Of a stretch of DNA of 20,000 nucleotides, positions 1 to 20,000 are shown one piece after another. This stretch comes from an uncultured virus (IMG/VR IMGVR_UViG_3300042934_000632). Taxonomy: Duplodnaviria; Heunggongvirae; Uroviricota; Caudoviricetes. The translations under genes were made by a program, and so were the position numbers. Below the pieces are notes generated by a model that was given only the letters and a program-made list of their open reading frames with translations, made no database searches and had not been told where the DNA came from. The stretch lies in the IMG/VR virus record IMGVR_UViG_3300042934_000632; one strand, written 5' to 3'. Position 1 is the first letter of the stretch, and every line of letters begins with the position of its first letter.

Positions 1-340
1 GACTCAACTTGATAGCCAAGACCCTGCCTATGTTGCCGAGTTGGAGAACATGCTTGATAATACCCTGAAGGAAAGAGACCAGGCACGTAAGGAAAAAGAA
101 GACGCCTTATTCGAAGTTGCAGTTCTTAAAGAACAGCTGCGTAGCTCTAATGGCATTTCCGACATTGACCTGCATGAACTGTATCGTGTTCGTAACTCAA
201 TCTTGGATGAAATGGAACGGTATATTTACACTCCAGGATGGAAGAAACAACCGTCTGCTGAAAGTTTCAGAAAAGCTATAACTTCTAAACTGGATAGCAT
301 CTTTGATAAGATCTCGCCTAAAGAAGAAACAGCTGTCTAA
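1..340 (+). CDS. Hypothetical phage protein with coiled-coil N-terminal part, probably truncated by the left window edge
   Basis: The frame of ORF 41..340 stays open back to position 2. It has a heptad-like segment (LKERDQARKEKEDALFEVAVLKEQL) and stops at TAA 338-340. Confidence 0.7.
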   Translation, partial: TQLDSQDPAYVAELENMLDNTLKERDQARKEKEDALFEVAVLKEQLRSSNGISDIDLHELYRVRNSILDEMERYIYTPGWKKQPSAESFRKAITSKLDSIFDKISPKEETAV

Positions 341-377
341 TCGTGCGACTAAAATAATTTCATGGGGGAATCGTTTA

Positions 378-845
378 ATGCATGAGCTTCACTACTTGCC
401 AATTCATATCAAGTTTTTGAGTAACTATAAAGGGCCAAAGGAAGGTCCTAAGTATGGGTCTGATCTGGCCGCTGCATTTGACTTTAATGCAGGGATTGAA
501 GGGGTAATTGAAATTGCACCAGGAGAAACAAAGTTGATCCCCGCGGGGTTCTCTCTGGCCCTACCAGCTAGTATTGCGCTACTCCCTGTCCCTCGATCTG
601 GATTGGCACTTAAATTCCAGGTGGGCGTTGGTAATAGTCCAGGTGTTGTAGATGCTGACTACAGAGGTGAAGTTGGTATTATCGTACAAAACCTTGGTAG
701 CGCAGTATTTACTGTATACCCAGGTGATCGTATCGCTCAAGGACTCTTGGTGGATACGTACCGAGCTCAGTGGCTTGAAGTTGATGAGCTTCCTGAAACA
801 GAACGAGGCTCTGGCGGATTCGGTTCAACAGGTGTACAAGCTTAG
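378..845 (+). CDS. dut: Trimeric dUTPase (deoxyuridine 5'-triphosphate nucleotidohydrolase)
   Basis: All five dUTPase motifs are present: AAFDF, PRSGLA, GVVDADYRGE, GDRIAQ and RGSGGFGSTG. Start placed at ATG 378 behind a GGGGGA RBS (364-369) rather than at the track start 303. Confidence 0.96.
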   Translation: MHELHYLPIHIKFLSNYKGPKEGPKYGSDLAAAFDFNAGIEGVIEIAPGETKLIPAGFSLALPASIALLPVPRSGLALKFQVGVGNSPGVVDADYRGEVGIIVQNLGSAVFTVYPGDRIAQGLLVDTYRAQWLEVDELPETERGSGGFGSTGVQA

Positions 846-874
846 TTGACCTAAGCGTTACTCTTTGATAGAAT
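846..874 (+). promoter_or_regulatory. Sigma-A-type promoter with extended -10
   Basis: TTGACC (846-851), 17-nt spacer, TG at 866-867, TAGAAT (869-874). The -35 sits at the centre of the inverted repeat GCTTAG-TTGAC-CTAAGC (840-856). Confidence 0.65.
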
Positions 875-892
875 GAAAGACCAGGTTTGAGT

Positions 893-935
893 AGGTGCTA
901 TCGGGTGAACCAATCACCTTGTAGCACCTTTTTTT
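893..935 (+). terminator. Intrinsic (rho-independent) terminator
   Basis: Outer stem AGGTGCTA (893-900)/TAGCACCT (922-929), inner stem GGTGA/TCACC, loop ACCAA, followed by a T run to 935. Confidence 0.8.
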
Positions 936-949
936 ATAGAAAGGAGTCA

Positions 950-1126
950 ATGAAAATGAGAGAAATGAATATCAAGCCTTTAAGATGTGAGGTTCTTCGT
1001 CAGCAACTTTGGGAAATCCAGTTCGCTGAAGACCCTGCAAAACATGTCGCTAAACTTGCAAGGGTATTAGAGGAAATTATTGATATGATTGACCCATTAC
1101 CTGGTGCGCCAAAGGAGGAAGTATGA
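950..1126 (+). CDS. Small hypothetical protein (~58 aa)
   Basis: AAGGAG RBS (941-946) before ATG 950 (alternative ATG 956). The track's upstream start 887 lies just upstream of the terminator hairpin and would read through it, so it is unlikely. Confidence 0.7.
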   Translation: MKMREMNIKPLRCEVLRQQLWEIQFAEDPAKHVAKLARVLEEIIDMIDPLPGAPKEEV

Positions 1127-1440
1127 TGTTTGATCTTCGAAACGACTTTAAAACAAGACTTAATCTGCCTGATGATACAAGTTTTAGTTTTAAAGAAATT
1201 CGATTATATGAAAAAATTGATTGGTGGACTAAAAAATTTAAAAATGGTGATGAAACCAAAGCTATTGACTTGAAAAACCTTCTTGATACAAAACATGAAT
1301 ATGATACTAGCATACTGTTATTGAAAGATCTTCTCAATGATTATGTTAATCACGGTAAATATGAAGAAGTTTCTAACGTTGTTACCCGTATGAAAATACT
1401 TGAACATCGCTGGAATTGTTTTAATATGATCCAAATTTAA
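1123..1440 (+). CDS. Hypothetical protein (105 aa)
   Basis: AGGAGG RBS and ATGA overlap with the upstream stop. No family recognised. Confidence 0.75.
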   Translation: MMFDLRNDFKTRLNLPDDTSFSFKEIRLYEKIDWWTKKFKNGDETKAIDLKNLLDTKHEYDTSILLLKDLLNDYVNHGKYEEVSNVVTRMKILEHRWNCFNMIQI

Positions 1441-1453
1441 AGGAGGAAATATA

Positions 1454-1642
1454 ATGTTTGGGCAAAAGAAAAAAAAGGTTGAGAATGCATACACTCTTGT
1501 AATTGATTGGGACAAGGTAAAGACGGTAGAAGATATGACGTCTATCCTAAGACTGATACACCCATTTTCTTTTATCGTTCTTAACGAAGAAGCAGCTGAA
1601 AAAGGTCGTATACTTCATCTTACGAAAAAAGTAATAAAATAG
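1454..1642 (+). CDS. Small hypothetical protein (62 aa)
   Basis: AGGAGG RBS at 1441-1446 and co-oriented packing. Confidence 0.7.
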   Translation: MFGQKKKKVENAYTLVIDWDKVKTVEDMTSILRLIHPFSFIVLNEEAAEKGRILHLTKKVIK

Positions 1643-1652
1643 GAGGCACCAT

Positions 1653-2852
1653 ATGATTCCACAAAAGTTTGTTGAAGAGCTTAAGAGCAAGATTAACATC
1701 CTTGATGTCGCTTCTAGCTACTTTGACATTGAGAAATCTGGATCGGTTTATCAGGCTTACTGCCTCCATGGAGATAAGAATACAAAGTCTTTAACGTTTT
1801 TTCCTGAAACGAATACCTTCCATTGTTTTGGATGCGGTGCGGGTTCAAAGCAGGTTACAGACGGATCAGATATTGTATCCTTCATGATGTGGGTAGAGAA
1901 ATGTAACTTTCCAGAGGCTGTAGAGAAACTTGCAGCTCTAGGTGGAGTCGAGGTTCCTCAGAAAGATTTGAATGCAGAAGAAAAGAAGCGGCAAACGATG
2001 CTGTTCAAAACACTTCAAGAAAATCGACAGTATTATAACACTCTACGTGGTAATGAGGAGATGCTTAAGTATCTCTGGGGACGTGGTATTGGGAATATGG
2101 AGATCGAGAAATGGAGAATCGGATACGTCGGCAAGGACGATGTCACCAAGGCAGCAGGACGTATTGCTTTTGCGATCATGGATAGCTGGGGAGATACAGT
2201 TGGATTCTCTTATCGAAACATGGAATCCTACATACCCTCTGCGGACAATCCAGATACGGGTCCGAAGTATATTAACTCTCCGAAGTCAGCCCTATTCGAC
2301 AAGGGAGCGATCCTGTACGGACTGAACTTTATCAAGAAGATGATCCGCGAGAGGGATTATGTAGTCATCGTAGAGGGGTTCGGCGATGCGATCATTGGTC
2401 AGAAATATGACTGTCCATTTGTAGGCCTCATGGGGACCTCGTTAACTCAGGCTCATTTGGATCTACTTAGCCTCTATACTAAGAACATTTATGTCTGGTT
2501 TGACGGTGATGCTGGAGGACTGAATGCATCTCTTCGTCATATCGACGCGCTACGTTCCAGAGGTTTCTTGGTTAAAGTTATCTACACACCGAATAATGAT
2601 CCTGATGATGTCATTCAGGGTGTTGGTTCTGATCTTGAAGAATGGATTATGGATAACGCTATTCTTGCAGGACAATTTCAGATCAATCTCATCATGAATA
2701 AGCACAATTCGGCGATGACAGAACAGAAAATCAAAACAGTTTCTCTCATTAAAAATCTGCTTGCTGGAATCTCTGATGGACACGAGAAAGAAATCTACTG
2801 TAATCAGGTTGCTGAACATTTGGGTGTAGATCCAATCACTTTAAGGAGGTAG
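1653..2852 (+). CDS. dnaG: DnaG-type DNA primase (CHC2 zinc finger plus TOPRIM)
   Basis: N-terminal 'MIPQKFVEELKSKINILDV', zinc-binding CLH...FHCFGCGAG, PKYINSP, LYGL, TOPRIM VEGFGD and FDGDAGG, and DPDD. AGGAGG RBS. Confidence 0.96.
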   Translation: MIPQKFVEELKSKINILDVASSYFDIEKSGSVYQAYCLHGDKNTKSLTFFPETNTFHCFGCGAGSKQVTDGSDIVSFMMWVEKCNFPEAVEKLAALGGVEVPQKDLNAEEKKRQTMLFKTLQENRQYYNTLRGNEEMLKYLWGRGIGNMEIEKWRIGYVGKDDVTKAAGRIAFAIMDSWGDTVGFSYRNMESYIPSADNPDTGPKYINSPKSALFDKGAILYGLNFIKKMIRERDYVVIVEGFGDAIIGQKYDCPFVGLMGTSLTQAHLDLLSLYTKNIYVWFDGDAGGLNASLRHIDALRSRGFLVKVIYTPNNDPDDVIQGVGSDLEEWIMDNAILAGQFQINLIMNKHNSAMTEQKIKTVSLIKNLLAGISDGHEKEIYCNQVAEHLGVDPITLRR

Positions 2853-2856
2853 AGAT

Positions 2857-3144
2857 ATGAAACGAACTAAAACAAAAATTAAACTGGAGAAGCTGGATGA
2901 TCTGGCTTCTTCTATTATTTTTTATACTCAAGGTGATCGAAAATATTTCACAGAAAAACACCTTGAAGGGTATAGATTTAAAGCAGGCGCAAACTTTCAA
3001 ACTCTTATTGATTTGGGTTTTAGAGCTCGTAAGCATGGTGGGTTTAAGTTTGAGCGTGAAGTTTCTTATGTTCGAGCAGAGTTAGAGCAATATATTGAAC
3101 CGTTAAGAGTTAGGGATCGATGGTTCTTCCCCTGGAATTCATGA
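2857..3144 (+). CDS. Hypothetical basic protein (95 aa)
   Basis: AAGGAGG RBS inside the primase 3' end. No family recognised. Confidence 0.7.
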   Translation: MKRTKTKIKLEKLDDLASSIIFYTQGDRKYFTEKHLEGYRFKAGANFQTLIDLGFRARKHGGFKFEREVSYVRAELEQYIEPLRVRDRWFFPWNS

Positions 3145-3145
3145 C

Positions 3146-3406
3146 ATGGATGCTCCAAAATTCAACGTAAGGGATGAGGTTGTTGTCACTTTTCCTGACG
3201 GATCTAGGATCAGAGGGAAAATATATCCTATTCCTGGGGCTTTTTTAAATGAGAAAGGCTACCTCGTGCTATATGAACATACAAGATTTTATATTGAAAA
3301 TGGGAAACGTTATTTCACAAGCGGAGCAAGACACCCTGAGTATATGATCACTTTATTCATAGAGAACAATGACTACTACCACCTTCAACTCGACGACCTG
3401 GAATAG
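3146..3406 (+). CDS. Hypothetical protein (86 aa), possibly an SH3-like beta barrel
   Basis: Starts 1 nt after the previous stop. The N-terminus 'PKFNVRDEVVV...RGKI' is typical of small phage SH3-like proteins (inference). Confidence 0.6.
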   Translation: MDAPKFNVRDEVVVTFPDGSRIRGKIYPIPGAFLNEKGYLVLYEHTRFYIENGKRYFTSGARHPEYMITLFIENNDYYHLQLDDLE

Positions 3407-3412
3407 CAAACA

Positions 3413-3441
3413 TTGCCAAATTCCATGATATGTTATATAAT
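3413..3441 (+). promoter_or_regulatory. Sigma-A-type promoter for the 3D-domain gene
   Basis: TTGCCA (3413-3418), 17 nt, TATAAT (3436-3441), in an intergenic gap. Confidence 0.8.
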
Positions 3442-3515
3442 TCATCTAGTATATGGGTGTGTTTTAAATAGATTGCAATCCTTGAGACGACCAATGAAAT
3501 AAGGAGGACGCATGA

Positions 3516-4292
3516 ATGGGTTCTAAGCATTCAGGGCGAGCCTATCGTTTCCTTGTACCTATTGTGATTATTGTAGTTCTATTAATTGCATGGGGCACTA
3601 GAGAACATAGTCTAAGCCAGAAGCACCAGTCTACGATCTCTTCCCTTAAATCAGAACTAAGTAGCAAGGGTCAGGTTATTGAGAATAAGAATATCCTCAT
3701 TCAGCAGAAACAAGCTGAACTTGATCTCCAGTCTTCGCTGCTGGAACAACAGCAAAAGAAGCTAGACAAAAGACAGGCTATTATCGAGCTGAATATTAAG
3801 GAGGCGCAAGTCTCCGATAATAAGATCGAAGCTCAAAAGAAGACTATCAATCAATTGCAAAAGAAGTTGTCTTCGGAACAGTCCAATACCAGTTTGAAAG
3901 CCAAGCCAACCACTGTAAATGCTACTACAGTCTCGGCAAAAGCATCAGGAAGCTTTCAATCTGGATGGACTGCAACTTACTATTCGCTAAGCGTGGCTTC
4001 CACTGGGAAGAGACCAGGTCACCCTGGCTACGGAATCACGGCTAGCGGACGTAAGGTAGTAGACGGTGTTACGATTGCCGTTGATCCACGATACATTCCT
4101 TTGGGAACTTGGATCGAAATTAAAATGCCTAACGGCGAAGTCATCAAACGAAGAGCCGACGATACAGGCTCCGCCATTAAAGGACATAAGCTAGATATTT
4201 ATGTGGCTGGCGTCAGTGACTCATACATCTATCAAGAACTTGGTAAGAAACAAATCTCTATCCGTATTCTCGGAAAGGGAGAACTGAACTAA
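3516..4292 (+). CDS. Membrane-anchored coiled-coil protein with a C-terminal 3D (Asp-Asp-Asp) domain; YocH/Sps-like peptidoglycan lytic transglycosylase
   Basis: N-terminal hydrophobic helix (FLVPIVIIVVLLIAW), long Q/K/E coiled coil, and 3D-domain motifs TATYY, GITASG, IAVDPRYIPLGT and ADDTGSAIKGHKLDIY. AAGGAGG RBS. Confidence 0.92.
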   Translation: MGSKHSGRAYRFLVPIVIIVVLLIAWGTREHSLSQKHQSTISSLKSELSSKGQVIENKNILIQQKQAELDLQSSLLEQQQKKLDKRQAIIELNIKEAQVSDNKIEAQKKTINQLQKKLSSEQSNTSLKAKPTTVNATTVSAKASGSFQSGWTATYYSLSVASTGKRPGHPGYGITASGRKVVDGVTIAVDPRYIPLGTWIEIKMPNGEVIKRRADDTGSAIKGHKLDIYVAGVSDSYIYQELGKKQISIRILGKGELN

Positions 4293-4324
4293 AAATCTGT
4301 AAAAATATACTAGACGCTCTGGGA

Positions 4325-4354
4325 TTGCGTTACTTTGTACTGCTGCGATATAAT
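4325..4354 (+). promoter_or_regulatory. Sigma-A-type promoter for the candidate sRNA
   Basis: TTGCGT (4325-4330), 18 nt, TATAAT (4349-4354). Confidence 0.6.
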
Positions 4355-4357
4355 GTT

Positions 4358-4450
4358 GGTATAGCGAGAACACACCCTCTCGCTGTGCCGATCTGTGGTT
4401 GCAACCAGCAGAACAGCATCAAGGGTTTCTCACTAGAGAGCCCTTTTTGT
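4358..4450 (+). ncRNA. Candidate ~90-nt small RNA with three hairpins
   Basis: Promoter immediately upstream. Hairpin 1 is a 12-bp stem (4358-4369/4378-4389) with loop ACACACCC. Hairpin 2 spans 4392-4412 around the palindrome TGGTTGCAACCA. A terminator hairpin at 4421-4445 is followed by a T tract. No credible ORF or RBS. Confidence 0.6.
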
Positions 4451-4452
4451 TT
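4421..4452 (+). terminator. Intrinsic terminator
   Basis: AAGGGTTTCTC-ACTA-GAGAGCCCTT hairpin (one bulge, one G-U) running into TTTTTGTTT. Confidence 0.75.
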
Positions 4453-4463
4453 GTAAATTTTTG

Positions 4464-4492
4464 AAGACGTATATAGAAATATAAGGTATAAT
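4464..4492 (+). promoter_or_regulatory. Possible promoter for the brfA-like/rSAM transcription unit
   Basis: Perfect TATAAT at 4487-4492 in an AT-rich gap after a terminator. The -35 is weak (AAGACG at 17-nt spacing). Confidence 0.45.
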
Positions 4493-4525
4493 ACTGTTAC
4501 TACCATAACACGGAGGTTATGAACC

Positions 4526-4708
4526 ATGGCAAAAAGCAGTGCAAGAAAGAAGAGAGAACATAGGGTGCGACAAGGAAAATTAAATCCTGAGAATTCCAGA
4601 GGCAGTTGGAATGGTGTTATGCCTGTGACTAAGGTGAAACCAAACAAGAAAAAAGATCACCGCTTTGGTGATTATGATCGAGCTTACAACATTGTTGTAG
4701 GTTGGTAA
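4526..4708 (+). CDS. brfA: Small basic protein resembling Bacillus ribosome rescue factor BrfA (YqkK)
   Basis: The N-terminus MAKSSARKKREHRVRQGKLNPENSRGS aligns without gaps to B. subtilis BrfA as I recall it (MAKSQAKKKRGHRLRNGGRDVLLSRGS). 60 aa, Lys/Arg-rich, GGAGG RBS at 4512-4516. Confidence 0.7.
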   Translation: MAKSSARKKREHRVRQGKLNPENSRGSWNGVMPVTKVKPNKKKDHRFGDYDRAYNIVVGW

Positions 4709-4733
4709 ATAATCATGAGAGAGGAGACCAACA

Positions 4734-5051
4734 ATGTGGTGTAGAATCATGGAGAACACGGAGAATCCTTCTAATATCTTTGAATTTGAAAGCAACAATG
4801 ATTTAATTGTTCATTATACCGTATCGAAAGAAACAAGCACTCCAGTTGTTGAGATTACAAAGTTAGCTACTATTGAAAATAGACTGGAAACATGTGCTAT
4901 TAGTCTTATCAAAAATGAAATTCAGATCCACCTATATACAGGAGAACAGTTATTCAGAGTTTGCGTAGGTGGAATCAGAAGATTCATGTTGTTTGAGCAT
5001 AATGATACAGTTCATGAACGACTAATTATTGATGTAACGAAAGACTTGTAG
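4734..5051 (+). CDS. Hypothetical protein (105 aa)
   Basis: GAGAGGAG RBS; fills the gap between the brfA-like gene and the repeat protein. No family recognised. Confidence 0.65.
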   Translation: MWCRIMENTENPSNIFEFESNNDLIVHYTVSKETSTPVVEITKLATIENRLETCAISLIKNEIQIHLYTGEQLFRVCVGGIRRFMLFEHNDTVHERLIIDVTKDL

Positions 5052-5062
5052 GAGGAGTAGAA

Positions 5063-5593
5063 ATGGCCGTACCAGGCAGCCTGTGGGTTCAAGGGACCCA
5101 GCTTCGTTTTACGAGTCAAAGCGGAGTCAACTTTGCATATGAAGGTACTTATAGTAGCTCGCCTGCTGGAGCTAAACCAGGCAGCTCATGGATCGAAGGC
5201 GATAACTTCGCTTATATCGACCAGTATGGTTCTAAAAGACTCGTTATTAATTATACTGCTACTAATATTCCCGCCGCAGTTGCAGGCAGCTTATGGATTT
5301 ATGGCAATTATCTTTATTGGATTAACACTAATAAGAATAAAACCTACGGACATGGAGATGCAACTCATCAGAATACAAGCTATAATGATGGTAGTTATAA
5401 CGATTATAATAATTCATCAACATCCCATGGTGATTCTACGGTAACTTTCCAAGATTCGCCGACACATGGTAATCATGTACCCTACCATGCGGACTGGCCT
5501 GCTTCACATACGGATAGCTATAACTATCAAGATACACACAACAATAGCTACCATACGGATACTCCACATGCTGATTATCCTATTCAAGTGTAG
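5063..5593 (+). CDS. Repeat protein and putative radical-SAM substrate: three N-terminal A-x-(P/A)-G-S-x-W repeats plus a C-terminal tail with 14 (H/Y/F)-X-(D/N) motifs
   Basis: AGGAGGAG RBS. N-terminal repeats start at residues 2, 37 and 72 (35-aa period). The tail from His97 contains HGD, HQN, YND, YND, YNN, HGD, FQD, HGN, HAD, HTD, YQD, HNN, HTD and HAD. It lies directly upstream of a SPASM radical SAM gene. Confidence 0.85.
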   Translation: MAVPGSLWVQGTQLRFTSQSGVNFAYEGTYSSSPAGAKPGSSWIEGDNFAYIDQYGSKRLVINYTATNIPAAVAGSLWIYGNYLYWINTNKNKTYGHGDATHQNTSYNDGSYNDYNNSSTSHGDSTVTFQDSPTHGNHVPYHADWPASHTDSYNYQDTHNNSYHTDTPHADYPIQV

Positions 5594-5608
5594 GGAGGAG
5601 AGAACACA

Positions 5609-6829
5609 TTGACAACAGAAGTGAGACCTATGGGTGTTTCGTGTCCTTTAAAATGTGTTTATTGCTATCAAGAACCCCAGAGGGTTGCGGGAAATACTAA
5701 TGCAAAATATGATTTGGCGAAGATGATTCAGGAGATCTCAAAGACTCGAACAAAGAATATTAATTTCTTTGGTGGCGAGATCTTAATGATGCCTATAGAA
5801 GATCTAGAGGTACTGCTGGCTTACGCTCATGTTAAGTTCGGTGGATCAGGTGTTCAAACCAGCGGATCTATCATGAGAGATGAACATATTGAACTCTTCA
5901 AAAAGTACAATGTTCAGCTGGGCTTCTCCATTGACGGTCCTAACGAGCTAAACAGTCTCCGAGTTCCACGCAATCCAAAGACTCCTATTGAAAGTACAAC
6001 GGATAATACAATGAAATATATCAAGCTATCAAAAGAAGCTGGGCTTGATGTAGGCCTTATTATTACCCTTCATAGAGAAAACTCTACTCCAGAACGTATT
6101 CCACGGTTGTTTAATTTTATCAAGTGGTTATGGGATCTTGGTATTCGTAGCGGGAATATTCATACTCTAGAAATTGAATCTACAATGCCGAACCACGACT
6201 TTGTATTGACACAAGAAGAGAACATCTGGGCTTACACCCAACTTGCCGAGTTCTTTAAAACGCTTCCTGACCATGGATGGAATCCTTTCGCAGAGATTAA
6301 AGACTTACTGATGGGTAACGATCAAAAAACTCTTTGTTATTGGCACCGATGCGATCCATTGAATACTCAAGCTGTCCACGGAATCGAAGGTGACGGTGCA
6401 ATCTCTAACTGTGGACGAGCAAATAAAGAAGGAATTGACTGGGTCAAAGCTCCTGATAATTATTATGCAAGATACATCAGCTTCTATCATACGCCTCAAG
6501 ATATGGGTGGCTGTAATGGATGCCGCTTCTGGACAGTATGCGGAGGAAGTTGCCCAGGTGAATCCGATCAGGGGGATTTCAGAAATAAAACAACACATTG
6601 CTCTACTCAGAAAGCAATACTTTCCTATTATGAAAAAGAACTTATTGATGAAGGCAAGCTACCCATTACGACATCGCCTTTGCTTCCTCTTGTTGAACAG
6701 CTCGTTCTTAATGGTCTTGAAAGAGGAGAGAACTTATATCTTAATACTGTTATTTCAATGATTGAAGAGATGAGAACAGAAGTCATCCAACTGGAAGTCG
6801 TAGAGGAGGATATCAATGAAACTACTTGA
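5609..6829 (+). CDS. Radical SAM enzyme with C-terminal SPASM domain (peptide/protein maturase type)
   Basis: CxxxCxxC (CPLKCVYC), FFGGE and SIDGP motifs. The SPASM cysteines are CYWHRC, ISNC, CNGCRFWTVCGGSC and THC. TTG start behind GGGAGGAG. There is no N-terminal RRE/PqqD extension, since the SAM cluster motif starts at residue 12. Confidence 0.95.
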   Translation: MTTEVRPMGVSCPLKCVYCYQEPQRVAGNTNAKYDLAKMIQEISKTRTKNINFFGGEILMMPIEDLEVLLAYAHVKFGGSGVQTSGSIMRDEHIELFKKYNVQLGFSIDGPNELNSLRVPRNPKTPIESTTDNTMKYIKLSKEAGLDVGLIITLHRENSTPERIPRLFNFIKWLWDLGIRSGNIHTLEIESTMPNHDFVLTQEENIWAYTQLAEFFKTLPDHGWNPFAEIKDLLMGNDQKTLCYWHRCDPLNTQAVHGIEGDGAISNCGRANKEGIDWVKAPDNYYARYISFYHTPQDMGGCNGCRFWTVCGGSCPGESDQGDFRNKTTHCSTQKAILSYYEKELIDEGKLPITTSPLLPLVEQLVLNGLERGENLYLNTVISMIEEMRTEVIQLEVVEEDINETT

Positions 6830-7760
6830 TTTTAGTATGCCACCATTTGCAAGAACGGTTTGGGCCTCTCAAGAAATAGAGAAGGAGTGGCGTCCCAAAC
6901 TGGCTTTAGCCTCTCAAGCTTATGAGCGTTTAGAGTATGAAACGGTTGTTCATGGCCTTAGAGCCTGTACAACAGCACATTGTACTCCTGATGATATGGT
7001 TCGTCGGATTCAATTTTATGCAAAGAAAGGTCTTATGTATCATCCCTTACAGCAAGTAGGTGCTTATACAGGGTTCGCTCATACACACCCTCCAGTTATT
7101 CCAGGAAAACCTTGGACCTGGTTCGGTGTTGTAGCTAAAGACCCTCTTGATGCTTACACCTTTGCTGAGGCATCTGCATTGACAGAAGATTCCGCGGGTA
7201 AGGAAATAGATCACTCAACGATTGGCACTCTTCTTGGATACCCTGAATGCTGCCGAAAGTTCTTCACAGATGTATGGGCCGCGGGATATGTTGATCCTGT
7301 ATGGCAACAAGCAGAAAACTGTGAAGGTGAATACGTAGTGAAGAAAGAAGAGCATCTTATTCAGCTAAGCAAGGAGACTCCATGGGAGACTTCACCACTA
7401 CTGAGATACATTGGAGTACGTATCATGCCTCACATTCCATGCTCTCATGATTGTAAACCTTCTCTGGTTATCGCAAGAAGTTGGTTGGATCTTGGTAGAG
7501 AGTTGGCCATACCAGGCATGGAAGAGCTTGAGCAATTTCTTCGGATGCCAGTAGAATGGGATTGCTTGAAGGGGATAGCCTATGTGTCTACTCCAATCTT
7601 CAAGATTGAAACGAATTCCATGACATGTTATCCACGGCATGTTGTTCAAAAGGAAGGAACATTTAGACCAAAGAGTGGAGCAAAAGGACTGAAGTTTCCT
7701 TTTATTCCGCTAGGATCTGATAAGTTTGCTCACCTCTTTGGAGGAGGAAGCGGGTGCTAA
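6816..7760 (+). CDS. Cys/His-rich protein with DUF483-like motifs, probable partner of the radical SAM enzyme
   Basis: Motifs IGTLLGYPECCRKFF and PHIPCSHDC resemble the conserved DUF483 segments LGYPxCC and PCSxxC (recalled, not searched). It overlaps the rSAM gene by 14 nt and has a GAGGAGG RBS. Confidence 0.7.
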   Translation: MKLLDFSMPPFARTVWASQEIEKEWRPKLALASQAYERLEYETVVHGLRACTTAHCTPDDMVRRIQFYAKKGLMYHPLQQVGAYTGFAHTHPPVIPGKPWTWFGVVAKDPLDAYTFAEASALTEDSAGKEIDHSTIGTLLGYPECCRKFFTDVWAAGYVDPVWQQAENCEGEYVVKKEEHLIQLSKETPWETSPLLRYIGVRIMPHIPCSHDCKPSLVIARSWLDLGRELAIPGMEELEQFLRMPVEWDCLKGIAYVSTPIFKIETNSMTCYPRHVVQKEGTFRPKSGAKGLKFPFIPLGSDKFAHLFGGGSGC

Positions 7761-7763
7761 TTC

Positions 7764-8009
7764 ATGTTTAAACAACGTTTATGGGATTGCCTTTTGGCAG
7801 TCCTTTCTTTTATTGTAGCAATAGTATTAATCATTGGTATAGCTTTTCTAGCTGTTTTCTTGTCAGACATCTATTGGTTTAAGATACTTGTAAGTACTGT
7901 TGTTATTCTTATCTTGTCCTTCGTTGTTATTATCGCTCTTTCACTGTTTGTTAACTGGCTGTTTATTGAACCATACAAACATTGGAAAGAAGAAAATAAA
8001 AACAGATAG
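7764..8009 (+). CDS. Small membrane protein with two predicted TM helices
   Basis: Two long hydrophobic stretches (about residues 9-33 and 41-67) and a charged C-terminal tail. GGAGGAGG RBS, 3 nt after the previous stop. Confidence 0.75.
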   Translation: MFKQRLWDCLLAVLSFIVAIVLIIGIAFLAVFLSDIYWFKILVSTVVILILSFVVIIALSLFVNWLFIEPYKHWKEENKNR

Positions 8010-8023
8010 ATCAAAGATGATCC

Positions 8024-8052
8024 TTGCCAAAATTTGTATTCTGTATTAAAAT
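8024..8052 (+). promoter_or_regulatory. Sigma-A-type promoter
   Basis: TTGCCA (8024-8029), 17 nt, TAAAAT (8047-8052). Confidence 0.7.
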
Positions 8053-8116
8053 GGTAATTATTACAGGACCTATAAGTTTCGTAGTTCCTAGTGATTAAAT
8101 TCACTAAGATGAAGGG

Positions 8117-8446
8117 ATGTTGATGAGATTGAGTTCGCAAAATGTAAGTAATGCTTTTATGACGTTCATGAAAGAGGCTCCTAAACAATACGAAGCTTGG
8201 CAAGAAATGATTATGAAACTTGACGTAGCAAGCGCACTTGTCAATAAGACAGAGGAGCTTGCCTATATTTCAGTTCTTGCCGCTGTTAGACTAGAAAGCG
8301 GTTTGGAGTTCCATGTAAAACAAGCAAAATCTTTTGGAGCTACGCGGGATGAAATCATTAGTGCAATTCTATTACCACTTCCCGCTGTTGGTAATGTAGC
8401 CATTCAATCTCTACCAATCGCATTACAAGCTTACGATGTGTCATAA
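8117..8446 (+). CDS. Carboxymuconolactone decarboxylase (CMD/AhpD-like) family protein lacking CxxC
   Basis: KTEELAYISVLAAVRLESGLEFHVKQAKSFGATRDEIISAIL matches the CMD family pattern (L..k..ELi.ia......l..H...A...GaT.eEI). The true start may be ATG 8123. Confidence 0.85.
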   Translation: MLMRLSSQNVSNAFMTFMKEAPKQYEAWQEMIMKLDVASALVNKTEELAYISVLAAVRLESGLEFHVKQAKSFGATRDEIISAILLPLPAVGNVAIQSLPIALQAYDVS

Positions 8447-8476
8447 TCTTCAAAATTATACAGAAGAAAAACAGGG

Positions 8477-8505
8477 TTTACTATATAGGCTCTAAAGGTT
8501 ATAGT
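8477..8505 (+). promoter_or_regulatory. Sigma-A-type promoter candidate
   Basis: TTTACT (8477-8482), 17 nt, TATAGT (8500-8505), upstream of the gene at 8552. Confidence 0.55.
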
Positions 8506-8551
8506 GCTTGTGTTCAATCAGTTTGCACTATTTACATAAGGAGGATGTACA

Positions 8552-8908
8552 GTGAAACTTGTATTTACCAAGACACTACTGAACAACATCTACACAGTTA
8601 ATTTGGCTGTCGAAGAAGTTGAGGACACCGACACTGCTCTGTTCGCAGATTTCGGCGAACCTTCCATCAACATCGGTGGAGAGATCAAGTCAGGCGCTAC
8701 CACACTAGCGACATTGCCTGCGAACTTCCGTAAGGTTGTATCTCAGATGCCTGTCGTCATGCGGTTTGCTGACAAGGATTATTCCAACAATGCCAAAGCC
8801 GTAGCTGAAGCATGGGTGTTGACCGTCGAAGGTCGCATCAACACAGAGATGACAACTATCCGCGCAAAGACTGATGACTTTAGCGGTCCTGAGGAATTCA
8901 TCATCTAA
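8552..8908 (+). CDS. Hypothetical acidic protein (118 aa), apparently monocistronic
   Basis: AAGGAGG RBS, GTG start, own promoter candidate and downstream terminator. Confidence 0.8.
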   Translation: MKLVFTKTLLNNIYTVNLAVEEVEDTDTALFADFGEPSINIGGEIKSGATTLATLPANFRKVVSQMPVVMRFADKDYSNNAKAVAEAWVLTVEGRINTEMTTIRAKTDDFSGPEEFII

Positions 8909-8921
8909 TATCTACTTGCGC

Positions 8922-8948
8922 AAAGAGGGGCCGAAAGGCCTCTTTTTT
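8922..8948 (+). terminator. Intrinsic terminator with GAAA tetraloop
   Basis: AAAGAGGGGCC-GAAA-GGCCTCTTTTTT. Confidence 0.88.
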
Positions 8949-8953
8949 ATCTC

Positions 8954-8982
8954 TTGATTTTACCTACCATGATTTGTATAAT
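8954..8982 (+). promoter_or_regulatory. Sigma-A-type promoter followed by a 5' leader hairpin
   Basis: TTGATT (8954-8959), 17 nt, TATAAT (8977-8982). A 9-bp hairpin GGGTTTCGT/ACGAGACCC lies at 8994-9016. Confidence 0.75.
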
Positions 8983-9067
8983 TAAATCTAGTAGGGTTTC
9001 GTGGATTACGAGACCCATTGTTGCTATCGTTTAGTTTCAATAGGTTAATATGGTCGGGGGGATCATC

Positions 9068-9397
9068 GTGAAGAAAAAACTAGAAAAAGCTTGGACACTG
9101 GAACCAGGACAAAGGTACCTACTGGACAAGAAGCTTGAGCGGATTATTGATACGTACCATTCAGAAAACCAAGGAAAAAATATTCTGATCTCCAACCAGC
9201 ATGAAGACGGCATTTATTTTATGATTCTAAATTCAGATGGTACGGTTATCGATGCAGATGTCGCCCTATTATTTCAGGACGACTATTCTTTTTTACAGAA
9301 GGAAAAAGCGCTTACCTTAACCCAGTCGTACATGAGGTACATGAGGTTGCTGGGCGAAGCAATTAACCAGCTTGAAGAAGAGAGTGACCAGCCATGA
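9068..9397 (+). CDS. Hypothetical protein (~109 aa)
   Basis: Likely GTG start at 9068 behind a G-rich RBS (track start 9050). The stop overlaps the start of the next gene (ATGA). Confidence 0.7.
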   Translation: MKKKLEKAWTLEPGQRYLLDKKLERIIDTYHSENQGKNILISNQHEDGIYFMILNSDGTVIDADVALLFQDDYSFLQKEKALTLTQSYMRYMRLLGEAINQLEEESDQP

Positions 9398-10101
9398 AAC
9401 AGCTGGTTGCTATCTCTGGCAAGATCGCCTCGGGAAAGACCACAGTGTCGGATTATTTTGTACGGGAGTATGAATACCAACGGGTATCCTTTTCTTCTCC
9501 ATTTAAGTGGATCGTCGAGCACTGGTATAAAACTCAATACAATACAATGTTTGCAGATGAAAGAGGGTATTACACTGGTCTTTTTGAAAAAATGGATCTT
9601 CAAATTCATTTGAGTCAAGTGTGTGATTCTCCTGTCTCTGCAAATAAAGCTTACAATATTTTAATGTACGAGATTTTTCCCAGCACTCCTGATATAGATT
9701 GGGAAGTGGAAAAGAATCTTGAATGGAGACAACTTCTTCAGCGGGTTGGGAATACGTTAAGAGATCAAGTCGATCCAGACATATGGGTAAAAGCTTTAGT
9801 TCGTAGTCTTTCACCTGGTAATCTTTACATCTGCGATGATGTACGATATCCTAATGAATATTTTGGACTAGAAGAAGCTGGATTTGTGAACATTAGACTA
9901 GACATCTCTCCTGAAGAACAGGCTCGGAGAATTAAAAGGAAATACGGTGAGCTGCCCCGCGAACGACTGGAGCATATCTCAGAAGTCGCACTAGACAATC
10001 ATCCTTTTCCTTATCGCGTTAATGCAGACATGCCTCTAGCTGATGTTATTAACGAGGTGAGTATTATAACGCAAATGGGGGATATGGATGACAGTTATTG
10101 A
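9394..10101 (+). CDS. Deoxynucleoside monophosphate kinase (phage dNMP kinase family)
   Basis: P-loop ISGKIASGKTT, then RQLLQRVGNTLRDQVDPDIWVK, ICDDVRYPNE and HISE, all hallmarks of T4 gp1-like dNMP kinases. Confidence 0.9.
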   Translation: MKQLVAISGKIASGKTTVSDYFVREYEYQRVSFSSPFKWIVEHWYKTQYNTMFADERGYYTGLFEKMDLQIHLSQVCDSPVSANKAYNILMYEIFPSTPDIDWEVEKNLEWRQLLQRVGNTLRDQVDPDIWVKALVRSLSPGNLYICDDVRYPNEYFGLEEAGFVNIRLDISPEEQARRIKRKYGELPRERLEHISEVALDNHPFPYRVNADMPLADVINEVSIITQMGDMDDSY

Positions 10102-10546
10102 GCTTTCTGATGATCAGTGGAACATAAGAAAGAGGGAATACAAAGCAAGAATCTCTTCTATCATTATTCCACTGGACATTAACACAGGAGTTGCGCTGGG
10201 TTTGCTCTCACGGATCGACAGTTTCTTCTCTGAAGTCCGAGTTGAATTTGGCGAAGTAGAAGAACAAAAGGAAATCATCGAAGGTATTATTTATGAATGG
10301 GAACGCACAAAGATTGAGGGTACGAACGATATGATCCGCAAGAAAAGCGCTTCAGTTGCCATTCAGAATTACGAGATGGCAGGGGAGCTGATCAACCTCT
10401 ATGAGGTCCAGAGACAGGTCCGAAGTCGCCAGGCATATCTGAAGGGAGTACTCAGCTCTCTTGAAGGAAAACAGTCTCGATTGATCACCATTCTTGGCTT
10501 GTTGAAGATCGAAAATAATTTAACTCCTTTCTCAAAAAATGATTGA
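10088..10546 (+). CDS. All-helical protein (152 aa), possibly a UvsY-like recombination mediator
   Basis: Overlaps the kinase. It has long amphipathic helices and a C-terminal 'YLKGVLSSLEGKQSRLITILGLLKIE' reminiscent of UvsY-like proteins. The CDS is well supported; the function is weak inference. Confidence 0.6.
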   Translation: MTVIELSDDQWNIRKREYKARISSIIIPLDINTGVALGLLSRIDSFFSEVRVEFGEVEEQKEIIEGIIYEWERTKIEGTNDMIRKKSASVAIQNYEMAGELINLYEVQRQVRSRQAYLKGVLSSLEGKQSRLITILGLLKIENNLTPFSKND

Positions 10547-10553
10547 TTTTATG

Positions 10554-10583
10554 AGGACAAGCGTTCTCTGGTTATGCTATAAT
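10554..10583 (+). promoter_or_regulatory. Extended -10 promoter
   Basis: TG-C-TATAAT at 10575-10583 with a weak -35 (AGGACA), followed by an AAGGAG RBS. Confidence 0.65.
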
Positions 10584-10603
10584 TACCAACAAGGAGTCTT
10601 TCT

Positions 10604-11239
10604 ATGGAATACAAATGTAATGTAGAGATGCACAAAGTGTGTACAAATAGCGCTATATGTCATCTCTGTGACGGCGAGCGATTATTCAAAGACCCTGTTG
10701 CTGAACGTAAAGCAAAAGAAGAAGCTAAGATTCAGCGACAGGTGGAAAAAAGAAACGCTCCACATAAGGTACATTCCCGAGAGAAGAAAGAAGGTATGGG
10801 GTTTGAGAAACAGGTTGCTAAAAAGTGGAACAGCGCCTTTAGTCAGCAAAGAAAACCCATAACTGATAAGCCGCGTTTCCAGGTCGAAAGCGATGAAGCC
10901 CAACGACAGCCAAACTCAGGTGCAACCTGGAGAGCAAAGGGCGATATCAAACTTTACCATGCACTGATGGAATGCAAACAACGAGGAACACTCTCCAGCA
11001 AAGGGGAGAAACAAATTGCAATCATGAAGGACTGGCTAGACAAGCTGGAGATTGAAGCCTTTCAAGAGAATCGGGAATTCTGGTATCTACCTTTTGGTTT
11101 TAAAGGTAGCGATGACATCTACCTTGTCAAACCCTATGAGCATGAAATCCAGATGGTCTTGGAGCTTCGTCAAGCTAGAGAACGTATCGAAGAATTGGAA
11201 TCCCGAGTAGGAGGTGAAAATAATGGGAGTAATAACTGA
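10604..11239 (+). CDS. PD-(D/E)XK nuclease, Holliday junction resolvase-like, with an N-terminal Cys cluster
   Basis: GMGFEKQVAK, QPNSGA, KGDI and LMECK match the Hjc-like phage resolvase pattern. The N-terminus has C-x7-C-x5-C-x2-C. Confidence 0.8.
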   Translation: MEYKCNVEMHKVCTNSAICHLCDGERLFKDPVAERKAKEEAKIQRQVEKRNAPHKVHSREKKEGMGFEKQVAKKWNSAFSQQRKPITDKPRFQVESDEAQRQPNSGATWRAKGDIKLYHALMECKQRGTLSSKGEKQIAIMKDWLDKLEIEAFQENREFWYLPFGFKGSDDIYLVKPYEHEIQMVLELRQARERIEELESRVGGENNGSNN

Positions 11240-11402
11240 AGATTTCCATCGTTGTACTGAATGTGGTAATCCATATTTCGTTATAAACGAAGTAGTTCTC
11301 ATTAGTAAGGAATCTACCTATAGTGATCCTAAGGTCATTAAAAGAGTTTCCGAATATAAATGTAGCCAATGCGGAGCTGTCGAATACAAAGCACGAGAAT
11401 AG
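11223..11402 (+). CDS. Small zinc-ribbon protein (59 aa)
   Basis: CTECG and CSQCG knuckles. ATG 11223 follows a GGAGGTG RBS. Confidence 0.8.
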   Translation: MGVITEDFHRCTECGNPYFVINEVVLISKESTYSDPKVIKRVSEYKCSQCGAVEYKARE

Positions 11403-11418
11403 TTTAGGAGGCCACATA

Positions 11419-11886
11419 ATGTCAGACTTTTTACGTAACCCGCAGTTTCAACCTGACGAAGAAATGAAGAAATTCATTGAAGGACTCTTCGCTGAAGCAC
11501 CAAAGAAACCTTCTAAACCAAAAGGTAAGATTTCACCGCCAGCACCAGAGAGCATGCCGACTTTAGAACTATCTATGGACTATGACGACGATCTTCCTCA
11601 GTTCGATATGGATCTAGCAACAAAGTATGCCAAAGAAGAGATGGAGAGTATTCGTGTTATCTATCTTGAGTTCCAAGATAAAATATCGGATATGGCAATC
11701 TATCCTTATCTGTATCCAGGCATACAAGATCTGGGAGAGATTTGCAGAGACATGGACAGCATGATTGAAAACACCTTCGATACCGAAGAGCTCAGCTCTA
11801 TGGGCGAAGTTGACTATAAAAAAATGCTGAAGATTCGGGCTCGTATTCTAGCATCAGTATTTAACAAATACAAAGGTAAAAAATAG
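11419..11886 (+). CDS. Hypothetical acidic protein (~155 aa)
   Basis: AGGAGG RBS before ATG 11419. The track start 11323 overlaps the zinc-ribbon gene. Confidence 0.75.
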   Translation: MSDFLRNPQFQPDEEMKKFIEGLFAEAPKKPSKPKGKISPPAPESMPTLELSMDYDDDLPQFDMDLATKYAKEEMESIRVIYLEFQDKISDMAIYPYLYPGIQDLGEICRDMDSMIENTFDTEELSSMGEVDYKKMLKIRARILASVFNKYKGKK

Positions 11887-11897
11887 GGGGAATCGAA

Positions 11898-12215
11898 ATG
11901 AGTTCAGTCGTAGAAAGAGCAAAGTTGGTTCGGGCAAATGTCTTTGAGATCCTGTCTAAGTTTCCTGAAACAAGAGATAGTGATCGTCGGCTCCTCCTTC
12001 GGTATTGGAACCATGTTGACGGACTCCAATTCGATTTTACATTCCCTGAACAATTCGCAACTACTGGGACATCTGCTGAAAGTATTACCCGCGCCCGTAG
12101 GCAGATTCAGAAAGAAGGTCACTTCGTAGCTTCTCAAGAAGTTTTGGAGCGCCGAGAAGAAAGTCGTAGCGGAATGCGAGAATACTTTATCGGTTCTGAA
12201 GTATCCAGAGCTTAG
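11898..12215 (+). CDS. Hypothetical protein, paralog of 12221..12502
   Basis: Shared motifs PETRDS..LLLRYW...D and AESITRARR. GGGGG RBS. Confidence 0.8.
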   Translation: MSSVVERAKLVRANVFEILSKFPETRDSDRRLLLRYWNHVDGLQFDFTFPEQFATTGTSAESITRARRQIQKEGHFVASQEVLERREESRSGMREYFIGSEVSRA

Positions 12216-12220
12216 TCTTT

Positions 12221-12502
12221 ATGGCTGAGCAAGAGTTCAAAAGGGCAGATCAAAAAGCTGCCTACCTGATGGACGCAGCCCCGCAAACAAGACAGGACCA
12301 TTTGCTACTCATCCTAATGTACTGGCAGATATTCGACAATATTGATTTGCCTGACACAGTGGTAAAAGAAATTATAGAGAAAGCCACTGCACCCGAGACC
12401 ATTACACGTTCTAGGAGAAAGGTCACGGAAAAGTTAAGGTACAAACAATTGTTTGAACTTCAAAGGATGATAAGGGAACAGGTACAGGAAGAGGCTCCTT
12501 GA
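12221..12502 (+). CDS. Hypothetical protein, paralog of 11898..12215
   Basis: Shared motifs PQTRQD..LILMYW...D and PETITRSRR. Confidence 0.8.
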   Translation: MAEQEFKRADQKAAYLMDAAPQTRQDHLLLILMYWQIFDNIDLPDTVVKEIIEKATAPETITRSRRKVTEKLRYKQLFELQRMIREQVQEEAP

Positions 12503-12522
12503 AAAATTGAGGAGGACTTCTA

Positions 12523-12819
12523 TTGTCTAGTGAAAATAAATCTTACGATTATAACAACCAATCCCGCGGTCATAAAACCAAAGGGGCTTCCTACAAGGAG
12601 CGTTATGTGAATGACGTCGTTTGTCCAAATCCAATCTGCGGTCACAACAAGGCATACAAGGATACATGGACAACACGCATCGTGTACACCTGCATGAAGC
12701 GGGACTGCCGTACCAAATGGTATGTAGCATTGACACAGGAAGAAATTCAGGCTAACAATGCGGCCAAAGAACAAGCTGCTTTGCTCGAAAAAGAAAACAA
12801 TCAGGAGATGGAGGGCTAA
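12523..12819 (+). CDS. Zinc-finger-like hypothetical protein (98 aa)
   Basis: CPNPIC and CMKRDC cysteine pairs. GAGGAGG RBS with TTG start. Confidence 0.75.
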   Translation: MSSENKSYDYNNQSRGHKTKGASYKERYVNDVVCPNPICGHNKAYKDTWTTRIVYTCMKRDCRTKWYVALTQEEIQANNAAKEQAALLEKENNQEMEG

Positions 12820-12861
12820 GCCCCTCTGGGCCCTGCTCTTTCTCGACAAAGGAGAGTTCAT

Positions 12862-13449
12862 ATGAAAGGCACATTAACAGTCATCACAGGTAGTATGTAT
12901 GGTCGCAAGTCTCTTGATCTAATTGAAGAGATTAAGAGCTGGGAGTATCAAAGTATTCCATATGTTGCTTTCTCTCCTATCAAGTCTAGTATTACCTCAA
13001 GAGGATCAAACACATCGATTCCAGCAGTTCATATTGTTCGTCAACATGCTGCTATCATCTCTTACTATATTGGATCTTTAATTCAAAAAGGTCAACTGGT
13101 AAAAGCTGTCGCTATCGACGAGGTAAGTTTCTATGACGAAGGGATTGTGTCTGTTGTTGACATCCTACTGGAAGAGGGAATCGATGTTATTGTCGCAGGA
13201 CTAGACCTCGATTTTGCTAACCAGCCCTTTGGCTACATCGGCGATTTGATGACTATGGCTGTAGATGTACGAAAAAAATATAGCGTTTGCATGAAATGTA
13301 AGACAGCTCTAGCAACAAAAACTCAGAGGCTTCTGAATGGACAACCTGCACCACTGGATAGTCCATTAATAGTTGTCGAAAGTGAGACGGAGCAGTATAC
13401 TTATGAATGCAGATGCAAAGACTGCTACGAACGGAGCACACTACTATGA
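12862..13449 (+). CDS. tdk: Thymidine kinase (TK1-like), with divergent motifs
   Basis: VITGSMYGRKS (P-loop region), IDEVSF, VIVAGLDLDFANQPFG and zinc ligands CMKC...CKDC. AAGGAG RBS. Confidence 0.92.
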   Translation: MKGTLTVITGSMYGRKSLDLIEEIKSWEYQSIPYVAFSPIKSSITSRGSNTSIPAVHIVRQHAAIISYYIGSLIQKGQLVKAVAIDEVSFYDEGIVSVVDILLEEGIDVIVAGLDLDFANQPFGYIGDLMTMAVDVRKKYSVCMKCKTALATKTQRLLNGQPAPLDSPLIVVESETEQYTYECRCKDCYERSTLL

Positions 13450-13790
13450 GTCGAGAAAAGGAGAAAGAAGTTGCGCAATCGACACGGCACTCTAAACAGC
13501 GTACGAAGGACAGGCTAGGCTTAAGCAAGAAACTCGCTGACAAAAAAGCTCAAGAAGCTCTTGATCATGGTCTACGCCATAAAGAACTTACGGGTGGGCT
13601 CAAAAAGTATATTACGTCTTTGTACTTCTATAATGAAACCGCAAATAACATTCGTGTATATCAACAGAAGGTATATATATTTAGAGACACGAAGTGTATT
13701 ACGATTCTAAATTTACCTCAGAACTTGTGTAATGTAGCTAATAAGTTACAAAAACGTAAAGATTCTTTGAGAAATAACGAAGCGATTTAA
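13446..13790 (+). CDS. Basic protein with a TxHxxxRxxxR motif, possible BECR/RelE-like (DUF4258-like) fold
   Basis: STRHSKQRTKDRLGL at the N-terminus and VYIF...CITIL at the C-terminus. ATGA overlap with the tdk stop sets the start at 13446. Confidence 0.6.
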   Translation: MSREKEKEVAQSTRHSKQRTKDRLGLSKKLADKKAQEALDHGLRHKELTGGLKKYITSLYFYNETANNIRVYQQKVYIFRDTKCITILNLPQNLCNVANKLQKRKDSLRNNEAI

Positions 13791-13800
13791 CTATGAAGAG

Positions 13801-15642
13801 GTGGTCCCATTGTTCTCTGTTCGTCTGAAAGGCGATTTCTTAGATATTCGATTTGAAACTTACCTATCTCCTAGGGAATATGCACTCACCAGTCAGATTT
13901 TCGAGGGAATGAAGGGATCATTTTTTCACGAACCGACTAATTCTTGGCGCATACCGAAGGAATTTGTAGACGATATCAACGATGCGTTCACTGATAAAGT
14001 CGCATGGTATACTTCTATCAATGAAATCAAAGGGATTCGTGAAGTTATTTTACCTAAGTTCACCGTATATTCAGAAGGGCTGGAAGATTTAAAGCTCCAG
14101 CCTTATCCTTTTCAAGTGGTAGGTGCTAGCTTCTTCCATGATTTAATGCAGGGATTACTTGCTGATGAGATGGGATTAGGAAAAAGCTTACAGTCAATTG
14201 CAGCTACCCACCTTCTTTGGAAAGAAGGACATGTTCATAAAGCTTTGGTGATCTGTCCATCTTCATTAAAATATCAATGGGCAAACGAGATTGAAAAGTT
14301 TACTGATCATAAAGCCGTTGTTATTGATGGCACACCATCAGGACGCAAGAAACAGCTTCTTCAGTGGTTTGAAGGAGATGAATTTCTTTTTGCAGTCATT
14401 AACTATGAGCTTGTTCGTAATGACTTAGAGCTAATCAAAGCGATTCCTGTTGATGTCATTATTGCTGATGAAGTCCATAAGATTAAGAATCATCTGACAA
14501 AGACTAGCATAGCTTTAAAACAGTTACGATCCAAATATAAGTTTGGAATGACAGGCACTCCTGTACAGAACAAGCCCGAAGAATTATATAATATTATGGA
14601 TTTCTTGAATCCGACAATTCTTGGAAACTTCTGGGCATTTCGTAATCGATATGTCGTTACAGGAGAAAAGTTTGGTCAGAAGAACGTGGTCATTGGATAC
14701 AAGAATCTTGATGAACTCCGTAAGCGTGTTTCACCTTACATGCTACGACGCATGAAAAAAGACGTAGCTCCTGAGCTTCCTGATATTACAATCAGTGACT
14801 ATCCTGTTGAGATGACATCCGAACAGAGACGTATCTCAGAGGCGATGTCAGAGGACTTACTTGAACTCCTTAAAGAGATTACCGAATGGAGGAAAAGCCA
14901 GCCAGCAGGAGCGCAGGACGGCTCTGACGGCGAGGTAAAGCATCCGAAGGAAGGTCAGCAGATGGGATACTTCACTATGATGCTTGAAGTTTGTGATTCA
15001 CCTCAGCTACTACTCATGAGTGATGCAAATATGCCCAAACGTTATGCTGAAGGTATTGATGCGTCTAATGTTAGAAGTCCTAAACTAGATGAGATCTATG
15101 ATCTTTGCACTGACCTTATTGATTCTGGCAATAATAAAATCATGATTTTTACACAGTTCACAAGTATGCAAAAGTTGGTTGTTGACCGTCTTAGTAAAAT
15201 TGGAAAATGTGAGATCATCAATGGATCGATGAAGCCTTTCGAAAGACAAGCATCGTTGGACCGTCACAAGTATGATGAAGAAATAAACTTCCTTGTCTGT
15301 ACAGATGCTGCAAACTATGGTCTTAATGCTCAGCACTGTAGTGTTCTGATCCATGTGGATCAACCATGGAATCCTGCAACTTACGACCAGCGTAATGGAC
15401 GTATCCATCGTATTGGTTCAGCATTTAAAGAGGTTAACATTATCAATTTGATTACCCGCGGCGGGATTGATGAGCGTATCCAGGAAGTACTCTATAAGAA
15501 AAGAGAATTCTCTAATCAGCTGGTTGAGAAAAACGCTGATGAACGCGCTGAATTAGGACGACTAAACAGCAATGTCATGAAGTCCTTGCTCAAGCAGCCT
15601 GCCAAACGGGGCAGAAAGAAAAAAGAAGAGGAGGTTGAGTGA
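13801..15642 (+). CDS. SNF2-family (SF2) ATP-dependent helicase/translocase
   Basis: LLADEMGLGKS (motif I), ICPSSL (Ia), IADEVH (II), MTGTPVQN (III), MLRRMK, IFTQF, GLN and WNP...QRNGRIHRIG (VI). Confidence 0.96.
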   Translation: MVPLFSVRLKGDFLDIRFETYLSPREYALTSQIFEGMKGSFFHEPTNSWRIPKEFVDDINDAFTDKVAWYTSINEIKGIREVILPKFTVYSEGLEDLKLQPYPFQVVGASFFHDLMQGLLADEMGLGKSLQSIAATHLLWKEGHVHKALVICPSSLKYQWANEIEKFTDHKAVVIDGTPSGRKKQLLQWFEGDEFLFAVINYELVRNDLELIKAIPVDVIIADEVHKIKNHLTKTSIALKQLRSKYKFGMTGTPVQNKPEELYNIMDFLNPTILGNFWAFRNRYVVTGEKFGQKNVVIGYKNLDELRKRVSPYMLRRMKKDVAPELPDITISDYPVEMTSEQRRISEAMSEDLLELLKEITEWRKSQPAGAQDGSDGEVKHPKEGQQMGYFTMMLEVCDSPQLLLMSDANMPKRYAEGIDASNVRSPKLDEIYDLCTDLIDSGNNKIMIFTQFTSMQKLVVDRLSKIGKCEIINGSMKPFERQASLDRHKYDEEINFLVCTDAANYGLNAQHCSVLIHVDQPWNPATYDQRNGRIHRIGSAFKEVNIINLITRGGIDERIQEVLYKKREFSNQLVEKNADERAELGRLNSNVMKSLLKQPAKRGRKKKEEEVE

Positions 15643-15707
15643 TGTTTACATTCATTTTTGGAGTTGTAGTCGGCGCTTTTGGATATCGTTTCTTTGCAAA
15701 AAAATAG
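15642..15707 (+). CDS. Candidate 21-aa hydrophobic micropeptide MFTFIFGVVVGAFGYRFFAKK (not in the ORF track)
   Basis: TGATG stop/start overlap with the helicase, GAGGAGG RBS at 15628-15634, and it fills the gap to the next RBS. Single TM-like helix with GxxxG and a basic tail. Confidence 0.6.
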   Translation: MFTFIFGVVVGAFGYRFFAKK

Positions 15708-15720
15708 ACTAGGAGGCGAA

Positions 15721-15933
15721 ATGCTAGAACATTTGATTGGACACGTTCGTAGATGGCAAATTGGCAGCACTCATTTCAAAGAAAGAATTATTCGCATTGA
15801 AAAGGATGGTGCTGTCGCTGAGCTACAGGCTGTAGATCGAAGCAAGAATCGCTCCTCGATTACCATGATTAAACTTGATTACCGCGAACTTATAAGTCGC
15901 GGCTTGATTACTACTGAAGGGGACTGGCTATAA
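15721..15933 (+). CDS. Hypothetical protein (70 aa)
   Basis: AGGAGG RBS before ATG 15721. The track start 15679 is unlikely. Confidence 0.7.
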   Translation: MLEHLIGHVRRWQIGSTHFKERIIRIEKDGAVAELQAVDRSKNRSSITMIKLDYRELISRGLITTEGDWL

Positions 15934-15967
15934 AGCGAGTCTCTTTCTCTTTACAAGGAGGGATAAT

Positions 15968-16234
15968 ATGGTACAATATCGAATATTAAAGGCTGTCACG
16001 GCGACTCAGGAATACATTGTAGAGGCAGATAGCCAGGCTGAAGCCGTTCATCTAGTATACTCCGACACTGTTAATCCCGTTTCTATAGAAATCGGGGGCC
16101 TAGATTACACTAGAGGTCTTGATTTAAGTGTTATTGACAGAGACCTGATGCTTGAAATTCTAGAGCATGGTTACATTTACACTGAAGGTATCCTAGAAGG
16201 AATCACTTTGATCGAAGAAGTGGAGGAAAAGTAA
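15968..16234 (+). CDS. Hypothetical acidic protein with an N-terminal 'VEADSQAEA' motif (DpnD/PcfM-like)
   Basis: AAGGAGG RBS. The motif Y.I...T....iVEA.s..EA is shared with 17790..18113. Confidence 0.7.
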   Translation: MVQYRILKAVTATQEYIVEADSQAEAVHLVYSDTVNPVSIEIGGLDYTRGLDLSVIDRDLMLEILEHGYIYTEGILEGITLIEEVEEK

Positions 16235-16845
16235 TGTCTACCTCAAACACTCTGGCAATTTACGCTGGAGAAGAAGTCTCTCTAGAGCAATACATTATTA
16301 ATTGCTCCTATTCTTTTGGAGCTATGCGTGGTCTTGCGGGTTCTGATATTCCTCAAAAGTTTGAACCTAGCACATATCACCCTAGAGCCATAGAAAAAAT
16401 CGAGAAAGAATTGGCGGAATTCCTTTCTAAAAGTAAAGACGAACACGAAGCTGATCGCCAAACCTCATATGAAGAAGATATATATGAGCTCGAAAAAACG
16501 ATAGCAGACAATGATTCAGCAAAGTCACGGTACGAAGCAATGATCGAAAAAGTTAAGGGTTGGACACCGCCGACTCCAGATCATGATAAGTTAAAAGAAG
16601 TAGCAATCAAAGAGCTCGAAGAAAGTATCGCATTCGATTGCAATAATAATTGGGTTGCTACAAACCTTAGCCAAATCAAAGAAAGATATGAAACGACTAC
16701 AACAGATCGGTGGATTGCAGAAAAAGTCGAAAGATTTAAAAGAGATATTGAATACCACGAAATAGCATACAAAGAAGAGATTCGGTTCACAGATGAAAGA
16801 AGCAAGTGGGTTCAGGCATTAATCAATAGCTTTACTAACAACTAG
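16234..16845 (+). CDS. Conserved-type phage hypothetical helical protein (203 aa)
   Basis: GGAGG RBS, TAATG overlap, coiled-coil segments and a WTPPTPDH motif. Confidence 0.8.
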   Translation: MSTSNTLAIYAGEEVSLEQYIINCSYSFGAMRGLAGSDIPQKFEPSTYHPRAIEKIEKELAEFLSKSKDEHEADRQTSYEEDIYELEKTIADNDSAKSRYEAMIEKVKGWTPPTPDHDKLKEVAIKELEESIAFDCNNNWVATNLSQIKERYETTTTDRWIAEKVERFKRDIEYHEIAYKEEIRFTDERSKWVQALINSFTNN

Positions 16846-16858
16846 GGGAGCTGATATC

Positions 16859-17026
16859 ATGAGTGAGTGTGCTCACGAAGGTGAAGCTCTTTTGATTGAT
16901 AAGCAGGAGGGCTATGGCATCTATCTTTGTACATGCGGACAAAGTTTTATCCGATTGGATGAGGAGGAACAAAGTGATTGTTTCAATATGCTGTCAGGCC
17001 CAGACCCTAAAGGGAACTTATACTAG
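16859..17026 (+). CDS. Small hypothetical protein (55 aa, CAH...CTCG), not in the ORF track
   Basis: GGGGAG RBS, ATG 16859. Translates MSECAHEGEALLIDKQEGYGIYLCTCGQSFIRL... and stops at TAG 17024-17026. Confidence 0.6.
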   Translation: MSECAHEGEALLIDKQEGYGIYLCTCGQSFIRLDEEEQSDCFNMLSGPDPKGNLY

Positions 17027-17192
17027 ACTTATTAATGGAGCTTTGAAATTAACAGAAAGAGAAGAAGATATTACAATCTGCTGTTCATGTTGCAAGCCCT
17101 GTGAAACGATGATGAAGGAGGAAGATAAATATGTCTCAACCAGATTCAATGGTATTAAGATCCCAAAGTTCTATAAACGCGTACAGATCTAG
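16974..17192 (+). CDS. Small Cys-rich zinc-ribbon-like protein (72 aa)
   Basis: GAGGAGG RBS before GTG 16974. Motifs SICCQA and ICCSCCKPC. Confidence 0.65.
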   Translation: MIVSICCQAQTLKGTYTRLINGALKLTEREEDITICCSCCKPCETMMKEEDKYVSTRFNGIKIPKFYKRVQI

Positions 17193-17304
17193 TCATGTTC
17201 ATTACCTTCTTCGCCGAGCTGAAGGCCTTCGTAAACGGGCAGAAGCAATCGAAGCTGACGCCCTTAAGCTACTAGCTAATACTAAAAAAGAGGAGGAAGT
17301 TTAA
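17131..17304 (+). CDS. Small hypothetical helical protein (57 aa), not in the ORF track
   Basis: AAGGAGG RBS before ATG 17131. Reads MSQPDSMVLRSQSS...KKEEEV with the stop 1 nt before the next ATG. Confidence 0.6.
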   Translation: MSQPDSMVLRSQSSINAYRSSHVHYLLRRAEGLRKRAEAIEADALKLLANTKKEEEV

Positions 17305-17305
17305 G

Positions 17306-17500
17306 ATGAAAGAACCAATCGTAAAAAGTAGAGAAGATCTTGTAGGACTTACAGGTAGTTATACTCGAACTTTTGAGATCATTGAAGCTAAAGAGTATGT
17401 ATATGAAAGCGGAAATCTTGGAGGTGTTGAAGTTCGTATCTCTGACGATATGGGTAACACTTTCTGGACGAGCTACGATAATGCTTTGAGTATGGACTAG
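17306..17500 (+). CDS. Hypothetical protein (64 aa)
   Basis: GAGGAGG RBS and tight packing. Confidence 0.7.
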   Translation: MKEPIVKSREDLVGLTGSYTRTFEIIEAKEYVYESGNLGGVEVRISDDMGNTFWTSYDNALSMD

Positions 17501-17502
17501 GA

Positions 17503-17793
17503 GTGAAAAATATGAGACTGGAATCATTTAATCTTAACAACGATGTCTATATGAGGTTGACTCCTACAGGAAAAAAGATATTGAATACTCAGCCATATAA
17601 GTTAAGTGCTTGGAAAACGGATGATGAAGGATATATTCATATACCGCTTTGGGAAGTCATGAGGATTTTCGGCAAAGAAATGCGAATGGGAATGTCGGAA
17701 GTTCCTTTTGTCAATAATGAGATTATGATCGATACTGATAAGTTTGAAAGAGCTTCCCAAAGGGAGGCTCTTTACTTTAAGGAGGATGTATGA
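17503..17793 (+). CDS. Hypothetical phage protein (~95 aa)
   Basis: FNLNNDVYMRLTPTG...IPLWEVMRIFG is a pattern typical of small phage proteins. The start may be ATG 17512. Confidence 0.75.
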   Translation: MKNMRLESFNLNNDVYMRLTPTGKKILNTQPYKLSAWKTDDEGYIHIPLWEVMRIFGKEMRMGMSEVPFVNNEIMIDTDKFERASQREALYFKEDV

Positions 17794-18113
17794 TGAGGAA
17801 ATTTATTATTCCAGTTTTCTGGACAATGTCTAACGATTTGGAAATCGAAGCAGAAACTTTGGATGAGGCCATTATAAAAGCAAGAGAATGGACTAATATC
17901 CCTGAGCAGGGTTCTGAATATGTTGCTGATAGTTACACTGTAAATACTGAATGTGCAGAGATGCTAAATGATCCAAGTCCTGGCAATACTAAAGATAGTC
18001 GGCAAATTCTAAGAACTATCTATCGATACAGTGAAGATGTATTAATGCAAATGACTGATGAACAGTGCGAAGAGGAAGTATCCGCGAATCAAATGTACCC
18101 AGAAAACTGGTAA
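17790..18113 (+). CDS. Hypothetical acidic protein with an 'IEAETLDEA' motif (DpnD/PcfM-like)
   Basis: AAGGAGG RBS and ATGA overlap. Motif shared with 15968..16234. Confidence 0.75.
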   Translation: MMRKFIIPVFWTMSNDLEIEAETLDEAIIKAREWTNIPEQGSEYVADSYTVNTECAEMLNDPSPGNTKDSRQILRTIYRYSEDVLMQMTDEQCEEEVSANQMYPENW

Positions 18114-18130
18114 AATGAGGAGGATTCGTC

Positions 18131-18304
18131 ATGGATAAAACAAAAGAACGATTATTGATCTATACTCAGGTCCGTAAACAACATCCAGAATATAATGATT
18201 ACCAAATGGCAAAAACTGTTGAAGATATCATGAGTATGATGGAGCAAGTTGAGGAGGTCAAAGAATATGGATCTTATATCTATGGCTCACTCGGAGAGTA
18301 CTAA
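18131..18304 (+). CDS. Small hypothetical protein (57 aa), not in the ORF track
   Basis: GAGGAGG RBS before ATG 18131. Reads MDKTKERLLIYTQVRKQHPEY...; stop TAA 18302-18304. Confidence 0.65.
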   Translation: MDKTKERLLIYTQVRKQHPEYNDYQMAKTVEDIMSMMEQVEEVKEYGSYIYGSLGEY

Positions 18305-18617
18305 TTACGGGGGAGCAGGCATTAGTCGTTATATGCAGCAGTATATAGATGAAGGGCTTGAAGTTAGAAATCGAGCGATTGAAAATATTGTTCGTGGATA
18401 TTTGGAGGCTCTGGATATTGAATACGATAAAGAAAATATTCAGGAAATAAATCAGTTCCTTAGGGATAATGGATACTCTATTCTTGCTCGCGGAATTCCA
18501 TCTGAGAATCTTGGAGTCGAAAGAATGTTTATTGATCTTGTTCGTACGAAGAACACTGGACATTACGTAGAAAAGTTCACAGTTCAATCCAGGGTTGTTG
18601 AAGTTAGATATCTTTAA
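18267..18617 (+). CDS. Hypothetical protein (~116 aa)
   Basis: GAGGAGG RBS before ATG 18267. Confidence 0.75.
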   Translation: MDLISMAHSESTNYGGAGISRYMQQYIDEGLEVRNRAIENIVRGYLEALDIEYDKENIQEINQFLRDNGYSILARGIPSENLGVERMFIDLVRTKNTGHYVEKFTVQSRVVEVRYL

Positions 18618-18637
18618 AGAAGGAACGAGGAGTTACC

Positions 18638-18994
18638 ATGTCGATTACTTTATATGAACAACCGAAGGGAAAATGTTTACACTGCGGACACATAGGACGT
18701 ATAAATACTCTACAGATTAATGGGATAAGTGGAGGATCAATAATTAGTTTATGTGATCAGTGTAAAGGGATGGTGAGTAACTTGTTGACAAAAGATACAG
18801 AAGAAAAAGATATTAAAGAGCTATTGATAAATATGGGGATGGATTACATGGCAGCTTCATTATCTGCTTATGGTTTTATACCTACAGACAAGTTGCTTGA
18901 AGATACCTCTATTGAAGCTGTAAAATTAATGACGAAACATATTGATGACGCTGTTCGAGATATCGTGAATAAGATGAGGGGAGGATTACAGTGA
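18638..18994 (+). CDS. Hypothetical protein with an N-terminal zinc finger
   Basis: CLHCG and LCDQC pairs. GAGGAG RBS. Confidence 0.75.
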   Translation: MSITLYEQPKGKCLHCGHIGRINTLQINGISGGSIISLCDQCKGMVSNLLTKDTEEKDIKELLINMGMDYMAASLSAYGFIPTDKLLEDTSIEAVKLMTKHIDDAVRDIVNKMRGGLQ

Positions 18995-19248
18995 CTTGGG
19001 AAGAAGAAACTATAAAAACGATTCGTAATAGTGGTGCAATTTACAGATATTACGCGCACATTCTAGATGAAGTTTGTGAGGGTATTGAGCTGATGGCTGA
19101 CCATGAAGATGCGGAAGAGATGTTGTATTTCCTTGAGAAGAAGAAAGAATGGATGGAGAGCAATTCCTTCTCTGTCCACTACCTTTGGCTAAAAGGTATT
19201 CTAACTTACCTGCGTGATTCATATTTAGATAAGGAGGATATGGGATGA
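18991..19248 (+). CDS. Hypothetical protein (85 aa)
   Basis: GGAGG RBS and GTGA overlap. Confidence 0.75.
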   Translation: MTWEEETIKTIRNSGAIYRYYAHILDEVCEGIELMADHEDAEEMLYFLEKKKEWMESNSFSVHYLWLKGILTYLRDSYLDKEDMG

Positions 19249-19478
19249 TGAAAGAAGTCGGCTATGTTATTATATGGAGAGACACAAACAAGCAGGAACA
19301 TTCAGAATATATTCATATTAATCAGGCCGACGAGCTAGTGGCCAAGTATGAAGAAGCTCTGACAATGTGCGGGGAAGAACATATCTATATTTATCCCGTT
19401 AGTGATATCCTGTCTATGTGGCAAACCCGTAATTTAATTGTAGAACTCAAAAACAATACAGCAGGAGTGGAAGCTTAA
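19245..19478 (+). CDS. Hypothetical protein (77 aa)
   Basis: AAGGAGG RBS and ATGA overlap. Weak similarity to 19788..20000. Confidence 0.7.
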   Translation: MMKEVGYVIIWRDTNKQEHSEYIHINQADELVAKYEEALTMCGEEHIYIYPVSDILSMWQTRNLIVELKNNTAGVEA

Positions 19479-19795
19479 TGGTTCAATTCAAAACAGGTGA
19501 ATGGGTTTATGGAATTATCGGGATGCGCAAAATGACAGGTTATCTTCTTGAGGTAGGCGAGACTCAGTCTCTCATGCGAATAACGCTGCCTGAGGAAGAT
19601 AAGGATCTTTCCGTCATTGTGGAAACGAGGGATTTGATTCCTTCTGCATACACTGTGCATCCTGATGACATTCCGAATCTAATTGATCTTGCTCTAAGCA
19701 TGAAAGACAAAGAATGGTTTGACCAACTGACACATGAACTTAGCTTGTGGAAGAGCGCAACAGAATATTTTGGAGGAGGTGGAATTATTGGTTGA
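19478..19795 (+). CDS. IDEAL-domain protein with an N-terminal SH3-like segment
   Basis: C-terminal IPNLIDLALSMKDKEWFDQLT fits the IDEAL domain pattern (lID.AL...Dke.F..Lt). The N-terminus is FKTGEWVYG. Confidence 0.8.
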   Translation: MVQFKTGEWVYGIIGMRKMTGYLLEVGETQSLMRITLPEEDKDLSVIVETRDLIPSAYTVHPDDIPNLIDLALSMKDKEWFDQLTHELSLWKSATEYFGGGGIIG

Positions 19796-20000
19796 GTCGA
19801 TCACTTATATGGTATGCTGGCACGACGAGACTGGTCAAAAAGAATGGGAGTCTATGACACCTCAAGAATTGTTTAATTTTTTGCAAGATAAGTTCATAGA
19901 GTATGGTCTTGCTATCGATGATGTATTTATTTATAACGAAGTTTCATATCAAGATCCAGCAGAGCTCTTTTTAAAGCTATTAAAAGAATGGGGAGAATAA
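19788..20000 (+). CDS. Hypothetical protein (70 aa)
   Basis: GGAGGAGG RBS before TTG 19788; stop TAA 19998-20000. Confidence 0.7.
   Translation: MVESITYMVCWHDETGQKEWESMTPQELFNFLQDKFIEYGLAIDDVFIYNEVSYQDPAELFLKLLKEWGE

Follow-up and report, generated by a model that had tools for sequence, protein, structure and literature searches.

The closest described counterparts of the gene analyzed here are BrfA (YqkK) of Bacillus subtilis and ArfA (PF03889) of Escherichia coli, small basic proteins that work in the same way, by recruiting RF2 to non-stop ribosomes. The report on BrfA (PMC6881298) describes a protein of 71-72 residues whose active form has 62. Its helix alpha1 (residues 4-17) lies on h44 and H71, and Arg25, which every BrfA sequence retains, stacks on U1915 of H69. 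Residues 30-40, with strand beta1 at 35-38, make up the central RF2-binding segment; Phe31 stacks on the Trp of the RF2 switch loop, and His34 and Arg36 stack on A1492. The basic tail lies in the mRNA channel, where Lys49-His50 contacts U534. According to the same text, the pairing of BrfA with RF2 is species-specific, and ArfA is without the N-terminal helices of BrfA.

The expression of these factors has a design of its own. In that report (PMC6881298), brfA is stated to carry an intrinsic terminator inside its reading frame, so that a non-stop mRNA is made, and arfA is stated to give a non-stop mRNA through RNase III cleavage of a 3' hairpin and/or through termination. BrfA is there limited to a subset of the Bacillaceae, and another published statement places it in 10 species of the B. 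subtilis group. ArfA has been annotated in a phage, as g10 of Citromicrobium phage RXM (PMC8953757), and the idea of a phage-carried rescue factor is already in print as an annotation in Gram-negative systems. A search of the full-text literature outside subscription journals found neither a phage-encoded BrfA nor a wide BrfA family.

The phage and its probable host

The window, by which we mean the whole stretch of 20,000 nucleotides that was analyzed, corresponds to positions 27800-47799 of a 251,543-bp virus record that is rated complete, has a G+C content of 42% and contains essentially no tRNA or tmRNA genes. A first-pass annotation, made from the letters of the window, had called the gene of interest phage-borne, and the complete record bears this out, with genes for capsid, portal, terminase, baseplate, holin and endolysin (an amidase). 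The carrier is a jumbo phage of 251.5 kb known from soil metagenomes; its DNA is present in three soil-metagenome runs, with no RNA run among them. The window region is a block of nucleotide metabolism and replication, with genes for a dUTPase, a DnaG-type primase, a dNMP kinase, a thymidine kinase and an SNF2 helicase. By the helicase, the nearest named phages are Bacillus phage vB_BauM_KLEB27-3 (56% identity) and Edson and WH1 (42%), and a megablast search with 3.3 kb of the phage against a named phage collection returned nothing.

The host is probably a soil member of the Bacillales, of a Paenibacillus-, Brevibacillus- or Bacillus-like kind, since the closest named relatives of the endolysin are Brevibacillus amidases (38-48% identity), those of the BrfA-like protein are chromosomal Paenibacillus proteins (50-63% identity), and the phage DNA is found in soil.

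The gene and its surroundings

The basic 60-residue reading frame described in the first-pass annotation at 4526-4708, and the N-terminus quoted for it, were both found in the DNA. The protein contains 16 Lys or Arg and 5 Asp or Glu residues, for a net charge of about +11. The features of the locus, in positions of the window, are the following.

4421..4452, plus strand: terminator-like hairpin and U-run, from a fold of 4318-4460 (hairpin 4421-4445, then TTTTTGTTT)
4487..4492, plus strand: TATAAT box, a weak possible -10 element; no canonical -35 (TTGAAG 20 nt upstream)
4512..4516, plus strand: ribosome-binding site GGAGG, with the ATG 9 nt further 3'
4526..4708, plus strand: reading frame of the BrfA-like protein, 60 aa
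4526..4645, plus strand: BrfA-homologous part, residues 1-40, with basic helix alpha1 (about 5-15), Arg25-Gly-Ser, invariant Trp28 and Pro33
4631..4663, plus strand: basic tail K36-R46 (KVKPNKKKDHR), by its sequence a candidate mRNA-channel probe
4655..4729, plus strand: long imperfect hairpin spanning codons 44-60, the stop codon and the ribosome-binding site of the next gene
4706..4708, plus strand: TAA stop codon, 108 nt after the Arg codon; it falls in an internal loop of the hairpin's 3' side and is unpaired there
4734..5051, plus strand: downstream 105-aa reading frame of no known family, with ribosome-binding site AGGAG at 4722-4726

Upstream, a gene for a 3D-domain protein ends at 4292, and the terminator-like hairpin at 4421-4452 would end its transcript, which suggests that the BrfA-like gene opens a new transcription unit. 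A sigma-70 promoter scan called no site at the TATAAT box. The intergenic stretch 4336-4415 can itself form a long hairpin, with a 15-bp stem at 4355-4392 inside an outer stem (fold of 4318-4460, dG -51.5, z -4.88); Rfam at E<=1 finds nothing within it, and over 3400-5800 gives one sub-threshold chance match only.

Downstream, the ribosome-binding site of the 105-aa frame is built into the base of the 3' hairpin, and this gene is therefore probably co-transcribed with the BrfA-like gene. Beyond it lies a cluster at 5063-8446 that may be a peptide- or nucleotide-modification module; it encodes a 176-aa protein in which a G-S-L-W-x-x-G motif recurs and whose end is rich in His, Tyr and Asn, a radical-SAM enzyme (5609-6829), a 314-aa protein that matches DUF483 weakly, a small membrane protein and a CMD-family protein.

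Homology to BrfA

The N-terminus of BrfA that was cited in the first reading of the DNA consists of the same residues that HMMER prints for chain y of PDB entry 6SZS ('Uncharacterized protein YqkK'). This chain is the sole phmmer match of the phage protein in the PDB at E<=10, with an E value of 0.036 and 17.7 bits over residues 1-42 of both proteins, and taken alone this single-sequence match is suggestive only. A match of that weakness is also what might be expected if the gene product were some small basic protein that binds nucleic acids, is unrelated to BrfA and looks like it only because its N-terminus is rich in Lys and Arg; basic low-complexity helices match easily, and a Foldseek search of the predicted structure against the PDB gave 0 matches, as expected for a short extended peptide.

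The behavior of the family as a whole makes such a compositional artefact highly improbable. A HMMER search of 1.84 billion (1.84e9) representatives returned 45 proteins at E<=1e-3. One of them is the query and another a spurious repeat protein of 511 aa; removal of the latter left an alignment of 44 sequences (43 relatives and the query). The best relatives share 50-67% identity with the phage protein, none higher among those found. Run against the PDB, the 44-sequence profile finds 6SZS_y at E 8.1e-9 over residues 1-66 of the 71 in the chain, essentially a full-length match, and only one other sequence at E<=10 (E 1.5); a profile of the short subgroup, made from the nine closest short relatives, finds it at E 1.4e-4, with the next match at 0.61. 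The identities with BrfA are specific to position (M1-A-K-S, K8, R10, H12-R13, R15, G17 and S24-R25-G26-S27) rather than a general likeness of basic residues.

An independent alignment was made from nine brfA-type genes of sampled Bacilli genomes, one of which lies between a malic-enzyme gene and spoIIM plus fur, presumably the setting of yqkK in B. subtilis. The profile of these nine orthologues finds 6SZS_y at E 1.4e-22, and hhalign aligns the short group with them at a probability of 98% and E 2.5e-13 over columns 1-40. With three profile results and the hhalign comparison to an independently built orthologue set, the homology of residues 1-40 of the phage protein to BrfA is established at the level of sequence profiles. 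The relationship had been proposed in the first-pass annotation with a profile search as its check, and the values for the family (8.1e-9), the short subgroup (1.4e-4) and hhalign uphold it.

Other searches with the phage protein added little. Pfam gives no family at E<=10, ArfA PF03889 included, NCBIfam gives no match and PHROGs no usable match (one PHROG at E 1.2). The Pfam and NCBIfam blanks are uninformative because true brfA orthologues are blank too: NCBIfam has nothing meaningful for 9/9 brfA-type orthologues and Pfam nothing for 44/44 family members, and there appears to be no curated BrfA model in either collection. A word-indexed protein search returned the phage protein itself only, and a single-sequence search of viral contigs returned no relative. 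When the reading frame was compared by tblastn with 50,697 named phage records, four were returned at E<=10; these are phage G and Brochothrix phage A9, with two entries for each. The nearest clusters in the ESM Atlas score 0.91, and the viral label on two of them is a lead only.

Residues that are kept and residues that are changed

Across the 44-sequence alignment W28 and P33 are invariant (44/44), and M1, S4, K8, P21 and R25 occur in at least 90% of the members. Residues 1-17 of the phage protein align with BrfA free of gaps and almost position for position, and an AF2 monomer model (pLDDT 74.5 overall) places a helix at residues 5-15 with a pLDDT of about 90, to be compared with residues 4-17 for alpha1 of BrfA. 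By alignment and model, then, helix alpha1 is kept in the phage protein. R25, within S24-R25-G26-S27, has the identical position to Arg25 of BrfA.

The central segment of the phage protein reads W28-N-G-V-M-P33-V-T-K36, and equivalents of Phe31, His34 and Arg36 of BrfA are not conserved in the HMMER alignments of the phage protein or the family profile to 6SZS_y. A three-residue shift of the alignment, made by eye, would put W28 on Phe31 and T35-K36 on Thr38-Lys39. In the tail, K36, K38, K41-43, H45 and R46 are basic, with Asp44-His45 where BrfA has Lys49-His50; the Lys-His motif of the BrfA tail is absent from the phage protein, while K-H-K is present in long-type relatives and in gp498 of phage G. 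The last 20 residues give no alignment with BrfA, the hhalign comparison ending at column 40. As far as the sequence goes, two defining features of BrfA, the Lys-His motif and the internal terminator (see below), are lacking in their known form.

A wide family on bacterial chromosomes

The core motif R-G-S-W-N-G-[VI]-x-P-[IVL] was scanned for in one genome per species, which gave 127 stretches, of which 83 were confirmed as relatives and fall in 60 loci. The loci belong to Paenibacillus, Peribacillus, Brevibacillus and Bacillales MAGs, and to many Clostridia, where the proteins have a shorter N-terminus of another kind. Matches to the family profile were obtained in 51 of 401 evenly sampled Bacilli genomes, nearly always in single copy, and in 2 of 301 Clostridia genomes, the centre genome being one of the two, a count for which the Bacilli-type profile is probably too narrow to give a frequency. 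By these matches the BrfA-like family is far wider than the published range of BrfA. The short-type genes of Paenibacillus (loci L017-L021) have a conserved HlyD-MFS / DUF2087-MFS synteny in four of the five loci, which argues that they are host genes and not prophage cargo.

A terminator scan of the 60 chromosomal loci with the RGSWNG core found a strong hairpin followed by a T-run inside the reading frame in 19 of them, with dG values of -13 to -27.5 and always 100-128 nt after the Arg codon. These predicted in-frame terminators are the non-stop design of brfA and arfA, and the loci that carry them are candidate non-stop-regulated rescue factors well outside the published range of BrfA. They occur in Paenibacillus, Brevibacillus and Peribacillus, and in many Oscillospiraceae and other Clostridia.

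The 3' hairpin and the stop codon

The plus-strand hairpin at 4655-4729 of the phage gene has an inner stem of 4681-4690 with 4694-4703 and a middle stem of 4668-4675 with 4709-4716. The fold of 4652-4732 has a dG of -29.6 kcal/mol and a z score of -5.98, with 0 of 200 shuffles as good, and across the whole phage genome 50 of 18,628 81-nt windows (0.27%) fold as well. No intrinsic terminator was found inside the phage reading frame, and the tail after the hairpin has 0 T. A weak terminator-like site lies on the minus strand inside the reading frame, at 4656-4672, where a 6-bp stem is followed by CTTTTTTCTT; it competes with the 5' part of the long plus-strand hairpin. The notion that the phage gene is an always-on, pre-truncated version was dropped once the hairpin at the stop codon had been seen.

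In each of the five nearest Paenibacillus relatives, a near-perfect hairpin of about 27 bp (dG -41 to -51) surrounds or precedes the stop codon, and its 5' arm encodes a conserved K-N-D-D-D-R-G-F-K. The stop codon is inside the hairpin at three of these loci and beyond it at two, one of the latter with a T-run. The 5' arm of the phage hairpin aligns with the Paenibacillus arms at the DNA level and is, by this alignment, their homologue. Four of 27 consensus pairs are changed on both sides, a count of low power given six sequences of which five are close kin. In gp498 of phage G, the hairpin continues into TTTTT, and the TAG stop codon follows at once.

A generic measure, the best hairpin near the stop codon in 45 family genes, was tried as family-wide evidence and failed its control: 22 control regions averaged -21.2 kcal/mol, 13 of the 22 reached -17.9 or lower, and most family loci were not separated from them. 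The hairpin evidence is limited to the phage gene, the five Paenibacillus loci, gp498 of phage G and the terminator scan.

By analogy with arfA, a hairpin that engulfs the stop codon might be cut by RNase III to leave a non-stop message. We regard this as possible if rather doubtful, and the hairpin could equally stabilize the transcript or couple the translation of the next gene.

Mobile carriers and mini forms

When the family profile was run on five records, members were found in three of them. Bacillus phage G carries one as gp498 (AEO93756.1; E 3.3e-17), which has that label as its sole annotation and is of the long type with K-H-K. A short-type member (E 4.7e-21) is found in an IMG/VR record of 157,825 bp that is classed as a provirus; its neighbors there are a T4SS coupling protein, a replication-relaxation protein and a DUF932 protein, a setting that speaks for a conjugative-type element and against a phage. 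The third, gp170 of Brochothrix phage A9, is a 43-aa protein without the N-terminal helix that matches profile positions 20-57 at E 5e-6. The A9 gene (1519-1650 of its locus) is directly upstream of gp171, annotated 'putative toxin-antitoxin system'.

A motif scan gave a further 17 IMG/VR loci and at least 120 metagenome loci. Among the matches listed, most reading frames are mini forms of about 50 aa, of the type R-G-D-W-G..P-V-T-K-V-I-P-N-K-K-K..K-H-K-G, which are very common in gut and rumen viral contigs and share the central motif of the phage family together with Lys-His-Lys. The window-family profile matches 130 of the 137 motif-picked frames among the matches listed at E<=1e-3, a result made partly circular by their selection on the motif, and the true-BrfA profile matches 0 of the same 137. 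By sequence, the tie of the mini forms to BrfA is transitive only. Some copies have long acidic tails rich in Asp, Tyr and Glu.

The distribution among phages bears on whether the gene is simply a passenger, that is, a recent capture from a Paenibacillus- or Brevibacillus-like host, taken together with its 3' hairpin, that has little or no selected role. Its nearest named relatives are indeed the chromosomal Paenibacillus proteins at 50-63% identity, the region of the 3' hairpin aligns with Paenibacillus at the DNA level, and a search with the family profile found the gene in neither of the two closest named phages, KLEB27-3 and Edson. The gene has nevertheless an intact frame and a good ribosome-binding site, and its identity of only 50-67% to any relative found argues that the capture was not recent. 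Furthermore, the hairpin has been remodeled, with the four changed pairs described above, and yet is still strong, and phage G and the IMG/VR record carry members independently. We therefore consider a passenger origin distinctly unlikely.

Genes for RNA repair and counter-defence

The rest of the phage genome gives some idea of the conditions under which the gene would act. Beyond the scanned part of the window, 227 reading frames of 100 aa or more were listed, and a phage-wide scan covered 216 of them; it omitted 7 large frames of the structural region, 4 small overlapping frames and 3 giant border-crossing frames. At phage positions 241564-243786 is a 741-aa fusion of Pnk (AAA_33), a metallophosphatase and a T4-type RNA ligase 1 (Rnl1), which by its domains is a one-protein tRNA/RNA repair enzyme. 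A cREC (cyclic-phosphate-processing receiver) protein adjoins a Nudt16-like NUDIX hydrolase at 213866-215015, a homologue of the anti-Pycsar protein Apyc1 (E 1.6e-62) is encoded at 226188-226961, and the phage also encodes a PIN-PhoH protein. Among the frames scanned there is no RF-1-domain protein, Pth, RtcB, RNase III or SmpB, and tmRNA is likewise absent. The RNA-repair fusion, the cREC/Nudt16-like pair, PIN-PhoH and Apyc1 argue that the phage is equipped against RNA-directed defence. It is plausible that a phage able to repair cut RNA would make use of a factor for clearing ribosomes off cut mRNAs, although this argument is circumstantial.

A proposed role in ribosome rescue

On balance, and with moderate confidence, we read the phage gene as a divergent phage-borne member of the BrfA (YqkK) family that acts as a release-factor-dependent rescue factor, so that the phage probably supplies a ribosome-rescue helper of its own. 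The protein would bind ribosomes with an empty A site and an empty mRNA channel, stalled at the 3' ends of cut or truncated mRNAs. Its N-terminal helix region would be the counterpart of the part of BrfA that binds h44 and H71, with Arg25 the counterpart of the residue that stacks on U1915. The W28-N-G-V-x-P33-V-T-K segment would recruit the host RF2, and the basic tail K36-R46 would probe the empty mRNA channel. Hydrolysis of the peptidyl-tRNA would then free the ribosome for phage translation. If the hairpin were indeed cut by RNase III, the factor would accumulate only when the tmRNA system of the host is saturated. The purpose may be to recycle ribosomes on mRNAs that are cut during takeover or by RNase-based defence, which fits the RNA-repair and counter-defence genes.

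The same features could be read in terms of a protein that binds the ribosome and does not rescue it. Such a protein would keep the N-terminal part of BrfA that docks on the ribosome, with its center and tail changed. It would sit in the decoding center of stalled or vacant ribosomes and block tmRNA-SmpB, the host BrfA or RF2, and would thereby shield phage products from tagging or aid the shutdown of host translation. The alignment with BrfA covers residues 1-40 only, the residues that contact RF2 and A1492 are changed along with the Lys-His motif, and the phage is rich in host-conflict genes, all of which would suit a blocking role. The changed segment, W28..P33-V-T-K, is however the most conserved part of the protein family-wide (with W28 and P33 in 44/44) and not a peculiarity of the phage. 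The family moreover includes single-copy syntenic chromosomal genes, and genes with the non-stop terminator design that is typical of rescue factors, and it is B. subtilis BrfA that looks like the divergent member. A non-rescuing binder is thus unlikely, and we retain the release-factor-dependent rescue factor as the preferred reading.

A broader reading is put forward tentatively, as having a little less than an even chance of being correct. BrfA may be a single divergent branch within a large superfamily of rescue peptides that recruit release factors, spread over Bacilli and some Clostridia and repeatedly taken up by mobile elements. Those elements would include this jumbo phage, phage G, the conjugative-type element and the many gut and rumen viral contigs with mini forms of about 50 aa. 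Phages would then routinely bring a factor of their own, wired through a 3' hairpin or terminator to exhaustion of the host tmRNA. If this is true, ribosomes would stay available at times when takeover or RNase-based defence fills the cell with mRNA fragments.

The phage gene ties BrfA to a much larger family, found in 51 of 401 sampled Bacilli genomes, in phages and in other mobile elements. Should the phage protein prove active, viruses of Gram-positive bacteria would be supplying ribosome rescue as a resource of their own, and a translation-level layer would be added to phage-host conflict beside tRNA repair. The natural variation within the family can also be used like an existing set of mutants to map the parts of BrfA that matter, with the N-terminal helix and Arg25 kept, the RF2-contact segment replaced, and three designs of the 3' end.

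Comparison with known systems

The phage protein resembles BrfA of B. subtilis (6SZS_y) in its small size, its M-A-K-S start, its basic alpha1, G17 and S24-R25-G26-S27, and in having a basic stretch after the central segment and a strongly structured 3' end of the gene. The two differ in the center, which is T-P-S-F-S-T-H-G-R-M-T-K in BrfA and W-N-G-V-x-P-V-T-K in the phage protein, and in the tail, where the phage protein is without the Lys-His motif and its last 20 residues cannot be aligned. The stop codon of the phage gene is inside a hairpin that has no T-run, whereas brfA has its terminator within the reading frame. Finally, BrfA is chromosomal, and the phage-carried gene is a predicted rescue factor.

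The ArfA of E. coli is comparable to the BrfA type in its way of working. It has no sequence relationship to the phage protein (no Pfam match at E<=10), and its hosts are Gram-negative.

The gp498 protein of phage G is likewise phage-borne, with an M-A-K-S start and an Arg-Gly core. It differs from the phage protein described here in its length of 69 aa, which makes it of the long type, in having T-P-T...K-H-K-K as in the BrfA-type proteins of hosts, and in its terminator-like hairpin.

Among named relatives, the closest likeness is to the Paenibacillus genes of loci L017-L021, whose products are annotated as 'hypothetical proteins'. They show 50-63% identity and the same length class, their tail reads K-P-(N/D)-K-(K/R)-K, and they share a (D/Y)-D-R motif that is encoded by the 5' arm of a hairpin around the stop codon. 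Unlike the phage gene, these are host genes, and their hairpins are much longer and near-perfect, at -41 to -51 as compared with -28 to -30 for the phage; at L018 a T-run follows the hairpin, and the reading frame reads through.

Follow-up and report, generated by a model that had tools for sequence, protein, structure and literature searches.

A phage gene trio pairs a protein dense in aromatic-x-(D/N) triplets with a radical SAM (rSAM)/SPASM enzyme and a DUF483-like protein, and we put at roughly 55% the reading that it is a maturation module with triceptide-type chemistry. The trio lies in the window, by which we mean the whole 20,000 nt stretch analysed here, part of a giant-phage genome of 251,543 bp with 765 open reading frames (ORFs) of at least 60 aa. 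The rSAM very probably modifies the neighbouring repeat protein itself, and the aromatic-x-(D/N) repeats are, with high likelihood, what it acts on. Cyclophane formation, inferred from the motif register and the enzyme class, is the somewhat favoured assignment for the reaction.

A compact operon in a replication region

The first three genes form an operon, linked by an overlap of 14 nt and strong ribosome-binding sites (Table 1). The distances first reported between the four ORFs of the cassette, 15, −14 and 3 nt, were reproduced on recomputation. The surroundings are those of a phage replication region, as had been described, with primase, RusA-like resolvase, thymidine kinase, helicase and dNMP kinase genes around the cassette. 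Here, as in the nearest relatives of the phage (L005 and L012), the module sits among nucleotide-metabolism genes, not tail genes, and a structural role for this 176-aa protein is therefore no more than possible. The window holds a single rSAM gene, and a Pfam scan found no protease or transporter family among ten window ORFs.

Table 1. Features of the module and its immediate surroundings
Feature	Position	Strand	Basis and remarks
Shine-Dalgarno AGGAGG, 5' of the substrate gene	5050..5055	+	
Putative substrate gene	5063..5593	+	ORF call, 176 aa
Repeat tail, residues 97-176 of the first ORF	5351..5590	+	Triplet listing
Shine-Dalgarno GGGAGGAG, 5' of the rSAM TTG start	5593..5600	+	
Radical SAM/SPASM gene	5609..6829	+	ORF call, 406 aa, TTG start
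Shine-Dalgarno GAGGAGG, 5' of the DUF483-like gene, within the rSAM gene end	6803..6809	+	
DUF483-like partner gene	6816..7760	+	ORF call, 314 aa; start overlaps rSAM stop by 14 nt
2-TM ORF	7764..8009	+	ORF call, 81 aa; adjacent, probably outside the module

The preliminary description had grouped four genes as one cassette; the first three are conserved, but the fourth, the 2-TM ORF, is not. phmmer matched its product to its own genome alone, and the family collections returned no match. The GGAGG run nearest to it ends 16 nt before its ATG, and a terminator-like hairpin (7783-7804) lies inside the ORF. Neither this ORF nor any other neighbour considered as a module part (a CMD-family ORF at 8117..8446, a 3D-domain ORF at 3516..4292 and three further ORFs, at 4734, 8552 and 9050) had homologues in other loci at E ≤ 0.01, and all were rejected as such.

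Three genes travel together across viral genomes

The co-occurrence that the preliminary description had proposed to check holds across 88 records with a DUF483-like gene, comprising three isolated Thermus phages, 79 IMG/VR contigs, five cellular genomes and the window. An rSAM homologue is present in 87 of them, the one exception (L085) being cut by the contig end, and in 78 of these 87 a neighbouring ORF on the same strand is enriched in aromatic-x-[DN] triplets (z at least 5). The enriched ORF lies upstream of the rSAM gene in 74 loci and within 100 nt of it in 46. Six of the nine loci without one (L003, L007, L015, L021, L074 and L075) carry 4-11 H-x-[DN] triplets on the C-terminal tail of the rSAM. 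The conserved unit thus consists of the genes for the repeat substrate, the rSAM and the DUF483-like protein, and outside these three no gene family recurs in over 13 of the 87 loci. Relatives numbered 132 among viruses and 5 in 185,579 species genomes, counts obtained with search patterns that differed between the two sets.

The repeats keep one register while their aromatic residue varies. The 78 enriched ORFs contain 3989 triplets at i/i+2 against about 1170 expected from shuffles, and the other registers yield 781 (i+1), 702 (i+3) and 725 (i+4). Histidine leads at the first position (H 2986, Y 544, F 264, W 195) and the +2 residue stays Asp or Asn, with Asn in place of Asp in 765 triplets. 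Among 72 distinct substrates, H-x-[DN] takes in 2771 of 3125 His residues. Successive triplets are most often 5 (1381 cases), 4 (541) or 3 (513) residues apart, a variability that marks the triplet, not a longer period, as the conserved unit. A changing aromatic residue paired at i/i+2 with a fixed Asp/Asn is the triceptide signature. One substrate is built mainly on Phe (L068, 39 Phe vs 6 His) and two are rich in Trp and Tyr (L018 and L020); this range of aromatic residues, the Phe-based protein included, fits ring chemistry, not metal binding.

The putative substrate joins a folded domain to a repeat tail

The repeat protein of the window is an outlier in its own genome. A recount found all 14 triplets first reported in its last 80 residues, in the order HGD, HQN, YND, YND, YNN, HGD, FQD, HGN, HAD, HTD, YQD, HNN, HTD and HAD. 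The whole protein has 17 [HYFW]-x-[DN] triplets against a shuffle mean of 6.1 (z 5.6, 200 shuffles), and the corresponding pairs number 5 at i+1, 3 at i+3 and 8 at i+4. It is the sole such outlier among the 765 phage ORFs, its best 80-aa stretch holding 14 triplets and that of the runner-up 7.

Ahead of the tail, residues 1-96 form a three-fold β-hairpin repeat domain, GSxW[IV]xGxxLxY[IV]D. The AF2 model has a pLDDT of 91-98 over residues 1-100, below 50 over residues ~101-165 and 87 at the last residues. The protein ends in HADYPIQV. A C-terminal cap is kept in 22 of 72 substrates, which suggests that the whole chain matters. The model found no fold match in the PDB at E ≤ 1e-3; its weak PDB rows were choline-, cell-wall- and glucan-binding β-hairpin repeats, and a BFVD search gave one significant match, a 342-aa viral protein. 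In 47 of the first 84 records, phmmer (E ≤ 1e-3) detected a substrate homologue next to the rSAM, Cumys_13 and phiMa_29 among them. The β-hairpin domain also occurs without repeats, in 68 of the 150 best-scoring proteins and sometimes at the C-terminus. We regard the window protein as the probable substrate, a β-hairpin domain plus tail that is a minimal version of the proteins of other phages.

Those proteins vary from short ones of this kind up to 1471 aa, with as many as 130 motifs. At other loci the repeats terminate proteins of 700-1471 aa within tail-gene blocks, and the substrate follows a tail-gene neighbour in seven loci among those examined. In 5 of 13 loci scanned against PHROGs (L008, L010, L018, L035 and L081) a tape-measure, minor-tail or tail-fibre gene immediately precedes the long substrate, which in L018 is followed by holin and endolysin genes. 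In Cumys and phiMa the substrate closes the baseplate and fibre block. A tblastn search with the N-part of the long L010 substrate found no match among isolated phages.

The enzyme groups with protein-modifying SPASM proteins

Every structural hallmark first attributed to the enzyme was recovered. The CxxxCxxC motif is CPLKCVYC at residues 12-19 (C12, C16 and C19), these three and the eight SPASM cysteines (C243, C248, C268, C302, C305, C311, C315 and C331) are invariant in 49 relatives, and no Pfam domain stands ahead of the cluster motif where an N-terminal recognition domain would lie. With the TTG start, the alignment to relatives begins at residue 1. Pfam Radical_SAM matches at 59.2 bits (cut-off 29.5) and phrog_1802 at 101.9 bits.

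Curated families place the enzyme in a neighbourhood, none of them at its cut-off. AmcB (NF041718) scored best at 72.5 vs 425 bits, DynA gave 55.3 (cut-off 450), the anaerobic sulfatase maturase TIGR03942 gave 53.6 (cut-off 349.45) and is not its family, and YhhB (NF041707) gave 50 (cut-off 445). The heme-pathway SPASM enzyme AhbC, at 55.3 bits, was about level with several cyclophane formers. The enzyme does not belong to the families named in the preliminary description: XyeB (TIGR04496) reached 38.8 vs 450 bits, GrrM/OscB (TIGR04261) 38.7 vs 310 and HxsB (TIGR03978) 36.1 vs 370, and FxsB (TIGR04269), matched by 47 of 49 relatives with a best E of only 2.2e-15, was far below its cut-off. In all 49 relatives scanned, the cyclophane formers DynA, YhhB and AmcB and the anaerobic sulfatase maturase are the top matches; these four and TIGR04083 match every relative at E ≤ 1e-5, with DynA giving the best E (1.1e-31) and the maturase the second best. 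The proposed placement check thus grouped the enzyme with protein- and peptide-modifying SPASM enzymes and not with nucleotide-modifying rSAMs. Among solved structures anSME came first, at E 2.8e-4 and over the core only. Because no cut-off is reached and AhbC and the sulfatase maturase score about as high as several cyclophane formers, sequence alone does not fix the chemistry.

A prokaryotic viperin (pVip) was considered and rejected, NCBIfam viperin scoring 44.3 bits against a cut-off of 180; PADLOC pVip matched at 47 bits over the rSAM core only, and a defence-system reading was dropped with it, as PADLOC gave just generic viperin-core matches. At least three H-x-[DN] triplets sit on the enzyme's own tail in 51 of 74 distinct rSAMs. 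Such tails could be a sign of metal handling instead. Neither the window rSAM nor any of its closest relatives carries one.

The closest competitor to cyclophane formation keeps the same substrate and changes the reaction, and we hold it to be a serious but distinctly less probable account. The enzyme would form a C-N or C-O link, on the models of the dynobactin His-Tyr link and the darobactin ether, or would oxidise the Asp/Asn β-carbon or epimerise residues, and the DUF483-like protein or fused domains would add a second modification. The lead of DynA and the sulfatase maturase among the relatives favours it, as do the missed triceptide cut-offs and, in relatives, DUF483 domains fused to a methyltransferase or a GT2 glycosyltransferase, which show further tailoring. 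Yet to pair every kind of aromatic residue, heteroatom-free Phe included, strictly at i/i+2 with Asp/Asn is the published triceptide pattern, and Asp oxidation or epimerisation alone would need no conserved aromatic residue two positions upstream.

A proposed route to a stapled protein

In the route we favour, triceptide-type maturation, the SPASM rSAM would act post-translationally on the triplets of its neighbour. It would abstract a hydrogen from Cβ of the +2 Asp/Asn, and the Cβ radical would attack the aromatic ring, at C2 for His. Each triplet would lose 2 Da on becoming a three-residue cyclophane, allowing up to 14 rings in the 176-aa protein.

The DUF483-like protein, with four cysteines, is an obligate partner in this module. 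Its role may be to dock or to present the substrate, or else to perform a coupled step. Its invariant residues include R49, C145 and C146 (in GYPxCC), D160, C213 and W248, and C209 is nearly invariant. Pfam DUF483 (PF04467) aligned only to residues 129-154, at 19.8 bits against a threshold of 25, and is thus not assigned to the window protein; relatives do carry it (L031 at 28.2 bits), which makes the window protein a divergent branch around the GYPxCC motif. The AF2 model is confident (pLDDT 92.5). Foldseek found no PDB match for it at E ≤ 1e-3, and the best VIA-align rows, 2guk_B (Z 6.0) and NleE (Z 4.3), fall in the common range of that tool and name no fold. The ESM Atlas returned just unnamed, virus-rich DUF483 clusters. 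A viral scan with the single protein as query gave no match, and alignment queries were then used. Complex prediction for the DUF483-like protein (alignment A1) and the substrate (A3), run without controls, scored 0.00 and speaks neither for nor against an interaction.

The product would remain a protein, which in many other phages has its repeats as the C-terminal part of tail-tip or tail-fibre-slot proteins. This agrees with the suggestion, made in the preliminary description from the lack of an adjacent protease or exporter, that the product is a modified protein: none is conserved with the module and substrates reach 1471 aa, so a modified protein is the better reading than a released peptide. 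In the classical released alternative, which we judge improbable, the β-hairpin domain would be a leader and a host or distant phage protease would cut off the tail as a free peptide. The small size of the window protein, its folded N-domain and disordered tail in the AF2 model, and the place of its gene among early-type rather than tail genes suit that account. Against it stand the lack of any other gene in more than 13 of 87 loci, the placement of the repeats at the ends of long proteins in tail-gene blocks, a domain that also occurs free of repeats and sometimes at the C-terminus, unlike a dedicated leader, and the conserved C-terminal cap.

His-x-His iron sites are found at the tip of the T4 long tail fibre. 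Least probable, and only slightly credible, is that the repeats likewise bind metal, as iron for the Fe-S enzyme or in trimeric-fibre sites, while the rSAM and DUF483-like protein act elsewhere, for instance on DNA: His at 75% of aromatic positions with Asp as its usual partner, the H-x-[DN] tails of many rSAMs and cyanobacterial homologues that adjoin deazapurine DNA-modification genes (PMC11437467, in the part available) speak for it, but the Phe, Trp and Tyr arrays, the frequency of Asn, the tail-less window rSAM and its closest relatives, the protein-modifying best-scoring SPASM relatives and the absence of any nucleotide-modification gene conserved with the trio speak against it.

We suggest, tentatively and at somewhat less than even odds, that tailed phages staple whole proteins with a dedicated rSAM that turns every aromatic-x-Asp/Asn triplet, from 14 in the window protein to more than 100 in tail-fibre-type proteins, into a strained cyclophane. 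The 176-aa protein would then be a minimal test substrate, whose conserved C-terminal strand may fold back onto the β-hairpin domain so that the stapled tail forms a closed loop. If so, viruses would apply to full-size proteins, often those of the tail-fibre slot on which host recognition depends, a chemistry otherwise known solely from small peptide natural products of bacteria, and this would be the first enzyme-installed radical crosslink in virus proteins. It would give phage proteins a new kind of maturation step and extend triceptide chemistry to a His-to-Asp/Asn link not yet described. The outcome would be a covalently rigid fibre segment, resistant to heat and protease and perhaps able to chelate metals, which could explain the gain in stability of some fibres, including those of Thermus phages. 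The module would also open a first way to the function of the DUF483 family, and the window offers a compact, easily expressed test set in which a single enzyme and a single partner accompany a 176-aa substrate that has 14 motifs.

Comparison with known systems

The His-Xaa-Ser system consists of the repeat protein HxsA and the rSAMs HxsB and HxsC. Like the phage module, it pairs a protein of His-x-small-residue repeats with SPASM-type rSAM chemistry; here there is one rSAM, and the third residue is Asp/Asn, not Ser. The dynobactin maturase DynA and its darobactin counterpart DarE are SPASM enzymes too and join aromatic side chains at i/i+2, as described in the accessible part of PMC11002830, but their substrates are short secreted antibiotics.

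Triceptide synthases offer the nearest chemical parallel. In the portions of two accounts available to us (PMC11002830, PMC11499958), they are SPASM rSAMs whose crosslinks connect positions i and i+2: OscB joins Trp to Cβ of Asn or Asp, XncB and OscB join Phe to Cβ of Asn, YxdB joins Tyr C3 to Cβ of Asp, and HaaB, YhhB and HtkB join His C2 to Cβ of Ala, Arg and Lys. Those portions contain no example of a His-to-Asp/Asn link. As in the systems of XncB, OscB, MscB, YxdB, HaaB, YhhB and HtkB described there, the phage SPASM rSAM adjoins a product with repeated aromatic-X-X motifs. Unlike them, the phage module has whole-protein substrates of up to 1471 aa and 130 motifs, an obligate DUF483-like partner and no conserved protease or exporter, and its carriers are viruses. 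A literature search on phage or viral-protein cyclophanes, DUF483 and triceptides, with subscription journals mostly outside its scope, returned no paper on such a modification.

The Thermus phages Cumys, phiMa and phiLo carry these three genes too, all on one strand and in an unchanged order. The window rSAM is 40-43% identical to those of phiLo, Cumys and phiMa (tblastn E 1e-88 to 1e-98), the DUF483-like protein 41-47% identical to its Thermus phage counterparts (E 2e-64 to 2e-75), and the substrate ~30% identical over the N-domain; against phiMa, tblastn aligns substrate residues 1-171 at E 7e-8. Cumys_13 and phiMa_29 have the same β-hairpin N-domain followed by ~250 aa of H-x-D repeats, with 61-62 triplets in Cumys and phiMa against 14 of mixed H, Y and F in the window tail. 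The window phage differs in host and genome type, at 251.5 kb with strong Bacillota-style ribosome-binding sites; its module lies among replication genes, whereas that of Cumys and phiMa lies at the end of the baseplate block, and its rSAM lacks the H-x-D C-terminal tail of the Thermus version. The 'rSAM module' of Cumys and phiMa has been published with a suggested role in DNA modification (Viruses 2024;16:1410, PMC11437467), and the part of that account available to us mentions neither repeats nor protein crosslinking. The preliminary description knew of no characterised phage system with this layout; the trio itself had already been published, although the repeat and crosslink reading is absent from the same part of the source.

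A conserved three-gene phage module

Judged by its sequence relatives, the window cassette is a compact new instance of a module that many phages share. Four ORFs, with intergenic gaps of 15, -14 and 3 nt, encode a repeat protein (the putative substrate), a radical SAM/SPASM enzyme (rSAM), a DUF483-like protein and a two-transmembrane (2-TM) protein (see table), in a source virus record of 251,543 bp that is complete by CheckV estimate. Each of the first three genes has a strong Shine-Dalgarno sequence ahead of its start; the one nearest the 2-TM ORF ends 16 nt 5' of its ATG. A terminator-like hairpin with a T-run, a consensus match only, lies within the 2-TM ORF, 23 nt past the DUF483-like stop, and may mark the operon end.

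The flanking phage genes belong to replication and nucleotide metabolism: a primase, RusA-like resolvase, thymidine kinase, SNF2-type helicase and dNMP kinase. A CMD-family protein and a 3D-domain protein are also encoded nearby. The latter, with a hydrophobic segment at its N-terminus, a long stretch resembling a coiled coil and the 3D domain at its C-terminus (45.5 bits), is likely a cell-wall-acting protein among replication genes. Two mutually similar small ORFs stand in tandem elsewhere in the window. Homologues of the window helicase lie directly 3' of the module in 12 other loci (L031, L045, L053-L058, L060, L064, L065 and L083; L numbers denote loci gathered through the DUF483-like protein), an adjacency that is probably lineage synteny.

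The survey of other phages proposed beforehand in the preliminary description ties the rSAM to both partners. An IMG/VR profile search with the DUF483-like protein returned 132 relatives, with 79 loci kept, and a separate search of 185,579 species genomes with a different profile returned five, in Chengkuizengella axinellae and in Thermus, Chloroflexota, Pirellulales and Planctomycetaceae MAGs. Once three Thermus phage records and the window are added, and two loci that only repeat the window genome are left out, the total is 88 records. An rSAM homologue is encoded in 87; the exception, L085, has its contig end 99 nt upstream. At 78 of the 87 loci a neighbouring same-strand ORF is enriched in [HYFW]-x-[DN] triplets (z≥5), lying 5' of the rSAM in 74 cases and within 100 nt in 46. 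Below this threshold fall L039, L056, L034 (truncated by its contig start) and six loci where the rSAM itself bears the motif on a C-terminal tail (L003, L007, L015, L021, L074 and L075). At L017, the repeat protein is 3' of the enzymes.

The conserved unit is three genes, not the four first described. Every further gene family is limited to 13 or fewer of the 87 loci, and neither the 2-TM ORF nor the remaining neighbours in the window have homologues at the other loci. The remaining observations from the initial reading were confirmed: the four ORFs and their spacing, the triplet-rich tail, and the cysteine motifs of an rSAM without a recognition domain.

Table. Coordinates of module genes and related features (unprefixed positions refer to the window)
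Feature	Position	Strand	Remarks
Substrate gene	5063..5593	+	176 aa
Substrate N-domain	5063-5350		GSxWIEGxxLxYIDxxGxxR
Substrate C-terminus	5567-5590		HADYPIQV
rSAM gene	5609..6829	+	406 aa, TTG start
DUF483-like gene	6816..7760	+	314 aa
2-TM ORF	7764..8009	+	81 aa
Terminator-like hairpin and T-run	7783-7804
3D-domain protein	3516-4292		258 aa
Tandem small ORF, first	11898-12215		105 aa
Tandem small ORF, second	12221-12502		93 aa
SNF2-type helicase	13801-15642		phrog_62
rSAM with own H-x-D/N tail (among others)	L015:2091-3710
rSAM with own H-x-D/N tail	L010:4628-6004
rSAM with own H-x-D/N tail	L003:6001-7449
rSAM with own H-x-D/N tail	L017:3153-4586
rSAM with own H-x-D/N tail	L077:4817-6013
rSAM gene with insertion	L039:3938-5992		684 aa
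rSAM gene with insertion	L043:2662-5178		838 aa
Fused DUF483-like (methyltransferase or GT2)	L030:5995-7440
Fused DUF483-like (methyltransferase or GT2)	L031:5953-7473
Fused DUF483-like (methyltransferase or GT2)	L015:5152-6870
Fused DUF483-like (methyltransferase or GT2)	L017:5101-6864

Triplet repeats and the predicted chemistry

The window substrate stands alone in its own genome. Residues 97-176 hold 14 triplets and the whole protein 17, against a shuffle mean of 6.1 (200 shuffles, z 5.6) and counts of 5, 3 and 8 in the other registers. Among 765 ORFs (≥60 aa), it is the sole outlier in its best 80-aa stretch (14 triplets; runner-up 7) and the only one with the N-terminal GSxW[IV]xG repeat. 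AF2 models residues 1-100 confidently (pLDDT 91-98) ahead of a disordered tail, and gives the final residues a short strand (pLDDT 87), which may pair with the N-domain.

The triplet itself is the conserved unit, since the spacing from one triplet to the next varies (5, 4 and 3 residues) across 72 distinct substrates. In these, 2771 of 3125 His residues lie inside H-x-[DN]. The 78 enriched ORFs contain 3989 i/i+2 triplets, compared with 781, 702 and 725 in other registers and about 1170 expected from shuffles. The aromatic residue varies between loci (H 2986, Y 544, F 264, W 195; L068 is almost purely Phe-x-Asn), and the +2 residue is fixed as Asp (3224) or Asn (765).

By analogy, a variable aromatic residue with a fixed Asp/Asn at +2 is the pattern of triceptides, three-residue cyclophanes linking residues i and i+2. 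According to the available text of PMC11002830 and PMC11499958, triceptide SPASM rSAMs link the aromatic ring to the Cβ of the +2 residue: OscB joins Trp to Asn/Asp, XncB and OscB Phe to Asn, YxdB Tyr C3 to Asp, and HaaB, YhhB and HtkB His C2 to Ala, Arg or Lys. Because the substrate motif matches this pattern, we consider cyclophane formation, in which the rSAM would close a ring at each triplet, the most likely reaction (probability about 0.55). Its main rival, a different radical chemistry acting on the same triplets, is less likely.

The enzyme and its partner

The rSAM clade forms its own family among protein- and peptide-modifying SPASM enzymes, as judged by profile matches. The window enzyme matches the Pfam radical SAM domain (59.2 bits), carries CPLKCVYC from residue 12 and has a full SPASM set of eight further Cys, invariant across 49 relatives. 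Nothing precedes the cluster motif, so the enzyme has no N-terminal recognition domain. The comparison with curated models proposed earlier upheld the class of enzyme and not a family: each of the 49 relatives hits the models for DynA, anaerobic sulfatase maturase, YhhB, AmcB and TIGR04083 (E≤1e-5), whereas every NCBIfam model scores the window rSAM far below its cut-off, the best being cyclophane-forming AmcB (72.5 vs 425 bits).

Most rSAMs of this clade carry a short H-x-D/N tail of their own after the SPASM domain, with at least three triplets in 51 of 74 distinct enzymes and at least five in 31. His lies within the motif in 286 of 374 cases in these tails, compared with 35 of 614 in the catalytic cores. 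The tails may serve in self-modification, tethering or metal handling. The tail is absent from the rSAMs of the window and its nearest relatives, L005, L012 and L084. LAGLIDADG homing-endonuclease insertions, intein-like in look, break the rSAM genes of L039 and L043, and the rSAM domain resumes past each insert.

The DUF483-like protein, a constant companion of the rSAM, may be a docking or presenting domain common to several tailoring enzymes, given its domain fusions. Some relatives join it to a class I methyltransferase on its C-terminal side (Methyltransf_23; ~480-aa forms) or to a glycosyltransferase family 2 (GT2) domain on its N-terminal side, and InterPro fusions of DUF483 with rSAM domains are given in the available text of PMC11437467. 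The window protein matches Pfam DUF483 around GYPECC only (19.8 bits, below cut-off). It has 77 homologues, metagenomic for the most part. R49, C145, C146, D160, C213 and W248 are invariant, and C209 is nearly so. AF2 models the protein with confidence (pLDDT 92.5), and the model has no clear match among solved folds.

Substrate diversity and genomic setting

Substrates range from 170 to 1471 aa, bar one 41-aa fragment. Short forms such as the window substrate combine a conserved ~95-aa N-domain of three beta-hairpin repeats with a tail whose length varies. Their C-terminus is frequently conserved, too, as H-x-D-[QYN]-P-x-x-[VI](G), an ending present in 22 of 72 substrates (HADYPIQV in the window). 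Many long forms end instead in H-x-D-S-[EQ]-[YVLF]. The N-domain family exceeds the module, with 624 representatives (E≤1e-3). Of the best 150, 82 are rich in repeats; the other 68 include fragments and larger proteins with the domain at the C-terminus. The N-domain (also in family proteins P0087, P0110, P0129, P0097 and P0140) has some repeat-less carriers that are apparently secreted, and it also occurs behind tail-fibre-type N-termini, followed by H-x-D repeats.

Some long substrates neighbour virion genes. In a PHROGs scan of neighbouring genes at 13 loci, five (L008, L010, L018, L035 and L081) have a tape-measure, minor-tail or tail-fibre gene immediately 5' of the long substrate. A phrog_8610 gene sits between or beside tail gene and substrate in L010 and L022, holin and endolysin genes lie 3' of the L018 cassette, and in the Thermus phages Cumys and phiMa the substrate closes the baseplate/fibre block. 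The window module and those of its nearest relatives, L005 (146 kb) and L012 (158 kb), lie among nucleotide-metabolism genes, the latter two amid RNR, DNA methyltransferase, HNH, Erf and kinase genes; a structural role for the window substrate therefore stays putative.

The closest cellular copy, L084 in C. axinellae (NZ_JAVAMP010000002.1), has a DUF483-like protein 52% identical to that of the window and two successive substrates, of 237 aa (with N-domain) and 195 aa (39 triplets). This copy and the AGGAGG ribosome-binding sites hint at a Bacillota host for the window phage.

Comparison with known systems

The trio corresponds to the 'rSAM module' of Cumys and phiMa. In its available text, PMC11437467 lists the module as an rSAM together with a DUF483 protein and a third, unknown one; it calls the trio conserved in prophages, suggests a possible part in DNA modification, and mentions neither repeats nor protein crosslinking. 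We found no published description of such protein modification in a literature search whose coverage mostly excluded subscription journals. The preliminary interpretation, a phage variant of triceptide maturation, is partly supported: the repeat co-occurrence holds, and the 2-TM protein falls outside the conserved unit. By analogy, triceptide-like chemistry is the most likely mode of action, but the module would act on whole proteins, and by sequence its rSAM falls in no curated triceptide family.

Follow-up and report, generated by a model that had tools for sequence, protein, structure and literature searches.

Organization of the locus

The window analysed here, a whole stretch of 20,000 nucleotides, contains a module of three genes with good ribosome-binding sites, in which the ORF of a putative substrate protein is followed by the gene of a radical SAM (rSAM)/SPASM enzyme and then by that of a DUF483-like partner protein. 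The features of the module are the following:

5063..5593, + strand: putative substrate protein, 176 aa; ORF with the Shine-Dalgarno sequence AGGAGGAG 7 nt upstream
5063..5350, + strand: N-terminal all-beta domain (residues 1-96) with three PGSxW[VI]xGxxhxY repeats
5351..5575, + strand: tail (residues 97-171) with 14 aromatic-X-Asp/Asn triplets, the proposed modification sites; predicted to be disordered
5576..5593, + strand: conserved C-terminal end, Y-P-I-Q-V plus the stop codon
5609..6829, + strand: radical SAM/SPASM enzyme, 406 aa; TTG start after GGGAGGAG
6816..7760, + strand: DUF483-like partner, 314 aa, Cys-rich; overlaps the rSAM stop

An upstream ORF of 105 aa (4734-5051) has been left out of the system because it matched nothing in Pfam, NCBIfam, or PHROGs, nor any ORF of 76 viral loci.

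Aromatic-x-Asp/Asn triplets of the tail

In the translation of 5063-5593, a protein of 176 aa in which nt 5351 is the start of residue 97, every Asp of the tail (10/10 within residues 97-176) has His, Tyr, or Phe two positions before it, and the triplets HGD97, YND107, YND112, HGD122, FQD129, HAD142, HTD149, YQD155, HTD164, and HAD169 are exactly those listed in a preliminary description of this DNA. The four additional Asn triplets given there (HQN102, YNN115, HGN135, and HNN159, which use 4/9 of the tail Asn) are likewise exact, and the spacers are indeed short, measuring 0-4 residues. Across the 14 triplets, position 1 is occupied by His nine times, by Tyr four times and by Phe once. The composition of these 80 residues is restricted (12.5% His, 12.5% Asp; H, D, T, S, N, and Y make up 57/80), and to the reported absence of K, R, E, and L can be added that of C and M. 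When the 80 residues were shuffled, none of 200,000 permutations gave 10/10 Asp, the best placing 8 Asp two positions after an aromatic residue (17 times), and the combined Asp and Asn count of 14 was never attained. At the other offsets from -5 to +5 relative to the tail Asp, an aromatic residue is found for at most 3/10, and the background at i-2 in the other ORFs of at least 150 aa of this phage is 490/3,724 Asp (13.2%). In fact, when 1,462 ORFs of at least 40 aa of the 251.5-kb phage were scanned for the grammar and the best 12 by motif count were compared, the ORF at 5063-5593 was the sole one with a high fraction of its Asp in grammar (11/12 over the whole ORF, against 0.24 or less for the others). 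The claim that the DNA is not a simple tandem repeat also holds: Tandem Repeats Finder returned nothing for 5000-5700 at a score of at least 30, 13 different 9-mers encode the 14 triplets, and exact direct repeats in the tail DNA extend to 10 nt at most.

The substrate protein and its relatives

No model in the Pfam, PHROG, and NCBIfam libraries matched the substrate protein. Relatives of its N-terminal domain number 276 at E<=1e-3 among 1.84 billion representatives, and G5, G40, and G75 are invariant in the substrate alignment (A1). AlphaFold2 predicts this domain with 11 strands at pLDDT 89-98 and, with a 32-sequence alignment, tail residues 101-165 at pLDDT 40-57 without secondary structure. 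The C-terminal end has the family consensus HxD-x-P-x-x-V(-G-P), an ending shared by most viral relatives, and at least 90% of the 32 A1 sequences retain P173; in the model it reaches a pLDDT of 89, with a DSSP strand at residues 174-175, and it may dock onto the N-terminal domain. Comparison of the model with solved structures gave no significant fold (best Foldseek E against PDB 0.17; best VIA-align match 3m7h, Z 4.0 over 89 aligned residues). The single clear match in BFVD is a viral protein of 342 aa (E 3.5e-10, 30% identity), which, from its length, is probably the homologue of the Thermus phage phiMa.

An orthologue of 65% identity (P0006) shares the aromatic residue in 14/14 triplets and X3 in 12/14 (14/14 when counted as D/N), whereas X2 is identical in 5/14 and the spacers in 25/38. 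A set of 53 non-redundant viral substrates contains 2,539 Asp, of which 78% are preceded at -2 by an aromatic residue, compared with 8-37% at other offsets and with 20% for Glu and 6% for Ser at -2 in the same proteins. In the tails of 31 relatives, 553/644 Asp are preceded at -2 by H (426), Y (66), F (38), or W (23), and when relatives' tails were shuffled, 0/2,000 permutations reached the observed count in 31/32 tails. The aromatic-x-Asp/Asn pattern is genuine and conserved, and chance falls far short of accounting for it; as the preliminary description had anticipated, homologous tails keep the triplets but differ in X2, in spacers, and in copy number, which ranges from 14 here to about 100 in L003. 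Viral relatives reach about 1,200 aa.

Recurrence and context of the module

Relatives of the enzyme are encoded in at least 131 viral contigs, collected with its alignment (A2), and in the genomes of at least 295 species; a search with the single rSAM protein as query found none, and megablast of 4700-7800 against phages gave no match. The viral set comprises 54 loci with an rSAM orthologue at E<=1e-30. An aromatic-x-Asp-rich ORF (at least 10 motifs, at least 50% of its Asp) is present in 48/54 of them. Of the six exceptions, four are loci that are cut upstream, and the other two have large ORFs with 30/99 and 39/90. This pairing, together with the position of the motif ORF directly before the rSAM/SPASM gene, supports the earlier reading of the triplets as an enzyme recognition motif. 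The partner adjoins the rSAM in 50/54 viral loci and in 77/80 cellular loci, and is fused to it in 20/80 of the latter. In the cellular loci, a long motif-rich ORF lies within 4 kb in 30/80 only; about ten more have shorter motif ORFs, and none was seen in the rest. Bacterial relatives include peptides of 62-69 aa with 7-9 HxD motifs and without the N-terminal domain, and such short HxD peptides stand directly upstream of fused enzymes in a RiPP-like layout. In addition, two viral rSAMs end in PHGDHTD repeats as their own C-terminal tails. Among the substrates predicted from these sequences, the motif is the sole universal feature.

Tail-category neighbours were found in 18/30 related loci scanned, and in phiMa four baseplate genes precede the module. 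A motif tail is fused to a collagen-like tail fibre at L010:510-2186, and large triplet-bearing ORFs in L023, L047, and L051 match a virion structural protein (phrog_8510), those of L047 and L051 with under 50% of their Asp in triplets. Since the tails of relatives occur on fibre-like or virion-type proteins and in tail/baseplate blocks, the substrate protein is probably particle-associated, as judged from gene context in the relatives and not in this phage.

The radical SAM/SPASM enzyme and the DUF483-like partner

The enzyme matches Pfam Radical_SAM at 7.5e-16. Its cluster motif C12-x3-C16-x2-C19 is invariant in 25 sequences, as are the SPASM-type cysteines C248-x14-G263-x4-C268, C302-x2-C305-x5-C311-x3-C315, and C331; the Pfam SPASM model itself gave no match at E<=0.01. 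Judged by its sequence, the enzyme is of the peptide- or protein-modifying SPASM type. The nearest curated family is the cyclophane-forming AmcB (72.5 bits against a cutoff of 425), and the enzyme stands outside all curated cyclophane-synthase families, far below every cutoff (bits/cutoff: YhhB, 50/445; XyeB, 38.8/450; GrrM/OscB, 38.7/310; DynA, 55.3/450). The nearest solved structures by profile are anSME (8.2e-20) and then the triceptide synthase ChlB (8.7e-14), with matches confined to the N-terminal radical SAM core (4k36 covers residues 4-119).

The partner is a weak match to Pfam DUF483 (PF04467; E 8.5e-4, 19.8 bits against a gathering cutoff of 25) and has no NCBIfam match. A relative (L038:1350-2789) reaches 30.2 bits against this model, and in the atlas neighbours of the partner DUF483 is found in 16-34% of members. 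Across 32 sequences, C145, C146, C209, and C213 do not vary, and at least 90% retain H206. The predicted model of the partner (pLDDT 90) has no clear solved relative by Foldseek (best 2guk, E 0.065), and VIA-align gave 2guk_B (Z 6.3 over 108 residues) and NleE (Z 4.4). Of six partner relatives from the other viral loci scanned, five have a class I methyltransferase domain added at the C-terminus; this domain is absent from phiMa_27, the partner homologue of phiMa, and from the partner in the window.

Proposed modification of the triplets

It is proposed that the triplets are modification sites of a protein substrate, acted on by the rSAM/SPASM enzyme together with the DUF483-like partner, and that the product is a three-residue cyclophane joining the aromatic residue to a C-beta, a reading that we consider narrowly probable. 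We infer both the type of crosslink and any modification of the triplets at all. As its family suggests, the rSAM would reductively cleave SAM. The resulting 5'-deoxyadenosyl radical would abstract the C-beta hydrogen from the Asp or Asn at position 3, a step suggested because both nearest solved relatives, anSME and ChlB, act at the C-beta of a residue. The carbon radical would then, in keeping with the grammar, attack the aromatic ring at position 1 and close a three-residue cyclophane, at -2 Da per motif. The product would be a 176-aa protein whose flexible tail, between the three-repeat beta domain and the C-terminal strand, carries up to 14 small rings. A broader idea, advanced tentatively and given somewhat less than an even chance, is that tailed phages, including this one of 251 kb, provide their own fibre-type proteins with tens of three-residue rings by means of a dedicated two-component enzyme, the rSAM/SPASM protein plus the DUF483-like partner. 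An undescribed His-to-Asp C-beta link would be among these rings, the stapled loop would be a protease- and heat-proof, possibly metal-binding, surface element, and a virus particle would thus carry a post-translational modification at the scale of whole proteins.

The same enzyme and sites might instead serve another chemistry, such as an anSME-like C-beta oxidation, an epimerisation, a C-N or C-O link, or a carbon insertion (+8 Da, HxsA-like). This possibility, which we regard as rather unlikely, draws on anSME being the best solved relative by profile, on the methyltransferase domain of the viral partner relatives described above, which hints at further chemistry, and on the result obtained with a His-x-Ser repeat protein system, which gave +8 Da and not -2 Da (PMC13128918, in the excerpts available). 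On the other hand, oxidation or epimerisation at Asp leaves unexplained why position i-2 is strictly aromatic and can also be Phe or Trp, and the i/i+2 aromatic-X3 arrangement is that of triceptides, with precedents for Tyr-x-Asp, Trp-x-Asp/Asn, and Phe-x-Asn in the excerpted text of PMC11002830.

The preliminary description had offered a His/Asp metal ladder in a beta-solenoid as an alternative, and this suggestion fares badly. AlphaFold2 predicts neither a solenoid nor an ordered ladder, Tyr or Phe occupies 5/14 triplets, and Phe and Trp obey the same grammar in relatives: D/N stands at +2 of 49% of Phe and 64% of Trp in their tails, against a background of 24%, that is, an enrichment of 2- to 2.6-fold. 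As Phe and Trp cannot ligate metals and yet follow the grammar, this argues against a pure metal-ligand motif. It is true that the tail is rich in His and Asp, that His-x-Asp is a plausible chelating pair, and that metallochaperones carry His-rich tails, which the His-x-Asp tails on the enzyme's own C-terminus resemble. Given also an enzyme that appears to be of the peptide- or protein-modifying SPASM type, an unmodified metal-binding tail (a ladder, a store, or a chaperone, e.g., for Fe-S clusters), linked to the rSAM by function and not as its substrate, is nevertheless very improbable, although the tail, modified or not, may still bind metal.

Modification of DNA or a nucleotide by the rSAM and DUF483 pair, with the motif protein as an accessory factor, would fit the neighbours in the window (dUTPase, primase, dNMP kinase, thymidine kinase, and helicase), which are replication and nucleotide-metabolism genes and not tail genes. 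Homologues near deazapurine DNA-modification genes in cyanobacteria have also been reported, with the suggestion of an unknown DNA modification (PMC11437467, in the excerpts available); the repeats go unmentioned in that excerpted text. In the 30 related loci, however, no DNA-modification genes were found beyond HNH/homing endonucleases and one polynucleotide kinase, and the tail-category neighbours, the motif tails of collagen-like tail fibre proteins, and the RiPP-like layout in bacteria, with short HxD peptides directly before fused enzymes, also speak against this explanation, which has very little probability indeed. Finally, there is practically no chance that the pattern arose secondarily from amino-acid composition or from recent repetition of the DNA: the tail is of low complexity, but a composition or chance origin is ruled out by the shuffles of its own and its relatives' residues and a DNA tandem repeat by the repeat search and the 13 distinct 9-mers, and the grammar is kept in hundreds of diverged relatives.

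So far, triceptide-type modification has been demonstrated in small peptides of bacteria only. Should the triplets be stapled as proposed, radical SAM cyclophane chemistry would extend beyond small secreted peptides to whole structural proteins of viruses, with a new substrate motif, His-x-Asp, and a new, obligatory partner fold. Such a natural system, with up to about 100 rings per polypeptide, would be of interest for protein engineering, and the sole published guess for the module, DNA modification, would be corrected. The idea is directly testable in the Thermus phages phiMa and Cumys, which are in culture and have the module.

Comparison with known systems

Triceptides are defined by aromatic-X2-X3 motifs, and a His-specific enzyme has been shown to accept Phe or Trp (PMC11499958). 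According to the excerpted text of PMC11002830, radical SAM enzymes crosslink Tyr-C3 to Asp-C-beta (YxdB), Trp to Asn or Asp (OscB), Phe to Asn (XncB/OscB), and His-C2 to Ala or Arg; His-x-Asp is not among the crosslinks described in PMC11499958 and in these excerpts. A literature search on triceptides, cyclophanes, and SPASM enzymes in phages, His-x-Asp repeats, DUF483, and radical SAM enzymes with tail fibres gave no description of the present repeats as radical SAM targets. The triceptide systems (XncB, OscB, MscB, YxdB, HaaB, YhhB, HtkB, and ChlB) likewise have an rSAM/SPASM enzyme beside a substrate with repeated aromatic-X2-X3 motifs, and in them Asp and Asn are known at X3 and several aromatic residues are tolerated at position 1. 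The differences lie in the substrate, which in triceptides is a short leader-core peptide and here a protein of 176 aa with a confidently folded domain of 100 residues; in the obligatory DUF483-like partner, often fused in relatives to the enzyme or to a methyltransferase; and in the phage origin of the system, whose relatives lie in tail/baseplate blocks.

Another system of this kind is the HXS antiphage system, a bacterial defence made up of HxsA, the rSAMs HxsB and HxsC, and HxsD (Nat Commun 2026, PMC13128918). As far as the available excerpts of this paper go, no radical SAM system other than HXS with a His-x-Ser repeat protein as its target has been studied by experiment; HxsA has five His-x-Ser repeats and undergoes a +8 Da change, and mutation of the motif His or Ser abolishes function. 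From these excerpts, the likeness consists in a whole protein with His-x-small-residue repeats matured by one or more rSAMs and a small partner, whereas HXS has two rSAMs and Ser at X3, and the window a single rSAM and Asp or Asn at X3. The system of the window falls outside HXS, its enzyme scoring 36.1 bits with HxsB against a cutoff of 370 and Ser being uncoupled from an aromatic residue at -2 (6%).

The anSME enzymes act on a C-beta hydrogen within a full-length protein and have no N-terminal leader-binding domain. The enzyme of the window resembles them in that its CxxxCxxC begins at residue 12; it scores 53.6 bits with TIGR03942 against a cutoff of 349.45, outside this family, and anSME differs in recognizing another substrate motif and in oxidising its target with no crosslink made.

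Finally, a counterpart in gene content is the 'rSAM module' of phiMa and Cumys (Viruses 2024, PMC11437467). In the excerpts available, this work noticed the gene module without the aromatic-x-Asp repeats or a protein substrate, called two of the module proteins of 'unknown function', and suggested DNA modification. By tblastn, the substrate protein matched phiMa_29 at 30% identity over 97% coverage (7e-8), and phiMa_29, phiMa_28, and phiMa_27 are the homologues of the substrate, the rSAM, and the DUF483-like partner, the deposited start of phiMa_28 lying downstream of its CxxxCxxC motif. The phiMa homologue of the substrate has 342 aa, with a much longer His-x-Asp tail, and the module has the same three genes in the same order as in the window.

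A triplet grammar in the tail of a phage protein

The virus record that holds the window is complete (251.5 kb), and the genes considered here are as follows.

Genes of the window (coordinates, strand, product)
3516-4292, +, 3D-domain protein, 258 aa (PF06725, 8.7e-12)
4734-5051, +, small ORF, 105 aa, directly ahead of the substrate gene
5063-5593, +, putative substrate protein, 176 aa, with a strong Shine-Dalgarno sequence upstream
5609-6829, +, radical SAM enzyme, 406 aa, starting sixteen bases past the substrate stop codon
6816-7760, +, DUF483-like partner, 314 aa, overlapping the stop of the enzyme gene; weak DUF483 match
8117-8446, +, carboxymuconolactone decarboxylase (AhpD-like) family protein (PF02627, 8.1e-10), 357 nt past the partner gene
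11898-12215 and 12221-12502, +, adjacent small ORFs (phrog_24961, 3.5e-10 and 6.8e-11)

The tail of the putative substrate (residues 97-176, residue 97 lying at nt 5351) had been described from its sequence as a strict series of aromatic-X-Asp triplets, and this description holds in every particular: all 10 Asp residues have an aromatic residue two positions before them (His 6, Tyr 3, Phe 1), Asn stands third in four further triplets, the spacers between triplets comprise 0-4 residues, and Lys, Arg, Glu and Leu are all absent. At offsets other than i-2, an aromatic is found for at most 3 of the 10 Asp; as background, the i-2 residue is aromatic for 490 of 3,724 Asp (13.2%) in the other long ORFs of the phage, and the grammar is absent from the others of the 12 phage ORFs with the highest motif counts. 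Composition alone is insufficient to explain the pattern, since 10/10 Asp did not arise once when the tail was shuffled 200,000 times (the highest count was 8). Nor is the DNA repetitive, as had also been stated: Tandem Repeats Finder returned no match, the 14 triplets are encoded by 13 distinct 9-mers, and exact repeats extend to 10 nt at most. The triplet pattern is real and far beyond chance.

Conservation among relatives

An alignment of homologous tails had been set beforehand as a check, and the grammar proved to be conserved across relatives. Between the window substrate and a 65%-identical orthologue (P0006), the aromatic position is identical in 14 of 14 triplets and the third position in 12 of 14 (both differences being Asn to Asp), with identity at 5/14 middle positions and 25/38 spacer residues. 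In the tails of 31 aligned relatives, an aromatic is present at i-2 for 553 of 644 Asp (His 426, Tyr 66, Phe 38, Trp 23), and Asp or Asn is found at +2 of 94% of His, 45% of Tyr, 49% of Phe and 64% of Trp, the Asp plus Asn background being 24%; for 31 of 32 tails, 2,000 shuffles never reached the observed count. Among 53 non-redundant ORFs that are rich in the motif and adjoin the enzyme in viral contigs, an aromatic stands at -2 of 78% of the 2,539 Asp, versus 8-37% at other offsets, the corresponding values at -2 being 37% for Asn, 20% for Glu and 6% for Ser.

An AlphaFold2 model of the substrate, run with a 32-sequence alignment, has a confident all-beta domain of 11 strands at residues 1-100 (pLDDT 84-98), no structure at residues 101-165 (pLDDT 40-57), and a C-terminal end where pLDDT climbs to 89 and residues 174-175 form a strand. 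Fold searches with this model gave no significant match. As all other strands lie in the N-terminal domain, the conserved C-terminal end probably docks there, and the triplet region would then form a closed loop. A search of 1.84 billion representatives with the N-terminal domain as query matched 276 proteins at E<=1e-3; five or more aromatic-x-Asp triplets, spanning at least half of the Asp, are found in 72 of the 151 matches listed. In an alignment of 32 such proteins, three glycines (one per repeat) are invariant, tail length varies widely, and the ending HxD-x-P-x-x-V(-G-P) is nearly invariant, that of the window substrate being H-A-D-Y-P-I-Q-V. The three-repeat beta domain is also found without a triplet tail, at the C-terminus of H-type lectin, concanavalin-like (Laminin_G_3) or GLUG proteins (P0070, P0076, P0111, P0121, P0153).

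The radical SAM enzyme and its partner

The enzyme has the cluster motif C12-x3-C16-x2-C19 and a full SPASM-type cysteine set, and none of these cysteines varies among 25 aligned homologues; because the motif begins at residue 12, there is no N-terminal leader-binding domain. In NCBIfam the enzyme is closest to the cyclophane-forming maturase AmcB (3.1e-20; 72.5 bits, far under the cutoff of 425), followed by the cyclophane synthases DynA, YhhB, XyeB and GrrM/OscB, and by anSME, ranthipeptide and heme-pathway enzymes. Against PDB sequences, the family profile best matched anSME (8.2e-20), with the triceptide synthase ChlB next (8.7e-14) and SkfB and CteB after it. All these matches are confined to the radical SAM core, and by sequence they place the enzyme in the SPASM protein/peptide-modifying group, outside every curated family. 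A 555-aa homologue (P0219) has Intein_splicing/Hint matches at residues 16-171, ahead of its radical SAM domain, and may carry an intein inserted near the cluster motif. The partner has four invariant cysteines (C145, C146, C209, C213) and a confident model (pLDDT 90), for which no clear solved relative was found with Foldseek (best E 0.065) or VIA-align (best 2guk_B, Z 6.3 over 108 residues; NleE, Z 4.4).

Linkage in viruses and bacteria

Homologues of the enzyme form at least 261 clusters at E<=1e-10. A viral-contig scan with the enzyme alignment matched at least 611 stretches, at least 131 of them encoding relatives, and the best 80 were retained as 76 loci. Within this best 80 of at least 131, 54 loci have an orthologue at E<=1e-30: the partner is present in 50 of the 54, the N-terminal repeat domain is detectable in 37, and a motif-rich ORF (at least 10 motifs spanning at least half its Asp) is found in 48, its end usually meeting or overlapping the enzyme start. 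Four of the six exceptions (L004, L037, L046, L048) are cut upstream, and the other two (L047, L051) have large ORFs in which the motif counts are 30/99 and 39/90. The number of motifs runs from 14 in the window substrate to 100 in L003, and two or three substrates are present at some loci. In two cases the enzyme itself has a C-terminal extension of PHGDHTD repeats (L018:3491-5512, with 28 aromatic-x-Asp triplets; L013:3995-5938, with 27), possibly a fused substrate or a metal-binding tail; the enzyme of Thermus phage phiMa likewise ends HGD..HGD..HGD.

With one genome per species, 295 cellular relatives were found, spread over numerous bacterial phyla and with one in an archaeon; Chengkuizengella axinellae has the closest, at 51% identity. 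Among the 80 cellular loci kept, the partner is present in 77 (fused with the enzyme as one ORF in 20) and a long motif-rich ORF in 30; in eight more (L137, L138, L147, L149, L151, L125, L134, L123), peptides 62-109 aa long and bearing 6-9 HxD motifs lie immediately ahead of the enzyme, and about half of the 80 have no motif-rich ORF or HxD peptide within 4 kb of it. Since the N-terminal repeat domain occurs in only 2 of the 80, the feature that accompanies the enzyme is the triplet itself rather than the domain. In Chthonomonas and Armatimonadota genomes, short proteins encoded downstream of the enzyme pair (L125:6172-6501, L134:6219-6500) have a twin-arginine-like signal (RRTLIAAGWTVPVV...) and then HSDHTDAHTDVHTD, which suggests that His-x-Asp peptides are exported in some bacteria.

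Gene neighbourhood

In phiMa, the substrate homologue (342 aa) has three N-terminal 'PGSxWxxGxxLxY' repeats, as in the window substrate, and a much longer His-x-Asp tail, and the two downstream genes match those of the window. The deposited start of the phiMa enzyme (phiMa_28) falls past CxxxCxxC and omits 38 N-terminal residues (L001 6039-6151, in the phiMa locus); an in-frame ATG at L001:6039 restores the motif, and the real start is upstream. Four baseplate genes come before the phiMa module and an endolysin-like peptidase after it. In another locus (L010:510-2186) the triplet tail is on a collagen-like tail fibre protein with 25 of 28 Asp in the grammar, and triplet-bearing large ORFs of L023, L047 and L051 match a 'virion structural protein' PHROG, those of L047 and L051 being below the 50% Asp threshold. 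Tail-category neighbours (for example tail fibre, host-specificity protein, tail collar, tube, tape measure) occur in 18 of 30 loci whose neighbours, 88 proteins, were scanned. The window module lies amid replication and nucleotide genes (dUTPase, primase, dNMP kinase, thymidine kinase, helicase) and adjoins the membrane-anchored 3D-domain protein, so it is by analogy with its relatives that the window substrate would be particle-associated.

In the cell-wall-hydrolase-like 3D-domain protein, an N-terminal hydrophobic segment is followed by a long coiled-coil-like stretch and then by the 3D domain at the C-terminal end; its gene ends 440 nt ahead of ORF 4734-5051, itself upstream of the substrate gene. 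ORF 4734-5051 has no match in Pfam, NCBIfam, PHROGs or among the ORFs of the 76 viral loci; a small ORF at the equivalent position in phiMa is unrelated to it. The ORFs 11898-12215 and 12221-12502, both matching phrog_24961, form a tandem paralogue pair.

Reading of the triplets and comparison with known systems

Of the two readings offered in the preliminary description, an enzyme recognition motif has good support, from the gene linkage, the fusions and the way selection has acted on these sequences. The most likely mechanism, which we hold to be somewhat better than an even chance, is that the radical SAM enzyme, with the DUF483-like partner, would form a three-residue cyclophane at each aromatic-X-Asp/Asn triplet. 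In triceptides, radical SAM/SPASM enzymes make aromatic-to-C-beta crosslinks at aromatic-X2-X3 motifs, and a His-specific enzyme took Phe and Trp at position 1 (PMC11499958). The crosslinks covered in the consulted part of a review join Tyr-C3 to Asp-C-beta (YxdB), Trp to Asn/Asp (OscB), Phe to Asn (XncB/OscB) and His-C2 to Ala/Arg, so that the Tyr-x-Asp and Phe/Tyr-x-Asn type triplets of the tail have direct precedents (PMC11002830); no precedent for a His-x-Asp crosslink was found in the consulted portions of this triceptide literature (PMC11499958, PMC11002830). The main rival, other radical chemistry at the same triplet sites, is considerably less probable. The second reading, a metal ladder in a beta-solenoid, is not supported, no solenoid being predicted by AlphaFold2, and the tail may possibly bind metal.

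The module of radical SAM, DUF483 and unknown proteins has been noticed before in phiMa and Cumys, and also in prophages and with domain fusions, and an unknown DNA modification was proposed as its role; the triplet repeats are not mentioned in the sections consulted (PMC11437467). The literature search found the repeats nowhere described as radical SAM targets, and a survey of the triceptide landscape might include the enzyme cluster. According to the part of the report consulted, a whole His-x-Ser-repeat protein is matured by radical SAM enzymes and a small partner in the HXS defence system, a likeness in its whole-protein repeat substrate, although the mass change there is +8 Da (PMC13128918). 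As proposed, a triceptide-like logic would act here on an entire phage protein, and the enzyme family, the partner and the His-x-Asp motif would each be new.

Follow-up and report, generated by a model that had tools for sequence, protein, structure and literature searches.

A triple-repeat domain protein with a radical SAM-linked tail in an uncultured tailed phage may be an enzyme-modified particle or adhesion protein

Results

A two-part protein encoded with a radical SAM enzyme

P0001 is a 176-aa protein encoded in the window, the 20,000-nucleotide stretch of an uncultured member of the Caudoviricetes (IMG/VR record IMGVR_UViG_3300042934_000632) that was analysed here. It appears more likely to be a particle or adhesion protein that an enzyme modifies than the precursor of a peptide antibiotic in the classical sense. 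A particle or adhesion role is favoured because the folded domain of P0001 sits on tail-fibre-region proteins in many other viruses. Our main reading, to which we assign a probability of about one half, is that P0001 consists of a beta domain and a modified tail, and that it is kept whole at the particle exterior as a fibre-tip, adhesion or decoration protein.

In the mechanism we propose, residues 1-96 would form an autonomous beta domain, perhaps lectin-like, in which three 35-aa units are arranged with pseudo-threefold symmetry. Residues 97-171 would form a flexible chain of triads modified by the co-translated radical SAM/SPASM enzyme, aided by a Cys-rich DUF483 protein. The likeliest reaction would be a side-chain crosslink inside each triad, of the cyclophane type. 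The last five residues are predicted to return as a strand onto the beta domain, which would turn the modified chain into a closed, displayed loop. The product would most likely remain uncleaved and act at the particle's exterior, with a loop that is stiffened, protease-resistant and possibly metal-binding. Of this picture, the sequence data establish the repeat, its family, the linkage of the genes and the synteny of relatives with tail regions; the fold and its returning strand, the chemistry, the intact state of the product and, most of all for this phage, its place in the virion are inferred. The features of the locus are as follows (positions in the window):

4734..5051, + strand: 105-aa ORF just upstream of the substrate gene, in the slot of a tail-fibre-N-terminus-like gene in many relatives; no Pfam, NCBIfam or PHROG match
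5050..5057, + strand: Shine-Dalgarno-like AGGAGGAG, 5 bases 5' of the substrate ATG, read from the sequence
5063..5593, + strand: substrate P0001 (176 aa), with triple-repeat beta domain, aromatic-x-Asp/Asn tail and conserved C-terminal strand
5063..5350, + strand: N-terminal triple-repeat domain, residues 1-96, with units beginning at residues 2, 37 and 72
5351..5575, + strand: tail (residues 97-171); 14 aromatic-x-[Asp/Asn] triads, on which the radical SAM enzyme is presumed to act
5576..5590, + strand: C-terminal element YPIQV, residues 172-176; predicted beta strand returning to the N-terminal domain
5609..6829, + strand: radical SAM/SPASM enzyme, 406 aa, TTG start; Pfam Radical_SAM at 7.5e-16; phrog_1802
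6816..7760, + strand: DUF483-like Cys-rich partner, 314 aa; its first 14 bases lie within the end of the radical SAM gene
7764..8009, + strand: 81-aa hydrophobic protein, 4 bases 3' of the DUF483 gene; only sub-threshold family matches, membership of the cassette uncertain

The N-terminal domain is an old triple repeat with a predicted all-beta fold

No family match was found for P0001 in Pfam, NCBIfam or PHROG, tail PHROGs included. The initial annotation had described three similar stretches at residues 2, 37 and 72 with an exact 35-aa period. All three are found in the translation at those residues with the letters quoted, and the period is borne out by a BLOSUM62 self-comparison of residues 1-106, in which offset 35 scores 47 and the runner-up, offset 65, scores -16. 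The score of 47 was reached in 0 of 2000 shuffles (best-offset mean -10.3, sd 8.3, maximum 30). Pairwise, the units share only 8-9 identities over 35 positions, with 13-14 positives. With so few identities left between them, the repeats appear to be old. The conserved core of each unit is its first ~20 residues (family consensus GS[IL]W[VI]EG..LHYID..G.ER), and seven residues (G5, W8, G28, G40, W43, G75 and W78) are each kept in 90% or more of the 146 alignment rows. P0001 carries the three tandem ~35-aa units with core GS[IL]W[VI]EG..L.[YW]ID..G by which family members are recognised. The final ~10 residues of the formal third unit, from His97, are already part of the His-x-Asp/Asn tail.

The folded state of the domain is a structure prediction. 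In the AlphaFold2 model, made with the 146-row alignment, block-mean pLDDT is 92-98 for residues 1-90 and 86 for residues 91-100, and residues 1-96 (5063-5350) make up the entire confidently folded part of the N-terminus. DSSP assigns 11 strands across residues 7-96, arranged 4+4+3 per unit, in a domain that is predicted to be all-beta. The model thus supports the earlier suggestion that this region is a folded, beta-rich domain rather than a short, unstructured leader. A homotrimer prediction run without controls (three copies of full-length P0001, alignment A3) scored 0.00, a value that speaks neither for nor against trimerisation.

Among the relatives of P0001, P0004 is 65% identical. Thermus phages phiMa and Cumys encode orthologues (gp29 and gp13) that share 30% identity with P0001 across 97% of its length (E 7e-8). 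When the cassette was compared by megablast with 50,697 phage records, no match was obtained.

Structural neighbours of the domain are weak and lectin-like

It had also been proposed that the domain resembles the small beta-sheet modules of trimeric tail fibres and spikes. The fold searches do not support this resemblance. Foldseek against the PDB returned nothing at E <= 0.001, and its weak rows (E 0.25-0.9) were hairpin-repeat proteins, namely choline-binding proteins and CROP repeats. No tail-fibre, spike, Mtd or adhesin fold was prominent among the matches of the fold searches; fibre and spike entries appeared only at Z 2.1-2.2 across 31-35 residues. A structure search of BFVD returned only the phiMa orthologue. 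At the sequence level, the PDB gave no match to alignment A2 and only two insignificant matches to A4, 8fjf_A (E 0.03) and 9hz8_M (E 0.077), the latter a capsid-associated 'Structural protein' of phage 7-7-1.

The sole recurring structural neighbours are beta-prism II lectins, and these matches are weak (Z 3.4-4.2, 86-91 residues, rmsd 3.8-4.5). The top match is the bacteriocin LLPA (4gc1_A; Z 4.2, 86 residues aligned, rmsd 3.8). Lectins of this type hold ranks 1-3 and 17 in one structure search and ranks 1 and 3 in another; further Z values are 3.6 and 3.4 for LLPA, 2.7 for Marasmius lectin and 2.0 for HHA. Like the P0001 domain, beta-prism II lectins (LLPA, 4gc1_A and 3m7h_A; Hippeastrum agglutinin, 8a9m_A) comprise ~100 residues in three ~35-aa beta units. 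Unlike the mannose-binding lectins, the P0001 domain lacks the motif QxDxNxVxY, which was found in 0 of the 155 family proteins checked, P0001 included, and the superposition has a low Z.

We offer tentatively, and consider doubtful, a more specific version of our main reading: many tailed phages may carry lectin-like fibre-tip knobs on which a radical SAM enzyme makes a closed, crosslinked, metal-binding His-x-Asp loop. If true, receptor-binding proteins armoured by an enzyme would form a class of their own, new to phages, the chemistry of peptide antibiotics would serve the building of virus particles, and the domain would be a portable display scaffold for at least two kinds of modified tail (His-x-Asp and Cys-rich).

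The tail is a chain of aromatic-x-Asp/Asn triads followed by a conserved, predicted strand

Within 81 residues, P0001 has 14 [HYF]-x-[DN] triads (9 His, 4 Tyr, 1 Phe), and 9 of its 10 His residues are located in H-x-[DN]. Over 96 family proteins, the position two residues after His is Asp in 73% and Asn in 10% of cases. The tail has pLDDT values of 42-66, which predict disorder in the unmodified state.

Confidence returns at the C-terminus. The final block has a pLDDT of 93, with DSSP strand at residues 172 and 174-175; all other strands lie within residues 7-96. Of 106 aligned rows, 102 keep Pro173, with a hydrophobic residue after it, and 55 of 96 tailed proteins have a related motif at the C-terminus. 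This conserved Pro-hydrophobic element is predicted to dock on the domain, which argues for a product that stays intact.

The cassette encodes a single radical SAM enzyme and a DUF483-like partner

The cassette has a single radical SAM ORF. Its product scores 59.2 bits against Pfam Radical_SAM (cut-off 29.5) and is 40-43% identical to enzymes of Thermus phages. The CX3CX2C motif (CPLKCVYC) lies at residues 12-19 and a CX2CX5CX3C motif (CNGCRFWTVCGGSC) at residues 302-315. Because CX3CX2C starts at residue 12, there is no space in the enzyme for an N-terminal leader-recognition domain. The top NCBIfam match is cyclophane-forming AmcB, at 72.5 bits against a cut-off of 425; other cyclophane models give 50 of 445 (YhhB), 38.8 of 450 (XyeB) and 38.7 of 310 (GrrM/OscB). 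The enzyme attains no curated cyclophane family cut-off in NCBIfam, and since its scores are far under all of them, cyclophane chemistry is a guess.

The DUF483-like protein scores 19.8 bits against PF04467, under the gathering cut-off of 25, and homologues from other viral loci exceed that cut-off (L059, 31.7; L019, 30.1; L062, 26.8). It is 41-47% identical to the proteins of phiMa, Cumys and phiLo. In 32 DUF483-like sequences C145, C146, C209 and C213 are invariant, and the shared cysteines lie in GYPxCC and HLPCSxxC. The model of the protein (pLDDT 91.5) has no clear solved fold; its best structural match is 2guk_B (function unassigned), at Z 6.1. A role as a protease was considered and finds no support, as no structural match is protease-like (2guk_B is followed by the NleE methyltransferase at Z 4.6). 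No protease family was found in the cassette with Pfam, NCBIfam, PHROG or the DUF483 model, and neither a protease nor a transporter was found in the cassette of this phage or of the relatives examined.

The triple-repeat domain defines a viral family in which the tail and the enzyme travel together

We defined the family by profiles A2 and A4 of the triple-repeat domain. The domain profile search returned 460 representative proteins at E <= 1e-3, 165 of them at E <= 1e-10. By sequence comparison, the domain is a large, mostly viral and so far unnamed family. Among the best 150 of the 460 proteins, 93 contain 5 or more H-x-[DN] triads, the tails of 8 are Cys-rich, 17 are of at most 125 aa and 32 have other architectures. 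In these 32, the partner domains belong to surface or glycan-binding classes (PKD, He_PIG, CBM96 and Laminin_G_3). Two longer tailed relatives, P0089 and P0125, bear a 'virion structural protein' region (phrog_10356, E 2e-20 and 7e-19). In both His-x-Asp-tail and Cys-rich-tail members, the domain lies beside a phrog_1802 radical SAM enzyme.

Viral loci were found with A4, a curated 8-row alignment of the domain; searches of viral contigs with P0001, the DUF483 protein or A2 found nothing. Single-sequence searches with P0001 were narrow, giving 2 near relatives and no longer ones. A scan of genome contigs with A4 gave 5 loci, 4 of which are short single-unit matches, and tblastn with a consensus-like domain against the 50,697 phage records gave phiMa and Cumys only. 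A feature search of a protein atlas gave no usable match.

Tails are present in 50 of 73 viral loci, and the remaining 23 have the domain without a tail. A homologue of the radical SAM/SPASM enzyme of this cassette comes next in all 48 tailed loci that retain downstream DNA. A DUF483 homologue is present in 43 of the 50 tailed loci and in 0 of the 23 tail-less ones, where only L021 has a radical SAM enzyme, and a different one. In tail-less members, the domain forms the C-terminal part of proteins encoded in tail-tip regions. In Thermus phage phiLo, an H-x-D chain is joined to the C-terminus of the enzyme itself, without the repeat domain. This fusion suggests that the enzyme is independent of the domain and counts against a leader role.

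These data bear on the possibility that P0001 is a RiPP precursor with a large leader, in which the domain would be a folded leader or scaffold and the tail would be cut off as one or more small crosslinked peptides, with the host or competitors as targets. The tail does resemble a multi-core, triceptide-type substrate in its 14 aromatic-x-[DN] triads, and the best curated matches of the enzyme, all far under cut-off, are peptide maturases. Folded, protein-derived RiPP leaders exist (the Nif11 and nitrile-hydratase types). Furthermore, one domain stands ahead of two tail chemistries, His-x-Asp and Cys-rich, each encoded beside a phrog_1802 enzyme, as in families with a shared leader, and the cassette of this phage lies among early-type genes. 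However, cleavage and export are at odds with a cassette in which neither protease nor transporter was found, here or in the relatives examined, and the conserved C-terminal element predicted to dock on the domain fits an intact product. A leader would also have to be reconciled with an enzyme that has no N-terminal recognition domain, with the 23 of 73 loci in which the domain occurs without tail or enzyme, with the phiLo fusion, and with the tail-module synteny and fibre-type N-terminus fusions of the relatives. We therefore consider a cleaved RiPP unlikely.

Many relatives lie in tail regions, and the cassette of this phage does not

Tail, baseplate or virion-structural PHROG matches occur upstream (within 4 ORFs) in 19 of 31 tailed loci, and 9 of the 31 have no informative neighbours. 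Of the 50 tailed loci, 30 encode the protein as a fusion to, or directly behind, a member of a tail-fibre-N-terminus-like ('anchor') cluster. The cluster includes an ORF that matches tail-fibre N-terminus phrog_8469 (E 3.6e-18); the majority of its members have no PHROG match of their own at 1e-5. In the fused forms (P0029, L032, L033, L041 and L061), anchor, domain and tail form a single chain. The phiMa and Cumys orthologues come after baseplate and 'tail collar fiber' genes. For the tail-less members, minor-tail or tape-measure genes lie upstream in 8 of 21 loci and replication-type neighbours in 0 of 21. It should also be noted that the position behind tail-fibre genes is a classic site for cargo genes, so synteny alone proves no structural role.

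The cassette of this 251-kb phage is surrounded by genes for dUTPase, primase, dNMP kinase, resolvase, thymidine kinase and helicase, and no recognisable structural genes were found in the 20-kb window with Pfam or PHROG. P0001 has no N-terminal anchor piece, as the repeat begins at its start. The ORF at 4734-5051 was considered as the missing anchor and rejected, since it has no BLASTP link to the cluster, no match to the cluster HMM and no similarity to phiMa gp30. Elsewhere in the genome, the anchor cluster HMM gave just a marginal match, to the ORF at 86266-87315(-) (E 1.3e-3). The closest relative, L019, whose enzyme is 53% identical, has non-structural neighbours as well (a hydrolase and a methyltransferase), as do L062 and L068. 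The initial proposal of a virion appendage or decoration thus gains from the tail synteny (19/31) and fibre-type fusions (30/50) of relatives, and finds no backing in fold likeness or in the neighbourhood of this phage.

That neighbourhood would suit an intracellular, non-virion protein: a modified, His/Asp-rich metal-binding factor or an early host-takeover factor whose beta domain binds a host target. Replication and nucleotide metabolism dominate the surroundings here, L019, L062 and L068 are non-structural too, and P0001 has no signal peptide, anchor or tail PHROG match. Chains rich in His and Asp are, moreover, typical metal ligands. For most relatives, however, the setting is a tail module or a fusion to a fibre-type N-terminus, and the partner domains in other members are extracellular types. 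In addition, jumbo and T4-like genomes have a scattered gene order, which makes the neighbourhood a weak guide. An intracellular role accordingly seems to us rather improbable.

A helper that aids the folding or assembly of tail fibres, and that is absent from the particle or kept only at the tip like an accessory adhesin, seems to us improbable: fibre chaperones and tip adhesins are classically encoded just behind fibre genes, and in relatives a gene for a fibre-type N-terminus lies directly 5' and is translationally coupled to this one, but the fused forms better suit a structural subunit and a dedicated radical SAM maturation appears costly for a transient helper.

Discussion

Radical SAM/SPASM maturases are known chiefly for making small bioactive peptides. 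Here, the front half of the substrate is a widespread viral domain of tail-region proteins. If the product belongs to the particle, as in our main reading, phages would harden or functionalise their host-contacting parts by radical SAM chemistry, with a bearing on host range, particle stability and protein engineering. Regardless of a particle role, a domain family that had no name, and whose representative clusters number in the hundreds, is now defined. The portions of the literature on radical SAM enzymes, DUF483, cyclophanes and phage fibres available to us contain no description of the triple-repeat domain or of an enzyme-modified fibre protein.

As a working analogy only, P0001 can be compared with gp38 of T2/S16-type phages, a small adhesin at the tip of the long tail fibre that is encoded right behind the fibre gene. 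P0001 is likewise a small protein that could join a fibre end and present repetitive loops for host contact. We know of no enzymatic maturation of gp38.

Other parallels come from peptide and protein maturation. The Hxs system (HxsA-D) has two radical SAM genes and a protein rich in His-x-small-residue triads beside a radical SAM/SPASM maturase. The present cassette shares the many His-x triads next to such a maturase, and differs in its one radical SAM gene, in Asp/Asn rather than Ser as the third residue, and in its DUF483 partner; the HxsB model TIGR03978 (NCBIfam) scores 36.1 against the enzyme, with a cut-off of 370. The triceptide maturases HaaB and HtkB, which act on His motifs, are also SPASM-type radical SAM enzymes encoded beside a substrate with repeated aromatic-x-x triads, His included, and HtkB is reported to link His-C2 to Lys-C-beta (RSC Chem Biol 2024, PMC11499958). 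In contrast to those systems, P0001 has Asp/Asn as the third triad residue and a 96-aa folded domain, and it is viral.

The nearest known system is the 'rSAM module' of Thermus phages Cumys and phiMa, which has the same three genes in identical order. Identities to this cassette are 30% over 97% of the query for the substrate, 40% for the enzyme and 46-47% for the DUF483 protein. As far as its available text goes, the sole paper noting the module treats the third gene as encoding a protein of unknown function and tentatively suggests DNA modification (Viruses 2024;16:1410, PMC11437467, bioRxiv 10.1101/2024.08.14.607894). In its main text 'histidine' and 'tail fiber' are absent and 'mass spectrometry' occurs 0 times, with no virion proteomics of phiMa or Cumys (PMC11437467). 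A testable substrate is now available for this module. The Thermus substrates have the same N-terminal triple repeat and a similar C-terminal end as P0001, but have twice its length and 53-54 H-x-[DN] triads compared to 9. Unlike that of the present phage, the Thermus module lies directly behind baseplate and tail-collar genes. These best-studied relatives infect Thermus at high temperature.

Repeat domain, tail and predicted fold of P0001

P0001 is best filed as an unusual putative substrate for radical SAM/SPASM maturation, its domain representing a new viral family. Its gene heads a three-gene cassette in a source record of 251,543 bp that is rated complete:

5063-5593 (+): P0001 gene, 176 aa, preceded by a strong Shine-Dalgarno sequence
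5609-6829 (+): radical SAM enzyme, 406 aa, starting 16 bases past the P0001 stop; CX3CX2C at residues 12-19 and SPASM CX2CX5CX3C at residues 302-315
6816-7760 (+): DUF483-like protein, 314 aa, its start overlapping the radical SAM stop by 14 bases
4 bases past the DUF483-like gene: hydrophobic ORF, 81 aa, a doubtful member of the cassette

When residues 1-106 of P0001 were compared with themselves (BLOSUM62), offset 35 scored 47, against -16 for the runner-up. None of 2000 shuffles reached 47 (shuffle maximum, 30), and the repeats that the initial annotation had placed at residues 2, 37 and 72, with a 35-aa period, are present as quoted. The low identity between units (23-26%, 8-9/35) marks the repeat as an internal triplication of old rather than recent date.

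In an AlphaFold2 model built on a 146-row alignment, block-mean pLDDT is 92-98 over residues 1-90, falling to 86 over residues 91-100; 4+4+3 strands are predicted for the three units. This prediction agrees with the folded beta-rich domain that had been claimed. Residues 97-176 contain 10 His, nine of them in His-x-Asp/Asn; including Tyr and Phe, there are 14 aromatic-x-Asp/Asn triads in 81 residues. The pLDDT of the triad-rich tail is 42-66 and that of the last block (171-176) is 93, with a strand predicted at residues 172 and 174-175. Because every other predicted strand lies within residues 7-96, we infer that the C-terminal YPIQV would dock on the repeat domain, probably as the absent fourth strand of unit 3; the tail would therefore form a closed loop. 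Docking is supported by conservation of this ending: 102 of the 106 aligned rows keep Pro173, after which a hydrophobic residue stands, and 55 of the 96 tailed family proteins end in D/N/Q-x-P...[IVL].

The suggested likeness to phage fibre modules found no fold support. Foldseek returned no PDB match at E <= 0.001 (the weak rows were hairpin-repeat proteins), and no fibre, spike or Mtd-type fold stood out in the structure searches. The sole BFVD match was the orthologue from Thermus phage phiMa, and an atlas structure search matched a 485-aa viral cluster (TM 0.71). Beta-prism II lectins topped both structure searches (a full VIA-align scan and a second look), namely the LLPA bacteriocin (Z 4.2/3.6/3.4, 86-91 residues aligned), Marasmius lectin (Z 2.7) and Hippeastrum agglutinin (Z 2.0). 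A resemblance to these lectins is plausible because their fold is likewise built of three ~35-aa units, but the scores lie within the range of chance arrangements and the lectins' sugar motif is absent.

Domain family and linkage of the tail to the enzyme

P0001 matched no Pfam, NCBIfam or PHROG model. Among 1.84 billion proteins, a profile of the repeat domain alone retrieved 460 representatives at E <= 1e-3, of which 165 also passed E <= 1e-10. The domain defines a large, unnamed, mainly viral family.

Table. Architecture of the best 150 of 460 family representatives.
Between 5 and 40 His-x-Asp/Asn triads: 93
Cys-rich tails: 8
Length at most 125 aa: 17
Other: 32

Across 96 tailed proteins, triads are spaced by 4-5 residues, and Asp accounts for 73% and Asn for 10% of the His+2 residues. 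Two tailed members contain a 'virion structural protein' region, and some members of other architecture carry PKD, He_PIG, CBM96 or Laminin_G_3 domains. In the capsid of Agrobacterium phage 7-7-1, a 220-aa 'Structural protein' (PDB 9hz8, chain M) has a stretch, GYIWTDGEGYNIVDSNGD..., like one to two repeat units; its match to the repeat profile is not significant (E 0.077).

Scanning IMG/VR with the curated domain alignment yielded 73 loci. Tailed proteins occur in 50, and a homologue of the cassette's radical SAM enzyme lies directly downstream in all 48 that retain downstream DNA. A DUF483 homologue is found in 43 of the 50; six misses are cut contigs and one (L061) is real. None of the 23 tail-less loci has a DUF483 homologue. 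A radical SAM gene is seen in L021 alone among them; it encodes a different enzyme, and the L021 domain protein has a Cys-rich tail. The domain of tail-less loci is usually C-terminal in proteins of 276-484 aa. Furthermore, the enzyme of Thermus phage phiLo (43% identical) carries a His-x-Asp chain on its own C-terminus, without the repeat domain. These counts and the phiLo arrangement show that the tail rather than the domain is linked to the enzyme, and that the domain occurs independently.

A second substrate class joins the triple-repeat domain to a Cys-rich tail of 10-21 Cys (L021:8001-8714; P0006, P0009, P0011, P0013, P0032, P0062, P0066 and P0129). In L021 it adjoins another phrog_1802 radical SAM enzyme (L021:9075-10331), without DUF483, and a tail-fibre N-terminus ORF precedes it. 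The phiLo enzyme (MH673673; L004:4427-5875, 482 aa) has no separate substrate gene, and two IS605 OrfB fragments lie directly upstream.

Cassette enzymes

Among curated families, the radical SAM enzyme best matches peptide maturases, including cyclophane-forming ones, but every score falls far short of its cut-off (AmcB, 72.5 bits vs 425). Its cluster motif begins as early as residue 12, too close to the N-terminus for a leader-recognition domain to precede it. The DUF483-like protein scores 19.8 bits, under the cut-off of 25; homologues score above it, and all 32 sequences compared share four cysteines. Its model (pLDDT 91.5) best matches 2guk_B (Z 6.1) and NleE (Z 4.6), with no protease-like neighbour among solved structures, and none of the cassette genes matches a protease family. 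A precursor of a ribosomal peptide product (RiPP) with a large leader, favoured by the finding that the same domain precedes tails of two kinds, is an unlikely reading of P0001.

Most relatives join DUF483 to a class I SAM methyltransferase domain (7/7 long forms tested), C-terminal in proteins of 420-490 aa (L012:10047-11510, L006:12684-14057, L028:9905-11299, L049:10189-11598, L059:8601-10031, L062:9363-10817 and L075:10466-11758). This domain is absent from the 314-aa window protein and the Thermus forms; in L019, the closest relative, a methyltransferase is encoded separately, upstream. The annotated start of the phiMa radical SAM gene (phiMa_28, L001:7152-8288) omits the N-terminal ~40 residues that hold CX3CX2C in the window, Cumys (Cumys_12, L002:7026-8276) and phiLo enzymes, and was probably mis-called.

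An 'rSAM module' of rSAM, DUF483 protein and unknown protein has been described, in a paper on Thermus phages, as conserved in phages and prophages, with DNA modification as the guessed role (PMC11437467); the main text of that paper mentions neither histidine, tail fibres nor proteomics of these phages. Literature searches on radical SAM with tail fibres or cyclophanes in phages, or on DUF483, found nothing further.

Genomic context

In Thermus phages phiMa and Cumys the orthologue comes after baseplate and 'tail collar fiber' genes and before those for lysis and terminase. We searched up to four upstream ORFs for PHROG matches in 31 of 39 non-redundant tailed loci. Tail, baseplate or virion-structural matches were found in 19/31, clearly non-structural ones in three, and no informative match in nine. 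The anchor family, a piece resembling a tail-fibre N-terminus, forms one BLASTP cluster of 33 sequences. It takes in the immediately upstream ORF of 25 tailed loci and the N-extensions of five fused loci (one gives both pieces; 30/50 loci), together with the P0029 N-extension and the L021 upstream ORF. The latter matches a tail-fibre PHROG N-terminus (E 3.6e-18); three further members show weaker similarity to tail-fibre, tail-spike or structural families, and most show none. Of 21 tail-less loci, eight have minor-tail, tail or tape-measure genes upstream, the only other kind of annotated flank being a divergently transcribed regulator downstream in L058. The relatives provide fairly strong evidence for a virion appendage.

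Cumys gp14 (Cumys_14, L002:5683-5976, 98 aa) ends in VVLPVGTDRWAP, resembling RIVVPVGTDKFDG, which stands in residues 1-105 of the fused protein P0029, directly before its repeat domain, so the anchor piece seems to have split off as its own gene in Thermus phages. BLASTP gave no link between gp14 and the P0029 N-extension at 1e-3.

The window encodes a dUTPase, primase, 3D-domain protein, dNMP kinase, resolvase, thymidine kinase and helicase; no structural gene is recognisable in it, and the ORF upstream of P0001 is unrelated to the anchor family. L019 likewise has a non-structural setting. The rest of the genome holds no second copy of the repeat domain and only a marginal anchor-like match, 53 kb away. 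The phage's own context gives a structural role no support. This local gene context fits an intracellular metal-binding or host-directed factor, which we consider improbable. The virion appendage originally proposed is upheld in part: the folded domain and the family-level link to tail regions speak for it, the likeness to known fibre folds is not borne out, and the own-phage context lends it no support.

This marginal match, a Gly/Ser/Thr-rich 350-aa frame outside the window (G000:C1:86266-87315, -; HMM E-value 1.3e-3), ends in LVIPVGNDMYAT, similar to the junction motif ..PVG.D.. found ahead of the triple-repeat domain in fused relatives and at the end of Cumys gp14.

Proposed mechanism

Starting from the demonstrated domain, tail, enzyme and linkage, we propose, with a probability of about 50% for the whole, that the radical SAM enzyme and its DUF483 metal-binding partner would modify each aromatic-x-Asp/Asn triad. 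The likeliest reaction would be a crosslink within each triad, modelled on His-containing triceptides (PMC11499958). The modified chain would remain on the protein, with the C-terminal strand closing it, and the product would act at the particle surface. A role as fibre assembly helper is very improbable.

Other genes in the window

3516-4292 (+): 3D-domain protein, 258 aa (PF06725 8.7e-12, phrog_6631), with a C-terminal 3D domain
8117-8446 (+): carboxymuconolactone decarboxylase (CMD/AhpD-like) family protein, 109 aa (PF02627 8.1e-10), shortly past the cassette
11898-12215 and 12221-12502 (+): neighbouring small ORFs of 105 and 93 aa, each matching phrog_24961

The 3D-domain protein, whose gene precedes the cassette by two ORFs or about 770 bases, has an N-terminal hydrophobic segment and then a long Gln/Lys-rich coiled-coil-like stretch, and is cell-wall-directed. 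The two small ORFs look like a tandem duplication.
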